In this document: in pieces, positions 1 to 64,000 of the stretch | How the letters are laid out: each line of letters opens with the position of its first letter | Numbering within the stretch: the stretch's first letter is position 1 | Origin: an uncultured Candidatus Finniella sp. | GTDB taxonomy: Bacteria > Pseudomonadota > Alphaproteobacteria > Paracaedibacterales > VGCI01 | Assembly (NCBI GenBank): GCA_964424515.1 | Contig: CAYRJJ010000001.1 | Coordinates: 1,747 to 65,746 of the forward strand | Direction of reading: 5' to 3' | DNA length: 64,000 bases | Notes under the pieces: model-generated | Told to the model about the DNA's origin: nothing | The model's database searches: none | The model's input: the letters and a program-made list of their open reading frames with translations, nothing else | Translations under genes and position numbers: made by a program

Positions 1-1
1 G

Positions 2-1831
2 GTTTTTTCCTGTCGGGCGCAACAGCCCGTCCGGTTGCCAAAAGTACTTGTGCAGGGTGCGGCTTTACCGGCTCCTAACCCCCTGGATAGCGCTGACAGC
101 ACGCGCATGACAGCGCAAGATTGGGAGCAACAGCAATCCGTAACGCTCAGTGACGCCTTACGTCGCCTTCCCGGAGCGTATGTTACGCAAAGCGGGGGAG
201 CAGGAATTGGGCAAGAAGCAAGGGTTTCTTTTCGGGGAACAGGGCACGCCAATACAGCTGTCATCGTAAATGGCATGACCATCCATGACGCCGGGTCTTT
301 TGATGGGGCATTTAATTTGTCAAGATGGACCCTGGATGATGTGGCGGAGATTCATGTGATCCGGGGGCCGATGAGTAGTTTATATGGTCCAAGCGGCATA
401 GGCGGCGTTGTTGTTATTGAAACGAAAAAAGGCCGGGGTCCTCATACAACATTTGCAAAAGCGGAAGGCGGATCATTTCATACGGCTTCACAAATGGTTG
501 GCATCCAGGGACAAAAAAACCTGGTGGACTATCATGTTGCTGGCTCACGCCTTCAATCAGCAGGTCCATCCCCGACGCCGGCCCGGTTTCTGTCCCAAAT
601 TCAGGAAAAAGCAAATAACCCTTTGCGCCAGGAGACCATGGCCGCATGCTTGGGGGCAGGACCAGAATCTGCCCATATTTCTTTGGTCAGCCGGTATTTA
701 ACGCGTCGGCTTGGGTGGCGTGATACGCCTGTTTCCCCTTATCCCTGGCGTCAAAATTTGTCAGAAAGTTTCAACCGTCTCCAGGGGCATTTTGAAAATG
801 ACACAGGGCGCTGGAGCCATGAAGTCGGCCTTGGCTATTACCAAAATGACCTGACGAGCACGCATCCGGCAGAGAGTAAAGTTATGAGAAACGGATCTCA
901 AGCTCAAATCGACTGGCGGCAAATTTATGGCATGACGGACCACCTTCACCTTCAAATGGCAACAGACTATTCACAAGAAAAACTCTATTGGTATAAGATG
1001 CCAGACCTTAACCATAATTTTACAACATCTCACGGGGGAGCCGGGGGCGCCCTTTCTTTCAGGGTCCATGAGAATTTAATGATAACAGGTTCAAGCCGGA
1101 TCGATAAGTATCAAGGGATCGCCCCTACAGCAACCTATCGAGTGGGAGGCCAGTATGACATTGAAAAAATGACGGTAAAAGGAGGAATGGGGAGCGCCTT
1201 TAAAGCGCCAACCCTGCAACAAAAATTTTATAAAGACTCATTTTTCACGGGTAATCCCGGCTTAAAACCCGAGCGGAGCCTGGGGTGGGATGCGGGCATA
1301 GAGCGTCCTTTTTTTCAAAACCGCCTAACTGTGGGCGTGACGCTTTTCCAAAATCGCATGCGGGATCTTATTGCAAGCGCATCAGATGGTAAGTCTCTGA
1401 TAAATATTGATAAATCAAGGACGGAAGGGATGGAGGGCCTCATACGCTTTCACCCTGTAGTCGATTGGACTTTTGAAGTCTCTCATACCTACACCCAAGC
1501 CTGGGATGAAAAAACTGCCAAACCCTTGATCGGTAACCCCCTCAATAAAACAAGTTTTTGTATGATTGGGCAGATGACTTCCGAGTGGCAAATCAGTGGA
1601 AATCTTCTTTACATTAGCCCACGGCATACCTTCGATGCGGTAACCTTTGTAAGAGTTAAAACACCGAGCTATACCATCATCGGCGCTGAAACATCCTATC
1701 AACTGAATGAGCAGTGGCAAATTTACGGGCGGGGTGAAAATATACTGAACCGCCGGTATGAAAGCCCAAAAAGCTTGCAACAACCAGGTTTCGGCCTTTA
1801 TGCCGGGGTACGGGCGCGATGCTCGGGTTAA
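2..1831 (+). CDS. TonB-dependent outer-membrane receptor (BtuB/CirA-like), 5' end probably outside window
   Basis: 598-aa ORF. The frame stays open back to base 2 and the listed start is TTG. Plug-domain motifs are present (TLSDALRRLPGAYV, SFRGTG, IHVIRGPMSSLYG), followed by a long beta-barrel-like region. An overlapping TonB-like gene follows. Confidence 0.85.
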   Translation, partial: VFSCRAQQPVRLPKVLVQGAALPAPNPLDSADSTRMTAQDWEQQQSVTLSDALRRLPGAYVTQSGGAGIGQEARVSFRGTGHANTAVIVNGMTIHDAGSFDGAFNLSRWTLDDVAEIHVIRGPMSSLYGPSGIGGVVVIETKKGRGPHTTFAKAEGGSFHTASQMVGIQGQKNLVDYHVAGSRLQSAGPSPTPARFLSQIQEKANNPLRQETMAACLGAGPESAHISLVSRYLTRRLGWRDTPVSPYPWRQNLSESFNRLQGHFENDTGRWSHEVGLGYYQNDLTSTHPAESKVMRNGSQAQIDWRQIYGMTDHLHLQMATDYSQEKLYWYKMPDLNHNFTTSHGGAGGALSFRVHENLMITGSSRIDKYQGIAPTATYRVGGQYDIEKMTVKGGMGSAFKAPTLQQKFYKDSFFTGNPGLKPERSLGWDAGIERPFFQNRLTVGVTLFQNRMRDLIASASDGKSLINIDKSRTEGMEGLIRFHPVVDWTFEVSHTYTQAWDEKTAKPLIGNPLNKTSFCMIGQMTSEWQISGNLLYISPRHTFDAVTFVRVKTPSYTIIGAETSYQLNEQWQIYGRGENILNRRYESPKSLQQPGFGLYAGVRARCSG

Positions 1832-2460
1832 GGGCAATTTTAGCGACAGAAGGACTTTGGCCAGCGGGTGTTGCGGCATTTATGATTCATAGCCTGGTCA
1901 TTTCTGCGCTTGCCTGGAACAGGGCGCATTTACAAGGGGGCATGCAACGAGCCTTAAAAAATAATTTTTGCGTGGAAGCCGTATTTGAGCAAGGAACAGG
2001 GGGTGACACGTTACCCCAGGCCATAGCTTATGACAGTTATAGCGCGGAGCAGAGAGATAGAGCTTTTCAAAAGCCTAGGCCGCTTGACCCAACAAACCGC
2101 GTCGCTTATAAAGAGCCTTTCAAAAAACCTGTACAAAAAAAGAGTCAAGAAGGAAATCAACCGTCCTTGTTCGCATCAACGCCTCCTTTAACATCATCTT
2201 CTTCAGAGGCAGGTGATTCACTGCCCCTCTATAATCCCCCGCCTGTTTACCCCCGTGAAGCAAGACGGCAGAAAATTCAAGGTGTGGTTCTGGTTCAGGT
2301 ATTTTTGACAGCGACAGGCGAGGTTGAAAAAATCGTCCCTCTTCCCCCTCGTATAGATCCCCTCCTGGAAGAGGCAGCCTTAAAAGCCATCTATAAATGG
2401 AAATTTCAGCCAGGCGTGGGACCAGTAGAAGTCCCCATAGAATTTAAGCTAATGGTATGA
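1819..2460 (+). CDS. TonB-family energy transducer (N-terminal TM anchor, Pro-rich linker, TonB C-terminal domain)
   Basis: TM segment GLWPAGVAAFMIHSLVISALAW. Pro-rich stretch PLYNPPPVYP. C-terminal motif YPREARRQKIQGVVLVQVFL...AALKAIYKWKFQPG. Overlaps the receptor stop by 13 nt. Confidence 0.8.
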   Translation: MLGLRAILATEGLWPAGVAAFMIHSLVISALAWNRAHLQGGMQRALKNNFCVEAVFEQGTGGDTLPQAIAYDSYSAEQRDRAFQKPRPLDPTNRVAYKEPFKKPVQKKSQEGNQPSLFASTPPLTSSSSEAGDSLPLYNPPPVYPREARRQKIQGVVLVQVFLTATGEVEKIVPLPPRIDPLLEEAALKAIYKWKFQPGVGPVEVPIEFKLMV

Positions 2461-2468
2461 CAAAAGAA

Positions 2469-2681
2469 CAGCGATTCCCGCTAGGGAAACATATAAGCTT
2501 TTGTTTTTATAAATTTTCTTTCAAATATATCTGCGAAAAAATCACATATCTCTTTGTTATTTATGGGAAAAGTTATTCATATAAAATCAATAACAATAAT
2601 ATAAGGGGATTTTTCACAAATATATTTTAATAAAACAATTTATTATCCAATCATTAGCCTATTTTTCAGCGGGAATCGCTG
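2469..2681. mobile_element. MITE-like element R1, copy 1 (213 bp, 14-bp TIR CAGCGATTCCCGCT, 9-bp TSD ACAAAAGAA)
   Basis: Left end 2469-2482 is cagcgattcccgct. Right end 2668-2681 is agcgggaatcgctg, its perfect reverse complement. Flanking direct repeat acaaaagaa at 2460-2468 and 2682-2690. AT-rich non-coding interior. A second copy is at 33774-33936. Confidence 0.75.
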
Positions 2682-2806
2682 ACAAAAGAAGGATTATCTT
2701 TAACATACTTAATCATGTCTAATTATTGAAATAACGCGTATTCCTGTTTCTTTGATGCTCAATTACGGATGAGCTTGAAGCGACAAAGAACACGGGAATT
2801 ACTCCT

Positions 2807-4210
2807 TTAAGTAGAAAATTTGCTTTTTAATCCGAAAGCCTGTTGAATATGGCATTGGAATTCTTCAGGCGTGAGCAGTTCAAGGTCGATGGCAGCCTGT
2901 TCTAGAGAGATATCTTCTAACAACGCCCGTTTTGCTAATTTGGCGGCATTGTCATACCCGATGATGGGGTTTAAGGCTGTTACCAGCATGAGCGAATTGG
3001 CGACATTTTGCTTCAGGCGCTGGATGTTAGGCGCAATATCCTTTAAGCAATTGTCCGTAAAGCTTCGGGCAGCATCCGCCAAAAGGCGGGTGGACTGCAA
3101 AACGTTAGCGATGATGACAGGTTTGAAGACGTTGAGTTCAAAGTGGCCTTGGCTACCCGCGATGGTTACTGTCGTATGGTTACCCATGACCTGGCAGGCG
3201 ACCATGGTCATGGCTTCGGCTTGGGTGGGGTTGACTTTGCCTGGCATAATTGAGGAGCCAGGCTCATTTTCAGGCAAATAAATTTCCCCTAAACCGCAAC
3301 GGGGGCCGGATCCTAACCACCGGATATCATTGGCAATTTTCATCATACTCACGGCCAGCACATTCAAAGCGCCGGAGAGTTCGACCAAGGCATCATGAGA
3401 CGCAAGGGCTTCAAACTTATTGGCGGCTGTTACGAAAGGAAAGCCGGTGAAATCCGCAACGGCCTTAGCAAAGAGGCGGTCAAATGTTGGCGGACAATTT
3501 AAGCCTGTTCCCACGGCCGTTCCCCCCTGGGCTAAGGGATAAAGACGCCTCAAACAATCGTGGAGGCGGGCTAATCCAAGTTCCATTTGAGTCGCATATC
3601 CGGAAAATTCCTGGCCCAGCGTGAGGGGTGTTGCATCTTGAAGGTGGGTTCGTCCGATTTTGAGAAGGTGCGCAAAAGCTTCCGCTTTATTATTCAAATG
3701 ATGGCGCAAGTGCGTGATGGCAGGGATCAACTCCGTGTGGACTTCCAAAACAGCGGCAATGTGCATGGCGGTCGGGAACGAATCATTCGTTGATTGTCCA
3801 TAATTTACATGATCGTTGGGGTGTACAGGTTTTTTTGCTCCCAAAGGGAACCCGAGCTGTTCATTAGCCCGATTGGCGATGACTTCATTCGCATTCATGT
3901 TGGTTTGCGTGCCCGATCCTGTTTGCCAAACCACCAGGGGAAAATGCTCGTCCCATTTACCGTCAATCACCTCATCTGCGGCCTGTATGATGGCTTGCGC
4001 GATGTCGGAGGGCAGCGTTTTTAAAATGAGGTTCGTTTGCGCTGCGCACCGTTTTTGAATGGCTAACGCCCGAATGAGGGGCAGGGGCATCCGTTCGTGG
4101 CCGATGCGGAAATTTTGACGGGACCGTTCCGTTTGGGCGCCCCAATAGGCTCCTTTAGGGATCTTTACGTCGCCCATAGAATCCGATTCACTGCGAAATT
4201 CTTCTGCCAT
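2807..4210 (-). CDS. fumC: Fumarate hydratase, class II
   Basis: 467 aa. Fumarate-lyase signature [13 protein letters not shown], plus [10 protein letters not shown] and other class II fumarase motifs. Confidence 0.95.
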
Positions 4211-4284
4211 GATTTCATCCTTTTATTAAAAAAGAAGCTTACTCTATACTGACTCTTATTCTGAGTGTAGCGGGGAGATGATTA

Positions 4285-4728
4285 ATGACTTCTAAATGGA
4301 TGACGCTTGCGTTAGCTGAAGCCAAAGATGCCGGGGCGCGGGGAGAGGCGCCTGTTGGCGCTATCCTTGTGTGGGACGGCAAAGTCATTGCAGCGGCGGG
4401 GAACCGGGTGGAGGAATTGTCTGATCCCACAGCCCATGCTGAAATTTTGGCGCTCCGGGAAGCAGCCCGCCTTTTGGGAACGCCGCGGCTCAGGGGGGGC
4501 GATTTATATGTCACGCTGGAGCCGTGCCCCATGTGCGCCACCGCTTTGTCCTTTGCCCGTATTAAGCGGGTCTTCTTTGGCGCTTTTGATCCCAAAGGAG
4601 GGGGGGTTGACCATGGCCCCCGTATTTTTGATCAGCCCACCTGTCATCACCGTCCCGATGTTTTTGGAGGATTATCTGAACAAGTCTGCGCGACGCTCCT
4701 GACAGACTTTTTTGAAGCGAAGCGATAA
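4285..4728 (+). CDS. tadA: tRNA-specific adenosine deaminase
   Basis: 147 aa. Zinc-binding deaminase motifs HAEILAL and LEPCPMCATAL. Size is typical of TadA. Confidence 0.9.
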   Translation: MTSKWMTLALAEAKDAGARGEAPVGAILVWDGKVIAAAGNRVEELSDPTAHAEILALREAARLLGTPRLRGGDLYVTLEPCPMCATALSFARIKRVFFGAFDPKGGGVDHGPRIFDQPTCHHRPDVFGGLSEQVCATLLTDFFEAKR

Positions 4729-4999
4729 GCAAAAGAGAAGCTAAAAACAGAACCGCGGGTGACAACCAGCAATAGATATCAACTTTCTTTATTGCTCCCA
4801 TCATTTCCCGGTCAGAGCAGGTTATAAATTTAAATTGCATTCTCCCCCTACCCCTCTATAATCCAAGGAGCCTGAGGAAGCATAACGATTTTGTCCAAAT
4901 CTGAAGCCTCTTGGGGGTGAGGGCAAGCAGGCTTCTTGTTAATGAGTGACTTGCTCTCAAAAAGTGATAAGGGAATAGGGAATAAAACTGAAGTTTTGA

Positions 5000-7000
5000 A
5001 TGATGACCAGTCAGCTTTTAAAAATTGAGTCACCCTTTGTTCCGGCAGGGGACCAGCCCCAAGCGATTGACGCTCTGGTTTCCAACCTTGAAGCCGGAGC
5101 CAAAAATCAGGTTCTACTGGGCGTGACGGGGTCGGGTAAAACCTTCACGATGGCCCATGTTATTCAAGCTGTTCAACGTCCCGCCTTAATCCTCGCTCCC
5201 AATAAAATTCTAGCGGCGCAATTGTATGGAGAGATGAAATCATTCTTTCCCAACAATGCGGTAGAATACTTTGTTTCCTATTACGATTATTACCAACCTG
5301 AAGCTTATGTTGCGCGCACTGATACTTATATTGAGAAAGAATCTTCCATTAATGAGCAGATTGACCGGATGCGTCATTCAGCGACCCGGTCATTGCTGGA
5401 ACGCCCTGATGTCATTATTGTGGCGAGCATTTCATGTATTTACGGCATTGGAGGGGTCGAAACGTATAGTGAGATGATCCTTCCCTTGAAGGTCGGTCAA
5501 GAGATTGAAAGGGGGGATTTTATTCGCCGGTTGGTAGAACTGCACTACAAGCGCAATGATCTGTCTTTTGTTCGAGGGACTTTTCGCGTTCGGGGCGATG
5601 TGGTGGAATTGTTTCCGGCCCACTATGAAGACCGCGCCTGGCGGATCAGCTTTTTCGGGGATGAAGTGGAATCCATTCAGGAAATGGATTCTTTAACGGG
5701 AGAACGCTACCAGACGCTAGAGGTAATCCGTATCTTTGCGAACAGTCACTATGTGACGCCCGGGCCAACCATGCAACAGGCCATCAAACAAATTCAGGTG
5801 GATCTGGGGAGTCGATTGGAAGAATTCCGCCAGGCGAATAAACTCCTGGAAGCCCAGCGGCTGGAGCAACGCATTAAATTTGATGTGGAAATGATGGCGG
5901 CGACCGGATCATGCGCAGGAATTGAGAATTACTCCCGTTACCTTACGGGCCGTGCCCCGGGAGAACCGCCGCCCACCCTCTTTGAATATTTGCCAAAACA
6001 TGCGATTTTGATTATTGATGAAAGCCATGTGACGGTTCCTCAACTCAATGGCATGTACAAGGGGGATCGCTCACGCAAGGAAACGTTGAGTGAATATGGC
6101 TTCCGGTTGCCCTCTTGCCGGGACAACCGTCCTTTAAAATTTGAGGAGTGGGAAGCATTACGTCCCCAAACCGTGTTTGTGTCCGCAACGCCCGGCCCGT
6201 GGGAACTGCAACAAACGCAAGGAGAGTTTATTGAACAAGTTATCCGCCCTACGGGGCTGATAGACCCCATTTGCGTCGTTCGCCCGTGTGACCATCAAGT
6301 GGATGACCTCATTGCCGAATGCCGGGAAACGGTTGGCAAGGGGATGCGTGTTCTGGTGACTACGCTGACCAAGAAAATGGCGGAAGCCCTGACGGAATAT
6401 TTAGCGGAAGCAGGCTTTAAAGTTCGCTATATGCATTCTGATGTGGAGACGCTAGAACGTATTGAAATTATTCGCAATTTACGCTTAGGTCTTTGTGATA
6501 TACTGATCGGGATCAACCTCTTGCGTGAAGGGCTGGATATTCCTGAATGCGGACTTGTGACGATTTTGGATGCGGATAAAGAGGGATATTTGCGGTCCAG
6601 GACATCCCTCATTCAAACGATCGGGCGGGCGGCCCGCAACGCGGAAGGGCGCGTCATTCTTTATGCGGATAAGATGACCCGGTCTATGACGGAAGCTTTG
6701 GGAGAAACGAACCGTCGCCGCGAAAAGCAGCAAGCCTATAATAGCGCCCATGGCATTACGCCAGAGACGATCAAGAGAACCATCACCAATATTTTAGGCA
6801 GCGTCTATGAGGCGGACCATTTAACGGTTGAGATGCAGGACGTGCCCCATTTGGTTGGAAAGTCCTTGAAATCCCATCTGACCCATTTGGAGCGTCGCAT
6901 GCGGGACGCGGCAGCCAACCTTGAATTTGAAGAGGCCGCGAAATTGCGGGATGAAATCCGCCGCCTTGAAGCGCACGATTTGGGGTTGGGGAAGGTATAA
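5000..7000 (+). CDS. uvrB: Excinuclease ABC subunit B
   Basis: 666 aa. Walker [13 protein letters not shown] box IIDESHVT, helicase C motifs, and a C-terminal UVR motif ([17 protein letters not shown]). Confidence 0.97.
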
Positions 7001-7110
7001 TTCAGTCGGGAAATACCACAAAGCATCAGGAGCAGACTCCTATCCACCTGCCCTGAACATCGCCGCCTGGCAAGGGAGGGCGCAAAATCACCTGCGCTTC
7101 AAAGGAAGTA

Positions 7111-8082
7111 TTATTGGCTTCGGACGAAAGTAAAATACGCAGTCATCATCTCACTTTCTTCCGCAAGTGCGTTATCCAATTCTAATTGGGCAGCTTTCAC
7201 CTGCTCTGTTTGCTTTGACCAGGTCGCTTCCGTATCTTTCTCTTCCAGGGAACCCGAATTCCATAGCGCCCTGTACCTATTGAATGCCTCATTGCTTTGG
7301 GTCCTTTTTTCCTCTGCTTCCCGCCGTAACGTTGCTATTTGAGGACGAAGCTCACATAAAGCGCTTTCTACAAATCTTTTAGGCTTTTCTGAAGGTTTCC
7401 GGTTAGAAATTAAAACAAAGTACCTGTCAAGCATGTGGTCAAGCCGGGCGCCTGCTTCATTCAGGTCAGATTCTATGAGATATCTTACCCTATGAAGCGA
7501 TTCCGATTCTTCGTTGGCTTTATCCTTTATCTCCGGTTCAGAAGCGATGAGAGACACATATACGCTGGATGCTTCTGATGCTTTCGCGCTTATGTCTTTC
7601 AGGCTTGTCCGCAATGCAATAACTTGTGGGTGCAATGCGCATATATCTTGTATCAGCCGTCTCTTTTCTTCCTTTCGCTCTGCACGCCTTTTATTTTCCT
7701 GCTGAGAGTCCTCTTCCTTTGCTGTGAGAAGGGATGCGCGGAGCGCTTTTTCAATATCCGTCTCTGCGAAATCATGGAGAGGAGGCAAATTTTCCGAAAG
7801 GGACAGGTGAAGGACCCGCTTCAATTCCCCTTCTTCTTGATCAGAAAGATCAAGAAGAGCATTAATCTGACGTTCTCCCTCCTGATCCGCCTCATCGAGG
7901 AATTTCATTTGAGTTTCAAAGACTTGATTTTCTTGATGGGCACGTAAGCTCGCCCAATTATTTGCAAGGGCATGTTGCGTAGTAACCGTTTGGGATTCCT
8001 CTATTTTTTCAGCTGCCCGTGCAGCAGGGATCCACATAAGGGTTGCGTAAAGAAGAGTTAAAATAACCGATGAACTTTTCAT
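7111..8082 (-). CDS. Secreted coiled-coil protein with two UIM-like motifs (orphan, candidate host-interaction factor)
   Basis: Internal ATG at 8082 is preceded by GGGGGA and gives the signal peptide MKSSSVILTLLYATLMWIPAARA/AE. The rest is charged, heptad-rich sequence. UIM-like segments are DQEEGELKRVLHLSLSE and AETDIEKALRASLLTAKEE. No family recognised. Confidence 0.6.
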   Translation of the reverse strand: MKSSSVILTLLYATLMWIPAARAAEKIEESQTVTTQHALANNWASLRAHQENQVFETQMKFLDEADQEGERQINALLDLSDQEEGELKRVLHLSLSENLPPLHDFAETDIEKALRASLLTAKEEDSQQENKRRAERKEEKRRLIQDICALHPQVIALRTSLKDISAKASEASSVYVSLIASEPEIKDKANEESESLHRVRYLIESDLNEAGARLDHMLDRYFVLISNRKPSEKPKRFVESALCELRPQIATLRREAEEKRTQSNEAFNRYRALWNSGSLEEKDTEATWSKQTEQVKAAQLELDNALAEESEMMTAYFTFVRSQ

Positions 8083-8456
8083 CCCTGATCCCCCTTGCGT
8101 TATGATAGTTTTGACTCGGATTCCAGTGTCATTATATTTTTTATAATTTATTTTTCTATAAACACATTGAAAATGCAATATATGTTTTTCAGGATAGTAT
8201 TTTATCAGGTTTTGTGGATTTATCCGGGATCTCTACCGCTTTCTTTTTTCCACTTATGGAGAGAAAATGGCGAATTCCAGGCCAGAAATAGGGCGGCCAA
8301 CAACCTTCTCTTAATCATTCTTTAACGCCTGCGCTAGTATTATTTTAGAAGATGGTTATAAAAGATTCGGGTGGGTTATTGATTCTACCGTTGCCTCTTT
8401 CATAACAGATTATTAAGAAAATGTTTTTGATTAAGGTTTTATTAAGGAGTTTTATC

Positions 8457-8981
8457 ATGACTAACCATAGTGTATTTTTCAGGGCGCTTCCTTTTTTGTG
8501 CATCACGCTCTTTCTTTCTTCGTTAGCCTGGGGAGCTGAAAATGAGGATGATGCCGCAAACCAGCCAGAGGAGGCGACGGCAAATGCGGGTAGCGCGCCC
8601 TCTCCTTCTTCCGAGCAACCGTCAGAATCTGAACACGAAGAGGCTGGACAAGAAGATAAAGCAGATACGGCTGATGCATCCTCTCCTCCTTCCGAGCAAC
8701 CGCCAGAATCTGAACACGATGAGAGCGGACACGAGAGTGAAGCAGATGCGCCAGCAAGTGAGAAAGATGAGCAGTCTGAACTTATAGATGAAGAAGCCGA
8801 ATACAATAAAAAACAATTAGAGCACAACAAAAAGGTACTTAAGGTTAATAAAGCTGTAGCGGAACTTAAAGCGGAACAAAAAGAACTGGATAAGGAAGGA
8901 AAGGAAATTGCAAAGAAGGAAAAACAGCTTAAACGACAGTCCTCTTCCCCTGCATCGCATAAGCATAAGGAAGAAGATTAG
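8457..8981 (+). CDS. Secreted acidic protein with tandem 27-aa Ser/Glu/Pro repeat and Lys/Glu coiled-coil tail (orphan)
   Basis: ATG at 8457 is preceded by AAGGAG (8444-8449). Signal peptide ...FLSSLAWG/AE. Two tandem 81-bp units lie at about 8598-8678 and 8679-8755. The C-terminus is KAEQKELDKEGKEIAKKEKQLK. Confidence 0.6.
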   Translation: MTNHSVFFRALPFLCITLFLSSLAWGAENEDDAANQPEEATANAGSAPSPSSEQPSESEHEEAGQEDKADTADASSPPSEQPPESEHDESGHESEADAPASEKDEQSELIDEEAEYNKKQLEHNKKVLKVNKAVAELKAEQKELDKEGKEIAKKEKQLKRQSSSPASHKHKEED

Positions 8982-8982
8982 T

Positions 8983-9082
8983 CTTCTTGCGAAACCATCA
9001 CCTTTTGCTCCATGGCGTCGTCAAAAATTTGTTCGTGATCCTCATGTACTCTTATGTACACTCCGGTCACGAACGAATTTTT
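8983..9082. repeat. Dispersed repeat R2, copy 1 (84-bp core plus hairpin extension), immediately 3' of a stop codon
   Basis: Core 8983-9066 is about 94% identical (5 mismatches by eye) to the reverse complement of 52840-52923. It contains the long hairpin aaaaatttgttcgtga...tcacgaacgaattttt. Confidence 0.6.
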
Positions 9083-9249
9083 TTCTAAGGCGTGTCTCCT
9101 GAGGTCATATATACATCTGTTTTTTAATAATCCTTCCATAAAATAGGAAACAACATACGGGTTTGCGTAAAAATAAACTAAAAATAAATGATTTCTATTC
9201 TAAAATAAAAGAGGAATGGAATTATTTATAATAAATAAACAGAGAGGCA

Positions 9250-9645
9250 ATGAGAACTATGGAAACTTACTTGCCACCTAACCGGCTGTTGTCAACAAGA
9301 GCCATTGCTATGCCAGCTGACACAAACCCCAGTGGTGATATTTTTGGCGGGTGGCTGGTTGCGCAAATGGATTTAGCGGGAGGGAACGTCGCTTCTGCCA
9401 GAACAAAAGGCCGGGTCGTAACGGTTGCTATTGATGCGCTCGTGTTTCATAAGCCGGTCTTTGTGGGTGATGAAGTCAGCTGTTATGCGGAAGTTATTCG
9501 GATTGGCCACACCTCTCTTACCCTGCATATCGAAGCTTGGGTAAGGCGGGCGTTGCAGGACGCGGTTCTTAAAGTCACGGAAGGCACTTTTACCTTTGTC
9601 TCAATTGATAAGGACCATAAACCCTGTGCAGTTCCGAAAAACTGA
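9250..9645 (+). CDS. Acyl-CoA thioesterase, YciA-like hotdog fold
   Basis: 131 aa. Motif MPADTNPSGDIFGGWLVAQMDLAGG...VTVAIDALVFHKPVFVGD is typical of the YciA/4HBT family. Confidence 0.85.
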   Translation: MRTMETYLPPNRLLSTRAIAMPADTNPSGDIFGGWLVAQMDLAGGNVASARTKGRVVTVAIDALVFHKPVFVGDEVSCYAEVIRIGHTSLTLHIEAWVRRALQDAVLKVTEGTFTFVSIDKDHKPCAVPKN

Positions 9646-9728
9646 GAGAAAACTCTTCCCTAGGTATCGGCTCCTCTTGTATGTCCCGGACTTTTATCAA
9701 CTTTAGCCAGGGAATTTATAAAGGACTT

Positions 9729-10475
9729 TTATTGGGAGGGATTCCAAATCCAGTTCGCATTTTTCAAGAGAGGCGCATAAATATCCTCTTCTAAAGGAAT
9801 GTGAATCATTTGCTCTTCCTCCCGGGTTGGCGGACGGGATAAAAACTGGATTTTTGGCGCCTCTTCAATAAGCGCTATCGGGGTTTGTTCCGCGCCTTCT
9901 CCCATGATAAAAACCGCTGACGCTGCTAACGCATCAAGAATATTAATCTGGGTCACTTGAAGGGGATGATTAAAAATATCAGGCTTGCCAACATAACTAT
10001 ACAAGGGTTCAAAGCCACACCATCCAAGCGCAATGCCTGTAACGCCTTTCCGTAAAGGGGTTGTATGGCTATCTGTTATGACGATCCCCAAATGGGTGAG
10101 GTGATGCTTGTTACGCAAATGCTCCCAAATTGATGTGGCCGTTTGTTGGCTATTTTGAGGGTAAAGGATATACAAGCCATCCCCGTTTGATTCATCAATC
10201 CCGGCAGAGGGAATCAGGATATTGTGCTTGATCGTCAGATGAACATTACAGAGGTTATGCGTTTGCGCTAAATAGGCGTTAGCTTCTTTTTTGACAAGCT
10301 CATATTTGCTTTGTACGGAATTTTTTGGTACGGTACGTCCCTCGCAGAGACTGATAATTTTGGATGTAATCGCAACAATCACCCCTTCCGTCAACGTTGG
10401 GATATGCTGATCCAGGATATCATTAATTGATTCAGTTGATTGAATTTTATGTGTTTTTAGAGCGGTGATTTTCAT
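9729..10475 (-). CDS. CofE-family gamma-glutamyl ligase-like protein (FolC2-like, putative folate polyglutamylation)
   Basis: 248 aa. AGIDESNG motif and VAITSKIISLCEGR are characteristic of the F420-0:gamma-glutamyl ligase (CofE) fold. It lies next to a dihydrofolate reductase gene. Confidence 0.7.
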   Translation of the reverse strand: MKITALKTHKIQSTESINDILDQHIPTLTEGVIVAITSKIISLCEGRTVPKNSVQSKYELVKKEANAYLAQTHNLCNVHLTIKHNILIPSAGIDESNGDGLYILYPQNSQQTATSIWEHLRNKHHLTHLGIVITDSHTTPLRKGVTGIALGWCGFEPLYSYVGKPDIFNHPLQVTQINILDALAASAVFIMGEGAEQTPIALIEEAPKIQFLSRPPTREEEQMIHIPLEEDIYAPLLKNANWIWNPSQ

Positions 10476-10660
10476 GGCGTTTTATTTGTCCTTGCTTGTT
10501 AGGTTCCATCCATATTTATAGTAGGGAATCATGACTTCAAAAAGGCAAAAAATCTACCATTTCTGTCATGGCGAGAACACTTGAAAAAAATCTCGTTGAT
10601 GGTTTCCGGAATGAGCATGGCCGTTGGCTCCGCCATAACAAAAAATTGGCCATTTTCCTG

Positions 10661-10806
10661 GGGCGTGTCATCAATTGAAGGATTTTGTGGCGAAAATGGC
10701 GGGTTTTGAGAACCGTATCGCAAGAATACTTAAGGCGTATTTTTAGAAACGGAAGCGCAGAAAACTGCCATTTGCAGTCCAAAAGCCGATAGTTGATAAC
10801 ACGCCC
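10661..10806. mobile_element. MITE-like element R3, copy 1 (146 bp, imperfect ~16-bp TIR GGGCGTGTYATCAAYT)
   Basis: The ends gggcgtgtcatcaatt and agttgataacacgccc are inverted repeats. The whole element is about 85-88% identical to the reverse complement of 45936-46079. It fills the gap just 3' of the folA stop. Confidence 0.7.
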
Positions 10807-11342
10807 TAAACTCTTTTTCTTTTTTCCCGTCCTGAAGGGCTAGGAAACCTGGTATATTTATAAATTGTAAAGTCCTTCTCTTTTCTGATCATTTCTTGAT
10901 CCCAGCCTTCTAAAAGTTCCAAAGGGAAAATAGTGTCCCCTTCATAAAATTTATGGATTTGCGTCAATAAAAATTTGTTCACAAGGTTGGCCTTCAAGAA
11001 TAGCTTTGTCATTTCTGCGCCGCCAATCATGTAGCTTTCCTTTTGGAACGGTAAATCCGTTAATGCCAGAAAATCGTTCAATGAAGAAACAAAAACAATC
11101 GTTTCATTTAAGAAAAATGGTTCTTTATATTTTTTTGAAAAAACAATATTGAAACGATCTTTTAAAATGGTTGGCGGTATGGACTCATAAGTTTTGCGGC
11201 CCATAATCATGAGGCGCTGATATGTCGTACAGCGGAAATGTTCTAACTCTTCAGGATAAGACCAGGGTAATGTTCCCATTTTTCCAATAACACCCCTCGG
11301 ATCACAAGCCATAAGGCCAACAATTTTTCTGATATGCATCAT
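10806..11342 (-). CDS. folA: Dihydrofolate reductase
   Basis: 178 aa. IGKMGTLPW, MGRKTYESIP and YMIGGAEM motifs of type I DHFR. Confidence 0.8.
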   Translation of the reverse strand: MMHIRKIVGLMACDPRGVIGKMGTLPWSYPEELEHFRCTTYQRLMIMGRKTYESIPPTILKDRFNIVFSKKYKEPFFLNETIVFVSSLNDFLALTDLPFQKESYMIGGAEMTKLFLKANLVNKFLLTQIHKFYEGDTIFPLELLEGWDQEMIRKEKDFTIYKYTRFPSPSGREKRKRV

Positions 11343-11591
11343 AAGTGGCCTTTCTTATCATAGTAATCCTGGGACTTTTTTAGCGAAAAAAACCTCGGAA
11401 ATAAGTTTTAAGAAAATCTCACATACCGCTTTCTCAAAGTCAAGGCAGGGAATGTATAATTTCCTTTGAATCTCTATCCTTTGTCCGGAAATTAATTAAT
11501 GTGCAATAGTGTTCTAAATTAGGTATAGTCAAGCCGTGTGATATGTCATGTCTGGATCCTTGGATCCACGGAAGTGTAGGACATAGAAAAA

Positions 11592-12473
11592 ATGACGGGT
11601 AAAAAGACGCCAGCGCAAAAAATAATCCTTGTTACGGGAATGTCAGGGGCTGGGCGGTCAACTGCTTTGAAAATTCTGGAAGATTTGGGCTATGAAGCCA
11701 TCGACAATCTTCCTTTAAGCTTATTTCCCCACTTATGCGAGCAAATTCTATCCTGGGAACGGCGGAATCCTTTGGCAATTGGAATCGATACCCGCTCTTA
11801 CGGCTTTGACTTAAGCCGGTTCCGGGACATATTTCAGGACCTTCTTACCACCTTAAATGTTTCAGTCCGCTTGCTTTATCTTGAATGTGATGACGAGGTG
11901 CTCTTGCGCCGGTTTACCGAAACACGCCGACGGCATCCTATTGGAGAGTTCCCGTTACCGGAGGCTATTTTTCAGGAACGGCAATTGATTGATCCTTTAA
12001 AGTCATTAGCTGAACTGGTCATCGATACCTCCCGCTTGTCTATGCCAACTTTTGGGCAAATGGTACGCCAGCATTTCAGCCTTGAAGAATCACTGACCCT
12101 GTTAATTCGCTTAATGTCCTTTTCTTATCGCCGGGGATTGCCCCGGGAAGCGGATATGGTTTTTGATGCCCGCTTTCTCTCGAACCCCCATTATGAAAAA
12201 CCCTTCCGGGCTTTAACGGGAAAAGATACGGTTGTAGGGGAATACTTAACTCAAGATTCCAATTGGCAGGGCGTATATGAAGCATTACAAGCTATCATAT
12301 GTCATTCTTTGAAGGGTTTTCGTCTGACAGGGCGGAGTTATTTAACCATCGCTTGCGGTTGCACGGGAGGGCAGCACCGGTCTGTTTTCTTAGCTGATCA
12401 ATTGTCAAAATGGCTTCACAACCAGGGAGAAAGAGTTATTATTGAGCATCGGGATTTACCTGTTCTGTCATAA
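11592..12473 (+). CDS. rapZ: RNase adapter protein RapZ (P-loop NTPase YhbJ family)
   Basis: 293 aa. Walker A GMSGAGRSTALKILEDLGYEAIDNLP. C-terminal CGCTGGQHRSV motif. Confidence 0.9.
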   Translation: MTGKKTPAQKIILVTGMSGAGRSTALKILEDLGYEAIDNLPLSLFPHLCEQILSWERRNPLAIGIDTRSYGFDLSRFRDIFQDLLTTLNVSVRLLYLECDDEVLLRRFTETRRRHPIGEFPLPEAIFQERQLIDPLKSLAELVIDTSRLSMPTFGQMVRQHFSLEESLTLLIRLMSFSYRRGLPREADMVFDARFLSNPHYEKPFRALTGKDTVVGEYLTQDSNWQGVYEALQAIICHSLKGFRLTGRSYLTIACGCTGGQHRSVFLADQLSKWLHNQGERVIIEHRDLPVLS

Positions 12474-12493
12474 TAATGAAAGGATTTAAGAAT

Positions 12494-12940
12494 ATGATTG
12501 GTCTTGTCATCGTAACCCATGGTCAACTTGCCAATGCCTTTGTTGAAGCATTAGAGCATGTTGTTGGACCTCGTGAAAATATCCGCGCGATTTGTATTTA
12601 CCCTCAAGATAACATCGACCAGCGCCGGGCGGATATTTTGAAAACCGCGGAGGAAATTGATAGCGGTCAAGGGGTTATTTTGCTCACGGATCTTTTCGGA
12701 GGAACCCCTTCCAATTTAGCGATTTCAGCGCTGGGCGTGAAGCCGGTAGAAGTCATCGCCGGAATTAATTTACCCATGCTTGTCCGGCTGGCGCGTTTGC
12801 CAGAAGGAACATCCTTGAAAGAAGCTGTTGCCCAAGGCCAGGAAGCAGGGCATAAGTATATTCATGCCGCCTCTACTTTACTTGAAAGCAAACTGATCGA
12901 ACCCGTAACAACAGAACAGATGACCCAAAAAACTGGATAA
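12494..12940 (+). CDS. PTS EIIA component, mannose/fructose family
   Basis: N-terminus MIGLVIVTHGQLA contains the phosphorylatable His. ATG at 12494 follows AAGGA; the ORF track's 12476 start is an alternative. The rapZ-EIIA(Man)-HPr order is typical of alphaproteobacteria. Confidence 0.85.
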   Translation: MIGLVIVTHGQLANAFVEALEHVVGPRENIRAICIYPQDNIDQRRADILKTAEEIDSGQGVILLTDLFGGTPSNLAISALGVKPVEVIAGINLPMLVRLARLPEGTSLKEAVAQGQEAGHKYIHAASTLLESKLIEPVTTEQMTQKTG

Positions 12941-12956
12941 CCCTCAAGTGCTGGCA

Positions 12957-13274
12957 ATGAATGATGAGGCTCCAAACTGTCAATCCGTCAAAATAGTTAA
13001 CCGCCTGGGGTTACATGCCCGGGCATCTGGCAAGCTTGTGAATTTGGCCGATCAGTTTAACGCCATTGTGACGCTTGAAAAAGATAACCAGGTTGCATCG
13101 ACCGATTCGATTCTGGAATTGATGATGCTCACAGCAAGCCCGGGAGATGAGGTTACGGTTAAGGCAACTGGCCCCGAAGCAAGCATGGCTCTTAAAGCGG
13201 TTGTAGATTTGATACAACAAGGCTTTGGGGAAGAAATATCTCCGGAAATTAATCCTCAAGAGCCTGAGATGTGA
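12957..13274 (+). CDS. ptsH: HPr-family phosphocarrier protein
   Basis: VKIVNRLGLHARASGKLV contains the active-site His and the downstream regulatory Ser region. ATG at 12957; an upstream GTG at 12948 is possible. Confidence 0.85.
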   Translation: MNDEAPNCQSVKIVNRLGLHARASGKLVNLADQFNAIVTLEKDNQVASTDSILELMMLTASPGDEVTVKATGPEASMALKAVVDLIQQGFGEEISPEINPQEPEM

Positions 13275-14007
13275 CGGTGAGGGATTTGATAACCTTCAAA
13301 AGACCCTGCAACATCTGGCATGTTACAGCTGATGGGTAGCCCGTTAGGTCATGGGGCGTAAAATGCTGTTGAAAAGCCTGGCATACTTTTTGCGTATTTT
13401 CATCCCACACGCCTGTTTGAGGGCAGCCATAGCCAATATCGGACAAAGCGCGTTGTATTTCTAAACTATCCATAGGCAGAAGGGGGGACGCATGATGGGG
13501 CGCCGGCTTGGTTTCAAAAGGCCAAAGCCCGAAGCCTTTCCGGGCGAGGTTAGCCCAGGGGAACATCTCGCCAGGGTCTTTTTTACGTAAAGGGGCAATA
13601 TCTGAATGCCCTACAATACGGTGAGGGGAAACCGCATATGTTTTTGTCAGCTCACCCAGCAAATCAGCTAACGTGTTCATTTGAGCCGCTGAAAAAGGTT
13701 CCGGGCCAAAAGTATGCCCGCGGTTATCCAGTTCAATCCCGATAGATCGATGGTTGATATCCGTCTCTCCTTGCCAGGAGCTGACGCCCGCATGCCACGC
13801 GCAATATATCGGGTCAACCAGTTGATAAAGCGCCCCTTCTTTATGTATTAAAAAATGCGCGCTCACCTTTGCTTCGGCATCACATAATCGTACCAAAGCT
13901 TCTTCTGCATTACGCATATCCGTATAGTGGAGAACAATCAGGTCAAGAGGCGTCTTTGGGGAACGCGGTTCAAAATTAGGTGACGGGTAAGGAATCTTCT
14001 CAAGCAT
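13249..14007 (-). CDS. N-acetylmuramoyl-L-alanine amidase (AmpD/amidase_2) with C-terminal peptidoglycan-binding-like domain
   Basis: 252 aa. VLHYT, SAHFLI, AWHAGVSSW and HRSIGIELDN motifs of amidase_2. Its 3' end overlaps the HPr 3' end by 26 nt (convergent). Confidence 0.85.
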   Translation of the reverse strand: MLEKIPYPSPNFEPRSPKTPLDLIVLHYTDMRNAEEALVRLCDAEAKVSAHFLIHKEGALYQLVDPIYCAWHAGVSSWQGETDINHRSIGIELDNRGHTFGPEPFSAAQMNTLADLLGELTKTYAVSPHRIVGHSDIAPLRKKDPGEMFPWANLARKGFGLWPFETKPAPHHASPLLPMDSLEIQRALSDIGYGCPQTGVWDENTQKVCQAFQQHFTPHDLTGYPSAVTCQMLQGLLKVIKSLTVTSQALED

Positions 14008-14260
14008 TTGCCATTCTTTTTATGAGCCAAAATCATTTTGTAACTCTCTTATGGTCATAACTATCATGGATCGGAATGATAAAAACAACTCGAAAAATCT
14101 TGCGCTAAAATTACATATGCCATATTTACGCAATAGTATGTGGAATGGTTCCCTCATTTTTCCTATGGCGGGGACAAATTATCCTCTTGAACCTTTTGAT
14201 GGCTCCGTCGTAAGGTACTCGCCATATGATAAGGAAAGCAACCAGAGGTTGTGACTTGAG

Positions 14261-16336
14261 ATGGCCAATTTCGCTCCTTTTTTTGAAGACCGCTCGCGCT
14301 GGTTTTTATGGTGGCCGGTGGGCATGGGAGTCGGTATTTCCCTCTATTTTTCTCTGCCTTTTGAACTTTCTCTCTCCTCCACGCTGATTTTTCTTTTCAT
14401 AAGCCTGGCCGCGATTTCCGCAACGCTTCGCTTTTGGCGTTATCGCCTCCTCCCCTTCCTGGCGTCCATGATGGTTCTGAGCTTCAGTATGGGATTGACC
14501 GTTGCCAAGATCCGAACAGACTGGCTTGCCACGCCCTTCCTGCTCACCAAGATGGAAAACGTAAAAATAAAAGCGCGCATCGTTGATATTGAAGAACTTC
14601 CCAACCGCCGCCGTTTGACGTTTGATAATCTTACGTTTTCACAAGAAGGCATTCCTAGGTTACGCAAAATCCGACTAACGTTGCCCTTATCAAAACCTTT
14701 ATCTGTAACGATTGGTGACCAGGCGTCTTTCAATGCTTCCCTTCTTCCCCTTTCAGATCCCGTGAGTATTAACGGGTACAATTTCCGGCGCCAAGCCTAC
14801 TTTCAAGGAATTGGGGCAACAGGGCGGATAAAAAGTTCAATCCATGTGATAGAAAGCAACGATAAGGGCCTTTGGCTTGCTGCGATGCCTTACCGCCTCA
14901 CCCAAACCATTCGCCAGCATTTGCCGGGGCAACGGGGAGAGATCGCCGCTGCTCTCATTACAGGAGACCGGTCCGGCATATACCCTGAGATGCGGCAGGC
15001 ATTTACCGATGCGGGCCTTGCGCATATCCTCGCTATTTCTGGCCTTCATTTAACGTTAGTAGCCGGGATTATATTTCTGGTTTTCCGGCGTGGGCTTGCC
15101 CTCATTCCCTCTCTTGCGGAAAATTATCCCATCAAAAAATGGGCTGCCCTATTAGGGATTGCCGCAACTTTTGCCTACCTCTCCCTCTCTGGTTTTGGTA
15201 TTCCCGCGCAACGGGCTTTTGTCATGATCAGTATTGTGATGATGGGTATTCTGTTGGACCGTAATCCTTTGTCCATGCGCCTCGTCGCCATTGCCGCCAC
15301 TGTTATCCTGGTCCTGCGCCCGGAAAGTTTGCTATCCGCAAGCTTTCAATTATCCTTCGCTGCCGTGGTTGGCCTTATTGCAGCTTATGAAGGTGGCTGG
15401 GCGCCTTTACGGCAGTGGTCATGTGAAGGAGGTTCCTGCCGTAAATTGATCACCTATGGGGCTGGATTGGTTGCGACGACCCTCATTGCTACCCTGGCGA
15501 CGACCCCTTATACCCTCGCTATTTTCAACCGGTTTACCTTACAAACCCTCATCGGTAATTTTTTAGCTATTCCGTTAACCAGCGTTTTCATTATGCCCGC
15601 TGCAACCTTGAGCGTCCTGTCCCTTTCCTTCGGAGGGATCGAAGCTGCTTTTCACTTCTTATCTTTTGGGCTGGAGCAGCTTATCCATATTGCTGAAACG
15701 GTTTCCTCCTGGCCAGGCGCCGCTATTATCGTTCCAACCCCTCCATCTCCCTTCGTGGGTTTGGTAACGTTCGGGGGGTTGTGGATATGCTTTTGGAAAA
15801 GTTACTGGCGATGGGGAGGACTCATCCTTTGTGCCCTCGGCTGCTTTTCCCTGTTTCTGCATCATCCCGCAACTCTTTATGCAGCCGGTGATGGCGCCGT
15901 TATCGCCTACCAATCAGACAATACGCTTTATGTTTCAGACCTGAAGCGGGGCAGTTTCTTTACAGATCAATGGATGAAGGAATTAGGTCTCAAACAGAAA
16001 AAGGAATGGCCTGCTGATCAGGTGAGAATAGGTCCTGCCTTATTGGCCCGCTCCCCCAGCTTCCCTTTAAAACCATCTTTGAGAATTTCAAAAGAAATGT
16101 GTCAGGTAAAGGCTTTTATTACGACCAGTTATGCCTGGCGCGACTGCAAACGCTGGCGTTATATGCCGGATGTGTTCATTGACCGGTATACGTTAAAGCG
16201 TGATGGCACTTATCAACTTTGGATTACGCCGGAGGATATTCATGTAAAATCAGTACGGACATCATTGGGCTTGAGACCTTGGAACCGGGGGTATGAGAAA
16301 CCAGGCTGGAGTAAAATAAAAAAAGGTGCCACTTGA
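14261..16336 (+). CDS. comEC: ComEC/Rec2 family DNA internalization channel protein
   Basis: 691 aa and polytopic. Competence-domain motif ITGDRSGIYPEMRQAFTDAGLAHILAISGLHL. Confidence 0.85.
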   Translation: MANFAPFFEDRSRWFLWWPVGMGVGISLYFSLPFELSLSSTLIFLFISLAAISATLRFWRYRLLPFLASMMVLSFSMGLTVAKIRTDWLATPFLLTKMENVKIKARIVDIEELPNRRRLTFDNLTFSQEGIPRLRKIRLTLPLSKPLSVTIGDQASFNASLLPLSDPVSINGYNFRRQAYFQGIGATGRIKSSIHVIESNDKGLWLAAMPYRLTQTIRQHLPGQRGEIAAALITGDRSGIYPEMRQAFTDAGLAHILAISGLHLTLVAGIIFLVFRRGLALIPSLAENYPIKKWAALLGIAATFAYLSLSGFGIPAQRAFVMISIVMMGILLDRNPLSMRLVAIAATVILVLRPESLLSASFQLSFAAVVGLIAAYEGGWAPLRQWSCEGGSCRKLITYGAGLVATTLIATLATTPYTLAIFNRFTLQTLIGNFLAIPLTSVFIMPAATLSVLSLSFGGIEAAFHFLSFGLEQLIHIAETVSSWPGAAIIVPTPPSPFVGLVTFGGLWICFWKSYWRWGGLILCALGCFSLFLHHPATLYAAGDGAVIAYQSDNTLYVSDLKRGSFFTDQWMKELGLKQKKEWPADQVRIGPALLARSPSFPLKPSLRISKEMCQVKAFITTSYAWRDCKRWRYMPDVFIDRYTLKRDGTYQLWITPEDIHVKSVRTSLGLRPWNRGYEKPGWSKIKKGAT

Positions 16337-16560
16337 GCCGACGGAGTAAAGATCCTCTCGCGACCTGACAAGCAGGTGGGAACCATGTGCCAAAACCACG
16401 GTTTTGGTAGGGACAGTCTCCGAGAAGTTAGATAGGGTCCGGGGATGCAACTCCATCTAACCCAGCAGCACCATCTTTAATATACCTGACTTTAAGTTAG
16501 CTTACAACATAAAAAATTATCATTATATTTCATTTTTTTAAACAAAAGTTATATATTGTT

Positions 16561-17523
16561 TCAACTGTCCCCCCACCCTGCCTGGGTAGCCGCTTTATAA
16601 TGCCCTTTATCTCTTTTAGAAATGGTTTGGCGTTTAAGCCCTTCGCTGGCGCATAAGTCTAGCGTAACATGGCCAGACCGCTGTAAGGGTTTGCGGATAA
16701 TGCGTGCTGCCGGCGCCGGATGGATTCCAGGTAGCCGCAAAGCGACAAGATAGCTAAACTTCTCATCCTCATAAGGTAAAGAAACTTTCTTGATGTCTCG
16801 ATGAATACGGGACCGGGGCAGCCGCTTCGAGAAGTGGCACCAATCATTCTTTTTCAAAGGGCAAACCTTATGATGCGGGCAGGGAGCGGCAATAAAGGCC
16901 CCCCATTCAATCAATAAATCCCGTAATCCCATTAATTGCTGATATCTTACCGGCGTGCCAGGCATCAAAATAATAAGTCCCAACGATGCTTTCTCCCAAG
17001 CTTTTTTCAGGACTTTTACTTGATGTTCAGAAGAGAGTTCGTTCAAGACATAGGATAAGGTCACGATATCGAATGGCGCATCAAGTGACAGGGTTGAGAG
17101 ATTTGCGCGTTGAAAAGAAAAATGTTGATGCGCAATCTCAGGCGCCTCTTTGAGAAGATTTTGAGCTACCTTGTTCATAAAGGCATCTTCTTCAATTAAA
17201 TGGAAGCGCTCGCATGCTGGCCAATACAGAGCAGCGGCCAACGCCGCCGTTCCTGGTCCGGCTCCTAAATCTAAAACAGACGTGACGTGCTCCAGGGGAA
17301 CATGAGGCAAAACGGATTCTACAGCTGCAAATGTCGCTGGTAGACGGGCCGCCACATAAGCCATCGCCTCAGATGAGGAGGCAAATCCTGCTGTCCTTCC
17401 CTGTGACGTTCGATACCGTTTTGTCAGCTGTTTCTGTGCTATTTTAACAGAGGGTCTGGAATCAGCTGATTCCAGAAGTTCTTGAATGCGGTTTTGAAAA
17501 GAAAGGGGAAGCAATGACCTCAT
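16561..17523 (-). CDS. Rsm22-like SAM-dependent methyltransferase with C-terminal Cys/His cluster
   Basis: 320 aa. SAM motif [15 protein letters not shown]. The N-terminal region resembles mitochondrial Rsm22-family proteins. [17 protein letters not shown] cluster. The start overlaps the fdx stop by 4 nt. Confidence 0.7.
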
Positions 17524-17849
17524 ACCATCATGTTACGGGTAGCGGCAGGCAACTGGACAACGAGACCATCAAGTTCTTCCGTCATAATAATCTGACATCC
17601 CAAGCGCGATGTTTGGGTCAAGCCGAAGGCCAGGTCAAGCATGTCTTCTTCATCTTCCGTCGCCGCCGAGAGCATATCATACCATTCAGGTTCTACAATG
17701 ACGTGGCATGTCGAGCAAGCTAATGAACCTTCACATGCCCCTTCCAGGTCTACTTTATTTCGATGCGCAATTTCCAAAACGGATAACCCAACCGGCGCAT
17801 CCACTTGAATACGGCCTCCCGATGGCGTCATAAATGTCATTTTTGGCAT
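17520..17849 (-). CDS. fdx: [2Fe-2S] ferredoxin, ISC/adrenodoxin type
   Basis: 109 aa. Cys ligands in [12 protein letters not shown] and a downstream LGCQI. Confidence 0.9.
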
Positions 17850-17873
17850 ACTTTTAAAACTCCAACTTCATTT

Positions 17874-19727
17874 TTACTTCTCTAACGGTGAAGAGACATT
17901 TACCGCTTCCCCAACCAGGCGTTCTACCCGCCGTGCTGCGAAAGGAACACTCATAGATTCTAACATTTTTTGTCGCTCTACAATGGCGTCTTGATCCGCA
18001 TCTGTCAAGCGTTGCTCTAACGCTTCCATAGCGTGAAGCAAGCTTTCCCGCTCAACTGCCGTCAGCAAATCCCCATCCACTTTAATAGCCTTATCCATCT
18101 GATGAAGCAACTGCTGCGCTTTTACTTTTGTTTCAATCAGAAGACGATTTTTTATATCCTTTGACCCATGTACCGCATTTTCGCGCAAGATCCGGCGATA
18201 ATCCTCTTCTGTCAAACCATAGGAAGGCTTGACGGTAACTTCCTGATGCGTATTTGTTGTTGTTTCCGTCGCGCTCACCGTCAGCAAGCCATCCACATCA
18301 ACCATAAACGTCACCACAATGCGGGCTGCTCCCGCCATCATGGGGGGAATGCCCGTTAACGTAAATTCAGCCAGAGACCGGCAATGTTCCATCAATTCAC
18401 GTTCCCCTTGAAGAACATGAATTTTCATGGCTGTTTGCCCCTCCTGATAGGTTGTAAATTCTTGAGAACAGGTTGCCGGAATGGGCGTATTGCGGGGAAT
18501 GATCTTTTCGACCACGCCTCCCATTGTCTCTAATCCCAATGACAGGGGGGTTACATCCAGGAGCAACGTTTCTACCCTTCTCGTCAACGCTTCCGCTTGC
18601 AATGCGGCGCCAAGCGCTACAACTTCGTCAGGATTCAGATTGGTTAACGGGTCTTGCCCAAAAAATTCAGCAACCCGTCCTTGAATGAGAGGCATCCGCG
18701 TTGTCCCTCCCACGAGCACAACGCCTTTTATGTCTTTTAGCGTTAAATCCGCATCAATTAAAACGCGCCGGCAAATATCAATGGTCTTTTCTACCAGAGG
18801 TGTGGCTAATTGTTCCAAAGTTGGGCGGTCAAGAGGAAATTCCTTATCCCCGAGTAATTCCCACCTTCCCCGTTCCTGCCGGGATAAATATTCTTTTATG
18901 GATCGGGCCGCTTTGAGGGCTTGTTTGTAGCGTGCCGGCGTTAAGCTGATTTCGGGAGCTAAATGGTGAAAATATTCGACAATTAAACGATCAATATCAT
19001 CTCCTCCCAGTGCGGTATCTCCGCCTGTCGCCAGCACCTGAAAGACCCCTTTGGCCATTCGTAAGAGAGACACATCAAACGTCCCCCCCCCTAAATCATA
19101 AACAGCATAAATCCCTTCAATCCCTTGATCCAAACCATAAGCCAGCGCCGCCGCTGTTGGTTCATTGATCAACCGCAATACTTTTAATCCTGCAAGGGCG
19201 GCAGCGTCCTTTGTCGCTTGCCGCGCCGCTTCATCAAAGTAAGCGGGCACCGTAATCACAGCCTTCTCAATGAATTGATTGAGGGCGGTCTCAGCCTGGC
19301 TTTTAAGGGTACGCAAGATATCAGCCGCTACTTCAACAGGTGTTTTAATCTCGTCTCCAACCGTCAACCTCACCATCGTATCTGAATCGCTTTGTTCAGC
19401 AACTGTTAAGGTATATTTTCCCGCCATTTCCCTTGCTTCCGCGCTCGACCGGCCCATCAGCCGTTTAGAAGAGGTCACGACCCGGTCAGGCGCTTCATCG
19501 ATTAGGTCAACCGCTTTCTCTCCCACGATCGGCGCAGACCCCTCAGCGTAAGCGACAACGGATGGTAAGAGGCATTCCCCCCGGCTATCAGCCAATGCGA
19601 ATGGTTTGCGGTTTTCAGAAAACGCAACAACGGAGTTGGTTGTCCCCAAATCGATGCCAATAGCAACAGCTTGAGACAGCTTCTCTTGAACAAGGCTTGA
19701 GACGGGTTCCGTAATTTGTAATAACAC
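17874..19727 (-). CDS. hscA: Fe-S cluster assembly chaperone HscA (Hsp70 family)
   Basis: 617 aa. Hsp70 motifs [10 protein letters not shown] and [10 protein letters not shown]. Located between hscB and fdx. Confidence 0.95.
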
Positions 19728-19741
19728 TGCGTTGCTTCTCC

Positions 19742-20272
19742 TTACAGAACTTTAACCGAAGACTGGCGCCGGCGCATTTTTATATCTTCCATCAATTTCG
19801 ACAGATAAGTCAGGCGCAAAAAAAACCCTGGTAATTTCTGGTTTTGGTCTTGACGTGCCGCACGCGCAAAAGAGGCTGTGGCCTCTTGCAACCGCTCCTG
19901 AATTTGACTTTCCACGACGTTGAAATCGTAAGGAGAAACCGCTTCCATTAAGGTTTCCCGCAATCCCATCATTTCCTCTAAAACCAGGGGGTCTTGAACG
20001 GTTTTTCCATCTTCTCCCCCTCCCTCTATTCCCCGTAATTTCAAAATAGCGCGGGCGCGTAAAGCTGGATTTTTTAAAATCTCATAAGCCTGGTTGAGTG
20101 AGGCGGATTGTTCAGCTGCCGCCTGGCGTTCGGGTTCTGAGTGATAAACGAAACGATCCGGATGAGCCAATGCCTGGCGGGAAAAATACGCCGCATCAAG
20201 CGCCGTCGCCTCCACCTCAAATGCTGGTTCTATCCCCAGTATCTCAAAAGGATTAAAATCTTTCTTAAACAT
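19742..20272 (-). CDS. hscB: Fe-S cluster co-chaperone HscB (J-domain)
   Basis: J-domain [10 protein letters not shown]...HPDRF. Internal ATG at 20272 chosen; the longer ORF would overlap iscA extensively. Confidence 0.85.
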
Positions 20273-20606
20273 GGAATGATTTACCGCAACCGCAGTACCC
20301 TTTTGCATTGGGATTACGAAAGACAAATCCTGACTGCATTTTTTCTTCCACATAATCCATTTCCGTACCCAGAATAAACAGTATCGCCTTGGGGTCGATC
20401 AAAATTGTTACGCCATCCATTTCCATCACCTCATCTAAAGGATTTTTGTCATCCGCATATTCTAGAGAATAGGATAACCCGGAACACCCTTTCGTGCGAA
20501 TGCTAATACGTATTCCCACAGAGGGCTTGCCCCGCTGGGTCAGTAAGGCTTTCACCCGCTCAAAAGCCGTATCGGTTATGGTTATCGGCGCTGCTCGTGT
20601 TGTCAT
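20265..20606 (-). CDS. iscA: Iron-sulfur cluster insertion protein IscA/ErpA family
   Basis: C-terminal CGCGKSF and an earlier GCSG motif. Start at MTTRAAPITITD (20606). Confidence 0.9.
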   Translation of the reverse strand: MTTRAAPITITDTAFERVKALLTQRGKPSVGIRISIRTKGCSGLSYSLEYADDKNPLDEVMEMDGVTILIDPKAILFILGTEMDYVEEKMQSGFVFRNPNAKGYCGCGKSFHV

Positions 20607-20616
20607 GGCCTCGCCT

Positions 20617-21030
20617 TCATACCGCCGTTTCTTCGCGGTTGCCTGCCCCTGACAGGGTTTTAGACTGGTAATCCGCGATCGCCGCCTTAACAGCATCCTC
20701 AGCCAAAATTGAGCAGTGGATTTTCACAGGCGGCAGCGTCAAAGCTTGCGCAACTTCCGTATTCCGAATGGCCTGGGCTTCTTCCAGGGTTTTTCCTTTA
20801 ACCCATTCTGTGATGAGGGAGCTGGACGCAATCGCTGACCCGCATCCAAAAGTCTTAAATTTCGCGTCTTCAATAATACCATCTTTATTAACTTTAATCT
20901 GGAGCTTCATCACGTCTCCACAGGCTGGCGCTCCCACCAGGCCCGTCCCGATGGTTGCGTCATTTTTATCAAAAGCCCCCACATTACGGGGATTTTCATA
21001 GTGATCAATCACTTTTCTGCTATAGGCCAT
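20617..21030 (-). CDS. iscU: Fe-S cluster scaffold IscU
   Basis: 137 aa. YENPRNVG, GAPACGDVMKL, FKTFGCGSAIASSS and LPPVKIHCS motifs. Confidence 0.95.
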   Translation of the reverse strand: MAYSRKVIDHYENPRNVGAFDKNDATIGTGLVGAPACGDVMKLQIKVNKDGIIEDAKFKTFGCGSAIASSSLITEWVKGKTLEEAQAIRNTEVAQALTLPPVKIHCSILAEDAVKAAIADYQSKTLSGAGNREETAV

Positions 21031-21045
21031 TTCTTCTCTCCCTCA

Positions 21046-22263
21046 TTAATGATCTGACCATTTGATATTTTTCAGGTCGATCCCTTCTTGAACCATTTCC
21101 CAAAGCGGACTCATTTCCCGCAACCGCGTCACCGCTGCAACAACCTTCTCAACGGCCGTATCCACATCCGCTTCTGTTGTAAAACGTCCCAATCCAAACC
21201 GGATCGATGTATGCGCCAACTCTTCTTCAACGCCAAGGGCGCGTAAAACATAAGACGGCTCAAGAGAAGAAGACGTGCACGCCGAGCCTGAGGAAACGGA
21301 TAAATCTTTAATTCCCATCATTAAGCCTTCCCCTTCAACATAGGCAAAGCTTAAATTCAGGTTCCCGGGAATACGGGGAGCGGTATCGCCATTCAGGTAA
21401 ACATCGTCCAGTTGGCTCGTCAACCCTTGATAGAGACGGTCACTCAAACCTTTTATGCGCGTTGTTTCCGCCTCCATTTCGCTTCTGGCAATCGCGCAAG
21501 CTTCTCCCAACCCTACGCATAAAGGCGTTGGCAATGTGCCCGACCGCATGCCGCGCTCCTGTCCTCCTCCATTAATGATTGCTTGAAGCCGGACGCGCGG
21601 TTTACGGCGGACATAAAGCGCCCCGATCCCTTTCGGCGCATAAATTTTATGTCCGGAAATACTCAGCAAATCAATATTCAGCGCTTCAACGTCAAGGGAA
21701 ATTTTACCCACCGCTTGCGCGGCATCGGTGTGAAAAAATACCCCCGCGTCCCGGCATATTTTTCCAATTTCCATCAAGGGCTGTATAACGCCAATTTCAT
21801 TATTCACTGCCATAATGGAAACCATAACCGTATCGGGGCGAATAGCTTCTTGCAGTTCTGAAAGATCAATCAAACCATTAGGTTGTACCGATAAATAAGT
21901 TACGGAAAAACCTTCCTGTTCAAGATGGCGGCAACTGTCCAATACGCATTTATGCTCTGTTACGCAGGTGATCATGTGATTTTTTTTGTCTTTATAAAAC
22001 CGGCTCACGCCTTTGATCGCCAGGTTATTTGACTCTGTAGCCCCACTTGTAAAGATAATTTCCCGCGGATCCGCTCCAATAAGGCAAGCCACTTGCGTCC
22101 GGGCTTTTTCAGTAGCTTCTTCGGCTGCCCAGCCGTGCGGATGGTTACGGGAATGCGGATTGCCAAAAATGTGCGTAAAATAAGGCAAGATCTTTTCAAC
22201 AACCCGCGGATCACACGGTGTGGTCGCCTGATAATCCAGATAAATTTGTTGATGCGCTATCAT
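21046..22263 (-). CDS. iscS: Cysteine desulfurase IscS
   Basis: 405 aa. PLP-Lys motif [12 protein letters not shown], active-site loop SSGSACTS, and the C-terminal IscS tail. Confidence 0.95.
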
Positions 22264-22298
22264 TTTTTATTTTTCTCCCAAAACCTTAAAACACACAA

Positions 22299-23384
22299 TC
22301 AGTGTGGGCGGACGTTCTCATAAATATCCATCCACGCGCCAAGAAACCGGTCGATCAAATCCGGAGGATTGGTGAGACCCAAACTGACCCGGATTGAACA
22401 ATCGGCAACGGCTTCAGGTACGCCCATCGCCCTCAAAACCCGTGATGGCTTTACCTTGCCTGATGCGCAAGCCGCGCCTGCTGAAAGAGCAATGCCGCTT
22501 AAATCAAATTTCATAACCTGCGTTGCGCCTTTAACGCCCTTCATGGCTATGAGCGCCGTATTGGGTAAACGGGGCGCTTCCTTTCCTAAAAATACGGCTT
22601 CAGGACATCGCGTCTTGAGACGCGCTTCAAGCGTATCCCGTAAAATCTGAACAGGACCCCAATCTTGCGCCCTGGCCGCATTCAAGGCTGCCGCAAAGCC
22701 GAGAATACCCAAAAAATTTTCCGTGCCTGAGCGAAAAGACCGTTCCTGCCCTCCGCCCCGCAATTGCGCCTTTAAAGGTACATCTGACCGCATCACCAAA
22801 GCCCCCACGCCTTGAGGCGCTCCCAGTTTATGCGCTGACAGGGAAATCAGGTCGATTCCCTCCCACGTAAGCGGAAGCCGTCCAATTGCCTGTGCAGCAT
22901 CACAATGGACAAAAGCCCCGTACCGCTTCGCAAGGCTAACCACCTGATCAAGAGGTTGAATAACCCCCGTCTCGTTGTTCGCCGCCATAACGGAGACCAT
23001 GACGGCGCCCCTTTTATCCTGCAATAAAGCTTCAAGGACCGTTAAATCAATGATTCCCTGGCTATCAACCGGACAAACGACCCGATCCTGGCGCGCCTGG
23101 TCAACGGAGTCATGCTCAATGGCGGAAATAATAACATCACCCTCAAAACCGCAAAGCGCCAGGTGGTTTGCCTCGGTCGCTCCACTGGTAAAAACAATGC
23201 CAGCAGGGCGCACATTAAAAAAGTCAGCCACTTCAAGGCGGGCTTGTTCAATTTTCCGCCGCGCTTGCCGTCCAAACTGGTGAACGGAAGACGCATTTCC
23301 CACGTATGCCATACCCTCCAGCATGACCTGCTTCGCTTCCTCACATAACGGGGCTGTCGCGTTATAATCCAGATACAGGCTCAT
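22299..23384 (-). CDS. Second cysteine desulfurase, NifS-like (class V aminotransferase)
   Basis: 361 aa. PLP-Lys SLSAHKLGAPQG and active-site GAACASG. Sits between iscR and iscS. Confidence 0.85.
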   Translation of the reverse strand: MSLYLDYNATAPLCEEAKQVMLEGMAYVGNASSVHQFGRQARRKIEQARLEVADFFNVRPAGIVFTSGATEANHLALCGFEGDVIISAIEHDSVDQARQDRVVCPVDSQGIIDLTVLEALLQDKRGAVMVSVMAANNETGVIQPLDQVVSLAKRYGAFVHCDAAQAIGRLPLTWEGIDLISLSAHKLGAPQGVGALVMRSDVPLKAQLRGGGQERSFRSGTENFLGILGFAAALNAARAQDWGPVQILRDTLEARLKTRCPEAVFLGKEAPRLPNTALIAMKGVKGATQVMKFDLSGIALSAGAACASGKVKPSRVLRAMGVPEAVADCSIRVSLGLTNPPDLIDRFLGAWMDIYENVRPH

Positions 23385-23869
23385 ATGACAGCCTGGTTCC
23401 TTACCGGAATTTTGATAGGCGCCGGATCCATCAAAACACCGAAGCGCCCCATTCCCGCAATCCGCTTTTCACAAACATCCGCAAGGGTCACGCGCGTCAG
23501 GAACGACTGTACAACGGCTCCCAGCTCATGCCATAAATCATGGGTCAGGCACTTCTCTCCCGTCATCCGGCACCCAACGGGTGACTCATGCGCGCAACGC
23601 GTGGCCTTTAGAGGCGTATCAACGGCTGCAATAATATCTAAAATTCGTACATCCTCAGCTTTGCGGACTAAAACATAACCGCCTGCGGACCCACGGCTGC
23701 TTTTAACCAGGTCCGCTTTGCGCAACTTTCCAAAAAGCTGCTCTAAATACGCTAGGGGAAGCTCCTGGCGGGCTGAAATTGCCGCCAGAGAGACAGGGCC
23801 GGACGCTTCTTCCCGGGCCACATCAACCATCGCTGTTACGGCATACCGCGCTTTTGTGCTTAACCGCAT
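23381..23869 (-). CDS. iscR: Rrf2-family transcriptional regulator IscR
   Basis: MRLSTKARYAVTAMVDVA winged-helix N-terminus. Cys cluster C-x-C region (ATRCAHESPVGCRMTGEKC). ATG at 23869 is preceded by GGAAGGG. Confidence 0.85.
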   Translation of the reverse strand: MRLSTKARYAVTAMVDVAREEASGPVSLAAISARQELPLAYLEQLFGKLRKADLVKSSRGSAGGYVLVRKAEDVRILDIIAAVDTPLKATRCAHESPVGCRMTGEKCLTHDLWHELGAVVQSFLTRVTLADVCEKRIAGMGRFGVLMDPAPIKIPVRNQAVI

Positions 23870-23987
23870 GCGAACCCTTCCGTTTTTCATAGCTGTTCTT
23901 AAAAAGCCATGCTAGACTTCTTTCCATATCGTCAATTATGACGATACCGGATTTAAGGAATACCCCTTATCTCCTATAAGGAATACC

Positions 23988-24012
23988 TATTCCGACTAAT
24001 TTGGTCAAGTAT
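23988..24012. promoter_or_regulatory. Candidate IscR (type 1-like) operator upstream of iscR
   Basis: tattCCGACTAATTTGGTCAAGTAT is an imperfect palindrome (GACTAA-T-TTGGTC). Its right half matches the E. coli type 1 half-site ...YAGTCRRSTAT as remembered. It lies about 120-140 bp upstream of the iscR start. Confidence 0.4.
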
Positions 24013-24223
24013 TGTTTTCGATGGTCATCAGAGCGCTTGCAGAATCGGGTCTGTTGTTTTCTGGACAGGAAAAAACGGATGAGCAGCCGACCGTGTTATT
24101 GTAAAGTGCATGAGGGTTGCGGCTTAGTTTTTAACGGCGTGCCGTCCGCAGAGGACGAAGGTTATGTACGGTTTCTGCTATGAATGATCAGTAAAATTAA
24201 TGTTAAGGGGAGGAGGAAAGGTT

Positions 24224-24886
24224 GTGTCAGAAATAATTTTTAACGGTTCTGCGGGTCGCATTGAAGGGCGCTATCACCAGACCCGTCGGGAAGGGGCACC
24301 CGTTGCCATCATCTTGCATCCCCATCCTCAATTTGGGGGCACGATGAATAATAAAGTGGTTTATGCCCTTTACCGGAGCTTTGTAGAGCGGGGGTTCAAC
24401 ACCTTGCGTTTCAACTTTCGCGGCGTCGGGCGGTCCGAGGGGACTTATGATAACGGGGAAGGGGAACTCAATGACGCCGCTTCCGCCCTTGATTGGCTTC
24501 AAACCAACAATGCCAATGCATCAGCCTGCTGGGTTGCCGGCTTTTCGTTTGGGGCGTGGATCGGGATGCAACTTCTCATGCGCCGCCCGGAGTTGGAGGG
24601 ATTTGTGTCAATCAGCCCGCCTGCGGACCGTTATGATTTCGGGTTTCTGGCCCCTTGCCCTGTTCCCGGCTTGATTCTGCAAGGCGACCAGGACGCTATC
24701 GTTCCCCATTCTTCCGTTGCGAGCCTGGTGAGCAAGCTGCAACTTCAACGGGGTATCCATATTGATTACCGGATGGTTCCTCAAGCTGACCATTTCTTCG
24801 GTGGGCAGCTTGCACAATTGCGTGCCCACGTAGAAGATTACTTGTCCAAAAACCTTTTACGCAGCAGCGTCGCCGTTAACCAGTAA
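24224..24886 (+). CDS. Alpha/beta hydrolase (COG2945-like)
   Basis: HPHPQFGGTMNNKVV and nucleophile-elbow GFSFGAW motifs. GTG at 24224 follows GGAGGAGGA. The ORF track start at 24200 is an alternative. Confidence 0.75.
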   Translation: MSEIIFNGSAGRIEGRYHQTRREGAPVAIILHPHPQFGGTMNNKVVYALYRSFVERGFNTLRFNFRGVGRSEGTYDNGEGELNDAASALDWLQTNNANASACWVAGFSFGAWIGMQLLMRRPELEGFVSISPPADRYDFGFLAPCPVPGLILQGDQDAIVPHSSVASLVSKLQLQRGIHIDYRMVPQADHFFGGQLAQLRAHVEDYLSKNLLRSSVAVNQ

Positions 24887-24934
24887 CCCTGTGTCCCCCT
24901 CTTTACTTAGTAGAAGAGGGGGGTAATTGAGTGC

Positions 24935-26920
24935 CTAATCTTTTTTTGCCTCCAGAATACTAATGACTGTGAATGGATCGCAATCCAGCAGATCTTCACT
25001 GCACCCAACATTAAGCCCCCCTTCTTGAAGCTTTTTCAGAACCTTAGCACGTTTTTCCATGCTATCATGCTCTGTCTTATTAAGCGCTTTCTGAATCGAT
25101 TTTTGATAATAAAAACCACATAACTCCGGGTTGTTTAGTTGATAGTATATCATACAAAGGATCACATCAACATCATCCCTATCTGTTTCTTGATAATTCA
25201 AAGACTTAACTTGGGAGATAGCGTAATCTTTTTCCTCTGTTACATGTTGGGCAAGGAAGAGGAGAAAACCTAACCGAGTTTCTAAATTAACTTGATCAGA
25301 TTCAATAATAGTCTTTAAACGGGCAAGCACTTTTTTTCGATCAATTTCCTCTTTGGCGTGCTGAGCAAGCAAGAAGAGGGCGTCTAACTCAGCGTCTATA
25401 GTAACCTGATCAGATTCAGCAAGCGCTTTTAAGAGGTTAATGGATTTTCCCCGGTCAATTTCTAAAGCAGGCTTAAAAAAATCATCTATATAATACTGAA
25501 GAACAGAGATAAGCTTCTCCGGTTGTACGTTGAGTAAATAGCGGACTAGCCTCCTTGCTTCTTCAGGATAATGATAGTGAACGAGGTCGCTGATCAGGGA
25601 ACCCTGACAAACCTTTAAAATTTCCTCTTCGGGTTGTGACAGAATATCATCCAGCGCTTTTGGAACCTCTTCCCGTCTTTCCGCTCGCATCAGGAGTGAA
25701 AGGGCGAGCCCCTTCACGTTATCAGCAAGTTGCGCCCAATCAGAATAAAGGTTTTCAGAAAATTGCCGGACACGGAATTGAAGATGCTCATCGTCAATGT
25801 TGTTATCTTTAAATGCATTAAATGACTGAACTTTATTTCCCAAGGTATTTTGATCATTCGGTAATTCAACGACCTTTCTGAGAACTTTAACTGCGAGATC
25901 CGGACGCCCTAAAAAAAGAGCGTTGTGAATTAAGAGGGAGTTATCAGAATCAAGGCAGAATTGGGGATTATGGATGCACCACTCAATCATTTCAATGGCT
26001 ACCTCTCTTTTTTGAGATTTACTATAAATAAAATCATGATTTATGTTAACGATATTTCTCTTCAGGAGGTTTGTATCCCCGAGGTTTATCCCCGCCATTA
26101 AAAGCTTCCGTGCAATAACGTCCCTTGCTTGAGGAAAACAGGCTGAAGAAAACCTAAATTGTCCAAGAGTCTCATAATAAACGCCTGGCCGCGCCGGGTT
26201 AAGTGACAGCAACCACAATTTATTTAAGGATAACCCATAAGGGTGAGAAAATTCCTGAAGTAACCGCATGACCGGATCCAAAGGATCAGCCGTATTGACA
26301 AGCGGTGATGCCAGCGCCACCTTAAGAACGGCATAAAGCTTGCCGAGGTCTTCCTCACTTTGCCCTTCAAGCCGTTGAGGAAGGCTGTTTTGGTGTGGCA
26401 AGAAGGCGGATTGGATAAAGTCCGGCTCAAACCAGCTGGAAAGATCCGTTGCAGAGACGCTCGCAAGGGCAGCGAGCTTGAAGAGACCGTCTTTCGTGTT
26501 CCGCGTCTTGAAGTGAAGAATATCGAGCGGAATGGAATGCGCTCTTGTTTCCGTCAGGCAATAATCATTTAAGCGAAAGAAGGAGGCGCTCACCAGATCA
26601 GAAAAACAACGGCAGATGAGCCTCACGGCTGGAAGCGTCCCTAAATCTACATAAGGAAGAATATTCCCGTAGATAATTTCCAAAGGGAGGGTGAATAGAG
26701 GAGTACCTTCTTGAACCGTCTGTTGAGCCTGATTTAATATTTCGTCAACGCTCTTGTCACGCTCTTGATGTTTCTTATAAGAAGCCAACGGAAACGCGCG
26801 CGTTACAATTTCCCGAAGGGACTCAAGCGCCCGCGCATCTCTTTCCGCTTCGGCTGCTTGCGCCGTTAAGGAGAAGAAAACGACAAGATAGCTCAGGCAA
26901 AAAGAAAGATATTTTTTCAT
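24935..26920 (-). CDS. Signal-peptide protein with eukaryotic-type F-box motif and helical repeats (candidate effector)
   Basis: ATG at 26920 follows AAGGA and gives the signal peptide MKKYLSFCLSYLVVFFSLTAQA/AE. Residues ~75-117 read LFTLPLEIIYGNILPYVDLGTLPAVRLICRCFSDLV, an F-box pattern. An internal duplicated helical unit ESDQV...LAQH appears twice. Confidence 0.6.
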   Translation of the reverse strand: MKKYLSFCLSYLVVFFSLTAQAAEAERDARALESLREIVTRAFPLASYKKHQERDKSVDEILNQAQQTVQEGTPLFTLPLEIIYGNILPYVDLGTLPAVRLICRCFSDLVSASFFRLNDYCLTETRAHSIPLDILHFKTRNTKDGLFKLAALASVSATDLSSWFEPDFIQSAFLPHQNSLPQRLEGQSEEDLGKLYAVLKVALASPLVNTADPLDPVMRLLQEFSHPYGLSLNKLWLLSLNPARPGVYYETLGQFRFSSACFPQARDVIARKLLMAGINLGDTNLLKRNIVNINHDFIYSKSQKREVAIEMIEWCIHNPQFCLDSDNSLLIHNALFLGRPDLAVKVLRKVVELPNDQNTLGNKVQSFNAFKDNNIDDEHLQFRVRQFSENLYSDWAQLADNVKGLALSLLMRAERREEVPKALDDILSQPEEEILKVCQGSLISDLVHYHYPEEARRLVRYLLNVQPEKLISVLQYYIDDFFKPALEIDRGKSINLLKALAESDQVTIDAELDALFLLAQHAKEEIDRKKVLARLKTIIESDQVNLETRLGFLLFLAQHVTEEKDYAISQVKSLNYQETDRDDVDVILCMIYYQLNNPELCGFYYQKSIQKALNKTEHDSMEKRAKVLKKLQEGGLNVGCSEDLLDCDPFTVISILEAKKD

Positions 26921-27060
26921 CACAATCCTTTCAAAATTTAGCAAATTTAATGCAAAATACACTGTAACGGGGAATGAAGAAAATACAACAGGAAAAATCT
27001 CAAGGAGGATCATCAAAAACCGGTGGGATGGGATTATCCTATGATAAGCAGGGTATCCCC

Positions 27061-27957
27061 TTACGGTTCAATACGCGTCAGGCCATAGGTCGCCCCCATA
27101 ATGATGAGGCTTCCCAGGATGACCCAGATGGTGGGTATTTCTTCAAAAAAGATAAAGCCTACGGGTATGGCAAAGCACAAGCGCGTATATTCAAAAGGCG
27201 CGAGGAAAGAGGGGTTGGCGTACCTTAAGGCTGTCACGGAACAAAATTGGGAAAAAACCCCGAAAGCGCCAATGGCCATCAAGGTCAGCACATCATGAAG
27301 AGGGGGCGTTTTCCAAAACGAGAGGACGATCAGACCCGCAATAAACGTGGTTGCCGTATTCGCATAGAGCATAATCGTAAAGGTGCTTTCCGTACGGGAC
27401 AGAAGCTTCACGCAGATAATGGAAAAAGCGGCGAACAGATTGGCCAGGAGGGCTATCCACACGCCTGGGCTGATCGCCGCTTCATGGGGCCTGACGGCGA
27501 TCATCACCCCGCCATACCCAAGCAGGATGAGCGCCCATTTAGCAAGAGGAACCTTCTCCTTCAAAAGAAGCATGGCCAAAACGGTCGTAAATAAAGGGCC
27601 TGTCATCCCGATGGATGTTGCCAGGGCAAGAGGCAAATTCCGGTAAGCGAAATACGTACACGTCACCGTGATTCCCAATGTGATAACGCGGATGATATGA
27701 AGAATAGGCCGTGATGTGCCAAACCCTTTCAAGCCGGATTGCAGGATAAAAGGGCTGAAAAAAACCAGGCCAAAGAAATAGCGCATAAAAAGAACGGTAA
27801 CGCTATCAACTTCAGGAGAAAGGGTCTTGGCGAAAGCCATAGCCGCGCTAAAACTGAGCGCCCACAGCAGCATAAACGCCGCCCCGGTTAATTGGGGGGA
27901 AAGAGCGTTTTTGAGGGTTTCCATACGGTTCAGGGTTTTAACGCGGCTTTGATTCAT
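27061..27957 (-). CDS. EamA/DMT-superfamily transporter
   Basis: About 10 predicted TM helices and a two-EamA-repeat architecture. The start is uncertain (27957, 28011 or an internal Met). Confidence 0.8.
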   Translation of the reverse strand: MNQSRVKTLNRMETLKNALSPQLTGAAFMLLWALSFSAAMAFAKTLSPEVDSVTVLFMRYFFGLVFFSPFILQSGLKGFGTSRPILHIIRVITLGITVTCTYFAYRNLPLALATSIGMTGPLFTTVLAMLLLKEKVPLAKWALILLGYGGVMIAVRPHEAAISPGVWIALLANLFAAFSIICVKLLSRTESTFTIMLYANTATTFIAGLIVLSFWKTPPLHDVLTLMAIGAFGVFSQFCSVTALRYANPSFLAPFEYTRLCFAIPVGFIFFEEIPTIWVILGSLIIMGATYGLTRIEP

Positions 27958-28173
27958 AAAACGCTTCTTGCCTTTTTGCTTATAATAAAAGAAGGAAGGG
28001 GAGAAGGGCAATGATATTCCCGCAAGCCCGTATTTTAGGAGCTATGCGAAAGGTGCATATTTTCCTTGACGGTATGGAGATGAAGAGAGATATCTTAAAG
28101 CGTTTCTCACCATTTTCTTTCCGAATGGATAGAGAAAATATAGACAGGCGTCATTCTTCTATCGGTGGGGTCG

Positions 28174-29154
28174 ATGAATTTTATCAAGTATAACGGAAAA
28201 GGAAACGATAAGGCTAAAAAGCAGGAAACCAATCAATTCATTGATATAACGGCATGGAATGGAAATGAAGAGATGAAACCCTATGAGGAAGGCGCACGTG
28301 AAAAAAATATCATAACGTGTCCCGCTCATGCTCCCTTTCCTTTTCTCATTGCCAATCATGATTATATGTTCAAGCAGTCTAATCGCCGTTATCCAGCCCA
28401 ATTCTGGGTAGAAATAATAGCCTATCGTCTTGGTTGTCTGATGGGCGTCCCCGTACCGCCCGCTTTCATTGGTATTGATGAAAGACGGGAAATCGCAGGT
28501 GCGGTTATTGAATGGTTTTACAGTTATCCAGGAGAACCAGGGGAAGAATTTATCCCGGGAGGCGATCTTTTTCAAAAGCGCAACCCTGACTATGAACGGA
28601 AAAAAGGCAAGCGCCATAATCTTATGGATTTAATAGAGATCATTAAAGAAAGGGATTTGTCCCAAAATTGGCAGAAAGAATGGGCGAAGATTTTTTGCTT
28701 TGACGCATTGATCGGGAACACGGATCGCCATCAGGATAATTGGGGCATCCTGCACGACGAAACAGGAGATTACTTTGCTCCGGCATTCGATAACGGAACG
28801 GCAATGGGGCACGAAATCACCGACAAAAAGCTTCTTAACAAGCTTAATCGTCTTGAAAAATATATTCTGGCGCCCAAAGCGACGCATCACATGAAATGGC
28901 GCCGACATGACGATAAGAGGATGGGGCATATTGATTTTTTAAAACGGCTTATGGATCAATACCCCCAGACGATAGAGCCTATGCATCAGTGTTTGAAATT
29001 CTCTCTTCAACCCTTTGCGCAAGAAGTTCAGGAACTCCTGGATTTAAGTAACGCTTTGCCTGAACCTTATGTTAAATTAACGTCAGAAAGAGCCAATTTC
29101 ATTATTAAACTAACTGAATATAGACATAAAAAAGCATTGGAGATTTTGACGTAA
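28174..29154 (+). CDS. HipA-family Ser/Thr kinase core (short, HipT-like; no N-terminal subdomains)
   Basis: Catalytic-loop signature FDALIGNTDRHQDNWGIL and APAFDNG (the DxG equivalent). About 327 aa. ATG at 28174 follows GGTGGGG, with GTG at 28165 as an alternative. No HTH gene is adjacent. Confidence 0.75.
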   Translation: MNFIKYNGKGNDKAKKQETNQFIDITAWNGNEEMKPYEEGAREKNIITCPAHAPFPFLIANHDYMFKQSNRRYPAQFWVEIIAYRLGCLMGVPVPPAFIGIDERREIAGAVIEWFYSYPGEPGEEFIPGGDLFQKRNPDYERKKGKRHNLMDLIEIIKERDLSQNWQKEWAKIFCFDALIGNTDRHQDNWGILHDETGDYFAPAFDNGTAMGHEITDKKLLNKLNRLEKYILAPKATHHMKWRRHDDKRMGHIDFLKRLMDQYPQTIEPMHQCLKFSLQPFAQEVQELLDLSNALPEPYVKLTSERANFIIKLTEYRHKKALEILT

Positions 29155-29886
29155 ATGCATTTACTTCCGCAAATTATAGAACCTGGGCGGTTATTGGTGG
29201 TTTGGCAGACGCTTCGGGAAGATTTGGAGCGCCAGAGCGGGACGGGCAAGCGATATATTGTCGGTGAACTTGAACGAGTTCATGACAATATCCTGTTGCG
29301 CTATTTTGTGAATTCACCAGATTTTAAAGATGCATTAAAATTGGGATTTAAAGGATTCTCAATCTTTGATGCGGCTCAAGAACTCCATGAACTCAACGTT
29401 ATGAAGACACTCGAACGACGTATTCCGCCGCGCCAGCGCACGGACTTTGACAACTTTCTCATCTACCATCGTATTGATCCAGCAATACGCGATCAGATGA
29501 CCGATTTTGCGCTTCTTGGATATACAAGCGGCAAACTCCCCGGTGATGGCTTTTCATTCATTCATACGTTTGAAGAAGCGCTGATACCGTGTGAAGTCAC
29601 CATCGACGTTGCCGGAATTCGGCATTACAAGGATTCTCTCCCCCCCTTAGAAACGTTGATAGATGTGCCCGTGAATTTTAAGCTTGATCCCGCTAACCCT
29701 GAAGACCCCAGGGCAGTCGCTATTGAAATACAAGAGGGAGTGCGCATCGGCTATGTAAATCGGGCGCAAACACATATATTTCATCAGTGGCTCCGCCACT
29801 ATCGGGTTGAGGGAATCATCGAACGGGTTAATGGGACCGTCGATCGTCCCAATATCCTTTTGTATGTAAAAGTCACTTTAACATAA
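29155..29886 (+). CDS. HipA-N-terminal-like domain fused to C-terminal HIRAN domain
   Basis: The ATG directly abuts the kinase TAA stop. The C-terminus VAGIRHYKD...FKLDPANPEDPRAVAIEIQEGVRIGYVNRAQ matches the HIRAN pattern (G.R.Y ... L.REP.NP.D.NAI.V...G..IGY). The N-terminus IVGEL..LLRYF and RIPPRQRTDFDNFL..MTDFALLGYTSGKLPGDGFSF resembles HipA N-domain motifs by eye only. Confidence 0.65.
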   Translation: MHLLPQIIEPGRLLVVWQTLREDLERQSGTGKRYIVGELERVHDNILLRYFVNSPDFKDALKLGFKGFSIFDAAQELHELNVMKTLERRIPPRQRTDFDNFLIYHRIDPAIRDQMTDFALLGYTSGKLPGDGFSFIHTFEEALIPCEVTIDVAGIRHYKDSLPPLETLIDVPVNFKLDPANPEDPRAVAIEIQEGVRIGYVNRAQTHIFHQWLRHYRVEGIIERVNGTVDRPNILLYVKVTLT

Positions 29887-29959
29887 GTCCTCTTTCCGCT
29901 TGACCTCAATCCTTTCTTTCTCATAAGGTTTCCGTTAATTGCGAGAGAAGGAGGCGCCT

Positions 29960-30835
29960 ATGACATCCCGATTTATAGCGGGTATCAAAGATGTGGTTGA
30001 TCAATACGATGCGTTTGTCATTGACCTCTGGGGCGTGATACACGATGGATCTAAACCCTATCCGAGCGCGCTGGAAACCTTAAAAAAATTGAAAGGTTTA
30101 AAAAAGACAACCCTTCTTTTGTCGAACTCTCCGCGTCGTGTGTCCGCTTCGGAGAAACATCTGGAAAATATGGGCGTTTCCCGGGATTTTTATACGCATA
30201 TTTATACGTCTGGTGAAGATACCCATCAGGGTCTCAAAAACCGGCCGGATGCCTGGCACCAGAAGCTGGGAAGCCGCCTTTACCACATCGGGCCTGAGTT
30301 TCATCAGCCGATGTATACAAGCCTGGATTATGAAAAAATGCCTTCTCCTGACGAGGCTGATTTTCTTTTGACCACAGGGGCGGATTTCCCTCATATCAAT
30401 GATTATGAGGCAATTTTGAAAAAAGGGATCGATCGGGGTCTACCGATGCTGTGCGCCAATCCGGACCGGGTGGTTGTCCAGGATGGACACCTGATTCTGT
30501 GTTGCGGCGGTATAGCTGAACGATATGAACAATTGGGCGGTAATGTTTTTTATCACGGCAAACCCTTCCCTGCTGTTTACCAGCCCGTCTTTTCCCTACT
30601 CGGTGGAATCCCTCCTTCCCGCATCCTCGCCATAGGGGATTCTCTGACCACTGATATGAAAGGCGCCCAATCCAGCAGCATGGATGGCGCTCTTATTATG
30701 GGTGGCATCCATCATGAAATTTTACTCCCTTACGGAAAAATGACGCCTGAAACCCCTCAGCTTCTGCAAGGCTTGGGCGCAAAAACAGGCATTACGCCCA
30801 AATATGCGTTACCTGAAATGAAGTGGGAAACGTGA
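29960..30835 (+). CDS. HAD-superfamily hydrolase, subfamily IIA
   Basis: Motif I is FVIDLWGV (the DxxG variant of this subfamily). LLSNSPRR and a C-terminal GDSLTTD motif are present. ATG at 29960 follows GAAGGAGG. Confidence 0.8.
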   Translation: MTSRFIAGIKDVVDQYDAFVIDLWGVIHDGSKPYPSALETLKKLKGLKKTTLLLSNSPRRVSASEKHLENMGVSRDFYTHIYTSGEDTHQGLKNRPDAWHQKLGSRLYHIGPEFHQPMYTSLDYEKMPSPDEADFLLTTGADFPHINDYEAILKKGIDRGLPMLCANPDRVVVQDGHLILCCGGIAERYEQLGGNVFYHGKPFPAVYQPVFSLLGGIPPSRILAIGDSLTTDMKGAQSSSMDGALIMGGIHHEILLPYGKMTPETPQLLQGLGAKTGITPKYALPEMKWET

Positions 30836-31013
30836 CAGGGGCGCCAGCAGATGGTATACATAACCCTTCTATCGTTTAATTTTTCTCACGCAAAAAAGGG
30901 AGGAATTGCTTTATTATTATATAAAACCCTTCCTTAATCCCACTTTTTTCTTGCTAAAAGTTAAAAAAAACTGTTATCTATTATAGTTCTTCAAAATTTT
31001 AAGCTGATGAGAA

Positions 31014-33680
31014 GTGATGAAATCCATACCCATCAAGTCCAGTCCTTTTTTCTCTTTAAACGATATTGAAAAAGATTTTTCTCCAGCTTCTTTCGCGAAG
31101 GGGCAAGCGTACCAAACAGAAAACCGCGTTACGCACCTTGAGATAGGCCAGGATAAGCAGGGCCATTGGAAAATCAAATCCATTATTCAAGGCTCCCGAA
31201 ACAATATCTACCACACAGATATTATTGTGAATGTCAAGGATCGGACCTTTGGTTTTGATGGGTACTGTTCCTGCCCCATGGACCATAATTGCAAGCATGT
31301 GGCAGCTTCCCTTATTGAAGCCATCTCCCGGCGCACCCTTTCATCCTCATCTATAGATACCGTTGAAACCACGGCGGAAGTCCCAACGCCCATTTTTCGT
31401 ATCATGACGAATAATGTGCGTTTTAAAGTGCGCCCCTGGTCCATGACGCAGGATGAAAAGAAGTTTTTGGCTCATCTTTCCTTTTCTTATTCAGGAGGGC
31501 GCATTCCGCATACTGAACCCATTGACAAAAACAGCGTTCCCCGCAACCTTAAAGCTGAACAAGAATTTCTCTCTCATCCCCTTTTAAGCCACTGGAAAAA
31601 ATTGGGCGACTTTGCTCATCAAATTGACCCTCTCACCCTGGAAATAGGCAATCTCATTCTTGATGTAAAAACCCCAGGTATTCAGACCTTGTTGACTGAT
31701 GAAAAAGTCATCCAGACAGCCATGGCGCTGGCAAACGAAATTTTTCCTCAACTCCTGTCTGAAGGCTGGCAAATTGAAACAGATCCAAGCTTTCCTTTTC
31801 AGTCGGTTAAAAATATGGGGGAATGGTATGCCAACATTGATAATGAGACGACCTCTGGTATCGATTGGTTTGATTTGGAAATGGGTATTGAAATTGACGG
31901 AAAACGCATTAACATCCTCCCCCATATCGTCCGTTTGCTGCGTAATCCCAATGTTCGCTCTGCTATGGACAATGACCAGTTAAGTGATGCGGAAATGATC
32001 TATACCCAGCTGGACGACGGCCGCTATCTGCCCATCCCGGCTAAGAAAATTCAATTTATTGCCCGTACCCTTATAGAACTCTATGACTTTAATGCCTTAA
32101 CCCATGATGGCCGTTTGCGCCTTTCCACATGGCAGTCCGCCCAGTTAGCGGAACTTGAACAGGCCATGTCGGCTAGCCAGCTACGCTGGTTCGGTTCAAG
32201 TCAATTGCGTGAGCTTGGCAACAAACTGCGCGACTTTAAAATAATTGAGAAAGTTATTCTTCCGGCAAGCTTTCATAATACCTTGCGACCCTATCAGGAA
32301 GAGGGCGTTAGCTGGTTACAATTTTTGCGAATCCACAATCTTAATGGTATTTTAGCCGATGATATGGGGCTGGGAAAAACGATTCAAGCATTGGCTCATA
32401 TTATAGTGGAAAAAGAAAGCGGACGGATGAAAAGTCCCGTCCTGATTGTTGCGCCTACCAGTTTGATGGCCAACTGGAAATCTGAAGCGGCCCGCTTCGC
32501 TCCTCTTTTGAAAGTCCTCATTCTCCAGGGAAATGAACGCAAAAACGACTTTGACCGTATAAAGGATCATGACCTCATTTTAACAACCTACCCCCTCCTT
32601 TCACGGGATAAGGATGTTCTTCTTGCCCATGGTTACCATTTACTGATTTTGGATGAAGCCCAGGTGATCAAAAATCCAAATACCATGGCTCACCGCATTG
32701 TCCAGCAGCTTAAAGCGAACCATCGCTTGTGCTTGACGGGAACCCCGATGGAAAATCACTTGGGCGAACTCTGGTCGTTATTTCATTTTCTTATGCCCGG
32801 ATTTTTGGGCGACAATAAAAAATTTACGCAAACATTCCGGAAGCCCATTGAAAAACGACAAGACCAGGATCGCCAGCATGTCTTAACCCGCCGGGTTCGT
32901 CCCTTCGTCCTGCGTCGCACAAAGGAAGAGGTTGTTTCAGAGCTGCCCGCAAAAACTGAAATTATTCAGCATATTGATCTTTTGCCAACCCAACGGGACC
33001 TTTATGAATCCGTTCGCTTGGCCATGCACTCAAAAATTCAAGCTGAAATTGAAGAAAGAGGATTTAAATACAGCCAGATTGTTATTTTGGACGCTTTGCT
33101 CAAAATGCGGCAAGTCTGTTGTGATCCCCGCCTCTTAAAAATTGAGTCCGCTAAAAATGTGCGGGAGTCCGCCAAGCTTCAGTTTTTAATTGATACCCTT
33201 CCTGAAATGATTGAGGAAAACCGCAAAATTCTTCTCTTCTCCCAGTTTACCAGCATGCTGGCGTTGATTGAACAAGAACTCAAAAAACTCAAAATCCCTT
33301 ATGTTCTTCTCACAGGTCAAACGAAAGACCGTCAAACCCCCATTAATGACTTTCAATCCGGCAAAGTCCCTTTATTCCTGATCAGCTTGAAAGCAGGGGG
33401 AACCGGCCTTAACCTGACAGCAGCGGATACAGTTATCCATTATGACCCGTGGTGGAACCCGGCTGTGGAAAACCAGGCGACCGACCGGGCATACCGTATT
33501 GGCCAGGACAAACCCGTCTTTGTCTATAAACTGGTGACAGTTGGTACGGTCGAAGAAAAAATCCTGGACATGCAGCATTATAAAGCAGCCCTCTTTGCGG
33601 GCGTGTTTGATGGCCATACGTCAAGCAGGGGGCCAATCACGCCGGAAGATCTCGAAGCTTTGTTTGAGGCGTTACCTTAA
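31014..33680 (+). CDS. SNF2-family helicase with N-terminal SWIM zinc finger
   Basis: 888 aa. SWIM motif CSCPMDHNCKHVAA. SNF2 motifs LADDMGLGKT, LILDEAQVIKN, LTGTPMEN, and helicase-C LISLKAGGTGLNLTAADTVIHYDPWWNPAVENQATDRAYRIGQ. Confidence 0.9.
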   Translation: MMKSIPIKSSPFFSLNDIEKDFSPASFAKGQAYQTENRVTHLEIGQDKQGHWKIKSIIQGSRNNIYHTDIIVNVKDRTFGFDGYCSCPMDHNCKHVAASLIEAISRRTLSSSSIDTVETTAEVPTPIFRIMTNNVRFKVRPWSMTQDEKKFLAHLSFSYSGGRIPHTEPIDKNSVPRNLKAEQEFLSHPLLSHWKKLGDFAHQIDPLTLEIGNLILDVKTPGIQTLLTDEKVIQTAMALANEIFPQLLSEGWQIETDPSFPFQSVKNMGEWYANIDNETTSGIDWFDLEMGIEIDGKRINILPHIVRLLRNPNVRSAMDNDQLSDAEMIYTQLDDGRYLPIPAKKIQFIARTLIELYDFNALTHDGRLRLSTWQSAQLAELEQAMSASQLRWFGSSQLRELGNKLRDFKIIEKVILPASFHNTLRPYQEEGVSWLQFLRIHNLNGILADDMGLGKTIQALAHIIVEKESGRMKSPVLIVAPTSLMANWKSEAARFAPLLKVLILQGNERKNDFDRIKDHDLILTTYPLLSRDKDVLLAHGYHLLILDEAQVIKNPNTMAHRIVQQLKANHRLCLTGTPMENHLGELWSLFHFLMPGFLGDNKKFTQTFRKPIEKRQDQDRQHVLTRRVRPFVLRRTKEEVVSELPAKTEIIQHIDLLPTQRDLYESVRLAMHSKIQAEIEERGFKYSQIVILDALLKMRQVCCDPRLLKIESAKNVRESAKLQFLIDTLPEMIEENRKILLFSQFTSMLALIEQELKKLKIPYVLLTGQTKDRQTPINDFQSGKVPLFLISLKAGGTGLNLTAADTVIHYDPWWNPAVENQATDRAYRIGQDKPVFVYKLVTVGTVEEKILDMQHYKAALFAGVFDGHTSSRGPITPEDLEALFEALP

Positions 33681-33773
33681 CCTTTAAGGAAACTGTGCGC
33701 TTCCGGCAAGCTGGCGTTCCGTCATTTATAAATTTTAGGGTTACGCATATGTGAATATTCAGTTAGAGGTTGC

Positions 33774-33936
33774 CAGCGACTCCCGCTGAAAAACAGGCAA
33801 ATGATTTGATAATAAATTGTTTTATTAAGATATATTTGCGAAAAATCCCCCTATACTATTGATTTTATATGAATAATTATTCCCATCAATAACAAGGAGA
33901 TATGTCATTTTTTTGCAGATATAGCGGGAATTGCTC
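33774..33936. mobile_element. MITE-like element R1, copy 2 (163 bp, degenerate TIRs, opposite orientation to copy 1)
   Basis: Ends are cagcgactcccgct and agcgggaattgctc. The interior aligns at about 88% to the reverse complement of 2469-2681, with one ~45-bp and one 6-bp gap. No TSD is visible. Confidence 0.7.
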
Positions 33937-34176
33937 TAAAATTTTGAGGATTTTAAAACCTGCTTTAATGGATTTAAAATTTGAAGTAAGTTTGGTATAA
34001 AGTTACTTGGACAAGGAGGAAGACAAACGTATGCGGGTGATTTATCAGGCCCGGAGTGAGAACGGATCCGGCATTATTTTGAACAGACATGAGTAAAAAT
34101 ACTATTCGCATATCTTCTATCGCTTTAACTCTTGGACAAATTTATTAAGACAGGTTCTTAACTTTAGGAAAATATT

Positions 34177-34497
34177 ATGAAAAAAAGTAAATTAATTTTA
34201 TTGGCGATCTCAGCATTTTTCAATCAAACATGGGGAATGGATGAGGGTAATCGACAGGCTTTTGAAAGTTGCGAAATCCAAAAACAAAAAATGGTGGCAA
34301 CTGGTTTATTAACGCCTGATGAACGTCTTGCGTTAGACCAGGAAGAATCAAGGATAAAAGCTCGGATAGAAGCAGTAATAAATGGTGATACAACCCGGGA
34401 ACAAGGTCTTATATTATCTTTTCAAGCGTATGTTGAAAGATTCGCCTCCCTCTCACAGGAGGCTGACCGCCGCGTCAACCAATCGCACCAGAATTAA
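34177..34497 (+). CDS. Small putative secreted protein (orphan)
   Basis: 106 aa. N-terminus MKKSKLILLAISAFFNQTWG is hydrophobic. AT-rich context. No recognised family. Confidence 0.45.
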   Translation: MKKSKLILLAISAFFNQTWGMDEGNRQAFESCEIQKQKMVATGLLTPDERLALDQEESRIKARIEAVINGDTTREQGLILSFQAYVERFASLSQEADRRVNQSHQN

Positions 34498-34521
34498 CCC
34501 TCCCAAATCCCTTGAATTCCC

Positions 34522-36183
34522 TTACAGGGTAAGAGTATAGAGATTGTCTTCTCCGAGGCCGACATCTAGCAAAAGTTGCTTGGCAATTTGCCAGTAACGG
34601 GTTTTACGGGGAATAACCGTAGGATCATCCTGGTGAAGTATATGCATTGAAACAGAGCGCCAATGCTGATCCACTAAAGACCGGGCAGAAAAGTGGAGAG
34701 AATGCTTGTTACGCAAGACGCTACCCCGAAGGCCCGTTGACCCTTCCACAAGCTTAATATAAGCACTCATTTCTAATTTATCTTTTGAAGTAGCTAAACC
34801 AAGCAAAATCCTTCCTGTTAATGAGTGCTCCTCTCCCAGCATAAAGGCGCTAGGGATTATTGCTCTCACGAATAGGGGGTTAGTTTCATTCTTGATTGTA
34901 GATTTCTCATCTTCTTTCTTATATTTTTCCCATGGCTTTAAATCATAAAATTCTTCGGGGCTTGTTAAAATTGATTTCGATGCTTCATCGGATGGGACAA
35001 TTCTCATTTCTATATCTGCTCCTGCCTGTGTCAATTTTTCAGCAGGGGAAGATAATAGATCAACTCCAGCCGTTACTTTTAAAGTTGTTTCTGATCCTGC
35101 CTTTGAAATTTCCGGATCATTTCCAGTAGATGCCGTGGGTTGGTCCTCTTGGCATAATGATGGAAGGTTCAGATTAGCCTGTACTGGAAGAACCTCACAC
35201 GTTAAGGCGTCTATAAGGCTTGGAGCGCTAACTAACTGATCAATGGCTGTTTTCTCCACTCCGGCATGGTGGCCTTCTATAGTGGCTTTTTTACGCTTCT
35301 TTGCCCGCTTCTTGCTTTTGGTTATTTTAGAGGGTTGTTTGCTCTCTTCGGACGGAGCATGACCTTGATTTTTGTTCAGATCATTTTCCCTCAACAACTT
35401 TTGTTCTTCTTTTTGTAGGAGAAATGTTTCTCCTTTGGTCATTATTTCACACAACGTTGTCATAAATATCTCGGATACATATTCAACATCACAGTGAGAA
35501 TATCGGTGCAAATCACTACTAACGTCCTTATTGAATTTACCACTTTGCTCTTTTATTATTTGATTTATTGATTTACCTAAAACTGGCGCATGGATTATAC
35601 CTCTCGTGAGCAATCTTTCATCTCGTATTTTATCTGATTTATCTAATAATCTATTTATTACAAACCTTAAAAATTCACTTTCTCTATGTTGTTTAGAGTC
35701 AATTTTATAAAGTTCAAAAGTCTGGAAATATTCTAGTAAAAGATCTAAATCTCTAATAATGGTTGAGTATGAGTTGTAAATATCATACCAATCGTTATCA
35801 GACTGATTTTTTAACAATTTAAACCGCCAGTTGAGCGCTTCCAAAGCGTGTTTCAGATCAAAAGGGGAGTTTTCATCTTTTTTGATTGACAGAAGCTTCA
35901 CGAGAATACGCAGTCTAGGATTCATTTTACATATTTCTTCTTGACTGCCTTTCCAGAAATTTATTTCACTCTGAATCAAGGAACCACAGAACTGATAATA
36001 ATCCTGCGCTGTTTCGAAAACTGGGGTCGTCGAGATATCTATTTTTTCAAATGCATATCCTGCTCTCAGCTTCTCCAGGGAATCAGCAGAAGGAGCCGCG
36101 GAAAGAACATCATCTTGCATAGCATAGCTATTGTTTTCTAAAAAAATACTTGTAAACACAATTAAAAATAAAAAGATTTTCAT
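34522..36183 (-). CDS. Large orphan protein with N-terminal signal-like segment and NLS-like basic patch (candidate effector)
   Basis: 553 aa. N-terminus MKIFLFLIVFTSIFLENNSYA. Basic patch KSKKRAKKRKK at residues 289-299 (35287-35319). Low-complexity Ser/Pro/Glu linker. A very AT-rich upstream region spans 36184-36400. Confidence 0.6.
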   Translation of the reverse strand: MKIFLFLIVFTSIFLENNSYAMQDDVLSAAPSADSLEKLRAGYAFEKIDISTTPVFETAQDYYQFCGSLIQSEINFWKGSQEEICKMNPRLRILVKLLSIKKDENSPFDLKHALEALNWRFKLLKNQSDNDWYDIYNSYSTIIRDLDLLLEYFQTFELYKIDSKQHRESEFLRFVINRLLDKSDKIRDERLLTRGIIHAPVLGKSINQIIKEQSGKFNKDVSSDLHRYSHCDVEYVSEIFMTTLCEIMTKGETFLLQKEEQKLLRENDLNKNQGHAPSEESKQPSKITKSKKRAKKRKKATIEGHHAGVEKTAIDQLVSAPSLIDALTCEVLPVQANLNLPSLCQEDQPTASTGNDPEISKAGSETTLKVTAGVDLLSSPAEKLTQAGADIEMRIVPSDEASKSILTSPEEFYDLKPWEKYKKEDEKSTIKNETNPLFVRAIIPSAFMLGEEHSLTGRILLGLATSKDKLEMSAYIKLVEGSTGLRGSVLRNKHSLHFSARSLVDQHWRSVSMHILHQDDPTVIPRKTRYWQIAKQLLLDVGLGEDNLYTLTL

Positions 36184-36705
36184 AAATTTTTCTCAGTGAA
36201 TTTAGTTAATAATAATAATTTTAATATACTAGATTTTTTTGAACATCAATTTTTTTAATTTTACTAACTTTTTACTCAAAAAAAATATAAATTCATTATT
36301 CATTATATTATATATTTGTGTAATATTTTTTTATAATTCTTAGTAATTACTCATTCTATATCTGTCACCCATGAAAAGATCTGTAATCGTTCTGCCTCTT
36401 TTGTTGGAATAAAAAAGGATATAAATTGCATTTTCAAAAGGGATTTTTGAATGCTGACGATATCTTCCGCGCTAACTCATCCTTGTAAAGGTTTTTGCTC
36501 TTCTCCCGCAGTGATTATGTTGTTTGGGCTTTGTCGCATCTGTTGAGATGGCGTGTGGAATGAAATAGAATGCATTCAAAGCCTGGGAGGCACATTGAAG
36601 GCTGACGCTATCACCATCATTAGCCCATCATTTTAAGGGTTTTTGCTCTTCACTCTCTTTGGGCGTCCGGAAACAGAACCAAATTTTTTGTAAGGACAAC
36701 GAAAC

Positions 36706-38148
36706 ATGACCCAAAAAAACCTTTTTTGGTTTCGTCAAGATTTACGCTTGTCAGATAACCCGGCTTTATATGAAGCCGCCCAAAGTGGCGAGGTTATGGC
36801 CGTTTATATTTTTGACGAAGATCACCGCGCCGATTTTAGAATGGGATCAGCAAGCCGTTGGTGGCTTCATCATTCCTTATCAGCGCTTAACCGCAAGTTG
36901 GGCGGTAAATTAAATATTTATCGGGGAAAGTCTCAAGAAGTTATTCTTAGGCTTATTTCAGAATATTCATTTCAAGCAATCTATTGGAACCGTTGTTACG
37001 ATCCTTTCCGAATTAAGGCTGACTCAGAAATAAAGTCTTTCCTGAAAAAAAGAGGGATTGAATGCAAAAGCTTTAATGGTTCCCTTTTATGGGAACCTTG
37101 GGAAGTTATGAAGGAGGATGGCACACCCTACAAAGTTTTTACGGCTTTTTATCAAAAAGCCAGTCTTCAGGGCAAATATCCCGGTAGACCTTTGCCAGCG
37201 CCGAATCCATTAACCCTCGTAAAAGAAACGCTCAACGCGCTACCTCTTACAGAGTTGGGTCTTTTGCCGAAGATAAAATGGCATGCTTCCCTTGAGCGCC
37301 AGTGGGTCGTCGGAGAAGAGGGTGCGCAAGACAGGTTGGCTTGTTTCCTGGAAAGTGGTTTGACCAACTATAAGGAAGGGCGTGATTTCCCTTATCGCCA
37401 AAATGTATCCCGATTATCACCCTGTCTTCACTTTGGGGAAATTTCACCCCGCCAGGTTTGGCATGGCGTGGACGCAGGAAGTACCAGCTTTCATATTCCT
37501 GAACAGGACAAGGAATATTTCTTCAGGGAACTCGGCTGGCGGGAATTTTCTTATCACTTGCTTTACCATTTCCCTGATTTTCCTTATCAGAATTTTCAAA
37601 AGAAATTTGACCGCTTCCCATGGCAAGTAGACGAAACTTTACTCAAAAAATGGCAGCAGGGACAAACAGGATATCCTATCGTCGATGCAGGAATGCGGGA
37701 GCTTTGGCAAACAGGGTATATGCATAACCGCGTGAGGATGATTGTTGGGTCATTTTTAGTCAAAAACTTGCTGCTTGACTGGCGCCATGGGGAACGATGG
37801 TTTTGGGACTGCCTTGTGGATGCCGATTTAGCGAATAACAGCGTAAGCTGGCAGTGGGTAGCTGGCTCAGGCGTGGATGCCGCTCCTTATTTTCGTATTT
37901 TTAATCCCGTTACCCAGGGAGAGAAATTTGATCCTGACGGCATCTATACCCGGCGTTTTGTCCCTGAACTGAAGAATATGCCCAATACCTGTCTTTTTAA
38001 ACCCTGGGAAGCCCCGGAATATATTTTGAAAGCAGCAGGGGTGATTTTGGGGCAAACGTACCCGAAACCTGTCGTCGAGTTAGGGACCTCACGTAAAAAA
38101 GCGCTCGAAGCTTTTGCCTCTTTACCAAAAGAGCTTCAATTTGCTTGA
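36706..38148 (+). CDS. phrB: Deoxyribodipyrimidine photolyase (class I CPD photolyase/cryptochrome family)
   Basis: 480 aa. LFWFRQDLRLSDNPAL, TGYPIVDAGMRELWQTGYMHNRVRMIV and WQWVAGSGVDAAPYFRIFNP motifs. Confidence 0.9.
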   Translation: MTQKNLFWFRQDLRLSDNPALYEAAQSGEVMAVYIFDEDHRADFRMGSASRWWLHHSLSALNRKLGGKLNIYRGKSQEVILRLISEYSFQAIYWNRCYDPFRIKADSEIKSFLKKRGIECKSFNGSLLWEPWEVMKEDGTPYKVFTAFYQKASLQGKYPGRPLPAPNPLTLVKETLNALPLTELGLLPKIKWHASLERQWVVGEEGAQDRLACFLESGLTNYKEGRDFPYRQNVSRLSPCLHFGEISPRQVWHGVDAGSTSFHIPEQDKEYFFRELGWREFSYHLLYHFPDFPYQNFQKKFDRFPWQVDETLLKKWQQGQTGYPIVDAGMRELWQTGYMHNRVRMIVGSFLVKNLLLDWRHGERWFWDCLVDADLANNSVSWQWVAGSGVDAAPYFRIFNPVTQGEKFDPDGIYTRRFVPELKNMPNTCLFKPWEAPEYILKAAGVILGQTYPKPVVELGTSRKKALEAFASLPKELQFA

Positions 38149-38288
38149 TAGATGGGCTACTTTTTACCAAGCCTCCATCTTTACCCTCCCTTAAGCGGTT
38201 ACACTCCTTTGCCTGTAGTCTAACCGCGCTTCTCTGGCGACTCAAAAAAATGATGGGTGATGAGGTCTCTCGGCCTTATATCAAATTT

Positions 38289-39551
38289 TCAAACTCTCTT
38301 TAGCACAAGAGAAGCATTGGTGCCGCCAAACCCGAAAGAATTGGAAAGGGCAATGGCGATAGGGCGTGATTTTGCTTGATGGGGGACGAGGTCGAGATCA
38401 TGGAAGCCGTCTGAAGGGTTGTCCAGGTTAAGGGTAGGGGGGGCGACCTGATCCCGAAGGGCAAGGGCGCAAAAAATCGCTTCAATGCTCCCGGCAGCCC
38501 CTAACAGATGCCCGATAGCGGACTTTGTGGAGGACATGGAGGCGGATTTGATATGATCGCCAAATAAACGTTTAACAGCGGCGACTTCAACAGCATCCCC
38601 TAAAGGCGTTGACGTGCCATGGGCGTTAATGTAATCGACTTGTTCTGGCAAAACGCCAGCGTTTTTCAAGGCGGCACGCATGGCGCGGAATCCGCCATTC
38701 CCGTCTTCCGCCGGGGCGGTTACATGGTGAGCGTCGCCAGACATTCCATAGCCAATGACTTCCGCATAGAGTTTAGCGCCGCGCCGCCTGGCATGTTCAT
38801 ATTCTTCCAGCACAACAATGCCAGAGCCTTCCCCCATTACAAATCCGTCACGTCCCTCATCCCATGGGCGGGAGGCTTTTTCGGGCGTATCATTATATTG
38901 GGTGGAGAGGGCGCGGGCTGCGGCGAATCCTGCCATGCCAATGCGGCACACGGCGGCTTCGGTTCCCCCTGCAACCATGACATCCGCGTCTCCATACTGG
39001 ATCATGCGGGAAGCGTCGCCAATGGCATGGGCACCTGTTGCGCAGGCTGTAACAACCGCATGGTTTGGCCCTTTGAAGCCGTATTTAATGGAAACATGCC
39101 CGGAGGCCAGGTTAATGAGGCATGCAGGGATGAAAAAAGGGCTGACCCGGCGGGGACCGCTTTCCTTTAAAATATGGGAGGTTCTCTCAATTTCAGGCAA
39201 GCCGCCAATGCCTGAACCGATCATAACGCCTGTGCGTTCACAAGATTCGTCATCTTCGGGCATCCAGCCGGAATCTTCTATGGCCTGGGTGGCTGCTGCA
39301 ACGGCGTACAAGATGAACCGGTCAACTTTGCGCTGGTCTTTAGATGACATGTAACGGTCAGGCTGGAATAATCCGGGACCATCCCCCTCAAGAACGGTTC
39401 CGCCAATTTTGGCAGGCAAGTCTGAGACGTCAAAGGAGGTAATCGCCCGGATGCCGGATTGCCCGGAAATCAACTTTTTCCAGGTATGTTCAGCTCCATT
39501 AGCCAAAGGGGAAACCACGCCGATACCGGTAATAACAACGCGACGTGTCAT
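38289..39551 (-). CDS. fabF: 3-oxoacyl-ACP synthase II
   Basis: 420 aa. Active-site ACATG, the HGTSTP His, and the NSFGFGGTN tail. Confidence 0.95.
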   Translation of the reverse strand: MTRRVVITGIGVVSPLANGAEHTWKKLISGQSGIRAITSFDVSDLPAKIGGTVLEGDGPGLFQPDRYMSSKDQRKVDRFILYAVAAATQAIEDSGWMPEDDESCERTGVMIGSGIGGLPEIERTSHILKESGPRRVSPFFIPACLINLASGHVSIKYGFKGPNHAVVTACATGAHAIGDASRMIQYGDADVMVAGGTEAAVCRIGMAGFAAARALSTQYNDTPEKASRPWDEGRDGFVMGEGSGIVVLEEYEHARRRGAKLYAEVIGYGMSGDAHHVTAPAEDGNGGFRAMRAALKNAGVLPEQVDYINAHGTSTPLGDAVEVAAVKRLFGDHIKSASMSSTKSAIGHLLGAAGSIEAIFCALALRDQVAPPTLNLDNPSDGFHDLDLVPHQAKSRPIAIALSNSFGFGGTNASLVLKRV

Positions 39552-39595
39552 GGTTTCTCTTTACCTTTGTTGAAAATGATGATCAAATTTATTAT

Positions 39596-39844
39596 CTAGG
39601 AGTGCGTTGACGTATTCTCGGCTTCGATATAAGAAATGGCATCTTTAACAGTTCGCAGTTTTTCAGCAGCGTCATCAGGAATCGTACACCCGAATTCTTC
39701 TTCAAATTCCATAATCAATTCGACGGTATCCAGACTGTCAGCGCCCAAGTCATCAATGAAGCTGGCGTTTTCAGTGACTTTGCTTTGATCAACATCCAGG
39801 TGCTTGATGATGATTTCTTTAACACGTGTCGCAACTTCGGTCAT
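39596..39844 (-). CDS. acpP: Acyl carrier protein
   Basis: [19 protein letters not shown] phosphopantetheine-attachment motif. ATG at 39844 chosen. Confidence 0.95.
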
Positions 39845-40046
39845 TTTCCTTCCTCTCATTAATTTTGTGCATCACCTTATCGCCTTGTACCGAACCTTTA
39901 AATTAAGATCCAAAGACAATCCTGTCTCTAATTACCCTGATTTTTGTCATAATTCAAGCTTTCTCTCTGAGGAGTCTGGAAAAATGAACATTCTCATTTC
40001 TTCTTCGATTTTTAAGCCATCTACAGCGTGATTTTTGCGTTTCCGG

Positions 40047-40148
40047 TACGCGCCTTAAGCTAAACTATGCTTTGCGTCCCGGTTCTCAAAATCACTTGCC
40101 TTTGACGCAAAAGTTTCTTGAATAAATGGTAAGTTTATTATTTCCAGA
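40047..40148. repeat. Dispersed repeat R5, copy 1
   Basis: It shares ...gctttgcgt...tttcttgaataaa(t/g)gtaa(g/a)gtttattatttccaga with 59459-59547 in the same orientation. It contains the internal hairpin ctttgcgtc/gacgcaaag. It lies just 3' of the fabG stop. Confidence 0.5.
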
Positions 40149-40152
40149 CCCC

Positions 40153-40905
40153 CTAACTCATTAACATCCCCCCGTTAATATGAAGCGTCTGGCCTGTAAT
40201 ATAGCCAGCTTCCGGGCTGGCCAGGTAGACCGCTCCGGTGGCGATTTCTTCGGGGGTTCCCATTCGTCCTTGGGGGATAGACGTTAAAATTTTTTCCTTC
40301 ACATTTTCGGGCAAATCATCCGTCATGGCTGAAGCGATAAATCCGGGGGCAATGCAATTAACTGTTATACCGCGGCTGGCAACTTCCTGGGCAAGGGATT
40401 TGGAGAGGCCAATAACGCCAGCTTTGGTTGCTGCATAATTTGACTGACCCGTATTTCCTGTGAGACCCACAACGGAACTGATATTAATGATTCGTCCTGT
40501 GCGGCGTTTCATCATGGATTTTAAAGCAGCCCGGCACAGACGAAAGCAGGATGTCAGGTTTACATCCAGAACTTGCGCCCAATCTTCATCTTTCAGGCGT
40601 ATGGAAAGCCCATCGCGGGTAATGCTGGCATTGTTGACGAGAATATCCACTTTACCCATGAGTTCTTCCGCTTTTGGAAACAGGCTTTCTATGGCTTGGG
40701 GATTCGCCAGGTTACAAGGGATAACATAAACCTGATTTTTTGAACCTGTCGCTTTTAATTCCGCAGCCAGGGATTGAAGCGCCTCTTCGCGTGTACCAGA
40801 AATGGCAAGGGTTGCGCCTTGAGCATGGAAAGCACGGGCGATTGCGCTGCCAATTCCCCCTGAAGCGCCTGTAATGAGCGCCATCTGATCCGTTAGGTGA
40901 AACAT
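40153..40905 (-). CDS. fabG: 3-oxoacyl-ACP reductase
   Basis: 250 aa. TGASGGIG, NNASI, and the YAATKAG catalytic motif. Confidence 0.95.
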   Translation of the reverse strand: MFHLTDQMALITGASGGIGSAIARAFHAQGATLAISGTREEALQSLAAELKATGSKNQVYVIPCNLANPQAIESLFPKAEELMGKVDILVNNASITRDGLSIRLKDEDWAQVLDVNLTSCFRLCRAALKSMMKRRTGRIINISSVVGLTGNTGQSNYAATKAGVIGLSKSLAQEVASRGITVNCIAPGFIASAMTDDLPENVKEKILTSIPQGRMGTPEEIATGAVYLASPEAGYITGQTLHINGGMLMS

Positions 40906-40930
40906 TTTTTATTCCTTATTTTGAGAGGCG

Positions 40931-41872
40931 TTAGAGGGTCTGAAGAAACGTATCCATATCTTTTGGCGTATTAATAGCGCTGGCATTGAGGCCGGGGTCG
41001 ATGCGTTTAATGAGACCGGTTAAAACTTTTCCAGCGCCAATCTCAATAATATTTGTGCTACCCAGGCTCCCTAAATTCAACCCGATTTCCCGCCACCGGA
41101 CGCGCTTGGTGATTTGCTCAATGAGCAAGGACTGAATGAGCGTATTCTCTTTTGCTGGCATCGCGGTGACATTGGACATGATGGGCTTTTGCGCCTCTCT
41201 CATGGGCGTGTCTTTTAAGGCCGTTGCCATTACTTTAGCGGCAGGTTCCATAAGGGAGCAGTGGAAAGGGGCGCTGACCGCCAGGGGCATCGCACGTTTG
41301 GCCCCCCGTTCAAGCGCAAGCGAAATGGCCCGGTCAATGGCGCCCTTGTGGCCGCTTAAGACGATTTGGCCGGGTGAATTATCGTTAGCGATGACGCAAA
41401 CTTCGCCCAAAGCGGCATCATTGGCTAAGACTTCAACCTCATGCGCATTAAGCCCTAAAATAGCTGCCATAGCGCCAACGCCCACAGGAACCGCTTCTTG
41501 CATGGCTTGACCCCGTAAACGAAGCAAACGGGCTGTATCGACGAGGGAAAAAAACCCTGTGGCGCATAATGCCGTGTATTCGCCTAATGAATGTCCAGCC
41601 AGATAAGCGCATAAAGAAGGGAGGGACTTTCCTGTTTCAGCTTCCAGGCTGCGTACAATCGCCATACTCACAGCCATCAGGGCGGGTTGGGCATTTTCCG
41701 TTAATGTCAGCTTGTCTTGGGGGCCTTCCAGAATGAGAAGGCTCAGTTTTTGTTGCAAAGCTTCATCAACCTCTTCAAAAACTTGCCGGGCGGCAGGGAA
41801 AGTTTCAATAAACCCTCGTCCCATGCCAACGCATTGAGAGCCTTGTCCAGGAAAGGTAAATGAAATCGACAT
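40931..41872 (-). CDS. fabD: Malonyl-CoA:ACP transacylase
   Basis: FTFPGQGSQ and GHSLGEY motifs. ATG at 41872 follows GGAAGGA; the ORF-track start at 41887 is TTG. Confidence 0.93.
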   Translation of the reverse strand: MSISFTFPGQGSQCVGMGRGFIETFPAARQVFEEVDEALQQKLSLLILEGPQDKLTLTENAQPALMAVSMAIVRSLEAETGKSLPSLCAYLAGHSLGEYTALCATGFFSLVDTARLLRLRGQAMQEAVPVGVGAMAAILGLNAHEVEVLANDAALGEVCVIANDNSPGQIVLSGHKGAIDRAISLALERGAKRAMPLAVSAPFHCSLMEPAAKVMATALKDTPMREAQKPIMSNVTAMPAKENTLIQSLLIEQITKRVRWREIGLNLGSLGSTNIIEIGAGKVLTGLIKRIDPGLNASAINTPKDMDTFLQTL

Positions 41873-41897
41873 CAGAGATCCTTCCAAATTTTATATT

Positions 41898-42884
41898 TTA
41901 CAATAATTGATTGTATTCTTTATACCAGGCCACTAAAAGAGGGATTCCCGTATGGATACGGGTGGATGGCGCATAACCAAAGTCCCGGGCAGCGGCGGAG
42001 ATATCGGCTGATGTTACGGGAACGTCTCCATCCTGCAGGGGCAAGAAATTTTTGATTGCCGTGATATTTAATGACTTTTCCAGAATTTCAATAAAGTCCA
42101 TGAGGGATTCACTATGATGGTTCCCTAAATTATAGACAGGATGCAAGTGATCTCTCGCCACCTTGGGGATGTGGGCTAACGCCCCTAAAATACCATCCAC
42201 AATATCATTGATATAAGTATAGTCCCGTGCCATTTTTCCATGGTTATAAACATCAATCGGTTCACCTCCCACCATGGCCTTTATAAATTTGAAGGCGGAC
42301 ATATCTGGCCGTCCCCAAGGTCCATAAACCGTAAAGAACCGTAAACCTGTTACGGGAAGGCTATATAAAGAGTGGTAGGACTGCGCCATAAGCTCATTGC
42401 TTCGTTTCGTTGCTGCGTATAAGGACATCGGTGAGTCTGTGCGGTGTGTTTCGGAAAAAGGCATTTCCTTATTCGTTCCATACACGGAAGATGTGCTTGC
42501 GTAGACCAGATGCTGAAAGCCTGGTTGATACCGGCACAACTCCAGAATCACCATAAAACCCATGATATTGCTTGTAATGTAGGGATAGGGGTCAAGCAGG
42601 GAATAACGAACGCCCGCCTGGGCTGCCAAATGAATGACATGATGAATGGGAGCATGGGCATCCCAGACGTTTTTCATGTCTTCCCGGCTGCTTATATCAA
42701 CATTATGGAAGTGAAAGTCAGGATAAGCCTGAAGGCGCTTAAGGCGGTCTTCCTTCAGCTTAACGCTGTAATAGGGGTTCATATTATCAACGCCGACAAC
42801 GGTTTTCCCTTGTTTTAAAAGAGAAAGCGCCGTGTGGAAACCAATAAACCCGGCGGCCCCCGTTACCATAACAGGTAATATCAT
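41898..42884 (-). CDS. NAD-dependent sugar-nucleotide epimerase (UDP-glucuronate 4-epimerase-like SDR)
   Basis: 328 aa. VTGAAGFIGFH Rossmann motif and the YAATK catalytic motif of extended SDRs. Confidence 0.85.
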   Translation of the reverse strand: MILPVMVTGAAGFIGFHTALSLLKQGKTVVGVDNMNPYYSVKLKEDRLKRLQAYPDFHFHNVDISSREDMKNVWDAHAPIHHVIHLAAQAGVRYSLLDPYPYITSNIMGFMVILELCRYQPGFQHLVYASTSSVYGTNKEMPFSETHRTDSPMSLYAATKRSNELMAQSYHSLYSLPVTGLRFFTVYGPWGRPDMSAFKFIKAMVGGEPIDVYNHGKMARDYTYINDIVDGILGALAHIPKVARDHLHPVYNLGNHHSESLMDFIEILEKSLNITAIKNFLPLQDGDVPVTSADISAAARDFGYAPSTRIHTGIPLLVAWYKEYNQLL

Positions 42885-43135
42885 GGTCTAGCCGGCTTTA
42901 ATTCGCAGCATAGGACAAAGTAACGACAATTTTTCACCATAGCCCTAAGGGGGATCCAGACCCGACTGAACGTTCCGCCATACTATATGCTCCTTCTTGC
43001 ACCCGATAATGGGAAAACTATAAGGTATTGAGATAGTGAACTCAAGGGGTTTGGCGGAATTGTTTTTCTTCCATAGACCATCCTTCTTCATACTGTAAAA
43101 ATACTTCCCGGCATTCTTGATGTATTTTAATAAAA

Positions 43136-43373
43136 CCTGATTACCAACAATGTTCAGCTTGCTTTTGGGGCTTATTAAAACTAGGAGAATTCTTGATGTT
43201 TTACGACACATACCCCTAAATTTGACCAGGATTTTGTAAAAATAAACCGTCTAAAGCCAGTTGCTACGACAAAAATTAACCTCCATAACATATACTTAAA
43301 CCCAAGGAATCACTGGCTAAATCAATGAATTTCCTAGTCCTGAAAAGCAAGCTGAACATTGTTGGTAATCAGG
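43136..43373. mobile_element. MITE-like element R6 (238 bp, perfect 31-bp TIRs, 8-bp TSD TAATAAAA)
   Basis: 43136-43166 is cctgattaccaacaatgttcagcttgctttt, the exact reverse complement of 43343-43373. Flanking direct repeat taataaaa at 43128-43135 and 43374-43381. There is no ORF of transposase size inside. Confidence 0.8.
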
Positions 43374-43424
43374 TAATAAAATGATCTGCGCCGGGTTTCG
43401 CTTCTCATCGCGCCTGCCAGATAG

Positions 43425-44450
43425 CTAACACTGCCGTTCAAGGCTATATTCGATTAAGCCTGCCAACAAGTTTTTGATGGGATGCTCAGGGAGCGTCTCA
43501 AGAGCCTGACGCGCTTTTTCCCCATAGACGACGGCCAGGTCATAAGCTTTACGCAAGCCATTGCGCTTGTGAAGGATCTCGATGGCTGTGGCTAAATCTT
43601 CCGGTGTTTGGCGTTGATCAATAAGGGTCCTTTTAAAAAATTGTTTTTCATCGTTTTGGCAGTGAGGGTAGGCCAGGATAACGGGAAGCGTGAGCTTCCC
43701 TTCTTTAAAATCATCACCGGCTTCTTTGCCCAGGCATCCGGCATTCGCGCAATAGTCAAGAATATCATCAATAATCTGGAAAGCCATGCCCAGGTTTTGC
43801 CCGTAAGCGCTTAAAGCGGAAGCATGCACGGTAGCGTTCGCCATGAGGGCGCTGACCTCACAGGCTGCGGCAAACAACGTTGCCGTTTTTGCCTCAATAA
43901 TACGTAAGGAGTCTTCAACTGTGATATCCAGGTTATGGCAAAGAGAAAGCTGGAGGACTTCTCCTTCAGAAATGCAAGCGGCTGCATCGGCCAGGATCTT
44001 TAAAACTTCAGCATGATTAGCTTTGATCATGAGTTGAAAAGACCGGGCGAACAAGAAATCGCCAACGAGAACGCTCGCCTCGTTTCCCCAGAGGTCATTG
44101 GCCGTAGGGAGGTTCCGGCGTAACTTGGACTCATCAATGACATCATCGTGAAGAAGCGTAGCGGTGTGGATAAATTCAACCGCTGCCGCTAACCCGAGCG
44201 CCTCCTCTCCTTCTTCTTTAAAAAGGCGGAAGCTGGCGACGGTGAGCAAAGGCCGCAAGCGCTTGCCGCCCGCATGGATCAGATGGCGCCCTATGGTTGG
44301 AATCAGGGAAATGGAGCTATCAAGATGGCGGTCAATGATCTGGTCAACCTTTCTCATATCCTCATGAAGAAGGATTTTCAGGGTTAAGAGGGGGTCATGA
44401 TCACTTTTTTTGAGAGCGGCTAGGGGCATTGAGCTAAAAAATCCATCCAT
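43425..44450 (-). CDS. ispB: Polyprenyl (octaprenyl) diphosphate synthase
   Basis: 341 aa. First and second Asp-rich motifs LLHDDVIDES and IIDDILD. Confidence 0.9.
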   Translation of the reverse strand: MDGFFSSMPLAALKKSDHDPLLTLKILLHEDMRKVDQIIDRHLDSSISLIPTIGRHLIHAGGKRLRPLLTVASFRLFKEEGEEALGLAAAVEFIHTATLLHDDVIDESKLRRNLPTANDLWGNEASVLVGDFLFARSFQLMIKANHAEVLKILADAAACISEGEVLQLSLCHNLDITVEDSLRIIEAKTATLFAAACEVSALMANATVHASALSAYGQNLGMAFQIIDDILDYCANAGCLGKEAGDDFKEGKLTLPVILAYPHCQNDEKQFFKRTLIDQRQTPEDLATAIEILHKRNGLRKAYDLAVVYGEKARQALETLPEHPIKNLLAGLIEYSLERQC

Positions 44451-44568
44451 TTGTTAATCTCTCCTTCAATCTAGCTTGTAAAAGAGCTAGGATATAGAAA
44501 AAAATGATGTAACCTTCTCGCTTATTGAGAGTATGTGAAAAAATCCGCAAAAGGAGCTTATAAAAAGA

Positions 44569-45309
44569 GTGCAACAGGCTATAACACAAGATTATTTATT
44601 AGGAGGGCGGATTCAGATTCGCCAGCCAGCGGAAGGGTACCGTGTTGCGATTGATCCCATTTTTTTAGCAGCCTCCATTCAACCAGACCCTGGGGCGACA
44701 ATCCTGGATATTGGAGCAGGGGTTGGGGCTGCGTCCCTATGTTTAGCGGCCCGTATTCCGGATTGCCGCATAACGGGACTTGAGCCGCAGCGGGATGCCG
44801 TTCGATTGGCCTTTGATAACATCATCTTGAATGCCATGCGGGACCGTGTTGAAATTTTAGCGGGAGATCTTTTGCGCCCGCCCCCCCGCCTTGCAGCAGG
44901 GACTTTTGCGCATGTTATGGCAAATCCTCCTTATCTGGGGAATGCGGATCATACGCCTTCCTCAACAGTTCAAAAAGCCCAATCTCACGGGGAAGGGGAG
45001 GCGGCCCTTGAACATTGGGTCCGTTTCGCCTTATTGATGGTGCGGCCCAAGGGGACGGTAACATTTATCCATCGGGCGGACCGGATCGATATGCTTTTGA
45101 GCTATTTTGCAGGGAAAATGGGGAATATCGTCATTTACCCGCTTTGGCCAGGACAAGATAAGCCGGCCAAGCGCGTGCTGGTTCAGGGGTGTAAAAATGC
45201 GAATGGCTCTGCCCGTCTTTTATCCGGCATGATCTTGCATGGCAGCGATGGCCGGTTTACCCCTCAGGCGGAGGCGGTTTTGCGTGATGGCGTCGGGTTA
45301 ATTTTTTAA
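44569..45309 (+). CDS. SAM-dependent N6-adenine-type methyltransferase (NPPY motif; TrmN6/YfiC-like)
   Basis: 246 aa. ILDIGAGVGAASL SAM motif and VMANPPY catalytic motif. GTG start. Confidence 0.75.
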   Translation: MQQAITQDYLLGGRIQIRQPAEGYRVAIDPIFLAASIQPDPGATILDIGAGVGAASLCLAARIPDCRITGLEPQRDAVRLAFDNIILNAMRDRVEILAGDLLRPPPRLAAGTFAHVMANPPYLGNADHTPSSTVQKAQSHGEGEAALEHWVRFALLMVRPKGTVTFIHRADRIDMLLSYFAGKMGNIVIYPLWPGQDKPAKRVLVQGCKNANGSARLLSGMILHGSDGRFTPQAEAVLRDGVGLIF

Positions 45310-45321
45310 AGACGGGCTTAC

Positions 45322-45936
45322 ATGTTTCGTAAATTCTCGCACTGGTTTGATTCTCCCCCTGCGGGCAAAGCTTCTCATCATGCAGGGGGGCGACCTTGCG
45401 GGTCTCCGGGGTGCCTTGATGAAGGAATGTACCGGGCGCCAAAGTCGCGGCATCACTTGGAATTGGGGGTGGATGACTGGCATTGGTTTTGCCTGATTCA
45501 CGTGCGCGACTATAATGCCCAATGGAATTATTACAGCAATATGTCAGAGACGCAGATTGAACAGGAACGCCGTGCAGATATGACATGGCAACGTCCCTCA
45601 TGGCCCCTTGGGGCTTTTTCGGGCATGCAAGCCGGGAAAAAAAGAGGGCAGCAGGCCCATTCCGGACAATCATTTCAAGATCCCTTTGACCTTTTTAAGG
45701 ATGCCCCTTCATCCCCCCATGCTTTTCCCCAGCCAGGTTTTTCTCCCCGGTCCCCGGAAGGGAAAGCGCTCACCATTTTTGGGTTATCCTACCCTTATTC
45801 GCAGAGTGAGCTGCGGCAACGGTACCGGACCCTTGTCAAAAAGAACCATCCGGATACCAATGGGGGTAGCCGAGAAGCGGAAGAAGCCATTAAGCGCATT
45901 AATGAGGCATATGAAGTTCTGAAAGGGATCTGCTAG
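45322..45936 (+). CDS. C-terminal J-domain protein
   Basis: 204 aa. The C-terminus LRQRYRTLVKKNHPDTNGGSREAEEAIKRINEAYEVLK is a J-domain with HPD. The N-terminus is Cys/His/Trp-rich. Confidence 0.8.
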   Translation: MFRKFSHWFDSPPAGKASHHAGGRPCGSPGCLDEGMYRAPKSRHHLELGVDDWHWFCLIHVRDYNAQWNYYSNMSETQIEQERRADMTWQRPSWPLGAFSGMQAGKKRGQQAHSGQSFQDPFDLFKDAPSSPHAFPQPGFSPRSPEGKALTIFGLSYPYSQSELRQRYRTLVKKNHPDTNGGSREAEEAIKRINEAYEVLKGIC

Positions 45937-46079
45937 GGCGCCTCATCAATTGTCATCTTTTGGTCTGCAAGTGGCGGTTTTCTGCGCTTCCGTTTCTAAA
46001 AATACGTCTTTGTATTCTGCGTTACGGCTCTCGAAACCCGCCATTTTCGCCACAAAATCCTTCAATTGATGACATGCCC
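45936..46079. mobile_element. MITE-like element R3, copy 2 (144 bp, inverted relative to copy 1)
   Basis: It aligns end to end with the reverse complement of 10661-10806. It starts within or at the stop codon of the J-domain gene. Confidence 0.7.
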
Positions 46080-46381
46080 TAGGGGACGGGTGGGTTTTCA
46101 GTCCGTTTCCAGCCGGCAATGATAGTTGTGCTCATTAACAGTCTTTAAACTTTTACTCTCTAGGCTCCCTCCACTTTTGTAAAAATAGCAGGACAAAGTA
46201 TGTAATTTATTCAAAATAAACAATAAATTAAAAAGGTTGGATAGAACATAAGCCATTATGGGCAATTTAAAAATTTGACCCATCCTGCGGGCAATCTCTA
46301 TAACCTCCCTGTGTGGTTCAATTTTGCTCCCGCTTAACTCTGCGGTTGCTATGTCGCTGCGAGTCAGAAAGGATGAGGATC

Positions 46382-46657
46382 ATGGTCCCTGTTATCAAAG
46401 ATACTATTTTGAAAAAGCTGGGGTCCTTTTACTGGAATGCTTTTCATGACGGCAAATGGCATATCGCCTTGCAAGCGTTGGAATGGCACGGAAAAAATAG
46501 GGGGATGTTTGAAGCGCCCTATCTTTCAGAGGCTACACGCATCGCGGGCATAATGGAACAGCGGCGGCAGGACGAGTTGGCAGACGTTCGGGAAAGGCTT
46601 GATCCTGAGTTGACGCATCCCCCGCCTTCCGCAGAAGCGTCAGAGAGCGCCCGTTGA
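46382..46657 (+). CDS. Hypothetical protein (orphan)
   Basis: 91 aa from the ATG at 46382, which follows AGAAAGG. No recognised motif. Flanked by repeats R3 and R7. Confidence 0.4.
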   Translation: MVPVIKDTILKKLGSFYWNAFHDGKWHIALQALEWHGKNRGMFEAPYLSEATRIAGIMEQRRQDELADVRERLDPELTHPPPSAEASESAR

Positions 46658-46690
46658 AGAATTCGTCTTCACAATAAAGCGTTTATTCAG

Positions 46691-46957
46691 TTATCCCCCT
46701 TGTCGTCCGCGTCAGCTTCCGCCACCCGTTACGAGCCGTGAGGGCGGGTGGCGGGGATCTGATCAGACCCTGCAACCACGGCATCGCGCCCCGGCATCGC
46801 CAGGCGTAGAGGGGAAGCAGGAGCCTGGGAAGATGTCTGTTCGTTGCATTAACTTGTAAATCAAGGAATTTTCCGGAATGGGAAATTTCATCCCCGCTTC
46901 CCGCCGACGACCGCCGAGGGGAGGCGGGGCTGCTGACGCGGACAACAAGGGGGATAA
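46691..46957. repeat. Element R7: 267-bp GC-rich segment bounded by 26-bp inverted repeats
   Basis: 46691-46716 is ttatcccccttgtcgtccgcgtcagc, versus 46932-46957 gctgacgcggacaacaagggggataa (25/26 complementary). The interior holds strong hairpins (cgccacccg/cgggtggcg; ccccgcttcccgcc...ggggaggcgggg). Confidence 0.6.
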
Positions 46958-46980
46958 GAGATAAGGGGGGAGGGACAGGA

Positions 46981-47043
46981 TTAACTTGCCTCTTGCCGTT
47001 CGGCCTCGCGCGTGAGGCCGGGCAGATTGAAAAGCTGGTCGCG
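46981..47043. repeat. Dispersed repeat R4, partial copy (left arm plus core)
   Basis: ttaacttgcctcttgccgttcggcctcgcgcgtgaggccgggcagattgaaaagctggtcgcg aligns with 58535-58595. Confidence 0.5.
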
Positions 47044-47207
47044 AAGGGTAAATATATTCATATCCTTAAAAACGGTCTTGCCCGCATTTCAGCTTGTCAG
47101 GTTCCCTAACCTCATGGCATAAAGGGAAAACAATTGGCTTAACCCTGGGGCCGCAAATACTGGAAAACATCCTAAAAATTACATAATAATAGTGGAGTTT
47201 TACAATC

Positions 47208-47750
47208 GTGTTGATACAAAAAGAAAAAAAAATCATCTTTGCCTTAACCTCAAGCCTTTTCCTTCTGGCAGGGTGTCATGGCGATGTATCTCCCAAAGAA
47301 GGCCAAACCGTTCCTGTGGGGCGGGAGGAAGTCCGCAAAAGAGATTTCGGCCACTTGTTTGGGGATGAGTTCTTGAGTTTTGGCGGCCCGAAGAAGCCCG
47401 GGTCATCTGACATGGCCTCATCGGCTACCGTGAACCCATTCATTTGGCGGGCTTCTCTGGATACTCTCTCCTTTATGCCTCTCTCTTCCGCAGATGCGTT
47501 AGGCGGCGTGATTGTAACAGATTGGTATACGGCCCCGCGGACGCCCGAGGAGAGGATTAAGGTTACAATCTATGTCACAAATCCGCAATTGCGGACGGAT
47601 GCCATAAAGGCTACCATTTACAAGCAGGTCAATAAGGGAGGAACCTGGGTGAGCGCTCCTTCCGATGCGGCGGCTGCTACGCAAATGGAAAATATTATTC
47701 TGTCCCGGGCGCGTCAATTACGGGTAAAACATTTGGAAGCCAATAAATAA
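47208..47750 (+). CDS. DUF3576-like lipoprotein
   Basis: Lipobox LLAGC. The NPFIWRASLDTLSFMPL...VIVTDWY motif is typical of the alphaproteobacterial lipoprotein found upstream of leuS. GTG start follows GTGGAG. Confidence 0.75.
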   Translation: MLIQKEKKIIFALTSSLFLLAGCHGDVSPKEGQTVPVGREEVRKRDFGHLFGDEFLSFGGPKKPGSSDMASSATVNPFIWRASLDTLSFMPLSSADALGGVIVTDWYTAPRTPEERIKVTIYVTNPQLRTDAIKATIYKQVNKGGTWVSAPSDAAAATQMENIILSRARQLRVKHLEANK

Positions 47751-47829
47751 CTTGGAGAAACGGGAGATGAAAAGACCGCCTGATGTGGGGAGTCAAAAAA
47801 ACGGCTGTTCATTAGAACTCTATTCCTCA

Positions 47830-47874
47830 CGCTCCGGGCGAACGGCAAGGGGTGAGTTACTTCAGGCCGTGGGC
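47830..47874. repeat. Dispersed repeat R4, partial copy (right arm)
   Basis: cgctccgggcgaacggcaaggggtgagttacttcaggccgtgggc aligns with 58635-58679. It lies about 40 bp upstream of the leuS start. Confidence 0.45.
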
Positions 47875-47915
47875 TGCGGAACAGACGCGGCCGGGATGCT
47901 GATGAGTGTCCCGTC

Positions 47916-50465
47916 ATGACAGCTTATCCTTTTAAAGAATGTGAGCATAAATGGCAAAAAGCCTGGTCAGAAGCGAAAGCTTTTGAAGTCCGGGATGAGG
48001 CAAAAAAACCAAAATCCTACATTCTGGAAATGTTCCCTTATCCTTCGGGGCGCTTGCACATGGGACATGTGCGTAACTATTCCATCGGGGATGCGATTGC
48101 CCGCTACAAACGGGTGCTGGGTTATACGGTTCTTCATCCGATGGGGTGGGATGCGTTTGGCTTGCCCGCTGAAAATGCGGCAGGGGAGCATCAGGTTGAC
48201 CCTGCAGACTGGACGGTTGAAAATATCAAGGCGATGAAGCGGCAATTTCAAGCTTTGGGATTCGCTTTTGATTGGACGCGGGAAGTGGCCACTTGCCAGC
48301 CGGATTATTATCGCCATGAGCAAAAGATGTTTTTGGATTTTTGGAGCAAGGGCCTTGCTTACCGCAAAGAAATTTGGGTGAATTGGGATCCGGTGGAAGG
48401 ATCGGTTCTGGCGAACGAACAAGTTATCAGCGGGCGGGGTTGGCGTTCAGGGGCAATCGTTGAAAGGCGTAAATTAACTCAATGGTCTTTGCAAATTACC
48501 CGTTATGCTCAAGAGTTATTAGATGATCTTGCGAAACTGGAAGCAGGGTGGCCGGAAAAAGTTATCCGCATGCAAGAAAATTGGATCGGTCGCTCTGAAG
48601 GGGCTTTGATTCGCTTTGCGTTGGCGGATAGAGAAAATGAAGTAATTGATGTCTTCACAACCCGTCCTGAAACAGTGTTTGGCGCGGCTTTCTGTGCGGT
48701 TTCTCCAACGCATCCCCTGACGGAAGCCCTGCTACAAACAAATTCAGACCTGGCGGAATTTGTGGCGATGTGCCAGCGCACCCCGACCACGGAAGAAGCC
48801 TTAAGCACAGAGGAAAAGCAAGGTTTTGATACGGGCTTGCGGGTTCATCACCCCTTTATTCTTGGGCATGCCTTGCCTGTTTATGTTGCGAATTTTGTGA
48901 TGATGGATTATGGAACAGGCGCTATTTTCGGGTGTCCCGCCCATGACGACCGTGATTTTGAATTTGCTGAAAAGGTCGGCTTACCCATGACGGTTGTCGT
49001 CCAACCCGAAGGTGAGGAGAACCTTCATCTTCCCTTAACGGCAGCTTATACAGGCCAGGGAACTTTAATAAACTCAGGCTTTCTGGATGGGTTATCTGTT
49101 GAAAAAGCCAGGGCCAGGGCTATTGAAGAAATTGAACGCCGGCGGATCGGAGAGTGCCGGATTACGTACCGCTTGAGAGACTGGTGCATTTCCCGTCAAC
49201 GGTATTGGGGTTGCCCCATCCCCATTATCTATTGTGAGGCATGCGGGACCGTTCCCGTTCCGGCCCAAGACTTGCCGGTCATATTGCCAAAAGATGTTAT
49301 TTTTGGACAAGGGGGGAACCCTCTGGCCAATCATCCGACCTGGAAGCATGTCAATTGCCCTCAATGCGGCAAGCCGGCTACTCGTGAAACAGATACGTTT
49401 GATACGTTCGTTGAATCTTCCTGGTATTTTTTGCGCTATTGCAACCCTTACGCCACGGCTGCCGTCGATAAAATTTCATGTCAGAAATGGATGCCGGTTG
49501 ACTGGTACATCGGGGGGGTCGAGCATGCGGTGCTCCACTTGCTTTATGCCCGCTTTTTCACCAAGGCATTACGGGATTGTGGATATGTAGACCTTGATGA
49601 ACCGTTCGGAAACCTGTTAACGCAAGGTATGGTCTGTCATCAAACTTTTCAAGACCAGGATGGTCATTGGCTTTACCCTCAAGAGGTAGAGAAAAATACG
49701 AAAGGTCAATACGTAACCATTAAGGGCGGCTTGCCTGTGACCGCAGGGCGGTCTGAAAAAATGAGCAAGTCCAGGAAAAACCTGGTGGATCCTCAATCTA
49801 TTATTGACGTCTATGGCGCGGATGCTGCGCGTCTCTTCGTTTTATCAGATACGCCGCCTGAGCGGGACTTTGACTGGAATGATGAAGGGCTGGAAGGGGC
49901 CTGGCGATATATTAACCGCGTTTGGCGTTTGGTCCTTTCAGCTATTGATCTGGCAGACCGTCCGGGTGAAGCGGAACCAACGCTTGCTTTGAGAAAGCTC
50001 ATCCATCAATCCATTCAAAAATTCCAGCAAGCTTATGAACGCAACGCTTTTAATAAGGCCATCGCCTTCTTGCGGGAGCTTACCCATGCTCTTGAAAAAG
50101 CCCTTGAAACAGCCACGGTTAGCCGGGCTGCCCTAATGGAAGGGGTGGAAGTTCTTGCGCAAGGATTGGGCCCCATCGTTCCTCATGTGACGAGTGAACT
50201 CTGGGAGCGTCTTGGCCATGCTGAAAGTTTGGTGGATGCTCCTTGGCCAATCCCCGATCCTAAGCTGGCTATGATTGAAGAAGTCACCATCGCGGTTCAG
50301 GTAAATGGTAAAATGCGGGGGTCGTTTCCGGCTTCCGTCGATGCTGAAGCCTCTCTTTTAGAACAGGAAGCGCTGATGCTGCCCGCTGTTGTGCGGGATA
50401 TGGCGGGACGTCTTCCGCGCCGGATGGTTATCATTCCAAACCGGATCGTCAATATCGTGGTATAA
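47916..50465 (+). CDS. leuS: Leucyl-tRNA synthetase
   Basis: 849 aa. HMGH signature (GRLHMGHVRNY) and KMSKS (EKMSKSRKN). Confidence 0.97.
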   Translation: MTAYPFKECEHKWQKAWSEAKAFEVRDEAKKPKSYILEMFPYPSGRLHMGHVRNYSIGDAIARYKRVLGYTVLHPMGWDAFGLPAENAAGEHQVDPADWTVENIKAMKRQFQALGFAFDWTREVATCQPDYYRHEQKMFLDFWSKGLAYRKEIWVNWDPVEGSVLANEQVISGRGWRSGAIVERRKLTQWSLQITRYAQELLDDLAKLEAGWPEKVIRMQENWIGRSEGALIRFALADRENEVIDVFTTRPETVFGAAFCAVSPTHPLTEALLQTNSDLAEFVAMCQRTPTTEEALSTEEKQGFDTGLRVHHPFILGHALPVYVANFVMMDYGTGAIFGCPAHDDRDFEFAEKVGLPMTVVVQPEGEENLHLPLTAAYTGQGTLINSGFLDGLSVEKARARAIEEIERRRIGECRITYRLRDWCISRQRYWGCPIPIIYCEACGTVPVPAQDLPVILPKDVIFGQGGNPLANHPTWKHVNCPQCGKPATRETDTFDTFVESSWYFLRYCNPYATAAVDKISCQKWMPVDWYIGGVEHAVLHLLYARFFTKALRDCGYVDLDEPFGNLLTQGMVCHQTFQDQDGHWLYPQEVEKNTKGQYVTIKGGLPVTAGRSEKMSKSRKNLVDPQSIIDVYGADAARLFVLSDTPPERDFDWNDEGLEGAWRYINRVWRLVLSAIDLADRPGEAEPTLALRKLIHQSIQKFQQAYERNAFNKAIAFLRELTHALEKALETATVSRAALMEGVEVLAQGLGPIVPHVTSELWERLGHAESLVDAPWPIPDPKLAMIEEVTIAVQVNGKMRGSFPASVDAEASLLEQEALMLPAVVRDMAGRLPRRMVIIPNRIVNIVV

Positions 50466-50518
50466 TGATGGGGGCGTTCTCTGATGCAAGAATTCTATCC
50501 TATAAGAAAGAGGCCGGC

Positions 50519-51058
50519 ATGCTTTTGAAGAAATTAATCGCTGTGTCTTTTCTAAGCTTTCCTCTTGCCGGGTGCGGGTTTCAACCCCTTATGACAGGGC
50601 AACATGAAACGCCGCAAAAATTTACTTTGAAAATCAGCGGATCTGGCTACTCTGCTTATAAATTTCGCCGGGAATTGGAAAAACAGCTCGCCCTTACGCC
50701 TCAGGTGAATGATAAAGCCTACGTCTTAACGATTTCCGTCAGTGAGGGGTATGTTCCCATTGCCTATGGAACGGATGCAACCATATCGCGCAGTCAAATT
50801 CAGGCAAGAGCGACCTATACCCTTTATGATTGCAGCCAGATGATCGCTAAAGGTGCCGTCACTTCTTACAGCAGCTATACCCTGAACTCGACGCAAGAAT
50901 TTAGCACACGAAGCGCCCAGGCTGCAGCCAGTGAACGCACGCTCATTAACCTGGCTGAAGAACTTTCCCGCGAGATTATGCTAAAAATTCGAATCGCCCC
51001 TGAAAAAGAAGAAAAAACAAGGGCAATGCCAGAAATTGGAAAAGATAATGATTGGTAA
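50519..51058 (+). CDS. lptE: LPS-assembly lipoprotein LptE
   Basis: Lipobox PLAGCGFQPL. Positioned directly after leuS as in most Proteobacteria. ATG at 50519 follows AAGAAAGAGG. Confidence 0.75.
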   Translation: MLLKKLIAVSFLSFPLAGCGFQPLMTGQHETPQKFTLKISGSGYSAYKFRRELEKQLALTPQVNDKAYVLTISVSEGYVPIAYGTDATISRSQIQARATYTLYDCSQMIAKGAVTSYSSYTLNSTQEFSTRSAQAAASERTLINLAEELSREIMLKIRIAPEKEEKTRAMPEIGKDNDW

Positions 51059-51309
51059 GAATATAAAAGGTACAAATTTTTCAAAGTCTTCTGGAAGGAA
51101 GATGATTTTGGCCAATGAGCGCCAAGCTTGGTCGAAATAATTGGTACAGGTAGACATTTTGTGATATATTCAGGGAGAGGAAGAGAGGGCTGAATAAAGG
51201 GGCGCCTGAAGAGAGGATAAAGAAATTTTTGGCCGCAGGTCTGTGGAACCTTTCAAAACTCTCCGTACTTTAATTTTATTCTCAATTTTTCTCCAGGGAG
51301 GCGCTATTC

Positions 51310-51975
51310 GTGGCTAACAAAAATATAGTACTTGAACGGGGCGCGAGGCTCAAGAGCCTGAGAAAAAAAACGGGGCTGACGAGGCTTGCTTTTTCTGAAC
51401 AAACAGGAATCAGTCCCCATACCCTTAAAGCGCTGGAGCATGGTGAGCGGGAACTGAGCGCTCAAAAGGCGCTTCTATTTTCTAATCTCTTCTCTAATTT
51501 ATTCTCGGTATGCTTGGGAGAAGACGTTCATGAAGCGAGCTTTGATTATTTATATTACGGCAAGAAAAATGAAGCCCCGGAAGAGACGAAATTGACAAGT
51601 GACCGGGGCGCTGACGGGCGTCTTCAAAAGGACATTCATTTCTTCACGACCCATGCAGCTTATATGGGCTTAAAAATTACAGACGACCTCATGTCTCCTT
51701 TTTATAAGGCAGGGGATTTCGTTGGGGGTAAAAAGATCAATAACAAAAACCGGTTTTTCCTCTATCAAGGCCAAATTTGTATCATCGAAGCCTTAAATGG
51801 TGACAAATTTTTAAGAAGGGTTATTAAGTCTGACAACCAAAAGATAACCTCTTGCATATTAAACACCGGCATGAGCCATGCAGTCCCGATTGTTGAAGAA
51901 GTTGAAGCTCGCTCCCTTGCCCAAGCCATATGGCATTGGCATGTATCCGAGCTGGTGGGCGCCCCGGCCAGGTAA
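51310..51975 (+). CDS. XRE-type HTH plus S24 (LexA/CI-like) peptidase-domain regulator
   Basis: 221 aa. HTH LKSLRKKTGLTRLAFSEQTGISPHTLKALEHGERE. C-terminal DDLMSPFYKAGDFV resembles the S24 Ser motif. GTG start. Confidence 0.65.
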   Translation: MANKNIVLERGARLKSLRKKTGLTRLAFSEQTGISPHTLKALEHGERELSAQKALLFSNLFSNLFSVCLGEDVHEASFDYLYYGKKNEAPEETKLTSDRGADGRLQKDIHFFTTHAAYMGLKITDDLMSPFYKAGDFVGGKKINNKNRFFLYQGQICIIEALNGDKFLRRVIKSDNQKITSCILNTGMSHAVPIVEEVEARSLAQAIWHWHVSELVGAPAR

Positions 51976-52190
51976 GGGGGAAAAACAGGCTTTTGATTTT
52001 AGACTTCTTTTGAATACCTCTTTGGATTTGAGGAGAGGGTATGCTAGAATTAAGTAAATCAACGCTAGGACGTCCTTTGTAAGTGGCCTTTGTAAGCTAT
52101 CGTCTTTTGCTCTCTGCCGTTGTCAAGAACGTGTTCGTTCACGTTTCTTGCGAACCCTGAATCAAAATTCCTGATTTTCCAGGAATTCTA

Positions 52191-52832
52191 ATGAAAGAAG
52201 GTATGATGAAATCATTATTGAAAAAGACCCTGTTGATAGCTTTGGTCTCAACGCTTTATGTAACCATGCAAGCAGCAATGGCAACAACAGGGCAAACTTC
52301 CCAGGTTCAGCAAGAAAATCGGATTAAGGAGTTGCAAGACTACTTGAATGGTATCCGCACCCTTCGCGCCAATTTTTCTCAAAATAACCAGGATGGGACC
52401 GCTTCTTCCGGCAAGATATATATGAAGCGGTTCGGTAACGCAAGTTTTGGTAAGTTACGGTTAGATTATACGCCGCCAACTCAAATAAAAATTATCGCCA
52501 ATGGAGAAGTTTTACGGTACGAAGATGGCGAAAAAAAGGATATCAGCGAATATTCCATAGATCGTACCCCGGTAAGTTTTTTGCTTCGCCACAAAATTGA
52601 TTTTTCTGATGGTTTAGAAGTCAAAAATATGAAAACGGAAGGAGAAAAAATATATCTGACGATCATACGTCCCGGCGATGATGATGTAACGCTCACGCTG
52701 ATTTTTGACACCTCCCCGATGTTGCGGTTGCAAGGATGGTCAGTTGTGGATGCGCAAGCGAGCAAAACACATGTGGATCTCGCGCAAGTTGAAATTGGCA
52801 TACCGTTAGAAGAGAATCTTTTTACGTTTTAG
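52191..52832 (+). CDS. lolA: LolA-like outer-membrane lipoprotein carrier protein
   Basis: 213 aa. Signal peptide. LRANFSQ...GKIYMKR...LRLDY pattern of the LolA family. Confidence 0.75.
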   Translation: MKEGMMKSLLKKTLLIALVSTLYVTMQAAMATTGQTSQVQQENRIKELQDYLNGIRTLRANFSQNNQDGTASSGKIYMKRFGNASFGKLRLDYTPPTQIKIIANGEVLRYEDGEKKDISEYSIDRTPVSFLLRHKIDFSDGLEVKNMKTEGEKIYLTIIRPGDDDVTLTLIFDTSPMLRLQGWSVVDAQASKTHVDLAQVEIGIPLEENLFTF

Positions 52833-52839
52833 GGAACGT

Positions 52840-52923
52840 CCGGAGTGTACATAAGAGTACGTGAGGATCACGAACGAATTTTTGACGACGCCATGGACCA
52901 AAAGGCGACGGTTTCGCAAGAAG
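52840..52923. repeat. Dispersed repeat R2, copy 2
   Basis: It is the reverse complement of 8983-9066 with 5 mismatches by eye. It fills the 92-bp gap between the convergent lolA and nusB stops almost exactly. Confidence 0.6.
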
Positions 52924-52924
52924 T

Positions 52925-53398
52925 CTATTCTTGCAAGTCTGTGGTCCGAAGAAGTTTTGCCAAAGCATCCAGAGATGCATTAACAAATGCAACTTCTGGA
53001 CCCCCGCTAAATGCTTTCGTAATTTCAATGTATTCATTAATGACGACAGGTACGGGTACAGCCGTATCGCGGCTCAGTTCAAACACAGCTGCCCGTAAAA
53101 TGGCCCGGATAACTGACTCCATGCGTTCCAGGCGCCAGTCTTCAGAAAGCGTCGATGTAATCATTGAATCCAGATCAGCAAGCCGTTCCATGACACCCGT
53201 CACAATGTCCTGGAACAAGGTTTTGTCGGGCGTAATAAACCGCGTCCCATCCACTATTTCATTGAGCCGGTGGTTCAAAAATTCCTGAACGACTTTTTGG
53301 GGCGTGGTTGGTTCTTGTTCCAATTGATAAAGGGCTTGAACAGCAGCGAGGCGGGCTGCTGGACGGCCTTTTACGATCATATTTTTTTTTGGATTCAC
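52925..53398 (-). CDS. nusB: Transcription antitermination factor NusB
   Basis: 157 aa. AARLAAVQALYQLE N-terminal motif and NusB-length helical protein. Confidence 0.9.
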   Translation of the reverse strand: MNPKKNMIVKGRPAARLAAVQALYQLEQEPTTPQKVVQEFLNHRLNEIVDGTRFITPDKTLFQDIVTGVMERLADLDSMITSTLSEDWRLERMESVIRAILRAAVFELSRDTAVPVPVVINEYIEITKAFSGGPEVAFVNASLDALAKLLRTTDLQE

Positions 53399-53481
53399 TT
53401 TCCTGTTCCTTCAAGGCGTTGAGTTTAGTATTATACTGTTTGACGGTATTTGACAATCGCAAGCATCGGTCTATTAAAATT

Positions 53482-53697
53482 TCAAATGGTGATGAACCGC
53501 ACGAGACGGATGCCTGCAAAAAAGAGGAGGATGCTGACCATCCCGCTTGAAAGGGCATAAATAAGAGCATGGAGGGGGAGGTCTTGATCAACCAGCAGGC
53601 CAAACTCAAGGGCAAAGGCTGAAAATGTTGTAAATCCTCCCAAAAAGCCTGTTGTTAAACAGGATGAAAGTTTTAGGGGAATGAAGAAAGTCGTCAA
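53482..53697 (-). pseudogene. crcB: 5'-truncated crcB (fluoride channel) remnant
   Basis: The 71-aa ORF holds only the C-terminal half of CrcB, including GFLGGFTTFSAFALE. The only start is TTG and an in-frame stop lies 3 codons upstream (53707-53709). No N-terminal half is seen in any frame nearby. Confidence 0.5.
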
Positions 53698-54077
53698 TGG
53701 GGATTTTTATAGTATCCCCCCTTTTTCAGAGGAGAAATTTGTCTTAAAGTGTTGCCCAAAGTTAAGGACTTGAGTCCTTTTGAATCCCATGAACGTGTTT
53801 AAAATCACGCCGTCAGCGGCGCGCCTTTTTCCTTCCCTTGACAAGTATGAAAAAATTCCCACATAACAGATCAGGAGGGTTCTTCAAGAACCCTCCTGCA
53901 GATACGTGGAAAAGGGAGCTTGTCATGTTCCATCGAGGATATGTCATCACAAGGATAGCGTCGCAACACAGCTGAAAAGCTTGTGTGCCTTAATATTCTT
54001 TTATTACGGTATACCCACTAAAACTGAATAACGATGTCTTTTGCCTGAATTCAATAAAATAAAGGGCAAAGAACGAG

Positions 54078-55754
54078 ATGAGGAATTGTATTATGATTTA
54101 TGTCCAGAATCTTGTGAAACGCTTGGGTGGCAAAGCTGTCCTCGATCATGTCTCGTACCATTTTCCTCAAGGGGAGCATATTGCCCTCGTGGGTGATAAC
54201 GGAGCGGGGAAGTCAACATTTTTGAATATCTTGTGTGGATTGGATGAAGCGGACGAAGGAACCATGATCAAGCCGAAGGGGTTGGTATTGGGGTATTTGC
54301 CCCAGGAGCCGAATCCCCATCCAGCGTCAACCGTCCTGGAAGAATGTCTGGAGGGGGCTGTGCGGGTCAAAGCTATTGGCAGGGTTCGCGATCGCTATCT
54401 GGCGGAAATGGGGGAATCCTACAGCGATGAGCTTTATGAAGCTTATGACAAAGCTGAAGCGGAGTTTCAGGCGCTGCGCGGGTATGAAGTTGAATCAGAT
54501 GCCAAAAAATATCTGGTCGGTCTTGGCTTTTCCTCACAGCAATTTGGTCAACCCCCCCAAGAGTTGTCGGGCGGGTGGCGCATGCGGTTGGAATTGGCCA
54601 AAATTCTGGTGAACAATCCCAATTTTTTGATTCTTGATGAGCCAACCAACCACCTGGACTTGCCCAGTCTGGTGTGGCTGGAAACCTATTTGCAAAGTTT
54701 TGAGGGAACCGTATTATTCGTTTCTCACGACCGGGCATTGCTCAATCGTTTGGCGACGATTACGCTGCATTTGGCTTATGGTTCCTTGACAGCCTATACG
54801 GGAAATTATGACCAATTTATAGTCCAGCGTGACCTGGCAAGCGCCCAAACGGAAGCGCAATTGAAAGGCATCCAGCAAAAGCAGGCGGAGCTTCAGCGGT
54901 TTGTAGACCGCTTTGGCGCCAAGGCTTCTAAAGCGGCTCAAGCTTCAAGCCGTCAAAAGATGATTGACCGTTTGAAAGAAGAAGAAAATGCTTTGAAGGT
55001 TCCCCAAGCCCAACGGGTGATTTCAGCAAACCTGAAGATCGCGGCGCCCAGTGGAAAGGAAGTTTTAAAGCTTGTTAAGGGAGCGGTTGGTTACGCCACT
55101 CCCATTGCGCGTAACTTAAGCTTGTCGATTCAAAGAGGCCAGCGTGTGGCCATTATTGGCGCGAACGGGGTTGGCAAATCAACCCTGGTGAAAACCCTGG
55201 CGAACAATCTCCCTCTCATTCAAGGGGAGCTGGCGTTCGGTCATAATGTGATGCTGGGGTACCATGCCCAAAATCACCTGGAGAGCCTTAAGCCGGATGC
55301 GACGGCTTTGGAAAATGTCACAGGGGCGAACCTGGAATTGACTGAACAGATGGTGCGCAGCCTTCTGGGGCAGTTTTTGCTGCAAAAGGATGACGTCTTC
55401 AAAAAGGTTGGCATCCTTTCCGGAGGAGAGAAGAACCGTGTTAGTTTGTGTTGTTTACTTGCCCGCCAAGCGAACTTTCTGATTCTCGATGAGCCTACGA
55501 ACCATTTAGATATGGCAAGCGCAGATATTTTAGCAAAGACTTTGTCTGAGTTTAAAGGCGCAATTCTATTTGTGAGCCATGACCGGTCTTTTATTGACAC
55601 AGTAGCCACACATATTTTTGTGGTGGCAAATGCGACTCAAAGCGCCCTGTTTGAAGGAAAGTTGAAAGATTATGAAGAAGTGGCGGAGCGCAGCGGTTTC
55701 CCGAATATCCTCAAGGGGTCTCTTCCAGGAAAAACAGCATCGGGACCCTGCTGA
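54078..55754 (+). CDS. ABC-F family ATPase (two ABC domains, no TM domain)
   Basis: 558 aa. Two Walker A motifs (GDNGAGKST, GANGVGKST), two signatures (LSGGWRMR, LSGGEKNR) and an inter-domain linker. ATG at 54093 is an alternative start. Confidence 0.9.
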   Translation: MRNCIMIYVQNLVKRLGGKAVLDHVSYHFPQGEHIALVGDNGAGKSTFLNILCGLDEADEGTMIKPKGLVLGYLPQEPNPHPASTVLEECLEGAVRVKAIGRVRDRYLAEMGESYSDELYEAYDKAEAEFQALRGYEVESDAKKYLVGLGFSSQQFGQPPQELSGGWRMRLELAKILVNNPNFLILDEPTNHLDLPSLVWLETYLQSFEGTVLFVSHDRALLNRLATITLHLAYGSLTAYTGNYDQFIVQRDLASAQTEAQLKGIQQKQAELQRFVDRFGAKASKAAQASSRQKMIDRLKEEENALKVPQAQRVISANLKIAAPSGKEVLKLVKGAVGYATPIARNLSLSIQRGQRVAIIGANGVGKSTLVKTLANNLPLIQGELAFGHNVMLGYHAQNHLESLKPDATALENVTGANLELTEQMVRSLLGQFLLQKDDVFKKVGILSGGEKNRVSLCCLLARQANFLILDEPTNHLDMASADILAKTLSEFKGAILFVSHDRSFIDTVATHIFVVANATQSALFEGKLKDYEEVAERSGFPNILKGSLPGKTASGPC

Positions 55755-55970
55755 AAAAAAGAGTCAAAAAAGCTGGGATGTCTCAGCTCTCCCTCTTTAA
55801 ACGGGGATTCCGATTCTTGTGAAAATGCGCTGTCCTCGATCAAACGCCACATCCTTTATGGGTTTACGTAAATTGATGGGCGTTAAGTCTTTGGGCAACC
55901 AGATCTATTGACAAATGTTGCCTTCTTATAAATATTAAGAAGTAACTTAACTTCTATAAGGAACCATTTC

Positions 55971-56384
55971 ATGATCAAAGAAACATCCATTTTATCCATG
56001 CTTGCCGCAGCCACTCTTAGCCCTGTTCATGCAGCGGCAACACCAACCAGGACGGACTCGGGTCTTCAGTATATCGATGTGAAGCCGGGGGTTGAAAAAA
56101 TGCCTGAGCAAGGCCAAACCGTCATCGTCCACTATACCGGTACATTGGCGGATGGAACCAAGTTTGACAGTTCCCGTGACCGGAAGGACCCCTTTAAATT
56201 TAAATTAGGCGTAGGCCAGGTTATTAAAGGCTGGGATGAAGGAATTTCGACAATGAAAATCGGCGGCCAACGGCAGCTCATTATCCCTCCTGAGCTGGGA
56301 TATGGCGAAAATGGCGCTGGCGGCGTAATCCCCCCCAACGCGACTTTGCATTTTGATGTCGAGTTGATTGGAGTTGAGGGATAG
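55971..56384 (+). CDS. FKBP-type peptidyl-prolyl cis-trans isomerase, secreted
   Basis: 137 aa. Signal peptide. [16 protein letters not shown]...[15 protein letters not shown]...[13 protein letters not shown]. Confidence 0.9.
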
Positions 56385-56429
56385 AAAATTACCATATACA
56401 GGCGCCATTCTGCGTCTATAGATTGCTCC

Positions 56430-58409
56430 TTACACATCCACCTCTTGGATATGGGGAGCATTTTCCTGGATGAACGTATAGCGGGCTTCCGGGTTTTTCC
56501 CCATGAGGCGGCCAACAAAGTGGCGGATATCTTCCTTATCCTTGATGAAGACGCGCAACAACGTACGTTTGTCGCGGTGCATGGTGGTGTCCCGTAACTG
56601 AGCGGGGAGCATCTCGCCTAAGCCTTTAAAACGGCCAATATCCACATTTTTGGCGCCCTTGAAGTGAACTTTCAGGAGGTGGTCTTTTTCCGCATCATCC
56701 CGGGCATAGACAGACCTGGCTCCTTGCGTCAGGCGGTAGAGCGGGGGTTGAGCGAGATAAATATTCCCGGCGTCAATCAGCGTGCGCATTTCCTGGAAAA
56801 AGAATGTTAACAACAGGGACGCGATGTGCGCGCCGTCAACATCCGCATCCGTCATAATAATCACCTTGCTATAGCGGAGTTTGACAGGGTCGCAAAGCTT
56901 GCCCATACCGCATCCCAATGCCAGCGCCAAGTCGCGGATTTCCTGGTTGGCATGAAGTTTTTCGATCGTTGCGCTGGCGACGTTTAAAATCTTGCCGCGT
57001 AAAGGGAGAACGGCTTGCGTCGCCCGGTCACGGGCTTGCTTGGCGGAGCCGCCAGCTGAATCTCCTTCCACAAGAAAGATTTCGCTGTTTGTTGCTATAT
57101 TTGATGTACAATCCGCTAATTTTCCAGGTAAGCGGAGCTTCCGGGTGGCGCTTGCCCGGGCCACTTCTTTGGCTTGCCGTCGTTTCAAGCGATCTTCCGC
57201 GCGGCCAATGACATGTTCCAGAAGGTGTGTGGCAGCCTGGGGATGCGCTCCCAGCCAGTGGTCGAAATGATCCTTAACGGTGTTTTCAACCAAACGGGTC
57301 GCTTCAACGCTCGCCAGCTTTTCCTTTGTCTGGCCTTGAAATTGAGGTTGATGAATGAAGCAGGATAAAATCACGCAAGCTCCCCCGCTGACATCCTCAC
57401 TGGTCAATTGCCCTGCACGGCGGTTACCAATCCGGTCTCCATAATCTTTGAGGGCGCGGGTTAAAGCCTGACGAAAGCCATTTTCATGGGTGCCGCCTTG
57501 CGGCGTGGGGATGGTATTGCAAAACGAGGAAACCCAGCCGGCTCCGTCGTCCGTATCATTGTCCACAGGCCAGGCCACAGCCCATTCAACACGTCCCTGG
57601 TTGCCTGAAAAAGTGGCTTCTCCAGCAAAGGGAACTTCTGTGGCGGCTATGCGGTTCCCCAGATGGTCATGTAAATAATCCGCAAGGCCCGCTGGATAAT
57701 GAAGGCGGGCTATGGGCGGAACTTTGTCATGGCCTTGCAGGAGCGCGGGATCGCAATACCAGTTAATTTCAACTCCTTTAAAGAGGTAAGCTTTCGCGCG
57801 CGCCATTTGATAAAGCGCCGCCGGCCGGAAATGAAGGGCATTTCCAAAAATTTCAGGATCCGGGTGGAAGCGGATGGTGGTACCCCGCCTGCTGGTGGCG
57901 CCCTCTTGCAAAACCAGAAGGGAGGTGGGCTTACCCTTTGAATAGGTTTGACGCCAAAGGCTACGAGACCGGGCGACCTCAACTTCCAGGTAGTCAGACA
58001 AGGCATTCACAACCGAAACGCCAACGCCATGTAACCCGCCTGCTGTCGCATAGACGGCATTATTGAATTTTCCACCGGAATGGAGCGTTGTCAAGATGAC
58101 TTCAAGGGCGGATAATTCTGGAAATTTGGGATGGGGATCCGTCGGAATGCCTCGGCCATTGTCTTTGATGCAAACCATATCTCCTGCTTCAAGCCGTACC
58201 TCAATGCGGTTTGCGTAGCCGGAAACGGCTTCGTCCATGGCGTTATCCAGGACTTCAGCGACTAAATGATGAAGAGCTTTTTCATCTGTTCCTCCAATAT
58301 ACATGCCAGGGCGTTTACGGACGGGTTCCAGTCCTTCAAGAACCTCAATGTCTTTTGCGGAATAGTCCGTAAGGGGAAGGGATGTCGTTTGGCGGAAGAG
58401 ATCAGACAT
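56430..58409 (-). CDS. parE: DNA topoisomerase IV subunit B
   Basis: 659 aa; this length fits ParE rather than GyrB. LEGLEPVRKRPGMYIGGT, GHKL ATPase motifs, Toprim EIFLVEGDSAGGSAKQ, and IIMTDADVDGAHI. Confidence 0.9.
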   Translation of the reverse strand: MSDLFRQTTSLPLTDYSAKDIEVLEGLEPVRKRPGMYIGGTDEKALHHLVAEVLDNAMDEAVSGYANRIEVRLEAGDMVCIKDNGRGIPTDPHPKFPELSALEVILTTLHSGGKFNNAVYATAGGLHGVGVSVVNALSDYLEVEVARSRSLWRQTYSKGKPTSLLVLQEGATSRRGTTIRFHPDPEIFGNALHFRPAALYQMARAKAYLFKGVEINWYCDPALLQGHDKVPPIARLHYPAGLADYLHDHLGNRIAATEVPFAGEATFSGNQGRVEWAVAWPVDNDTDDGAGWVSSFCNTIPTPQGGTHENGFRQALTRALKDYGDRIGNRRAGQLTSEDVSGGACVILSCFIHQPQFQGQTKEKLASVEATRLVENTVKDHFDHWLGAHPQAATHLLEHVIGRAEDRLKRRQAKEVARASATRKLRLPGKLADCTSNIATNSEIFLVEGDSAGGSAKQARDRATQAVLPLRGKILNVASATIEKLHANQEIRDLALALGCGMGKLCDPVKLRYSKVIIMTDADVDGAHIASLLLTFFFQEMRTLIDAGNIYLAQPPLYRLTQGARSVYARDDAEKDHLLKVHFKGAKNVDIGRFKGLGEMLPAQLRDTTMHRDKRTLLRVFIKDKEDIRHFVGRLMGKNPEARYTFIQENAPHIQEVDV

Positions 58410-58534
58410 GGAATGAACCTATTTTAAAGGGCCTTTGCGTTTTATCTCTCTTCTGGCGGGAGGGGTAATCTTAATGAATCCTGTTAGGCCATGAGCGCTT
58501 TAACCACCGGGATGCTGCAGCCATAACATAAAGT

Positions 58535-58679
58535 AGCTTACCTCGTGCTGGTCGCCCTCGCGCGTGAACCGAGCGGATTGAAAATGTGGTAGCGCCCTGC
58601 CGACTTCGCAATCCATTTTTTAACTGGATTGCTACGCTCAGGGCGAACGGCAAGAGGTAAGTTAGTTCACGTCGTGGGG
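58535..58679. repeat. Dispersed repeat R4, full palindromic copy
   Basis: Left arm agcttacctcgtgctggtcgccctcgcgcg and right arm cgctcagggcgaacggcaagaggtaagtta are about 80% complementary. A central hairpin is gcaatcca/tggattgc. Partial copies are at 46981-47043 and 47830-47874. Confidence 0.55.
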
Positions 58680-58737
58680 TGTTCTCCCCGTCCGGCTACG
58701 TGCGAGAACGAACGGAGCAGGGAGATTAACCCGCCTC

Positions 58738-59097
58738 TCACGCTGCCAATGCTTTTTGAGCCTGGTCAACCAGCGATTTAAAGGCGTCAGGCTGGTTAAC
58801 AGCCAAATCTGCCATAACCTTCCGGTCAATCATAATGTCTGCTTTCAACAATCCGTTTATGAAGCGGGAATAAGGCAAACCGTTTGCGCGAGCTGCCGCA
58901 TTGATGCGTTGAATCCACAAAGCCCGGAAATCACGCTTTTTATTACGGCGATCGCGGTAGGCATATTGCCAGGATTTTTCCAGGCGTTGAATCGCAACAC
59001 GGAAGCATTTGCTGGACCGTCCACGGAATCCTTTGGATAATTTTAAAACTTTTTTATGACGGGCGTGCGTTGTGACGCCCCTTTTTACGCGTGCCAT
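58738..59097 (-). CDS. rplT: 50S ribosomal protein L20
   Basis: 119 aa. [20 protein letters not shown]-terminus. Confidence 0.97.
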
Positions 59098-59109
59098 AAG
59101 GGGGCCTCC

Positions 59110-59307
59110 TTACATATGTAAATAATAGCTGAGAACTTTTTTTGCGTCCGCTTCATGCATGATTGTCATGCCGCGTGCATTACGTAACATTTTGTTGCTA
59201 CGTTTTCTCATACCATGGCGCTTACCCGCCTGGCCCATTTTGACCTTGCCGCTACCGGTAACCCGGAACCGCTTCTTAGCGCTGCTTTTTGTTTTTAACT
59301 TGGGCAT
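59110..59307 (-). CDS. rpmI: 50S ribosomal protein L35
   Basis: 65 aa. [15 protein letters not shown]-terminus. Confidence 0.95.
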
Positions 59308-59458
59308 TTGACTCTCTTTTCAATAATTATAGTGTTAAGTACGTACCACAACAGGTCAGGCATACCCTTAGCCACGCTGTTTTTTACAGGCACACCCTAC
59401 TTATAGCCGACCCTCGTCCTGGAATTCAAGCTTAATTTCCTTGAAATAGTTCCCCGCC

Positions 59459-59547
59459 GCTAAGTACGCTTTGCGTACAGCTTCACAAATCCGCTTGCGC
59501 CTGACTCAAAAATTTCTTGAATAAAGGTAAAGTTTATTATTTCCAGA
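59459..59547. repeat. Dispersed repeat R5, copy 2
   Basis: Aligns with 40047-40148 in the same orientation. The 3' third (tttcttgaataaaggtaaagtttattatttccaga) is nearly identical. Confidence 0.5.
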
Positions 59548-59631
59548 TCCCTTAAGAGTGGTTTTGTCAATAAGTCGTTTACTTGTTGTGAGGTATACTT
59601 CAGAAGAATACGAACAAAGGAGGACAACAAA

Positions 59632-59775
59632 ATGTACAAAGTTATTATGGGATTATGTGTTGCTGTCACTTTAAGCGGGTGCTGCGGGATGTATGCAAAT
59701 TGCTCCAAGTCAGCCGCAGGGTGCGGCTGCCCTTCCTCTTGCGGTTGTGATGGTGGAAAAAAAATAACGTATTAG
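59632..59775 (+). CDS. Small Cys-rich lipoprotein (47 aa), absent from the ORF track
   Basis: The ATG is preceded by AAGGAGG (59618-59624). The peptide is MYKVIMGLCVAVTLSGCCGMYANCSKSAAGCGCPSSCGCDGGKKITY, with lipobox LSGC and 9 Cys. A 28-nt perfect palindrome follows. Confidence 0.55.
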   Translation: MYKVIMGLCVAVTLSGCCGMYANCSKSAAGCGCPSSCGCDGGKKITY

Positions 59776-59787
59776 CCTCTACCTGTT

Positions 59788-59815
59788 GTGAATCAAAAAC
59801 CGGTTTTTGATTCAC
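59788..59815 (+). terminator. Hairpin (28-nt perfect palindrome) 3' of the small lipoprotein gene
   Basis: gtgaatcaaaaaccggtttttgattcac forms a 12-14 bp stem that includes a T-run. There is no separate trailing U-tract. Confidence 0.4.
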
Positions 59816-60034
59816 GGGGAGCAGGGCTATTGAAAAGAGAACCTAAACTTTTTAAAAACTTTAAATGCCCTGAAGCCTCATGGATTCTTCTTATCCATGT
59901 ACACGTTCAAAATTCCCTAATGTTCATCCATGATGGATTTCTTCCGCGGCAATTTGGATTTTAATAAAAAATTAACGATTAGGGCATAATCCTTAAATTA
60001 TGAAAATTGTATTGATTTAAGGAAAGGATGTGTC

Positions 60035-60955
60035 ATGGCGCAAGTTTTAATATCATTTTGCATGTTTTGGGTATTAGGAATGACTCAGGCATGGGGTCAA
60101 ACATGGAATATGTGCGGCCCCCTGATTCGTCAGTATGAGGCCGCTCATGGGATCCCTCCCAAATTATTGACAGCGATTTCATTAGTAGAATCAGGACGTA
60201 AAGTAGGCGGCTCCGTTGTTGCGTGGCCATGGACCCTTAATGCGAATGGGAAGGCTTATATTTTTGCAACAAAAAAAGAAGCGGTTACAATGGTTCGCAA
60301 GCTTCACCGGATTGGTATCACCAGTATTGATGTTGGCTGTATGCAGGTAAACCTTAAACAGCATCCAGACGCTTTTTCAACCCTTGAGGCAGCATTTGAT
60401 CCGGCTACGAATATCGCTTATGCGGCAAAATTCTTAAAAGCCAAGAAAATCAATACGGGTACCTGGAGGGGGGCAGTGGCCCATTATCACTCTTCAAAAC
60501 GCAAATTTCATGGACGCTATATAGCGAAAGTCTTCAAGAAATTGGCAAAGGTACAAAATGATTACATGACTGTTCACGCGCCGTTTGAAGAGGAATACCC
60601 TGTGGTTGAAATGACTTATCCAGATGCGGAGATTGAAAAATATACGGGAGAACATGTTGAAAATGTGGCTGCGCCCAGTGGCCGTCGTTTGCCAATGATT
60701 GTCCGTTTTGCGCCCTATAAAGGTTTTCATGGAGGAATTTCAGGAGCCTCCCAATTGTTATCCCGGGAAAACAGGGGAGATGGCAGTCCCAAAATTATCC
60801 GGGGCAGGCCCAAAGGCAGTGGCAAGATCATTATTAACAGGTTCGGGAGGCTGCCTGACCAAAAGCCCCTTCAAACTCAAGGAACGGATCTGCCTGGCAA
60901 GCTTATCTATATTTCTGTTAAGGCAGATGCAGTTATGTTGCCCCCTCAACCCTGA
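60035..60955 (+). CDS. Lytic transglycosylase (SLT domain) protein
   Basis: 306 aa. LLTAISLVESG holds the catalytic Glu. WPWTLNANGKAY, DVGCMQVN and AYAAKFL motifs. Confidence 0.8.
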   Translation: MAQVLISFCMFWVLGMTQAWGQTWNMCGPLIRQYEAAHGIPPKLLTAISLVESGRKVGGSVVAWPWTLNANGKAYIFATKKEAVTMVRKLHRIGITSIDVGCMQVNLKQHPDAFSTLEAAFDPATNIAYAAKFLKAKKINTGTWRGAVAHYHSSKRKFHGRYIAKVFKKLAKVQNDYMTVHAPFEEEYPVVEMTYPDAEIEKYTGEHVENVAAPSGRRLPMIVRFAPYKGFHGGISGASQLLSRENRGDGSPKIIRGRPKGSGKIIINRFGRLPDQKPLQTQGTDLPGKLIYISVKADAVMLPPQP

Positions 60956-60992
60956 CGTACCGCTTCCCCGAATTTTGGGTACGGCAACCGTG

Positions 60993-62657
60993 TTATCCTT
61001 TATTTGTTATTAAAATATTTCCCTGGTTGGTCTCGAGGGGTAAGTAATGAAAGGCGGGTTGCCGTTGGGCAAGCGCCGCAATTTCAGAAGACCTGGCTAT
61101 GATGAAAAAGCGTTTTTTCCCGCCCCATAACTGTAAAAAGCGCTTTTCATCCAGCATCCATTGCGTACAATCCTCTACTTCGCAGCCAAACTCCAGCTCT
61201 CCTTTGGCGTCAATGACGGTGACAATTTGATCTGCATAAACGGGCAAATCCTGATAATAAGCTTTATAACTTCCAACAATGTCATCTGCATTTTTGCGGG
61301 ACTGAATGATTTGAGCAAGAGGTTTAACGGATGGGCGCTGAAGTTCAGGCATAAGGCGGATCACAAAAATGACCAGGACCAAAGCGCAAAGAGGGATTAT
61401 CGCCAGGGCGCTTCGCAAATGCCTTTGATACAAGAAGAAAACCGCAAGGGCTATGAGAAACAGGAAGGCGCCTGTGAGGACGGTAAAATCTACCCAAAGG
61501 TAGGGCTTGTGGTCAATGAGCCAGGGCATCATCCAGAGCGTAACCCATCCTCCTGTACTCAAGATTCCTGATATTCCGGCAAATACGACAATGCCCCGGC
61601 GGGCAGAATCGGTATGTTCTGGCTGGTGGATTTTGACCCAATAGGCTCCGAGGATGACAGCCAAAGGCGGAAAACAGGGTAAGATGTAAGGGATAAGTTT
61701 GGAATTGGAAAGAGAAAAAAAACAGAATGTCCAGCCAGCCCAAATAAGGAGGAATAAGGTAACCCCCCGTTGTTCTTTTGCCAGATGCGACTTTAGCCCA
61801 TCTTGTATAGCGCTCCACAAAAGACTTATCCAGGGGAAAAGACCAAGGAACAAGACAGGCGCAAAAAATAAAAGAGGCTGCGTTCGCATATGAATAGAGG
61901 TTGTGTAGCGCAAGACGTGTTCCACAATAAAGTACTTATAAGCGAACTCAGGGTTTTTAAGGCTGGCAAGAATATGCCATGGCGCTGCAATAGCAAGGAA
62001 TAAAAGGATTCCCGACGGCATATAAGCCGGCCATAAATCCTTCCATCGGCGCGTACCAAGGGCCCAAATCAAGATGGCTGGTCCGGGAATGGCCAGGGCC
62101 ATGACTCCTTTGGTCAGAACGCCCAGGGCGGAACAGCTATAAAAAGCCCAGGCCCATAGGCGGCGCTGGTATCCCGGTGGGGTGTGAATGGCTAACAGGA
62201 AAGAGAACAAGCTTAAACTGACAAGCGTCGTTACAGCCATGTCGAGGATAATCAAACGGCTTAACGCATAATATAGGGGGCTTGTCGCTAAAATTAGGCA
62301 CGCTGCTATTCCTGCCGGATGTCCATAAAATCGACGGCCAAACAGGTATACGCCAAGGCATCCTAAACTGCCAAAAAAAACGCACCACAACCGCATAGCC
62401 CATTCGTGAATGCCCAATACGTTTATGGCACCTGCTTGAAGCCAGTAAAATAAAGGTGGTTTTTCAAAATATTTAACGCCATTAAGGCGGGGGGTAACGT
62501 AGTCTCCAGAGGCTGCCATTTCCCGGGGGATTTCCACATACCTTCCTTCATCTGGAGAGGCAAAAGGACGGTTGCCTAAAAATAAGGCGAACCATAGCGC
62601 CAGCAAGGGGATAATCCACAACCAGGAGGGTAAAGATGAGTGATTGAAAGACTTCAT
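60993..62657 (-). CDS. GT39/GT83-type membrane glycosyltransferase (ArnT/PMT-like)
   Basis: 554 aa and polytopic. N-terminal PDEGRYVEIPREM and KPPLFYWL motifs are typical of ArnT-like lipid-linked sugar transferases. Confidence 0.85.
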   Translation of the reverse strand: MKSFNHSSLPSWLWIIPLLALWFALFLGNRPFASPDEGRYVEIPREMAASGDYVTPRLNGVKYFEKPPLFYWLQAGAINVLGIHEWAMRLWCVFFGSLGCLGVYLFGRRFYGHPAGIAACLILATSPLYYALSRLIILDMAVTTLVSLSLFSFLLAIHTPPGYQRRLWAWAFYSCSALGVLTKGVMALAIPGPAILIWALGTRRWKDLWPAYMPSGILLFLAIAAPWHILASLKNPEFAYKYFIVEHVLRYTTSIHMRTQPLLFFAPVLFLGLFPWISLLWSAIQDGLKSHLAKEQRGVTLFLLIWAGWTFCFFSLSNSKLIPYILPCFPPLAVILGAYWVKIHQPEHTDSARRGIVVFAGISGILSTGGWVTLWMMPWLIDHKPYLWVDFTVLTGAFLFLIALAVFFLYQRHLRSALAIIPLCALVLVIFVIRLMPELQRPSVKPLAQIIQSRKNADDIVGSYKAYYQDLPVYADQIVTVIDAKGELEFGCEVEDCTQWMLDEKRFLQLWGGKKRFFIIARSSEIAALAQRQPAFHYLPLETNQGNILITNKG

Positions 62658-62853
62658 GCCTTACTCATAAGCATACACGATTTCGGGATGCAAGAAGTTT
62701 TCAAGGGGTCCAGGGAAATTTTTTCAGGCTTCTAAAGGTGCAAGGGGAGGAGGAACCGCCTTATTTTCTACTTTGCAACCAGCTTTTCAACTTGTTTCTG
62801 GTAGAGGTTAGGGTCAAAATGCTTATGGGAAGGGATGAACATAGGCAAGAGAG

Positions 62854-64000
<1,147 letters not shown>

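Follow-up and report, generated by a model that had tools for sequence, protein, structure and literature searches.

A short palindromic MITE in a Paracaedibacter-like alphaproteobacterium and an IS family with a predicted Tn5-like transposase that probably moves it

The closest described counterparts of the repeat family reported here, which we call R1, are the MaeMITEa-h families of Microcystis aeruginosa NIES-843, MITEs of 150–435 bp (PMC2779907). R1 elements (163–213 bp) resemble them in being short and intergenic, in having no transposase gene and in showing inverted repeats and several copies (PMC2779907). They differ in that their host is a Paracaedibacter-like alphaproteobacterium, that they have no similarity to any record searched, and that we document for them a partner IS family, a 9-bp target duplication and an insertion that is polymorphic between strains, from few copies so far. 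Other short repeats of bacteria are built differently: REP sequences are 20–40-bp palindromes that make no duplication and have a RAYT partner, Correia elements have 26-bp repeats and a TA duplication, and Rickettsia palindromic elements (RPEs) are inserted in frame in genes. We rejected REP/BIME, Correia/ERIC-type and Rickettsia palindromic elements as identities for R1, because its duplication is 9 bp long, its 14-nt repeats match those of a DDE IS and its copies are intergenic. Among autonomous elements, Tn5 (IS50) and IS10 have a single ORF between short TIRs and make a 9-bp target duplication, with ends that begin CTGACTC... and CTGAGAG..., respectively. The candidate partner of R1 shares this organization and duplication length, and its predicted fold is nearest to that of Tn5, but its ends are CAGCRATTCCCGC and sequence profiles do not detect the relationship. 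One ISNCY subgroup of ISfinder (ISMae2) also has a 9-bp duplication, with ends that start with CAGGG. Elements on cyanobacterial plasmids that PGAP annotates as 'ISNCY' (Acaryochloris marina S15, Gloeothece and Nostoc) encode transposases homologous to that of the partner at ~29–37% identity; they are distant relatives, and their ends differ from those of R1 past the first 8 nt.

In the window (the whole stretch of 64,000 nucleotides that was analysed), the first R1 element, copy A, occupies positions 2469–2681 of the forward strand. It is a 213-bp, AT-rich, non-coding and near-palindromic MITE. Its left TIR, CAGCGATTCCCGCT (2469–2482, forward strand), and its right TIR (2668–2681, reverse strand), which reads AGCGGGAATCGCTG as paired with the left one and CAGCGATTCCCGCTGAAAAA when read inwards, are 14 nt long and 100% complementary, exactly as a sequence-only reading of this DNA had claimed. 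The left 14-mer has no other exact occurrence in the 64 kb, and when up to three mismatches are allowed the only good additional matches are the two ends of the second R1 element, copy B. The same reading had claimed a 9-bp target duplication, and ACAAAAGAA is indeed present at both flanks, at 2460–2468 and 2682–2690. The first base of the left repeat is also the last base of the TGA stop codon of a tonB-like gene. For this direct repeat, the repeat finder returned 11 nt (TGACAAAAGAA) rather than 9 bp, because the final TG of the right TIR matches the TG of the upstream stop codon by chance.

Copy A lies in the intergenic space between the tonB-like gene and a class II fumarate hydratase gene (2807–4210, reverse strand) that is convergent with it. 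The tonB-like ORF (1819–2460, forward strand; 213 aa), whose stop codon abuts the insertion and whose orthologue on contig L002 matches Pfam TonB_C, follows a TonB-dependent receptor gene (35–1831, forward strand); beyond the fumarase gene are genes for a deaminase (4285–4728, forward strand) and UvrB (5000–7000, forward strand). Assemblies of Candidatus Paracaedibacter and of Paracaedibacteraceae hold the best named relatives of the fumarase and of the SNF2 helicase encoded upstream of copy B, which places the window in a Paracaedibacter-like (Holosporales) metagenome-assembled genome. In the space that separates copy A from the fumarase gene, a long hairpin at 2738–2802, with a fold z-score of only −1.7, may be a shared terminator of the tonB-like and fumarase genes, in which case tonB transcripts would cross the MITE first. 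Scans for promoters and terminators found no more than weak matches to the consensus.

To compare this locus with that of sister strains, we reached their contigs through members of the 90% clusters of the fumarase (L002 and L003) and of the helicase; exact-protein look-ups of the TonB-like and fumarase proteins of the window had given no match. On L002 (ENA ERZ28614347) and L003 (ENA ERZ15184948), which are 95–97% identical to the window, there is a single ACAAAAGAA and no element: CAAAAGAAGGATTATC directly follows the stop codon of the tonB-like gene, and the sequence reads uninterrupted as ...GGTATGACAAAAGAAGGATTATC.... The alignment is otherwise colinear with the window minus the element and one repeat. 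Because both contigs carry an empty site with one ACAAAAGAA, copy A is a true and recent insertion with a 9-bp target duplication, and the filled and empty orthologous sites together document the mobility expected of a MITE. Copy A is thus a recent, strain-specific insertion directly after the tonB-like stop codon.

Two further differences between the strains were observed in this region. L002 and L003 carry 13 extra bases, CAGCGGTTCAGCC, at window position ~2707/2708, 26 bp downstream of the insertion point, which the window does not have; the start of this sequence, CAGCG.TTC, resembles the start of the TIR, possibly by chance. On a third contig, L001 (Logan SRR32119647), the region beyond the fumarase 3′ end (~6150–6502) holds a different sequence in place of the tonB-like gene, which indicates a local rearrangement, and this sequence includes another inverted-repeat element, GTGCTCTGTCATTCCT...AGGAATGACAGAGCAC.

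Copy B, at 33774–33936 on the reverse strand, is a 163-bp element inverted relative to copy A. It lies 93 bp downstream of the stop codon of the SNF2-family helicase ORF (31014–33680, forward strand). The claim of an inverted second copy about 88% identical to the first is borne out by 143 matches in 163 positions (87.7%) and by a profile search (E = 1e-48); a profile of five R1 copies finds exactly two copies in the window, A and B, and no fragments. The terminal repeats of copy B are CAGCGACTCCCGCT (33774–33787, forward strand; one mismatch), which corresponds to the right end of copy A and is perfect in the sister strain represented by L036, and GAGCAATTCCCGCT (33923–33936, reverse strand; two mismatches). 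The second repeat is joined to internal sequence by a deletion of 44 bp that in copy A lie directly inside the TIR (2483–2526), and 6 bp are likewise found in copy A only. Copy B has no target duplication. A loss of ~45 bp near one end and degenerate TIRs had been proposed for this copy; both stand, with the correction that the deletion is internal, because copy B retains both TIRs.

Copy B is found at the orthologous site, with identical junctions and the same 44-bp deletion, on three contigs: L036 (Logan SRR32119647), L038 (ERZ15184948) and L039 (ERZ28614347). L038 shares its sample with L003, and L039 shares its sample with L002; neither L003 nor L002 has copy A. Because copy B is present in both samples that lack copy A, copy B predates the split of the strains and copy A postdates it, which agrees with the sequence-only reading that the family has copies of different ages. 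The loss of 44 bp and of the duplication came after the insertion of copy B, which is the older of the two and is fixed in the lineage. It differs from its orthologues by 2.5–4.3%, and the surrounding, mostly coding DNA differs by 1–4%; this similarity indicates no special constraint on the element.

With the right-end 20-mer, CAGCGAYTCCCGCTGAAAAA, as query, a scan of the metagenome collection yielded three more full-length R1 copies, each of 206–208 bp, in the NCBI metagenome JACCDN01 (contigs L016, L023 and L028). They are 84–88% identical to copy A by BLAST and 87–91% identical in an alignment of the five copies. The copy on L016 has perfect TIRs and the 9-bp duplication CGAGTCTTT on both sides; all R1 copies other than this one and copy A have one or two mismatches in their TIRs. 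The copy on L028 has a 7/9 duplication, and that on L023 has none. In total, R1 proper is represented by only five distinct insertions, two in the 64-kb window and three in JACCDN01. When all fetched loci were searched for a full IS next to R1, by TIR-like sites with matching 9-mers at IS-like distances, the result was MITE-sized elements only. Other collections gave nothing comparable: a scan of the genome collection with CAGCGAYTCCCGCTGAAAAA returned nine matches, all chance matches of 20–21 nt without extension; a scan of viral contigs with an internal R1 motif returned three AT-rich chance matches; and blastn of R1 against plasmids returned none. No paper turned up in a full-text search of the literature for the terminal repeat sequence, and none came up that mentions Paracaedibacter and MITEs together.

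R1 has no coding capacity: most copies have stops in all frames, and tblastn detected no transposase similarity inside R1. At 213 bp and 163 bp and without a transposase gene, copies A and B have the length of MITEs. The two halves of the element are inverted copies of each other over ~96 nt, and as a single strand it forms one long hairpin (−28.6 kcal/mol, z = −4.6). This hairpin, the location of both window copies just downstream of genes and the retention of copy B in 4/4 strains examined could all be accommodated if the repeat were mainly a structural or regulatory RNA or DNA recruited by the host, such as a 3′ UTR stabilizer, a terminator or a small RNA, and were kept by selection rather than as a selfish element. 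We consider this very unlikely. Rfam, at gathering thresholds, has no match anywhere in the window; the divergence of copy B is like that of its surroundings; close strains function without copy A; and matches to terminators and promoters are weak. The placement of the copies is also variable. A position immediately 3′ of a gene, which had been claimed for the two window copies, holds for copy A, at the stop codon, and for copy B, 93 bp after one, but is not a rule for the family: all copies of R1 and of the two sibling families described below are intergenic or at gene ends, some of them beside 5′ ends or further away, with no fixed relation to gene 3′ ends.

Short dispersed repeats are abundant in the window beyond R1. 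At 43135–43374 there is a second MITE-like element of 240 bp, with 45-nt inverted ends (87% complementary) and AATAAA at each flank; over its first 121 bp it matches the end of L016, the metagenome contig that carries an R1 copy, with 100% identity. A third intergenic repeat family, of ~152 bp, has two members in inverted orientation (10657–10808 and 45934–46083; 86–92% identity), whose ends resemble inverted repeats, about TAGGGCGTGTCATCAATTG. Four dispersed pairs of 34–94 nt and 80–92% identity (8974–9066/52840–52932, 40063–40156/59462–59555, 47829–47876/58634–58681 and 46982–47015/58534–58567) lie partly at gene ends. Two tandem 81-bp units with 77% identity (8580–8741) are located inside a long ORF (8406–8978, forward strand), and any gene there would therefore encode a repeat.

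The scan with CAGCGAYTCCCGCTGAAAAA also revealed two unrelated families, with elements of 136 bp and 84 bp, that have the 20-nt terminus of R1 but different interiors. The 136-bp family has six copies in JGI Ga0215267 and Ga0215266, each with 8/9 or 9/9 matches between its 9-bp duplications, and the 84-bp element, on contig L022, has CTCCTGAAG on both sides; 7/7 sibling copies therefore show duplications matching at 8–9 of 9 positions. Across R1 and its siblings, the 9-bp duplication has a different sequence at each site, as expected of MITEs. This variability bears on the proposal that R1 is a small integrative element brought in by site-specific recombination, with the 9-bp repeats as a duplicated attachment core. 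The perfect direct repeat around copy A would be compatible with such entry, but because the flanking 9-mers differ from locus to locus (ACAAAAGAA, CGAGTCTTT, ATATCACTC, ACGATTAGA and others), the proposal is effectively refuted; moreover, no recombinase gene is associated with the element, and inverted-repeat ends are typical of DDE elements. The empty site, the differing 9-bp duplications, the lack of coding capacity and a matching IS all support the interpretation of R1 as a MITE that the sequence-only reading had advanced.

A search for an IS with TIRs matching those of R1 was successful (contigs L017 and L034 and an IS present in six copies), and the elements on L034 and in the six-copy IS have the same duplication length. 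The likely partner of R1 is a 1.6-kb IS with the termini CAGC(A/G)ATTCCCGC. On L017, an intact ORF of 441 aa comes after the terminus CAGCGATTCCCGCTGAAAAA, and the right end of the IS lies beyond the end of the contig; the right end of copy A, read inwards, is identical to this left IS end at 20/20 positions. The complete IS on L034 is 1606 bp long, runs between the ends CAGCAATTCCCGCT and CAGCAATTCCCGCC and is flanked on each side by the duplication TGCTCTTCG. A 4.26-Mb contig contains six identical copies of a 1636-bp IS, each with a different perfect 9-bp duplication, which brings the number of complete IS copies with perfect 9-bp duplications to seven; the ends of the L034 element and of these six copies in one genome read CAGCAATTCCCGC(T/C). 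Contig L035 is exactly the IS, and a copy on a Legionella israelensis plasmid has the ends CAGCGGTTCCCGGC and CAGCGGCTCCCGCC. Autonomous ISs with matching ends and the same duplication length thus exist and are candidates for the partner. These closer relatives (L017, L034, the six-copy IS and the Legionella israelensis copy) are unnamed or are annotated as 'transposase' or 'hypothetical protein'.

Several other loci carry variants of this IS or remnants of it. Behind the terminus CAGCGATTCCCGCTGAAAAA, L021 has an HNH-like ORF, a 455-aa transposase homologue and a degenerate right repeat. This IS-like unit (82–2928) measures ~2.85 kb, and the ORF between its left end and the transposase gene, on the opposite strand, encodes 343 aa with an HNH-type motif recognized by eye and is a possible passenger gene. 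We saw no target duplication around the unit. L029 contains an internally deleted IS copy with the left end CAGCAATTCCCGCT that adjoins a 136-bp MITE. This MITE, with its own duplication, lies at the very end of the deleted IS (1082–1977), and on L023 (8504–8953) the R1 copy, which has no duplication, directly adjoins the decayed C-terminus of a transposase. These arrangements suggest nested insertion into IS copies or rearrangement at them.

The transposase of the partner IS is a DDE-type protein of ~437 aa with more than 7,900 homologues at E ≤ 1e-20, many of which are encoded on contigs of ~1.6–2 kb. Most homologues lack a match in Pfam, and 'hypothetical protein' is the name given to many. 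The L017 protein scores 23.0 bits with Pfam DDE_Tnp_1, exactly the cut-off, and 6/10 members match this model at E ≤ 1, so this domain is plausible, whereas the NCBIfam IS4 models score only 20.6 bits (cut-off 115) and 16.6 bits (cut-off 152) and thus do not place the protein in the IS4 family by sequence. The IS4 signature is Y-(2)-R-(3)-E-(6)-K. In our alignment, R336, E340 and K348 are invariant within RARWKIENETFNTLK, which by eye contains R-(3)-E but has seven rather than six residues before K and G where Y is expected. A sequence-profile search of the PDB with the transposase alignment detected no chain, Tn5 included. The predicted structure gave a clearer assignment: for an AlphaFold model with a pLDDT of 89.6 and a pTM of 0.90, the top five PDB matches in a fold comparison are all Tn5 transposase (E = 2e-11 to 4e-10, TM = 0.50–0.58), which points to a Tn5-like catalytic fold. 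The protein is also homologous to transposases named 'ISNCY family transposase', with tblastn matches of 35–37% identity on plasmids of Acaryochloris, Gloeothece and Nostoc; in the element from Acaryochloris, the ends start CAGCAATT and the 9-bp duplication is perfect.

Taken together, these data lead us to the interpretation that R1 is a MITE moved in trans by the DDE transposase of the 1.6-kb IS, through shared termini and a 9-bp staggered cut, with copy A as a recent insertion and copy B as an older, fixed one (probability roughly 0.88). In such a mechanism, the features of this imperfect palindrome of ~207–213 bp that matter for transposition would be its 14–20-nt ends only. Bound to both inverted ends, the transposase would cut the element out. 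Insertion would follow at a target broken with a 9-bp stagger, and the 9-bp duplication would result from repair at that point. Because the predicted fold is Tn5-like and the 9-bp duplications agree with the 9 bp of Tn5 and IS10, cut-and-paste chemistry in the style of these elements, acting on the R1 ends in trans, is likely. Which transposase copy moved R1, and any effect of the insertions on neighbouring genes, we can only infer.

Alternatively, R1 could be a true MITE that is moved by a different, unsampled transposase, its likeness to the ends of the Tn5-like IS being coincidental or ancestral. Similarity between R1 and the sampled IS copies is limited to the first 20–31 nt, which means that R1 did not arise from any of them by a simple deletion. 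No transposase homologue is encoded in the 64-kb window, and the remnant beside the R1 copy on L023 is only 30–42% identical to the sampled transposases. A coincidental or ancestral likeness nevertheless seems unlikely to us, since R1 and the L017 IS have 20/20 terminal bases in common, all 14 complete IS or MITE insertions with CAGCRATTCCCGC ends and a full duplication have the same unusual duplication length of 9 bp, and the MITE copies on L029 and L023 adjoin remnants of exactly the partner transposase family. We thus favour mobilization of R1 by the 1.6-kb IS family.

R1 is ordinary in kind and changes no concept; in the sources searched we found no description of the family or of its connection with this IS group. 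It is a clean and well-documented MITE from the Paracaedibacteraceae (Holosporales), protist-associated bacteria, with a record that spans its ends, its duplication, an empty site, the relative ages of its copies and a partner IS family. Such repeats break assemblies, and polymorphic insertions like copy A are usable as strain markers. A very large and nearly unannotated transposase family can now be tied to defined ends, a 9-bp duplication and, on the predicted structure, a Tn5-like fold, and this link could improve the annotation of ISs and MITEs in metagenome-assembled genomes. We also put forward, tentatively and at somewhat less than even odds, that one little-characterized Tn5-like transposase lineage, whose ends are unusually conserved, with 13–20 nt identical across distant hosts, has repeatedly and independently spawned unrelated MITEs in three organisms (R1, the 136-bp family and the 84-bp element) and is still active in protist-associated populations, the continuing activity being suggested by the strain-specific copy A. 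If so, the identical ends across hosts would reflect recent horizontal spread of the IS, and the MITE of each host would be of local origin.

Follow-up and report, generated by a model that had tools for sequence, protein, structure and literature searches.

Several described systems resemble, each in some of its features, the locus that we analysed here. CdtB is a Sec-exported protein with NLS-type sequences that, once released from the periplasm, acts in the nucleus of the host. Rickettsia RARP-1 is also exported by Sec and contains a disordered region, and it was initially considered an effector until it proved to be periplasmic. In the pore-forming colicins the immunity genes are oppositely oriented and have their own promoter, and the immunity proteins are polytopic proteins of the inner membrane. 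Within the Holosporales, the PRP1 protein of Holospora obtusa is a 63-kDa periplasmic signal-peptide protein that reaches the host macronucleus on release and binds weakly to DNA (PMC9866348). The members of this order are obligately host-associated and have Sec as well as a T6SS, which is the main secretion system of the lineage and does not use Sec substrates (PMC11909080, PMC8163844). Symbionts of this order are widespread in amoebae, ciliates and flagellates, and the molecules with which they act on their hosts are almost unknown.

The locus described here is a segment with two convergent genes in a 64-kb stretch of DNA, the whole of which we refer to as the window. We tentatively read the segment as a vertically kept, lineage-specific, Sec-exported two-gene host-interaction module of Paracaedibacter-like (Holosporales) intracellular alphaproteobacteria. 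Other readings of the same features have to be weighed against this one, and below we take them in the order in which they stand up to the evidence.

The locus and its protein family

The segment is bracketed by a SNF2/SWIM helicase gene and a photolyase gene, the product of the latter being 64% identical to a Holosporales photolyase. This match and the names of the family members (see below) are the basis on which the window is placed in the Paracaedibacteraceae. Between them lie a 106-aa ORF, which we call the small partner, and a 553-aa ORF, which we call the large protein (Table 1). The sequence features named in an earlier, sequence-only reading of the segment (both ORFs, a basic patch and an AT tract) are real and lie exactly where that reading placed them. 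It also recognised no family for either ORF, which was borne out by the searches of Pfam, NCBIfam and PHROG, all of them without a match.

Table 1. Features of the segment and its two flanking genes (window coordinates; residue numbers refer to the encoded protein)
Feature	Position	Strand	Basis or remark
SNF2/SWIM helicase gene	31014-33680	+	left bracket of segment
AT-rich intergenic interspersed repeat copy, ~155 nt (earlier called a MITE)	33770-33923	.	second copy, inverted, at 2526-2685
Small-partner gene, 106 aa; signal-peptide-like N-terminus (residues 1-20), acidic mature part of ~86 aa	34177-34497	+	ORF list
Tail-to-tail spacer between the convergent genes, 24 bp	34498-34521	.	read from sequence
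Gene of the large, putatively exported protein, 553 aa	34522-36183	-	ORF list; convergent to the small ORF
C-terminal α/β domain, residues 445-550	34534-34851	-	AF2 domain model, alignments
Motif H514-I-L-H517-Q-D519 (family MHxLHxD), end of β3	34627-34644	-	alignments, codons
Predicted disordered acidic S/T/P-rich loop, residues 279-444	34852-35349	-	pLDDT 26-51 (AF2)
Linear motif YDLKPWEKY, residues 413-421, consensus [YL]D.xPW[EK].[YF]	34921-34947	-	family alignment
Polybasic NLS-like cluster KSKKRAKKRKK, residues 289-299, start of disordered loop	35287-35319	-	sequence
All-helical N-terminal domain, residues 32-275, family motifs SExxFW and CDVEY	35359-36090	-	AF2, alignment
Signal-peptide-like N-terminus, residues 1-21, MKIFLFLIVFTSIFLENNSYA	36121-36183	-	hydropathy and charge scan
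Extreme AT tract, 18% GC, directly 5' of the large gene; presumed promoter/regulatory region	36184-36400	-	GC scan
Photolyase gene	36706-38148	+	right bracket of segment

The description of the large protein as an orphan does not hold. An exhaustive HMMER search gave 28 cluster representatives of 425-591 aa at E<=1e-3, of which 18 are at E<=1e-10, and several of them match over the full length at 26-38% identity. Across the family the identity is 20-38%, and no relative was found in Pfam, NCBIfam, PDB or Foldseek. The named members come from Candidatus Paracaedibacter or from "Alphaproteobacteria" MAGs, and all are annotated as hypothetical. They include proteins of Ca. Paracaedibacter sp. and of Ca. 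Paracaedibacter acanthamoebae (WP_038463965.1), whose complete genome has one match, and one further entry on an NCBI contig (P0035) is identical to the 553-aa protein. As far as its members are named, the family is confined to Paracaedibacter-like obligate protist symbionts, a restriction that fits a role in host interaction. Both genes are under purifying selection, with a dN/dS of 0.31 for the large gene (against P0001, an orthologue of 93% identity) and 0.19 for the small gene (against L001), while the flanking genes have values of 0.10-0.14.

The relative L001 (about 95% nucleotide identity) is collinear with the window, segment included, and there and in the metagenomic contigs L090 and L091 the segment has the same position and a divergence equal to that of its flanks. 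More distant relatives show no synteny around the photolyase. The arrangement of the two genes, on the other hand, extends to six further loci with unrelated flanks (L082, L083, L084-86, L087/88, L089 and L092), each of which has a small signal-peptide ORF tail-to-tail with the large gene. The small gene is always directly downstream and on the opposite strand, with a spacer of 6-171 bp in the other loci; in the 24-bp spacer of the window we looked for a terminator-like hairpin and found none. In the closer clade (L001, L082, L083 and L084-86) the small partners are proven homologues, with 9e-18 in BLASTP and HMM E values of 1e-43 to 1e-48. In the more divergent clades homology is undetectable, and the small signal-peptide ORFs of L087, L089 and L092 match the small partner in size, position and orientation.

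Architecture of the two proteins

The large protein has a mass of about 60 kDa, and the order of its parts is the same throughout the family: signal peptide, helical domain, K/R cluster in a disordered loop, PW motif and C-terminal α/β domain. For a Sec (type I) signal peptide we looked for a basic n-region, a hydrophobic core of 10-15 residues, small residues at -3/-1 and the absence of a later transmembrane segment. This pattern is seen by scan in 19/21 of the large proteins, and visual inspection shows it in the seven small partners that make up alignment A7. In 19/21 family members the hydrophobic N-terminal segment is preceded by K/R, and a later transmembrane segment is present in none. 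The N-terminus of the 106-aa ORF, MKKSKLILLAISAFFNQTWG, is also signal-peptide-like. Judged by eye, the large protein would be cleaved after SYA, and Sec is predicted to carry both products across the inner membrane. The large protein's own Sec-type signal peptide and the partner status of the 106-aa ORF had been overlooked in the sequence-only reading.

In the AF2 models, which were built on 18-19 sequences only, the N-terminal domain has a pLDDT mostly of 75-94, and Foldseek returned only insignificant helical-bundle or BAR-like matches for it (E>=0.6). The loop that follows is found in all family members, though it is hard to align, and its linker at residues 301-411 has a net charge of -12 and consists to 48% of S/T/P/Q/A/G. 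In the PW motif P417 is nearly invariant, and the pattern PW[EKQLT][KEQRAT][YF] is matched in 19/21 members.

The basic patch had been likened to a classical nuclear localisation signal, and KSKKRAKKRKK does fit the classical monopartite NLS consensus at precisely the coordinates given for it. It contains three overlapping matches to K[KR]x[KR], the core of such signals, and at K/R = 9/12 residues it is the densest K/R cluster among the 54 ORFs of the window; only 0.1% of shuffles of the protein are as dense (P=0.001). The patch lies within the segment 279-413, which has a pLDDT below 50 in the AF2 model and is predicted to be disordered and accessible. In the orthologue its counterpart is KSQKRAKRRKK. 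Over the family, the densest K/R window is at a relative position of 0.47-0.62 in 20/21 members, and it has at least 7/12 K/R in 17 of them. Given that the position is kept in 20/21 members, we regard the cluster as a selected feature and not as noise. Nuclear targeting of the large protein is plausible from this motif. Membranes, LPS and nucleic acid are also bound by polybasic clusters that take no part in nuclear import.

Conservation across the family is highest in the C-terminal domain, and no invariant column lies outside it. Its AF2 model (pLDDT 89.8, pTM 0.83) has the topology α-β-α-β-β-β-β-α, for which Foldseek found no confident fold relative, the best matches having E values of 0.05 (PDB) and 0.04 (BFVD). 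Within it, H514 and H517 are invariant in alignments A4 (19 sequences) and A5 (18 sequences), and L516 and D519 are invariant in A4 and nearly so in A5. Together with H497 of the HF motif in β2, the residues H514, H517 and D519 form a candidate site that probably binds a metal or is catalytic. The domain is best explained as the functional core of the large protein, and it appears to be new, with no relative in Pfam, NCBIfam, PDB or Foldseek. The mature small partner is a helical, acidic protein of about 9 kDa, whose most likely function would be that of a periplasmic chaperone, inhibitor or co-factor bound to the large protein.

Role of the module and competing explanations

The role that seems most likely to us for the large protein is that of a host-interaction factor. 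The AT tract upstream of the large gene is presumably the module's own regulatory region. An earlier description of about 200 bp of almost pure A/T was right about the location and the extremeness of this tract and mildly overstated its composition, which is 18% GC. The lowest-GC 200-nt interval of the 64-kb window is at 36141-36340 (12.5% GC, against a window median of 47.5%). Promoter-like hexamers lie at 36322/36324-36295 on the minus strand, and their overall count is not above that of shuffled controls. The tract is the least conserved stretch in the comparison with L001 (85%), and the spacer upstream of the large gene also holds a 100-nt interval of 7-21% GC in L001, L083, L084, L087, L089 and L092. 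Once in the periplasm, the large protein would be released into the protist host, where its target, reached through the exposed polybasic cluster, would be the nucleus, nucleic acid or some other polyanion. CdtB and PRP1 of Holospora obtusa are the precedents. A Sec signal peptide takes a protein only as far as the periplasm, and the window showed neither a T2SS nor any other route of release.

One serious alternative is that neither protein leaves the envelope. The large protein would then be a lineage-specific structural or maintenance factor of the envelope or periplasm, whose patch binds anionic components of the envelope such as phospholipid, LPS or peptidoglycan, and the small protein would be its periplasmic partner. 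We consider this rather unlikely. In its favour, the N-termini of both proteins are of the Sec type, no further secretion signal is present, and the main secretion system of the lineage, the T6SS, takes no Sec substrates (PMC11909080, PMC8163844). The uniform architecture throughout the lineage and the single match in the complete Ca. P. acanthamoebae genome fit a housekeeping envelope component as well as an effector, and some of the loci adjoin envelope genes (YkuD, MltA, glycosyltransferase 9, SecB). However, the neighbours differ at every locus, so there is no consistent linkage to envelope genes. Additionally, the large protein evolves fast (dN/dS 0.31; family identities of 20-38%) and resembles no known envelope family, and genes for host interaction are where an NLS-consensus cluster, a long acidic disordered loop and an AT-rich regulatory tract are more typically found.

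The host-interaction reading can also be taken further. The module would then be the core factor of host manipulation throughout the lineage. Its large protein would be a Sec-exported nucleomodulin that passes from the periplasm into the protist nucleus by way of its polybasic cluster and acts there through a hitherto unseen, metal-dependent His/His/Asp α/β domain, while within the bacterium the periplasmic partner would restrain it. As such it would be a functional counterpart of PRP1, novel both in its fold and in its two-component logic. In this full form we hold the proposal to be unlikely.

Less probable still is a toxin-immunity or addiction pair, in which the His/His/Asp domain would be a periplasm-transiting hydrolase or nuclease toxin and the small protein an inhibitor expressed independently from the opposite strand. 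In eight distinct loci (seven genomic contexts) a small, fast-diverging, exported partner is encoded right beside the large gene, and the invariant His/His and near-invariant Asp suggest an active site. Putative addiction toxin systems are also carried by Paracaedibacter-like symbionts (PMC8163844), which counts for such a pair. Against it, the C-terminal domain varies less than any other region and is never swapped, and thus it is not polymorphic. There was no match to a Pfam toxin or immunity family, delivery domains (Rhs, CDI, PAAR, VgrG) and orphan modules are absent, and the genes are convergent instead of operonic.

The sequence-only reading had found the segment consistent with horizontally acquired effector cargo and had placed a MITE at its left edge. 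A recent acquisition of this kind would now be very surprising, even though the observations behind it are partly sound. The compositional contrast with the housekeeping flanks was confirmed by GC and GC3: the two ORFs have a GC of 0.38 and a GC3 of 0.34, below the GC3 of 0.43-0.54 in the flanks. No known families match, and there is an interspersed repeat at the left edge. However, the module is also AT-richer than its neighbours in four other genomes (L083, L084, L087 and L089), in unrelated contexts. We therefore attribute the low GC to the module itself and not to a recent transfer, and the deviant composition is not diagnostic of one here. Moreover, the family is limited to the same bacterial lineage, the window has no tRNA, the flanks have no integrase, and there is no direct flanking repeat. 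The presence of the segment at the same site and with the same divergence in L001, L090 and L091 largely refutes a recent acquisition, and any horizontal origin is neither recent nor strain-specific.

As to the repeat, its presence at the left edge stands and its identity as a MITE is unsupported. Two copies, 87-91% identical, occur in the 64 kb, and the repeat is present at the orthologous place in L001. Its ends, fixed by alignment of the copies, are about TTGYCAGCGA...GCAGATATA and are not inverted repeats of each other, and its predicted DNA fold is modestly stable (z=-2.8). Neither terminal inverted repeats nor a target-site duplication were found in the two copies, for which reason we call the repeat interspersed, its nature being unproven.

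Finally, it is extremely doubtful that the last ~70 aa form a HicA-like (dsRBD-fold) mRNA interferase domain, a likeness that had been mentioned as vague and that drew no support from sequence, profile-profile or fold searches. To the eye, RSVSMH...IPRKTRYWQIAKQLLLDVGL resembles RRSVMPRH...LRKAILKQLGL of E. coli HicA, and the AF2 model of the C-terminal domain has an α-β-β-β-(β)-α core, but HicA_toxin (PF07927) of Pfam matched neither the window protein (E<=1) nor 18 C-terminal domains (E<=10) nor 19 full-length members. The hhalign probability of A5 was 0.4% against E. coli HicA, the sequence of which was confirmed against 6HPB, and 0.3% against a 9-sequence HicA alignment (A8), and HicA or dsRBD structures are absent from the top 50 Foldseek PDB matches, all at E>=0.05. 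No conservation within the family is seen at the position that aligns by eye with what we take to be the catalytic His of HicA. A HicB neighbour is also lacking, the adjacent gene encoding the helical 106-aa signal-peptide protein without a Pfam match, and the domain ends an exported 553-aa protein whereas HicA is a small stand-alone cytoplasmic toxin. Taken together, the Pfam, hhalign and Foldseek searches do not support a HicA identity.

Significance and comparison with known systems

What looked like an orphan is now a defined family of two genes restricted to one lineage. Its domain map, its conserved NLS-like cluster, the candidate active site of H497, H514, H517 and D519, the obligatory partner gene and a member in a sequenced amoeba symbiont (WP_038463965.1) together provide a concrete protein pair to localise and mutate. 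If the large protein reaches the host nucleus, it would represent a new family of nucleomodulins with a new fold. If it stays in the periplasm, this symbiont clade would have a new envelope component of its own. Genomes of this kind commonly encode exported hypothetical proteins, and because of this we see the module as a lead rather than a surprise.

Looking at the known systems together, the likeness to the HicA toxin (PF07927; PDB 6HPB) amounts to a superficial motif resemblance and a predicted α-β-β-β-α core. The pore-forming colicins share with the module a small partner gene that lies directly downstream on the opposite strand, but there is no similarity in sequence or domains, and the C-terminal domain of the module is not polymorphic. 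RARP-1 is also from an obligate intracellular alphaproteobacterium, and as is predicted for the large protein, its Sec signal peptide is combined with a long stretch of intrinsic disorder and a folded C-terminal domain, but it has ankyrin repeats and no homology to the large protein. Its history is a caution for our reading, and it is a model for the alternative in which both proteins stay in the envelope.

The comparison with PRP1 is one by description only, in which both proteins belong to the same order (Holosporales), have about 60 kDa and a putative signal peptide, and are novel in sequence, with no solid family assignment. They differ in the weak D5_N Pfam match that was reported for PRP1 and is absent in the large protein, and in the partner gene, none being described for PRP1; Holospora-named proteins are absent among the 28 phmmer matches of the large protein. 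The Cdt genes are co-directional and those of the module convergent, and neither the DNase I fold of CdtB nor the ricin-like lectins CdtA and CdtC have any similarity to the module in sequence or fold. Nonetheless, the adjacent genes of CdtA/B/C all encode Sec signal peptides, and CdtB demonstrates that a Sec signal and an NLS are a workable combination.

Layout of the segment and its persistence in relatives

The segment at 33681-36705 is precisely the gap that separates the SNF2/SWIM helicase gene from the photolyase gene. A sequence-only reading had described it as consistent with horizontally acquired cargo, with a MITE copy and an orphan protein. All the coordinates and features it listed hold, among them the basic patch KSKKRAKKRKK at 35287-35319 (residues 289-299), and the composition does deviate from that of the flanks, with a GC3 of 0.34 in both ORFs against 0.43-0.54 in the flanking genes. 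The lowest-GC 200-nt interval of the 64-kb window also lies here (36141-36340, 12.5% GC, for a window median of 47.5%). Given the coordinates, the AT tract, the basic patch and the GC3 contrast, the observation was sound; the labels "orphan" and "MITE" have to be dropped.

Features in and around the segment, with nucleotide identity to the Logan metagenome contig L001
Feature	Position	Strand	Identity to L001	Remarks
HipA_C kinase-like gene	28165-29154			co-directional through SNF2
HIRAN gene	29155-29886
HAD-like hydrolase gene	29939-30835
SNF2/SWIM helicase gene	31014-33680	+	96.7%	left border; SWIM match at N-terminus weak
Spacer with repeat			96.8%
AT-rich repeat, ~155 nt	33770-33923
106-aa ORF	34177-34497	+	94.1%
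553-aa ORF	34522-36183	-	95.8%	convergent with the 106-aa ORF, 24 bp tail-to-tail
All-helical domain	residues 32-275			confident (AlphaFold2)
Disordered stretch	residues 279-444			pLDDT<50 (AlphaFold2)
C-terminal domain	residues 445-550			confident (AlphaFold2)
AT tract	36184-36400		85%	18% GC; first 217 bp of the 522-bp spacer to photolyase
Direct repeat, 57 nt	36447-36503 / 36595-36651			77% identical, 148 nt apart
Photolyase gene	36706-38148	+	96.2%	right border
Inverted repeat, 45 nt	43135-43374			intergenic; 87% complementary, 150-nt spacer
Repeat pairs	2526-2685/33770-33923; 8974-9066/52840-52932; 10657-10808/45934-46083; 40063-40156/59462-59555
ORFs without Pfam match	7111-8178	-		signal-peptide-like segment after internal Met
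	8421-8981	+		same
	24935-27016	-		same

L001 is collinear with the window over 24509-46001 at about 95% nucleotide identity, unbroken across the segment, and the AT tract has the lowest identity of all the segments compared. Against this contig the Nei-Gojobori dN/dS lies at 0.10-0.14 in the flanks and reaches 0.19 in the 106-aa ORF and 0.31 in the 553-aa ORF; the latter two values indicate that both ORFs are coding genes under purifying selection, the larger evolving faster than the smaller and the flanks. Two further metagenomic contigs, L090 and L091, keep the order SNF2, small ORF, large ORF, and presence at the same site is therefore borne out in three relatives. The loci of the nearest GTDB photolyases, which belong to distant relatives, have zero flanking genes in common with the window and give no verdict (the closest photolyase among GTDB representatives, from a Holosporales MAG, has 64% identity). 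No integrase lies near the segment, which is flanked by the HipA_C, HIRAN, HAD and SNF2 genes on one side and by photolyase, FabF, ACP and more fatty-acid-synthesis genes on the other, and a tRNA scan of the whole window found none. Since the pair is kept in these three relatives, tRNA and integrase are absent and the low GC recurs elsewhere, the idea of horizontally acquired cargo is not upheld, and a recently acquired orphan island is largely refuted as very improbable.

The gene run at 28165-33680, also kept in the three relatives, may represent a DNA-damage cluster or one of a defence type. Collinearity with L001 is interrupted for about 240 nt at 43135-43374, and the coincidence of this gap with the inverted repeat suggests that the two relatives differ here by an insertion or an invertible segment. 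L001 also carries 44 additional nt at window position 36672. Rfam gave no matches at the gathering threshold, nor at E<=1 on 33600-36800, and none to this indel or to the direct repeat 5' of photolyase; promoter and terminator counts in the segment are no higher than in shuffled controls.

The supposed MITE is an interspersed repeat with two copies, of which the second, at 2526-2685, is inverted and 87-91% identical; neither terminal inverted repeats nor a target duplication could be found. Both copies have a GC content among the lowest in the window. The 64 kb hold four such repeat families of 90-160 nt, each in two copies at 80-92% identity (three pairs inverted, one direct), which are unrelated to one another by blastn.

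A gene pair confined to a clade of protist symbionts

Searched exhaustively with HMMER, 1.84 billion representatives yielded 28 homologues of the 553-aa protein at E<=1e-3, 18 of them at E<=1e-10, which removes its orphan status. Several are full-length at 26-38% identity, with P0002 at 3.7e-75. Only this search recovered the family; word-indexed protein searches with the single protein and with the full-family and C-terminal-domain alignments returned the near-identical P0001 and P0004 alone, for the full-family alignment among the 8000 candidates considered, a ceiling probably reached through K-rich low-complexity words. The named members, all hypothetical, come from Candidatus Paracaedibacter sp., Candidatus Paracaedibacter acanthamoebae (WP_038463965.1, complete genome CP008941.1) and unclassified alphaproteobacterial MAGs. 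Together with the Holosporales photolyase, these names make an uncultured Paracaedibacter-like member of the Holosporales the most probable source of the window. Holosporales live in obligate association with protist hosts and rely mainly on Sec and the T6SS (PMC11909080, PMC8163844), and the gene pair is confined, judging by the named members, to one clade of such obligate symbionts.

L090 (1-438) and L091 (1-382) are independent assemblies of close relatives that each end inside the large gene, and P0004 is what gene calling makes of the remnant, a C-terminal fragment of 106 aa. Assembly seems to break down in the 5' half of the large gene, which is AT-rich and of low complexity, and the family would as a result look scarcer and more broken up in databases than it really is.

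At each of the loci retrieved, the gene that comes tail-to-tail after the large one is a small ORF (83-112 aa) whose N-terminus resembles a signal peptide. The neighbouring genes differ and are unrelated between loci: MFS and YkuD for P0003 (L083), rplQ and glycosyltransferase 9 for P0005 (L084-86), SecB for P0007 (L087/88), fatty-acid-synthesis genes for P0016 (L089) and an ABC transporter and era for P0011 (L092), with P0002 on a short contig (L082). The Ca. P. acanthamoebae pair consists of WP_038463965.1 and the 83-aa ORF at L092 7500-7751. In the closer clade the small proteins are homologous to the 106-aa protein (BLASTP 9e-18, HMM E 1e-43 to 1e-48). Those of L087, L089 and L092 have no detectable sequence similarity to it and retain position, size, orientation and signal peptide. 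The module lies below most of its neighbours in GC and GC3 in all four other genomes tested (L083, L084, L087 and L089), and a 100-nt interval of 7-21% GC precedes the large gene in all six loci examined. Because it recurs in other loci, the low GC is a standing property of the module and not the footprint of a recent transfer. RebB/R-body and LTXXQ/Spy-like identities for the small protein were rejected, as neither has Pfam support.

Domains of the large protein

Pfam, NCBIfam and PHROGs gave no accepted match for the proteins of the window, Pfam none for any family member scanned alone, and sequence and profile searches of the PDB no significant one. In 19 of 21 members the N-terminus has one or two basic residues and then a hydrophobic core of 10-15 residues, with no transmembrane segment after it in any of the 21; in the window protein, MKIFLFLIVFTSIFLENNSYA, which ends just before MQ, resembles a type I signal peptide. 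For the whole protein, AlphaFold2 run on the 19-sequence alignment gave a pTM of 0.62.

KSKKRAKKRKK opens the disordered stretch and is the densest K/R cluster among the 54 ORFs of the window; when the protein is shuffled, 0.1% of the shuffles contain an equally dense one. In 20 of the 21 members K/R density peaks at relative position 0.47-0.62, with composition kept and sequence varied (AKKKKRRHRKKK, KHKKKKKKNRKK and TKKQKKKKNKKR, for example). Judged on sequence, the cluster is genuine, conserved and NLS-like. The remaining loop is acidic and S/T/P-rich and closes with a conserved [YL]D.xPW[EK].[YF]. Pfam Integrin_b_cyt matches residues 412-442 (34858-34950) below threshold (E 9e-4, 19.4 bits for a cut-off of 23.4), driven by PWEKY...NPLF, an NPxF/Y-like motif; as no family member other than the window protein and its 93%-identical orthologue shows it, an integrin β cytoplasmic domain was rejected as probably chance.

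The family-invariant columns are confined to the C-terminal domain. G487, F498, H514, H517, P525, T528, W531, A534 and L538 are invariant in both the 19- and the 18-sequence alignments, and L516 and D519 in the first and nearly so in the second. Modelled alone, the domain reaches pLDDT 89.8 and pTM 0.83 with an α-β-α-β-β-β-β-α topology, where MHxLHxD closes β3 and a mostly conserved HF motif sits on the adjacent β2; from these motifs we infer a candidate metal-binding or catalytic site. Residues 497-519 (34627-34695) have a weak local PDB near-match (E=0.09) to the zinc-ligand strands of α-carbonic anhydrase 4x5s, aligning HFHA...EMHLVHKD with the family HFxA...MHxLHxD. A carbonic anhydrase would need a far larger domain, and we regard the match as convergent or chance; it serves as a hint that His497, His514 and His517 could make a metal site.

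Foldseek reached a best E of 0.6 for the whole model against the PDB, and for the C-terminal domain 0.05 against the PDB and 0.04 against BFVD. Weak resemblances to the AMPK α C-terminal domain, the PUR repeat and RnlA fell short of significance, and no HicA or dsRBD entry was among the top matches of the C-terminal domain. The likeness to HicA, seen by eye, was tested in four ways, including Pfam, Foldseek and hhalign, the last giving the family profile a probability of 0.4% against E. coli HicA (sequence checked against 6HPB) and 0.3% against an alignment of nine HicA sequences taken from plasmid records. Membership was rejected, and the HicA idea, largely refuted, deserves next to no credence. 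The C-terminal domain is without a detectable structural relative, and the pair is uncharacterised and lineage-restricted.

Possible role of the gene pair

The module is a conserved gene pair for predicted exported proteins, with a positionally conserved polybasic cluster in an exposed loop and a conserved His/His/Asp domain. We tentatively favour an explanation by host interaction, and of the earlier interpretation the host-directed protein with a conserved NLS-like cluster is plausible, while the acquired cargo and the HicA-like end are not. Both proteins would pass the inner membrane via Sec, and the small, acidic, helical one may bind the large one in the periplasm. Once released into the host, the large protein would be taken by its polybasic cluster to the nucleus or another polyanionic target, where the C-terminal domain may act.

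Besides the pair, at least three proteins of the window have signal-peptide-like segments and lack a Pfam match (see the table); their GC3 of 0.40-0.42 is below that of the housekeeping genes. One contains an 81-nt tandem repeat of acidic S/P/E-rich units at 8580-8741, and one, which is helical, carries a KRRAERKEEKRR cluster. Lineage-specific exported proteins seem to abound in this genome; a pair of this kind is unsurprising in an endosymbiont genome and provides a useful lead for Holosporales biology.

The main rival, which we consider somewhat less likely, is an envelope factor that stays in the periplasm. It would fit the uniform architecture of the module and a lineage T6SS that does not accept Sec substrates; RARP-1 proved to be such a periplasmic resident. 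A toxin-immunity or addiction pair would fit the tight pairing and the convergent layout, as in pore-forming colicins, but is quite improbable since the C-terminal domain is not polymorphic and no toxin family was matched. For the host-interaction explanation, two precedents make a Sec signal compatible with nuclear action, of which CdtB is the second. The first is PRP1 of H. obtusa, a signal-peptide-bearing periplasmic protein of 63 kDa that is released into the host macronucleus and binds DNA weakly (PMC9866348).

Follow-up and report, generated by a model that had tools for sequence, protein, structure and literature searches.

The mechanism described below is not new, since IS1595-family MITEs have already been reported. 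The one found in the archaeon Haloquadratum walsbyi is 165 bp long, occurs in seven copies, carries 25-nt repeats and is flanked by an 8-bp duplication (PMC3852290, Table 4). ISApl4, which belongs to the IS1016 subgroup of the IS1595 family, is found in many copies per genome at AT-rich 8-bp duplications (such as TTAATAAA and TTATTAAA), and circles have been reported for it (PMC12561309). Here we analyzed a 64-kb stretch of DNA (hereafter the window, that is, the whole stretch at its full length) from an uncultured, probably host-associated alphaproteobacterium, and examined a 238-bp unit in the spacer between an ispB-like gene and an epimerase gene. With a probability that we put at about 0.92, this unit is a non-coding, non-autonomous MITE with IS1595-subgroup ends, which was recently inserted and was moved in trans by an IS1595-type transposase. 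In the proposed mechanism, an IS1595-type DDE transposase made elsewhere would bind both 31-nt TIRs and insert the element where AT-rich DNA is cut with an 8-bp stagger, the 8-bp duplication arising when the gaps are repaired; the copy in the window would then represent a recent entry into a TAATAAAA site 43 nt past ispB in a Paracaedibacter-like alphaproteobacterium lineage.

Direct reading of the window identified a perfect pair of TIRs, CCTGATTACCAACAATGTTCAGCTTGCTTTT and its exact reverse complement, with the 8-mer TAATAAAA on both sides of the element (Table 1). The perfect stretch reaches 32 nt if A43135 and T43374 are included, and the arms drawn by a repeat finder extend further inward (43135-43179 and 43330-43374, 45 nt with 87% complementarity). 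When up to three mismatches were allowed, the TIR 31-mer was found at just two places in the 64-kb window, with 0.00 expected from 100 shuffles. The 8-mer is much more common, with 13 copies in the window versus 5.65 expected, so that a single 8-mer is weak evidence alone; nevertheless, that the duplication is real is shown by an empty site in relatives and by four other insertions having 8-bp duplications of their own. The limits of the element were fixed in three ways, namely by the end of homology in 17 other element ends, by a 246-nt gap in relatives, and by blastn breakpoints.

Table 1. Features of the element, its surroundings and its two-ended insertions. Positions are those of the window; the A end is at 43136 and the B end at 43373.
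Feature	Position	Strand	Description
NAD-dependent epimerase gene, first of the epimerase-fabD-fabG-acpP-fabF string	41898..42884	-	PF01370, E = 1.4e-52; start codon 243 nt from the element
Sigma-70-like match TTGAGT-17-TATAGT	43017..43045	-	Consensus match; between the element and the epimerase gene
Left target duplication copy TAATAAAA	43128..43135	.	Direct reading; single copy in L149-L151
238-bp non-autonomous element (MITE)	43136..43373	+	A end to B end
A-end TIR	43136..43166	+	31 nt perfect, imperfect pairing to 43179; tip CCTGATTACC; TCAGC at 19-23
CTAG within the element	43181..43184	.	Unrelated IS inserted at the same site in the L029 copy
AGGAG, 8-nt spacer, ATG (43196-43198), then a 7-codon frame	43183..43198	+	Sequence
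B-end TIR	43343..43373	-	+ strand reads GCT GAA CAT TGT TGG TAA TCAGG
Right target duplication copy TAATAAAA	43374..43381	.	Direct reading and alignment with relatives
ispB-like polyprenyl synthase gene	43425..44450	-	PF00348, E = 4.7e-73; stop codon 43 nt from the element
Window insertion			Duplication TAATAAAA
Paired insertion L027/L026			Duplication TAACAATA
Paired insertion L025/L032			Duplication TAACATTA
Paired insertion L029/L035			Duplication TAGTCTTA
Paired insertion L030/L037			Duplication AAATCTTA

The G+C content of the element is 34-37% (measured in overlapping 200-nt windows), compared with 47% for the whole window, and its RNA was folded by prediction into one long hairpin (−93.6 kcal/mol, z = −9.2). 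As to coding capacity, the longest ORF inside the element has 36 aa, translation in all six frames gave no match to the IS1595-family transposase profile, and an 88-aa ORF that overlaps the element had no Pfam match. The AGGAG-ATG arrangement near the A end may be what is left of the ribosome-binding site and start codon with which an ancestral transposase gene began. Its ATG lies 60 nt from the A tip, versus 68-92 nt for the start codons of five IS1595-subgroup elements, and a TAA is found at 43366-43368, five nt from the B tip. Repeats of the REP/BIME type are palindromes of ~20-40 nt that have neither bounding TIRs nor a target duplication; assignment to this type was ruled out by the 238-bp unit with its defined tips and 8-bp duplication.

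The relatives used to look for the uninterrupted locus were the members from other samples in the 90% clusters of the IspB and epimerase proteins of the window. Three of them, from three different samples (L149 from Logan SRR32119647, L150 from ENA ERZ28614347, and L151 from ENA ERZ15184948), have the same gene order as the window, ispB-epimerase-fabD-fabG-acpP-fabF, and are 95.1-97.7% identical to it over ~5.7 kb, which takes in both sides of the element. Their ispB-epimerase spacer measures 294 nt, versus 540 nt in the window, and the alignment contained one clean gap of 246 nt (238 + 8), at which the 8-mer TTTTATTA is single. The relatives read ...GCGCAGATCA-TTTTATTA-AAATACATC..., and the window reads TTTTATTA, the 238-bp unit and a second TTTTATTA; blastn likewise matched the locus in two pieces, with 238 nt between them in the window and an 8-nt overlap in the relative. 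This pattern is the signature of an insertion with an 8-bp duplication, which took place after near-identical lineages had separated. The first-pass annotation had called the insertion recent and had considered that related loci might carry the same sequence without a target duplication; what the three close relatives have is a clean empty site with one copy of the 8-mer, in agreement with a recent insertion. In farther relatives (L020-L023 and L146-L148), whose IspB identity is 75-82%, ispB is followed by other genes; as the ispB-epimerase order is not kept, they were unusable for this comparison.

When metagenome contigs were scanned for exact matches to a 20-mer of the TIR, 17 contigs were obtained, 15 of which belong to the NCBI assembly JACCDN01 / GCA_013558295.1 (including one contig, L001/L028, that is identical to the window) and two to the JGI metagenome Ga0075163. 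Together with the window they provided 18 ends from two sample sets, with identical element sequence, spread over 12 distinct AT-rich sites. The flanks all differ from one another, and the shared sequence ends exactly at CCTGATTA. Each match represents one element end lying 86-195 nt from the end of its contig, the short-read assemblies having broken inside the repeat at ~125 nt. By comparing each flank with the reverse complement of the others, ends were paired into insertions: both ends were available at five sites, all five of which have a matching 8-bp duplication (Table 1), and seven single ends marked the further sites. The first-pass annotation, which had described a mobile element and had suggested looking for additional copies of the TIR, was thereby corroborated. 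Only 8 of the 96 bases in the 12 target 8-mers are G or C.

When the flanks were joined with one copy of the duplication kept, open frames of 121 and 112 aa were restored at two sites and a 346-aa, serine recombinase-like frame at a third (L031/L033), which indicates that some copies of the element interrupt genes. The presence of an identical sequence at 11 or more other sites indicates a recent burst. Other repeat families of the window recur at 79-93% identity in five of the element-bearing contigs (L025, L027, L029, L030 and L037), and these contigs are therefore assigned to the genome of the window or to one very close to it. Judged by IspB similarity (72% identity to a named MAG), the organism is a relative of Candidatus Paracaedibacter. 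As a separate observation, the element core was found in opposite orientations in two samples at one site.

To place the ends of the element among IS families, we took an IS1595-family seed protein, confirmed it against PF12762 (E = 3e-32) before use, and used it to find annotated IS1595-family transposase genes on plasmids, around each of which the inverted repeats were located. Five reference elements of 1018-1073 bp were compared: IS1595 from Xanthomonas vasicola, a Xanthomonas citri copy, ISKpn3, ISAeca5 and an unnamed Klebsiella element. All 10 reference ends start with CCTGATTA(C/G)C, and nine of the 10 have TCAGC at positions 19-23, a regularity that was measured in this analysis and is no published criterion. 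Perfect 8-bp duplications flank four of the five (TAACCCTA, TAATGTTT, AAGGTTTT and AAGGAGTA), and the stop codon is located 5 nt from the right tip in three (ISKpn3, ISAeca5 and the Klebsiella element). Both ends of the element start with CCTGATTACC and have TCAGC at positions 19-23, and the B-end string given in Table 1 corresponds to GCT GAG GGT CAT GGG TAA TCAGG in ISKpn3. The tips of the elements measured from other IS1595-family subgroups are GGCTCTGT, CGCTCTT, GGGAATTAT and ACGGACTT, and an 8-bp duplication was also found in seven elements of those other subgroups; because different tips go together with the same duplication length, the tip identifies the subgroup and the duplication length the family.

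The end listed by ISfinder for the IS1595 subgroup is 'CcTGATT'. The element has the subgroup tip CCTGATT, the 8-bp duplication and the TCAGC block, and the comparison of target duplication and TIR termini with IS families that the first-pass annotation had pointed to thus ends at the IS1595 subgroup of the IS1595 family. Since it does not encode a PF12762 DDE transposase, the element is filed as an IS1595-family-dependent derivative and not as an IS of this family. That annotation had also named the insertion a MITE, and short length, TIRs, a fixed 8-bp duplication, multiple copies and an empty site were all found for it; from the match of its ends, we infer that an IS1595-type transposase acted on it in trans.

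The element is housed in a 540-nt spacer on the minus strand, and gene calls together with Pfam matches bore out the string of genes that had been described beside ispB: the epimerase gene is followed downstream, on the same strand, by genes for an acyltransferase (FabD-like), a short-chain reductase (FabG-like), an ACP and a ketoacyl synthase (FabF-like). The insertion had further been described as promoter-proximal and just 3′ of ispB. The latter holds, as the element begins 43 nt past the ispB stop codon; the former needs correction, as the element lies outside the core promoter, 82 nt upstream of the sigma-70-like match. This match is the sole one of its kind for the epimerase-fab string, it is intact in the window, and it is identical in the three close relatives, all of which are without the element. 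Because the promoter-like site lies downstream of the element and is identical in element-free relatives, the core promoter was probably left untouched by the insertion; as this conserved site separates the element from the epimerase gene, it is no more than a possibility that the insertion affects the lipid genes, and its local effect would most likely be small.

A stronger local role would follow if the predicted hairpin and the adjoining UUUUAUU terminated or processed the ispB transcripts and thereby uncoupled the epimerase-fab genes from ispB. Immediately after its 3′ arm, the hairpin runs into TTTTATTAAAAT on the transcribed (−) strand, and a transcript reading through from ispB would gain the long hairpin and then UUUUAUU, which could reduce read-through. 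In the relatives, the sequence at the empty site folds no better than its shuffled versions (z = 0.5) and shows nothing resembling a terminator, so that the insertion could have made a new barrier. However, transcription of the fab genes could start in either case from the conserved promoter-like site that lies downstream of the element, and the terminator scan used here scores no hairpins of the size of the element. On balance, we regard such a terminator or processing role as doubtful.

As to the source of the transposase, the first-pass annotation had stated that it is not in the window, and indeed no transposase with these ends was found in the window or in ~100 kb of the same organism's other contigs. 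The full-length parent IS for which it had suggested a search did not turn up in the window, in the organism's contigs, or in the metagenome, genome, viral and plasmid scans. All 18 ends follow the 238-bp form for 86-195 nt, except for a nested IS in L029. The A-end contigs span element positions 1 to ~125 and the B-end contigs positions ~113 to 238; because they jointly span the element, a longer parent sharing these ends would have to depart from the short form in one or both of its end contigs, which was seen in none. Among 185,579 species-representative genomes, the exact 18-nt tip gave 18 hits, which is about the chance number, and none of them extends past the 18-mer; the exact 17-nt tip gave 12 chance hits among viral contigs; and the one blastn match of note among plasmids was a solitary 27/32 match on a Photobacterium plasmid with no adjoining transposase. 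When the B-end peptide INEFPSPEKQAEHCW, padded to 40 residues, was compared with an index of 5.8 billion proteins, 0 proteins shared three 5-residue words with it. The metagenome and genome scans need exact matches, so a parent with slightly different repeats could be missed by them.

Two candidates that arose in this search were discarded. The occurrence of CCTGATTATCC in L032 was judged a chance match, as it is inside a gene and has no partner repeat. L029, in which the A end and 48 nt are followed by other sequence with the ORF start MQKKYIVRLSEE, was considered as the full-length parent and rejected, and the reading of the element as an internal-deletion derivative with ACTAG microhomology was withdrawn along with it. 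The other sequence in L029 is a separate nested IS, since it recurs at the opposite end of L029 as well as in L027, beside unrelated DNA and always next to CTAG. IS630 prefers CTAG with a TA duplication, and the IS nested in L029 may be of this type.

One IS1595-family element was nonetheless detected in the organism, a repeated element here called IS-Y. Its seen portion, at the starts of L030 and L025, comprises the last 39 codons and one tip (AATGCTTATCC...), with the stop codon 5 nt from the tip, and it is at an identical point within IS-Y that two contigs break off. Two readings of the missing helper draw on it. In the broader one, the 11 or more identical copies, polymorphic within the species and without any matching-end transposase, would form an orphan burst that was moved either by IS-Y or by a transient transposase from outside; we consider this unlikely. 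If it were true, the outside transposase would come from another replicon or a co-resident organism, and the opposite core orientations at one site would add in-place flipping by the 31-nt TIRs.

In the narrower reading, the MITE would have been cross-mobilised by the diverged IS-Y (tips AATGCTTATCC) and not by a parent with identical ends (CCTGATTACCAAC tips). IS-Y is the only IS1595-family transposase seen in ~100 kb of the organism's contigs and it is repeated; among the family members compared, its C-terminal 37 residues best match ISAeca5 and ISKpn3 (41-43% identity), whose stop codons are likewise 5 nt from the tip; and a parent with the element's own tips was not found. Against this, 12 of the first 23 tip positions distinguish IS-Y from the element, the outermost two (AA versus CC) among them, and IS-Y is known from its last 39 residues and one end only. 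Taken together, IS-Y as the helper is possible but unlikely.

The copy in the window could also be what internal deletion has left, in place, of a full-length IS, given that MITEs generally derive from full-length ISs through deletion and that the element retains an ATG with a possible ribosome-binding site, as well as a stop codon positioned as in ISKpn3. But the same short form is present at other sites, where it was read, identical, over 177 nt in the L031 contig and 195 nt in the L037 contig, and all contigs from the A end agree with those from the B end where they overlap, midway along the 238-bp form, which makes decay in place highly improbable. That the hairpin is a native terminator or attenuator of the ispB-epimerase spacer, flanked by TAATAAAA by chance, would suit the strong fold and the frequency of this 8-mer in the window, yet we give it next to no credence, as three relatives with 95-98% identity lack the sequence in their ispB-epimerase spacer, the element occupies 11 other unrelated sites, some of them within genes, and an Rfam search of the element returned no match. 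The recently inserted MITE moved in trans by an IS1595-type transposase is therefore retained as the preferred reading.

For the MITE so defined, one transposition event is documented by its filled site, its empty site, its duplication, its sister copies and a family assignment through comparison of the ends. The load of small mobile elements in the lineage is heavy and has recently been active, and such elements break short-read assemblies at the element, which bears on the quality of binned genomes. Present in some genomes and absent from others, the insertion beside essential genes for isoprenoids and fatty acids is a natural polymorphism that could be used to test the effect of hairpin elements on read-through between neighbouring operons. 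What goes beyond the ordinary is the missing helper transposase and the one site with opposite orientations, and the classification is unchanged by either.

Compared with known systems, the element shares with the TA-flanked IS630/Tc1-type MITEs, one family of which is found in the same window, that it is small, non-coding, hairpin-forming, dispersed and intergenic, whereas those MITEs duplicate TA alone and the element duplicates 8 bp and has unrelated ends. Its assignment to the IS630/Tc1 type was also considered and rejected: the duplications are 8 bp, TA closes only four of the five complete ones, and the element has ends unrelated to those of the TA-flanked family of the window. The H. 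walsbyi MITE resembles the element, by description alone, in being a short non-coding IS1595-family derivative, and differs from it in having an archaeal host and a putative partner, ISHwa6, in the same genome. ISApl4 is unlike the element in being autonomous (712 bp with a transposase gene), in its tips (GGGGCTGTACTAGA) and in its subgroup.

The closest resemblance is to the reference elements of the IS1595 subgroup. ISKpn3, ISAeca5 and IS1595 encode a transposase of ~315 aa with a zinc ribbon and PF12762, whereas the element has 238 bp and encodes nothing, and its positions 11-18 and everything inside position 24 are unrelated to these three. Its TIRs are perfect over 31 nt, whereas the ends of ISKpn3 and of ISAeca5 diverge from each other after ~15 nt. 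The tip of the element, CCTGATTACC, on the other hand, agrees fully with the tips of ISKpn3 and ISAeca5 over 10 nt and with that of the unnamed Klebsiella element over 11 nt; the target duplication TAACCCTA of ISKpn3 and those of the element, such as TAACAATA and TAACATTA, are all 8 bp; and in ISKpn3, ISAeca5 and the Klebsiella element a TAA stands five nt away from one tip and, as in the element, keeps the same frame with respect to GCTGA.

Contigs L031 (JGI Ga0075163) and L033 (a JACCDN01 metagenome contig) represent the two flanks of a single target site, AATGATTT, within a gene that resembles those for serine recombinases, and joining these flanks restored a 346-aa frame. The same B-type end, that is, the 43373 side of the 238-bp element, was found in both contigs, which indicates that the element core is oppositely oriented between the two samples. 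Either the core was flipped via recombination between the 31-nt repeats, or two separate insertions occurred at the same site.

One copy of the 238-bp element is itself interrupted by a distinct, CTAG-associated insertion sequence, which has the end ...CTA|GTGCTCGGTCATGCATAG and the ORF start MQKKYIVRLSEE. CTAG adjoins this second insertion sequence at every occurrence (L029 and L027), and such targeting suggests that it may belong to the IS630 family, only 12 codons of its ORF having been seen. An IS1595-family insertion sequence, IS-Y, was also found in the organism that carries the 238-bp MITE, and the ends of the two differ; the C-terminus of IS-Y is YLAEYTFRFNRRHDPDSLFFRALGACVHAKPVTSQVLFG, its tip is AATGCTTATCCGAAAAGTACC, and the stop codon lies 5 nt from the tip. 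The 88-aa ORF overlapping the element, for which Pfam gave no match, most likely came about through the insertion itself.

Features associated with the 238-bp element and other repeats. L025, L027, L029, L030 and L037 are contigs with element ends, assigned to this organism; L020 is a locus from a relative with 76% IspB identity; L041 is a plasmid locus.
Feature	Window	Other loci	Description
IS-Y, right end		L030 1-125; L025 1-124	Repeated IS1595-family insertion sequence
88-aa ORF	42945-43211 (-)		ATG inside 238-bp element; extends out across promoter-like site
CTAG-associated IS	Equivalent to 43181-43184	L029 1157-1282, 1-53; L027 1472-1597	Window-equivalent site lies inside 238-bp element
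Second MITE-like family	10657-10808; 45934-46083	L027 1250-1400; L029 51-196; L020 3533-3716, 10432-10573	~150 bp
Dispersed family	2526-2685; 33770-33923	L025 6466-6640	
Dispersed family	8974-9066; 52840-52932	L030 10781-10855	
Dispersed family	40063-40156; 59462-59555	L037 2634-2748	
G+C-rich unit	46691-46957		267 bp; bounded by 26-nt inverted repeat, 96% (TTATCCCCCTTGTCGTCCGCGTCAGC)
Tandem repeat	8580-8741		Two copies of 81-nt unit, 77% identity
Solitary terminal-repeat-like sequence		L041 2501-2535 = NZ_CP150463.1 88847-88881	Photobacterium damselae plasmid pdp1

Small repeats are unusually abundant in this genome. The second MITE-like family, with inverted ends TAGGGCGTGTCATCAATTGA and TA on its flanks, is older than the 238-bp element, because its copies are 87-93% identical within this organism and 70-73% in the relative. 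Three further dispersed families, 90-160 nt in length and with 79-92% identity, recur elsewhere among the organism's contigs. The G+C-rich unit is single-copy in the window and the fetched contigs, with no flanking duplication evident at the unit. As 81 nt is a multiple of three, the tandem repeat suggests a duplicated 27-residue segment, if this region is coding.

Beyond this organism, the pdp1 site agrees with the element's terminal repeat at 27 positions out of the first 32 (E = 0.2) and has no transposase gene beside it; it may be the relic end of a related insertion sequence, or a chance likeness.
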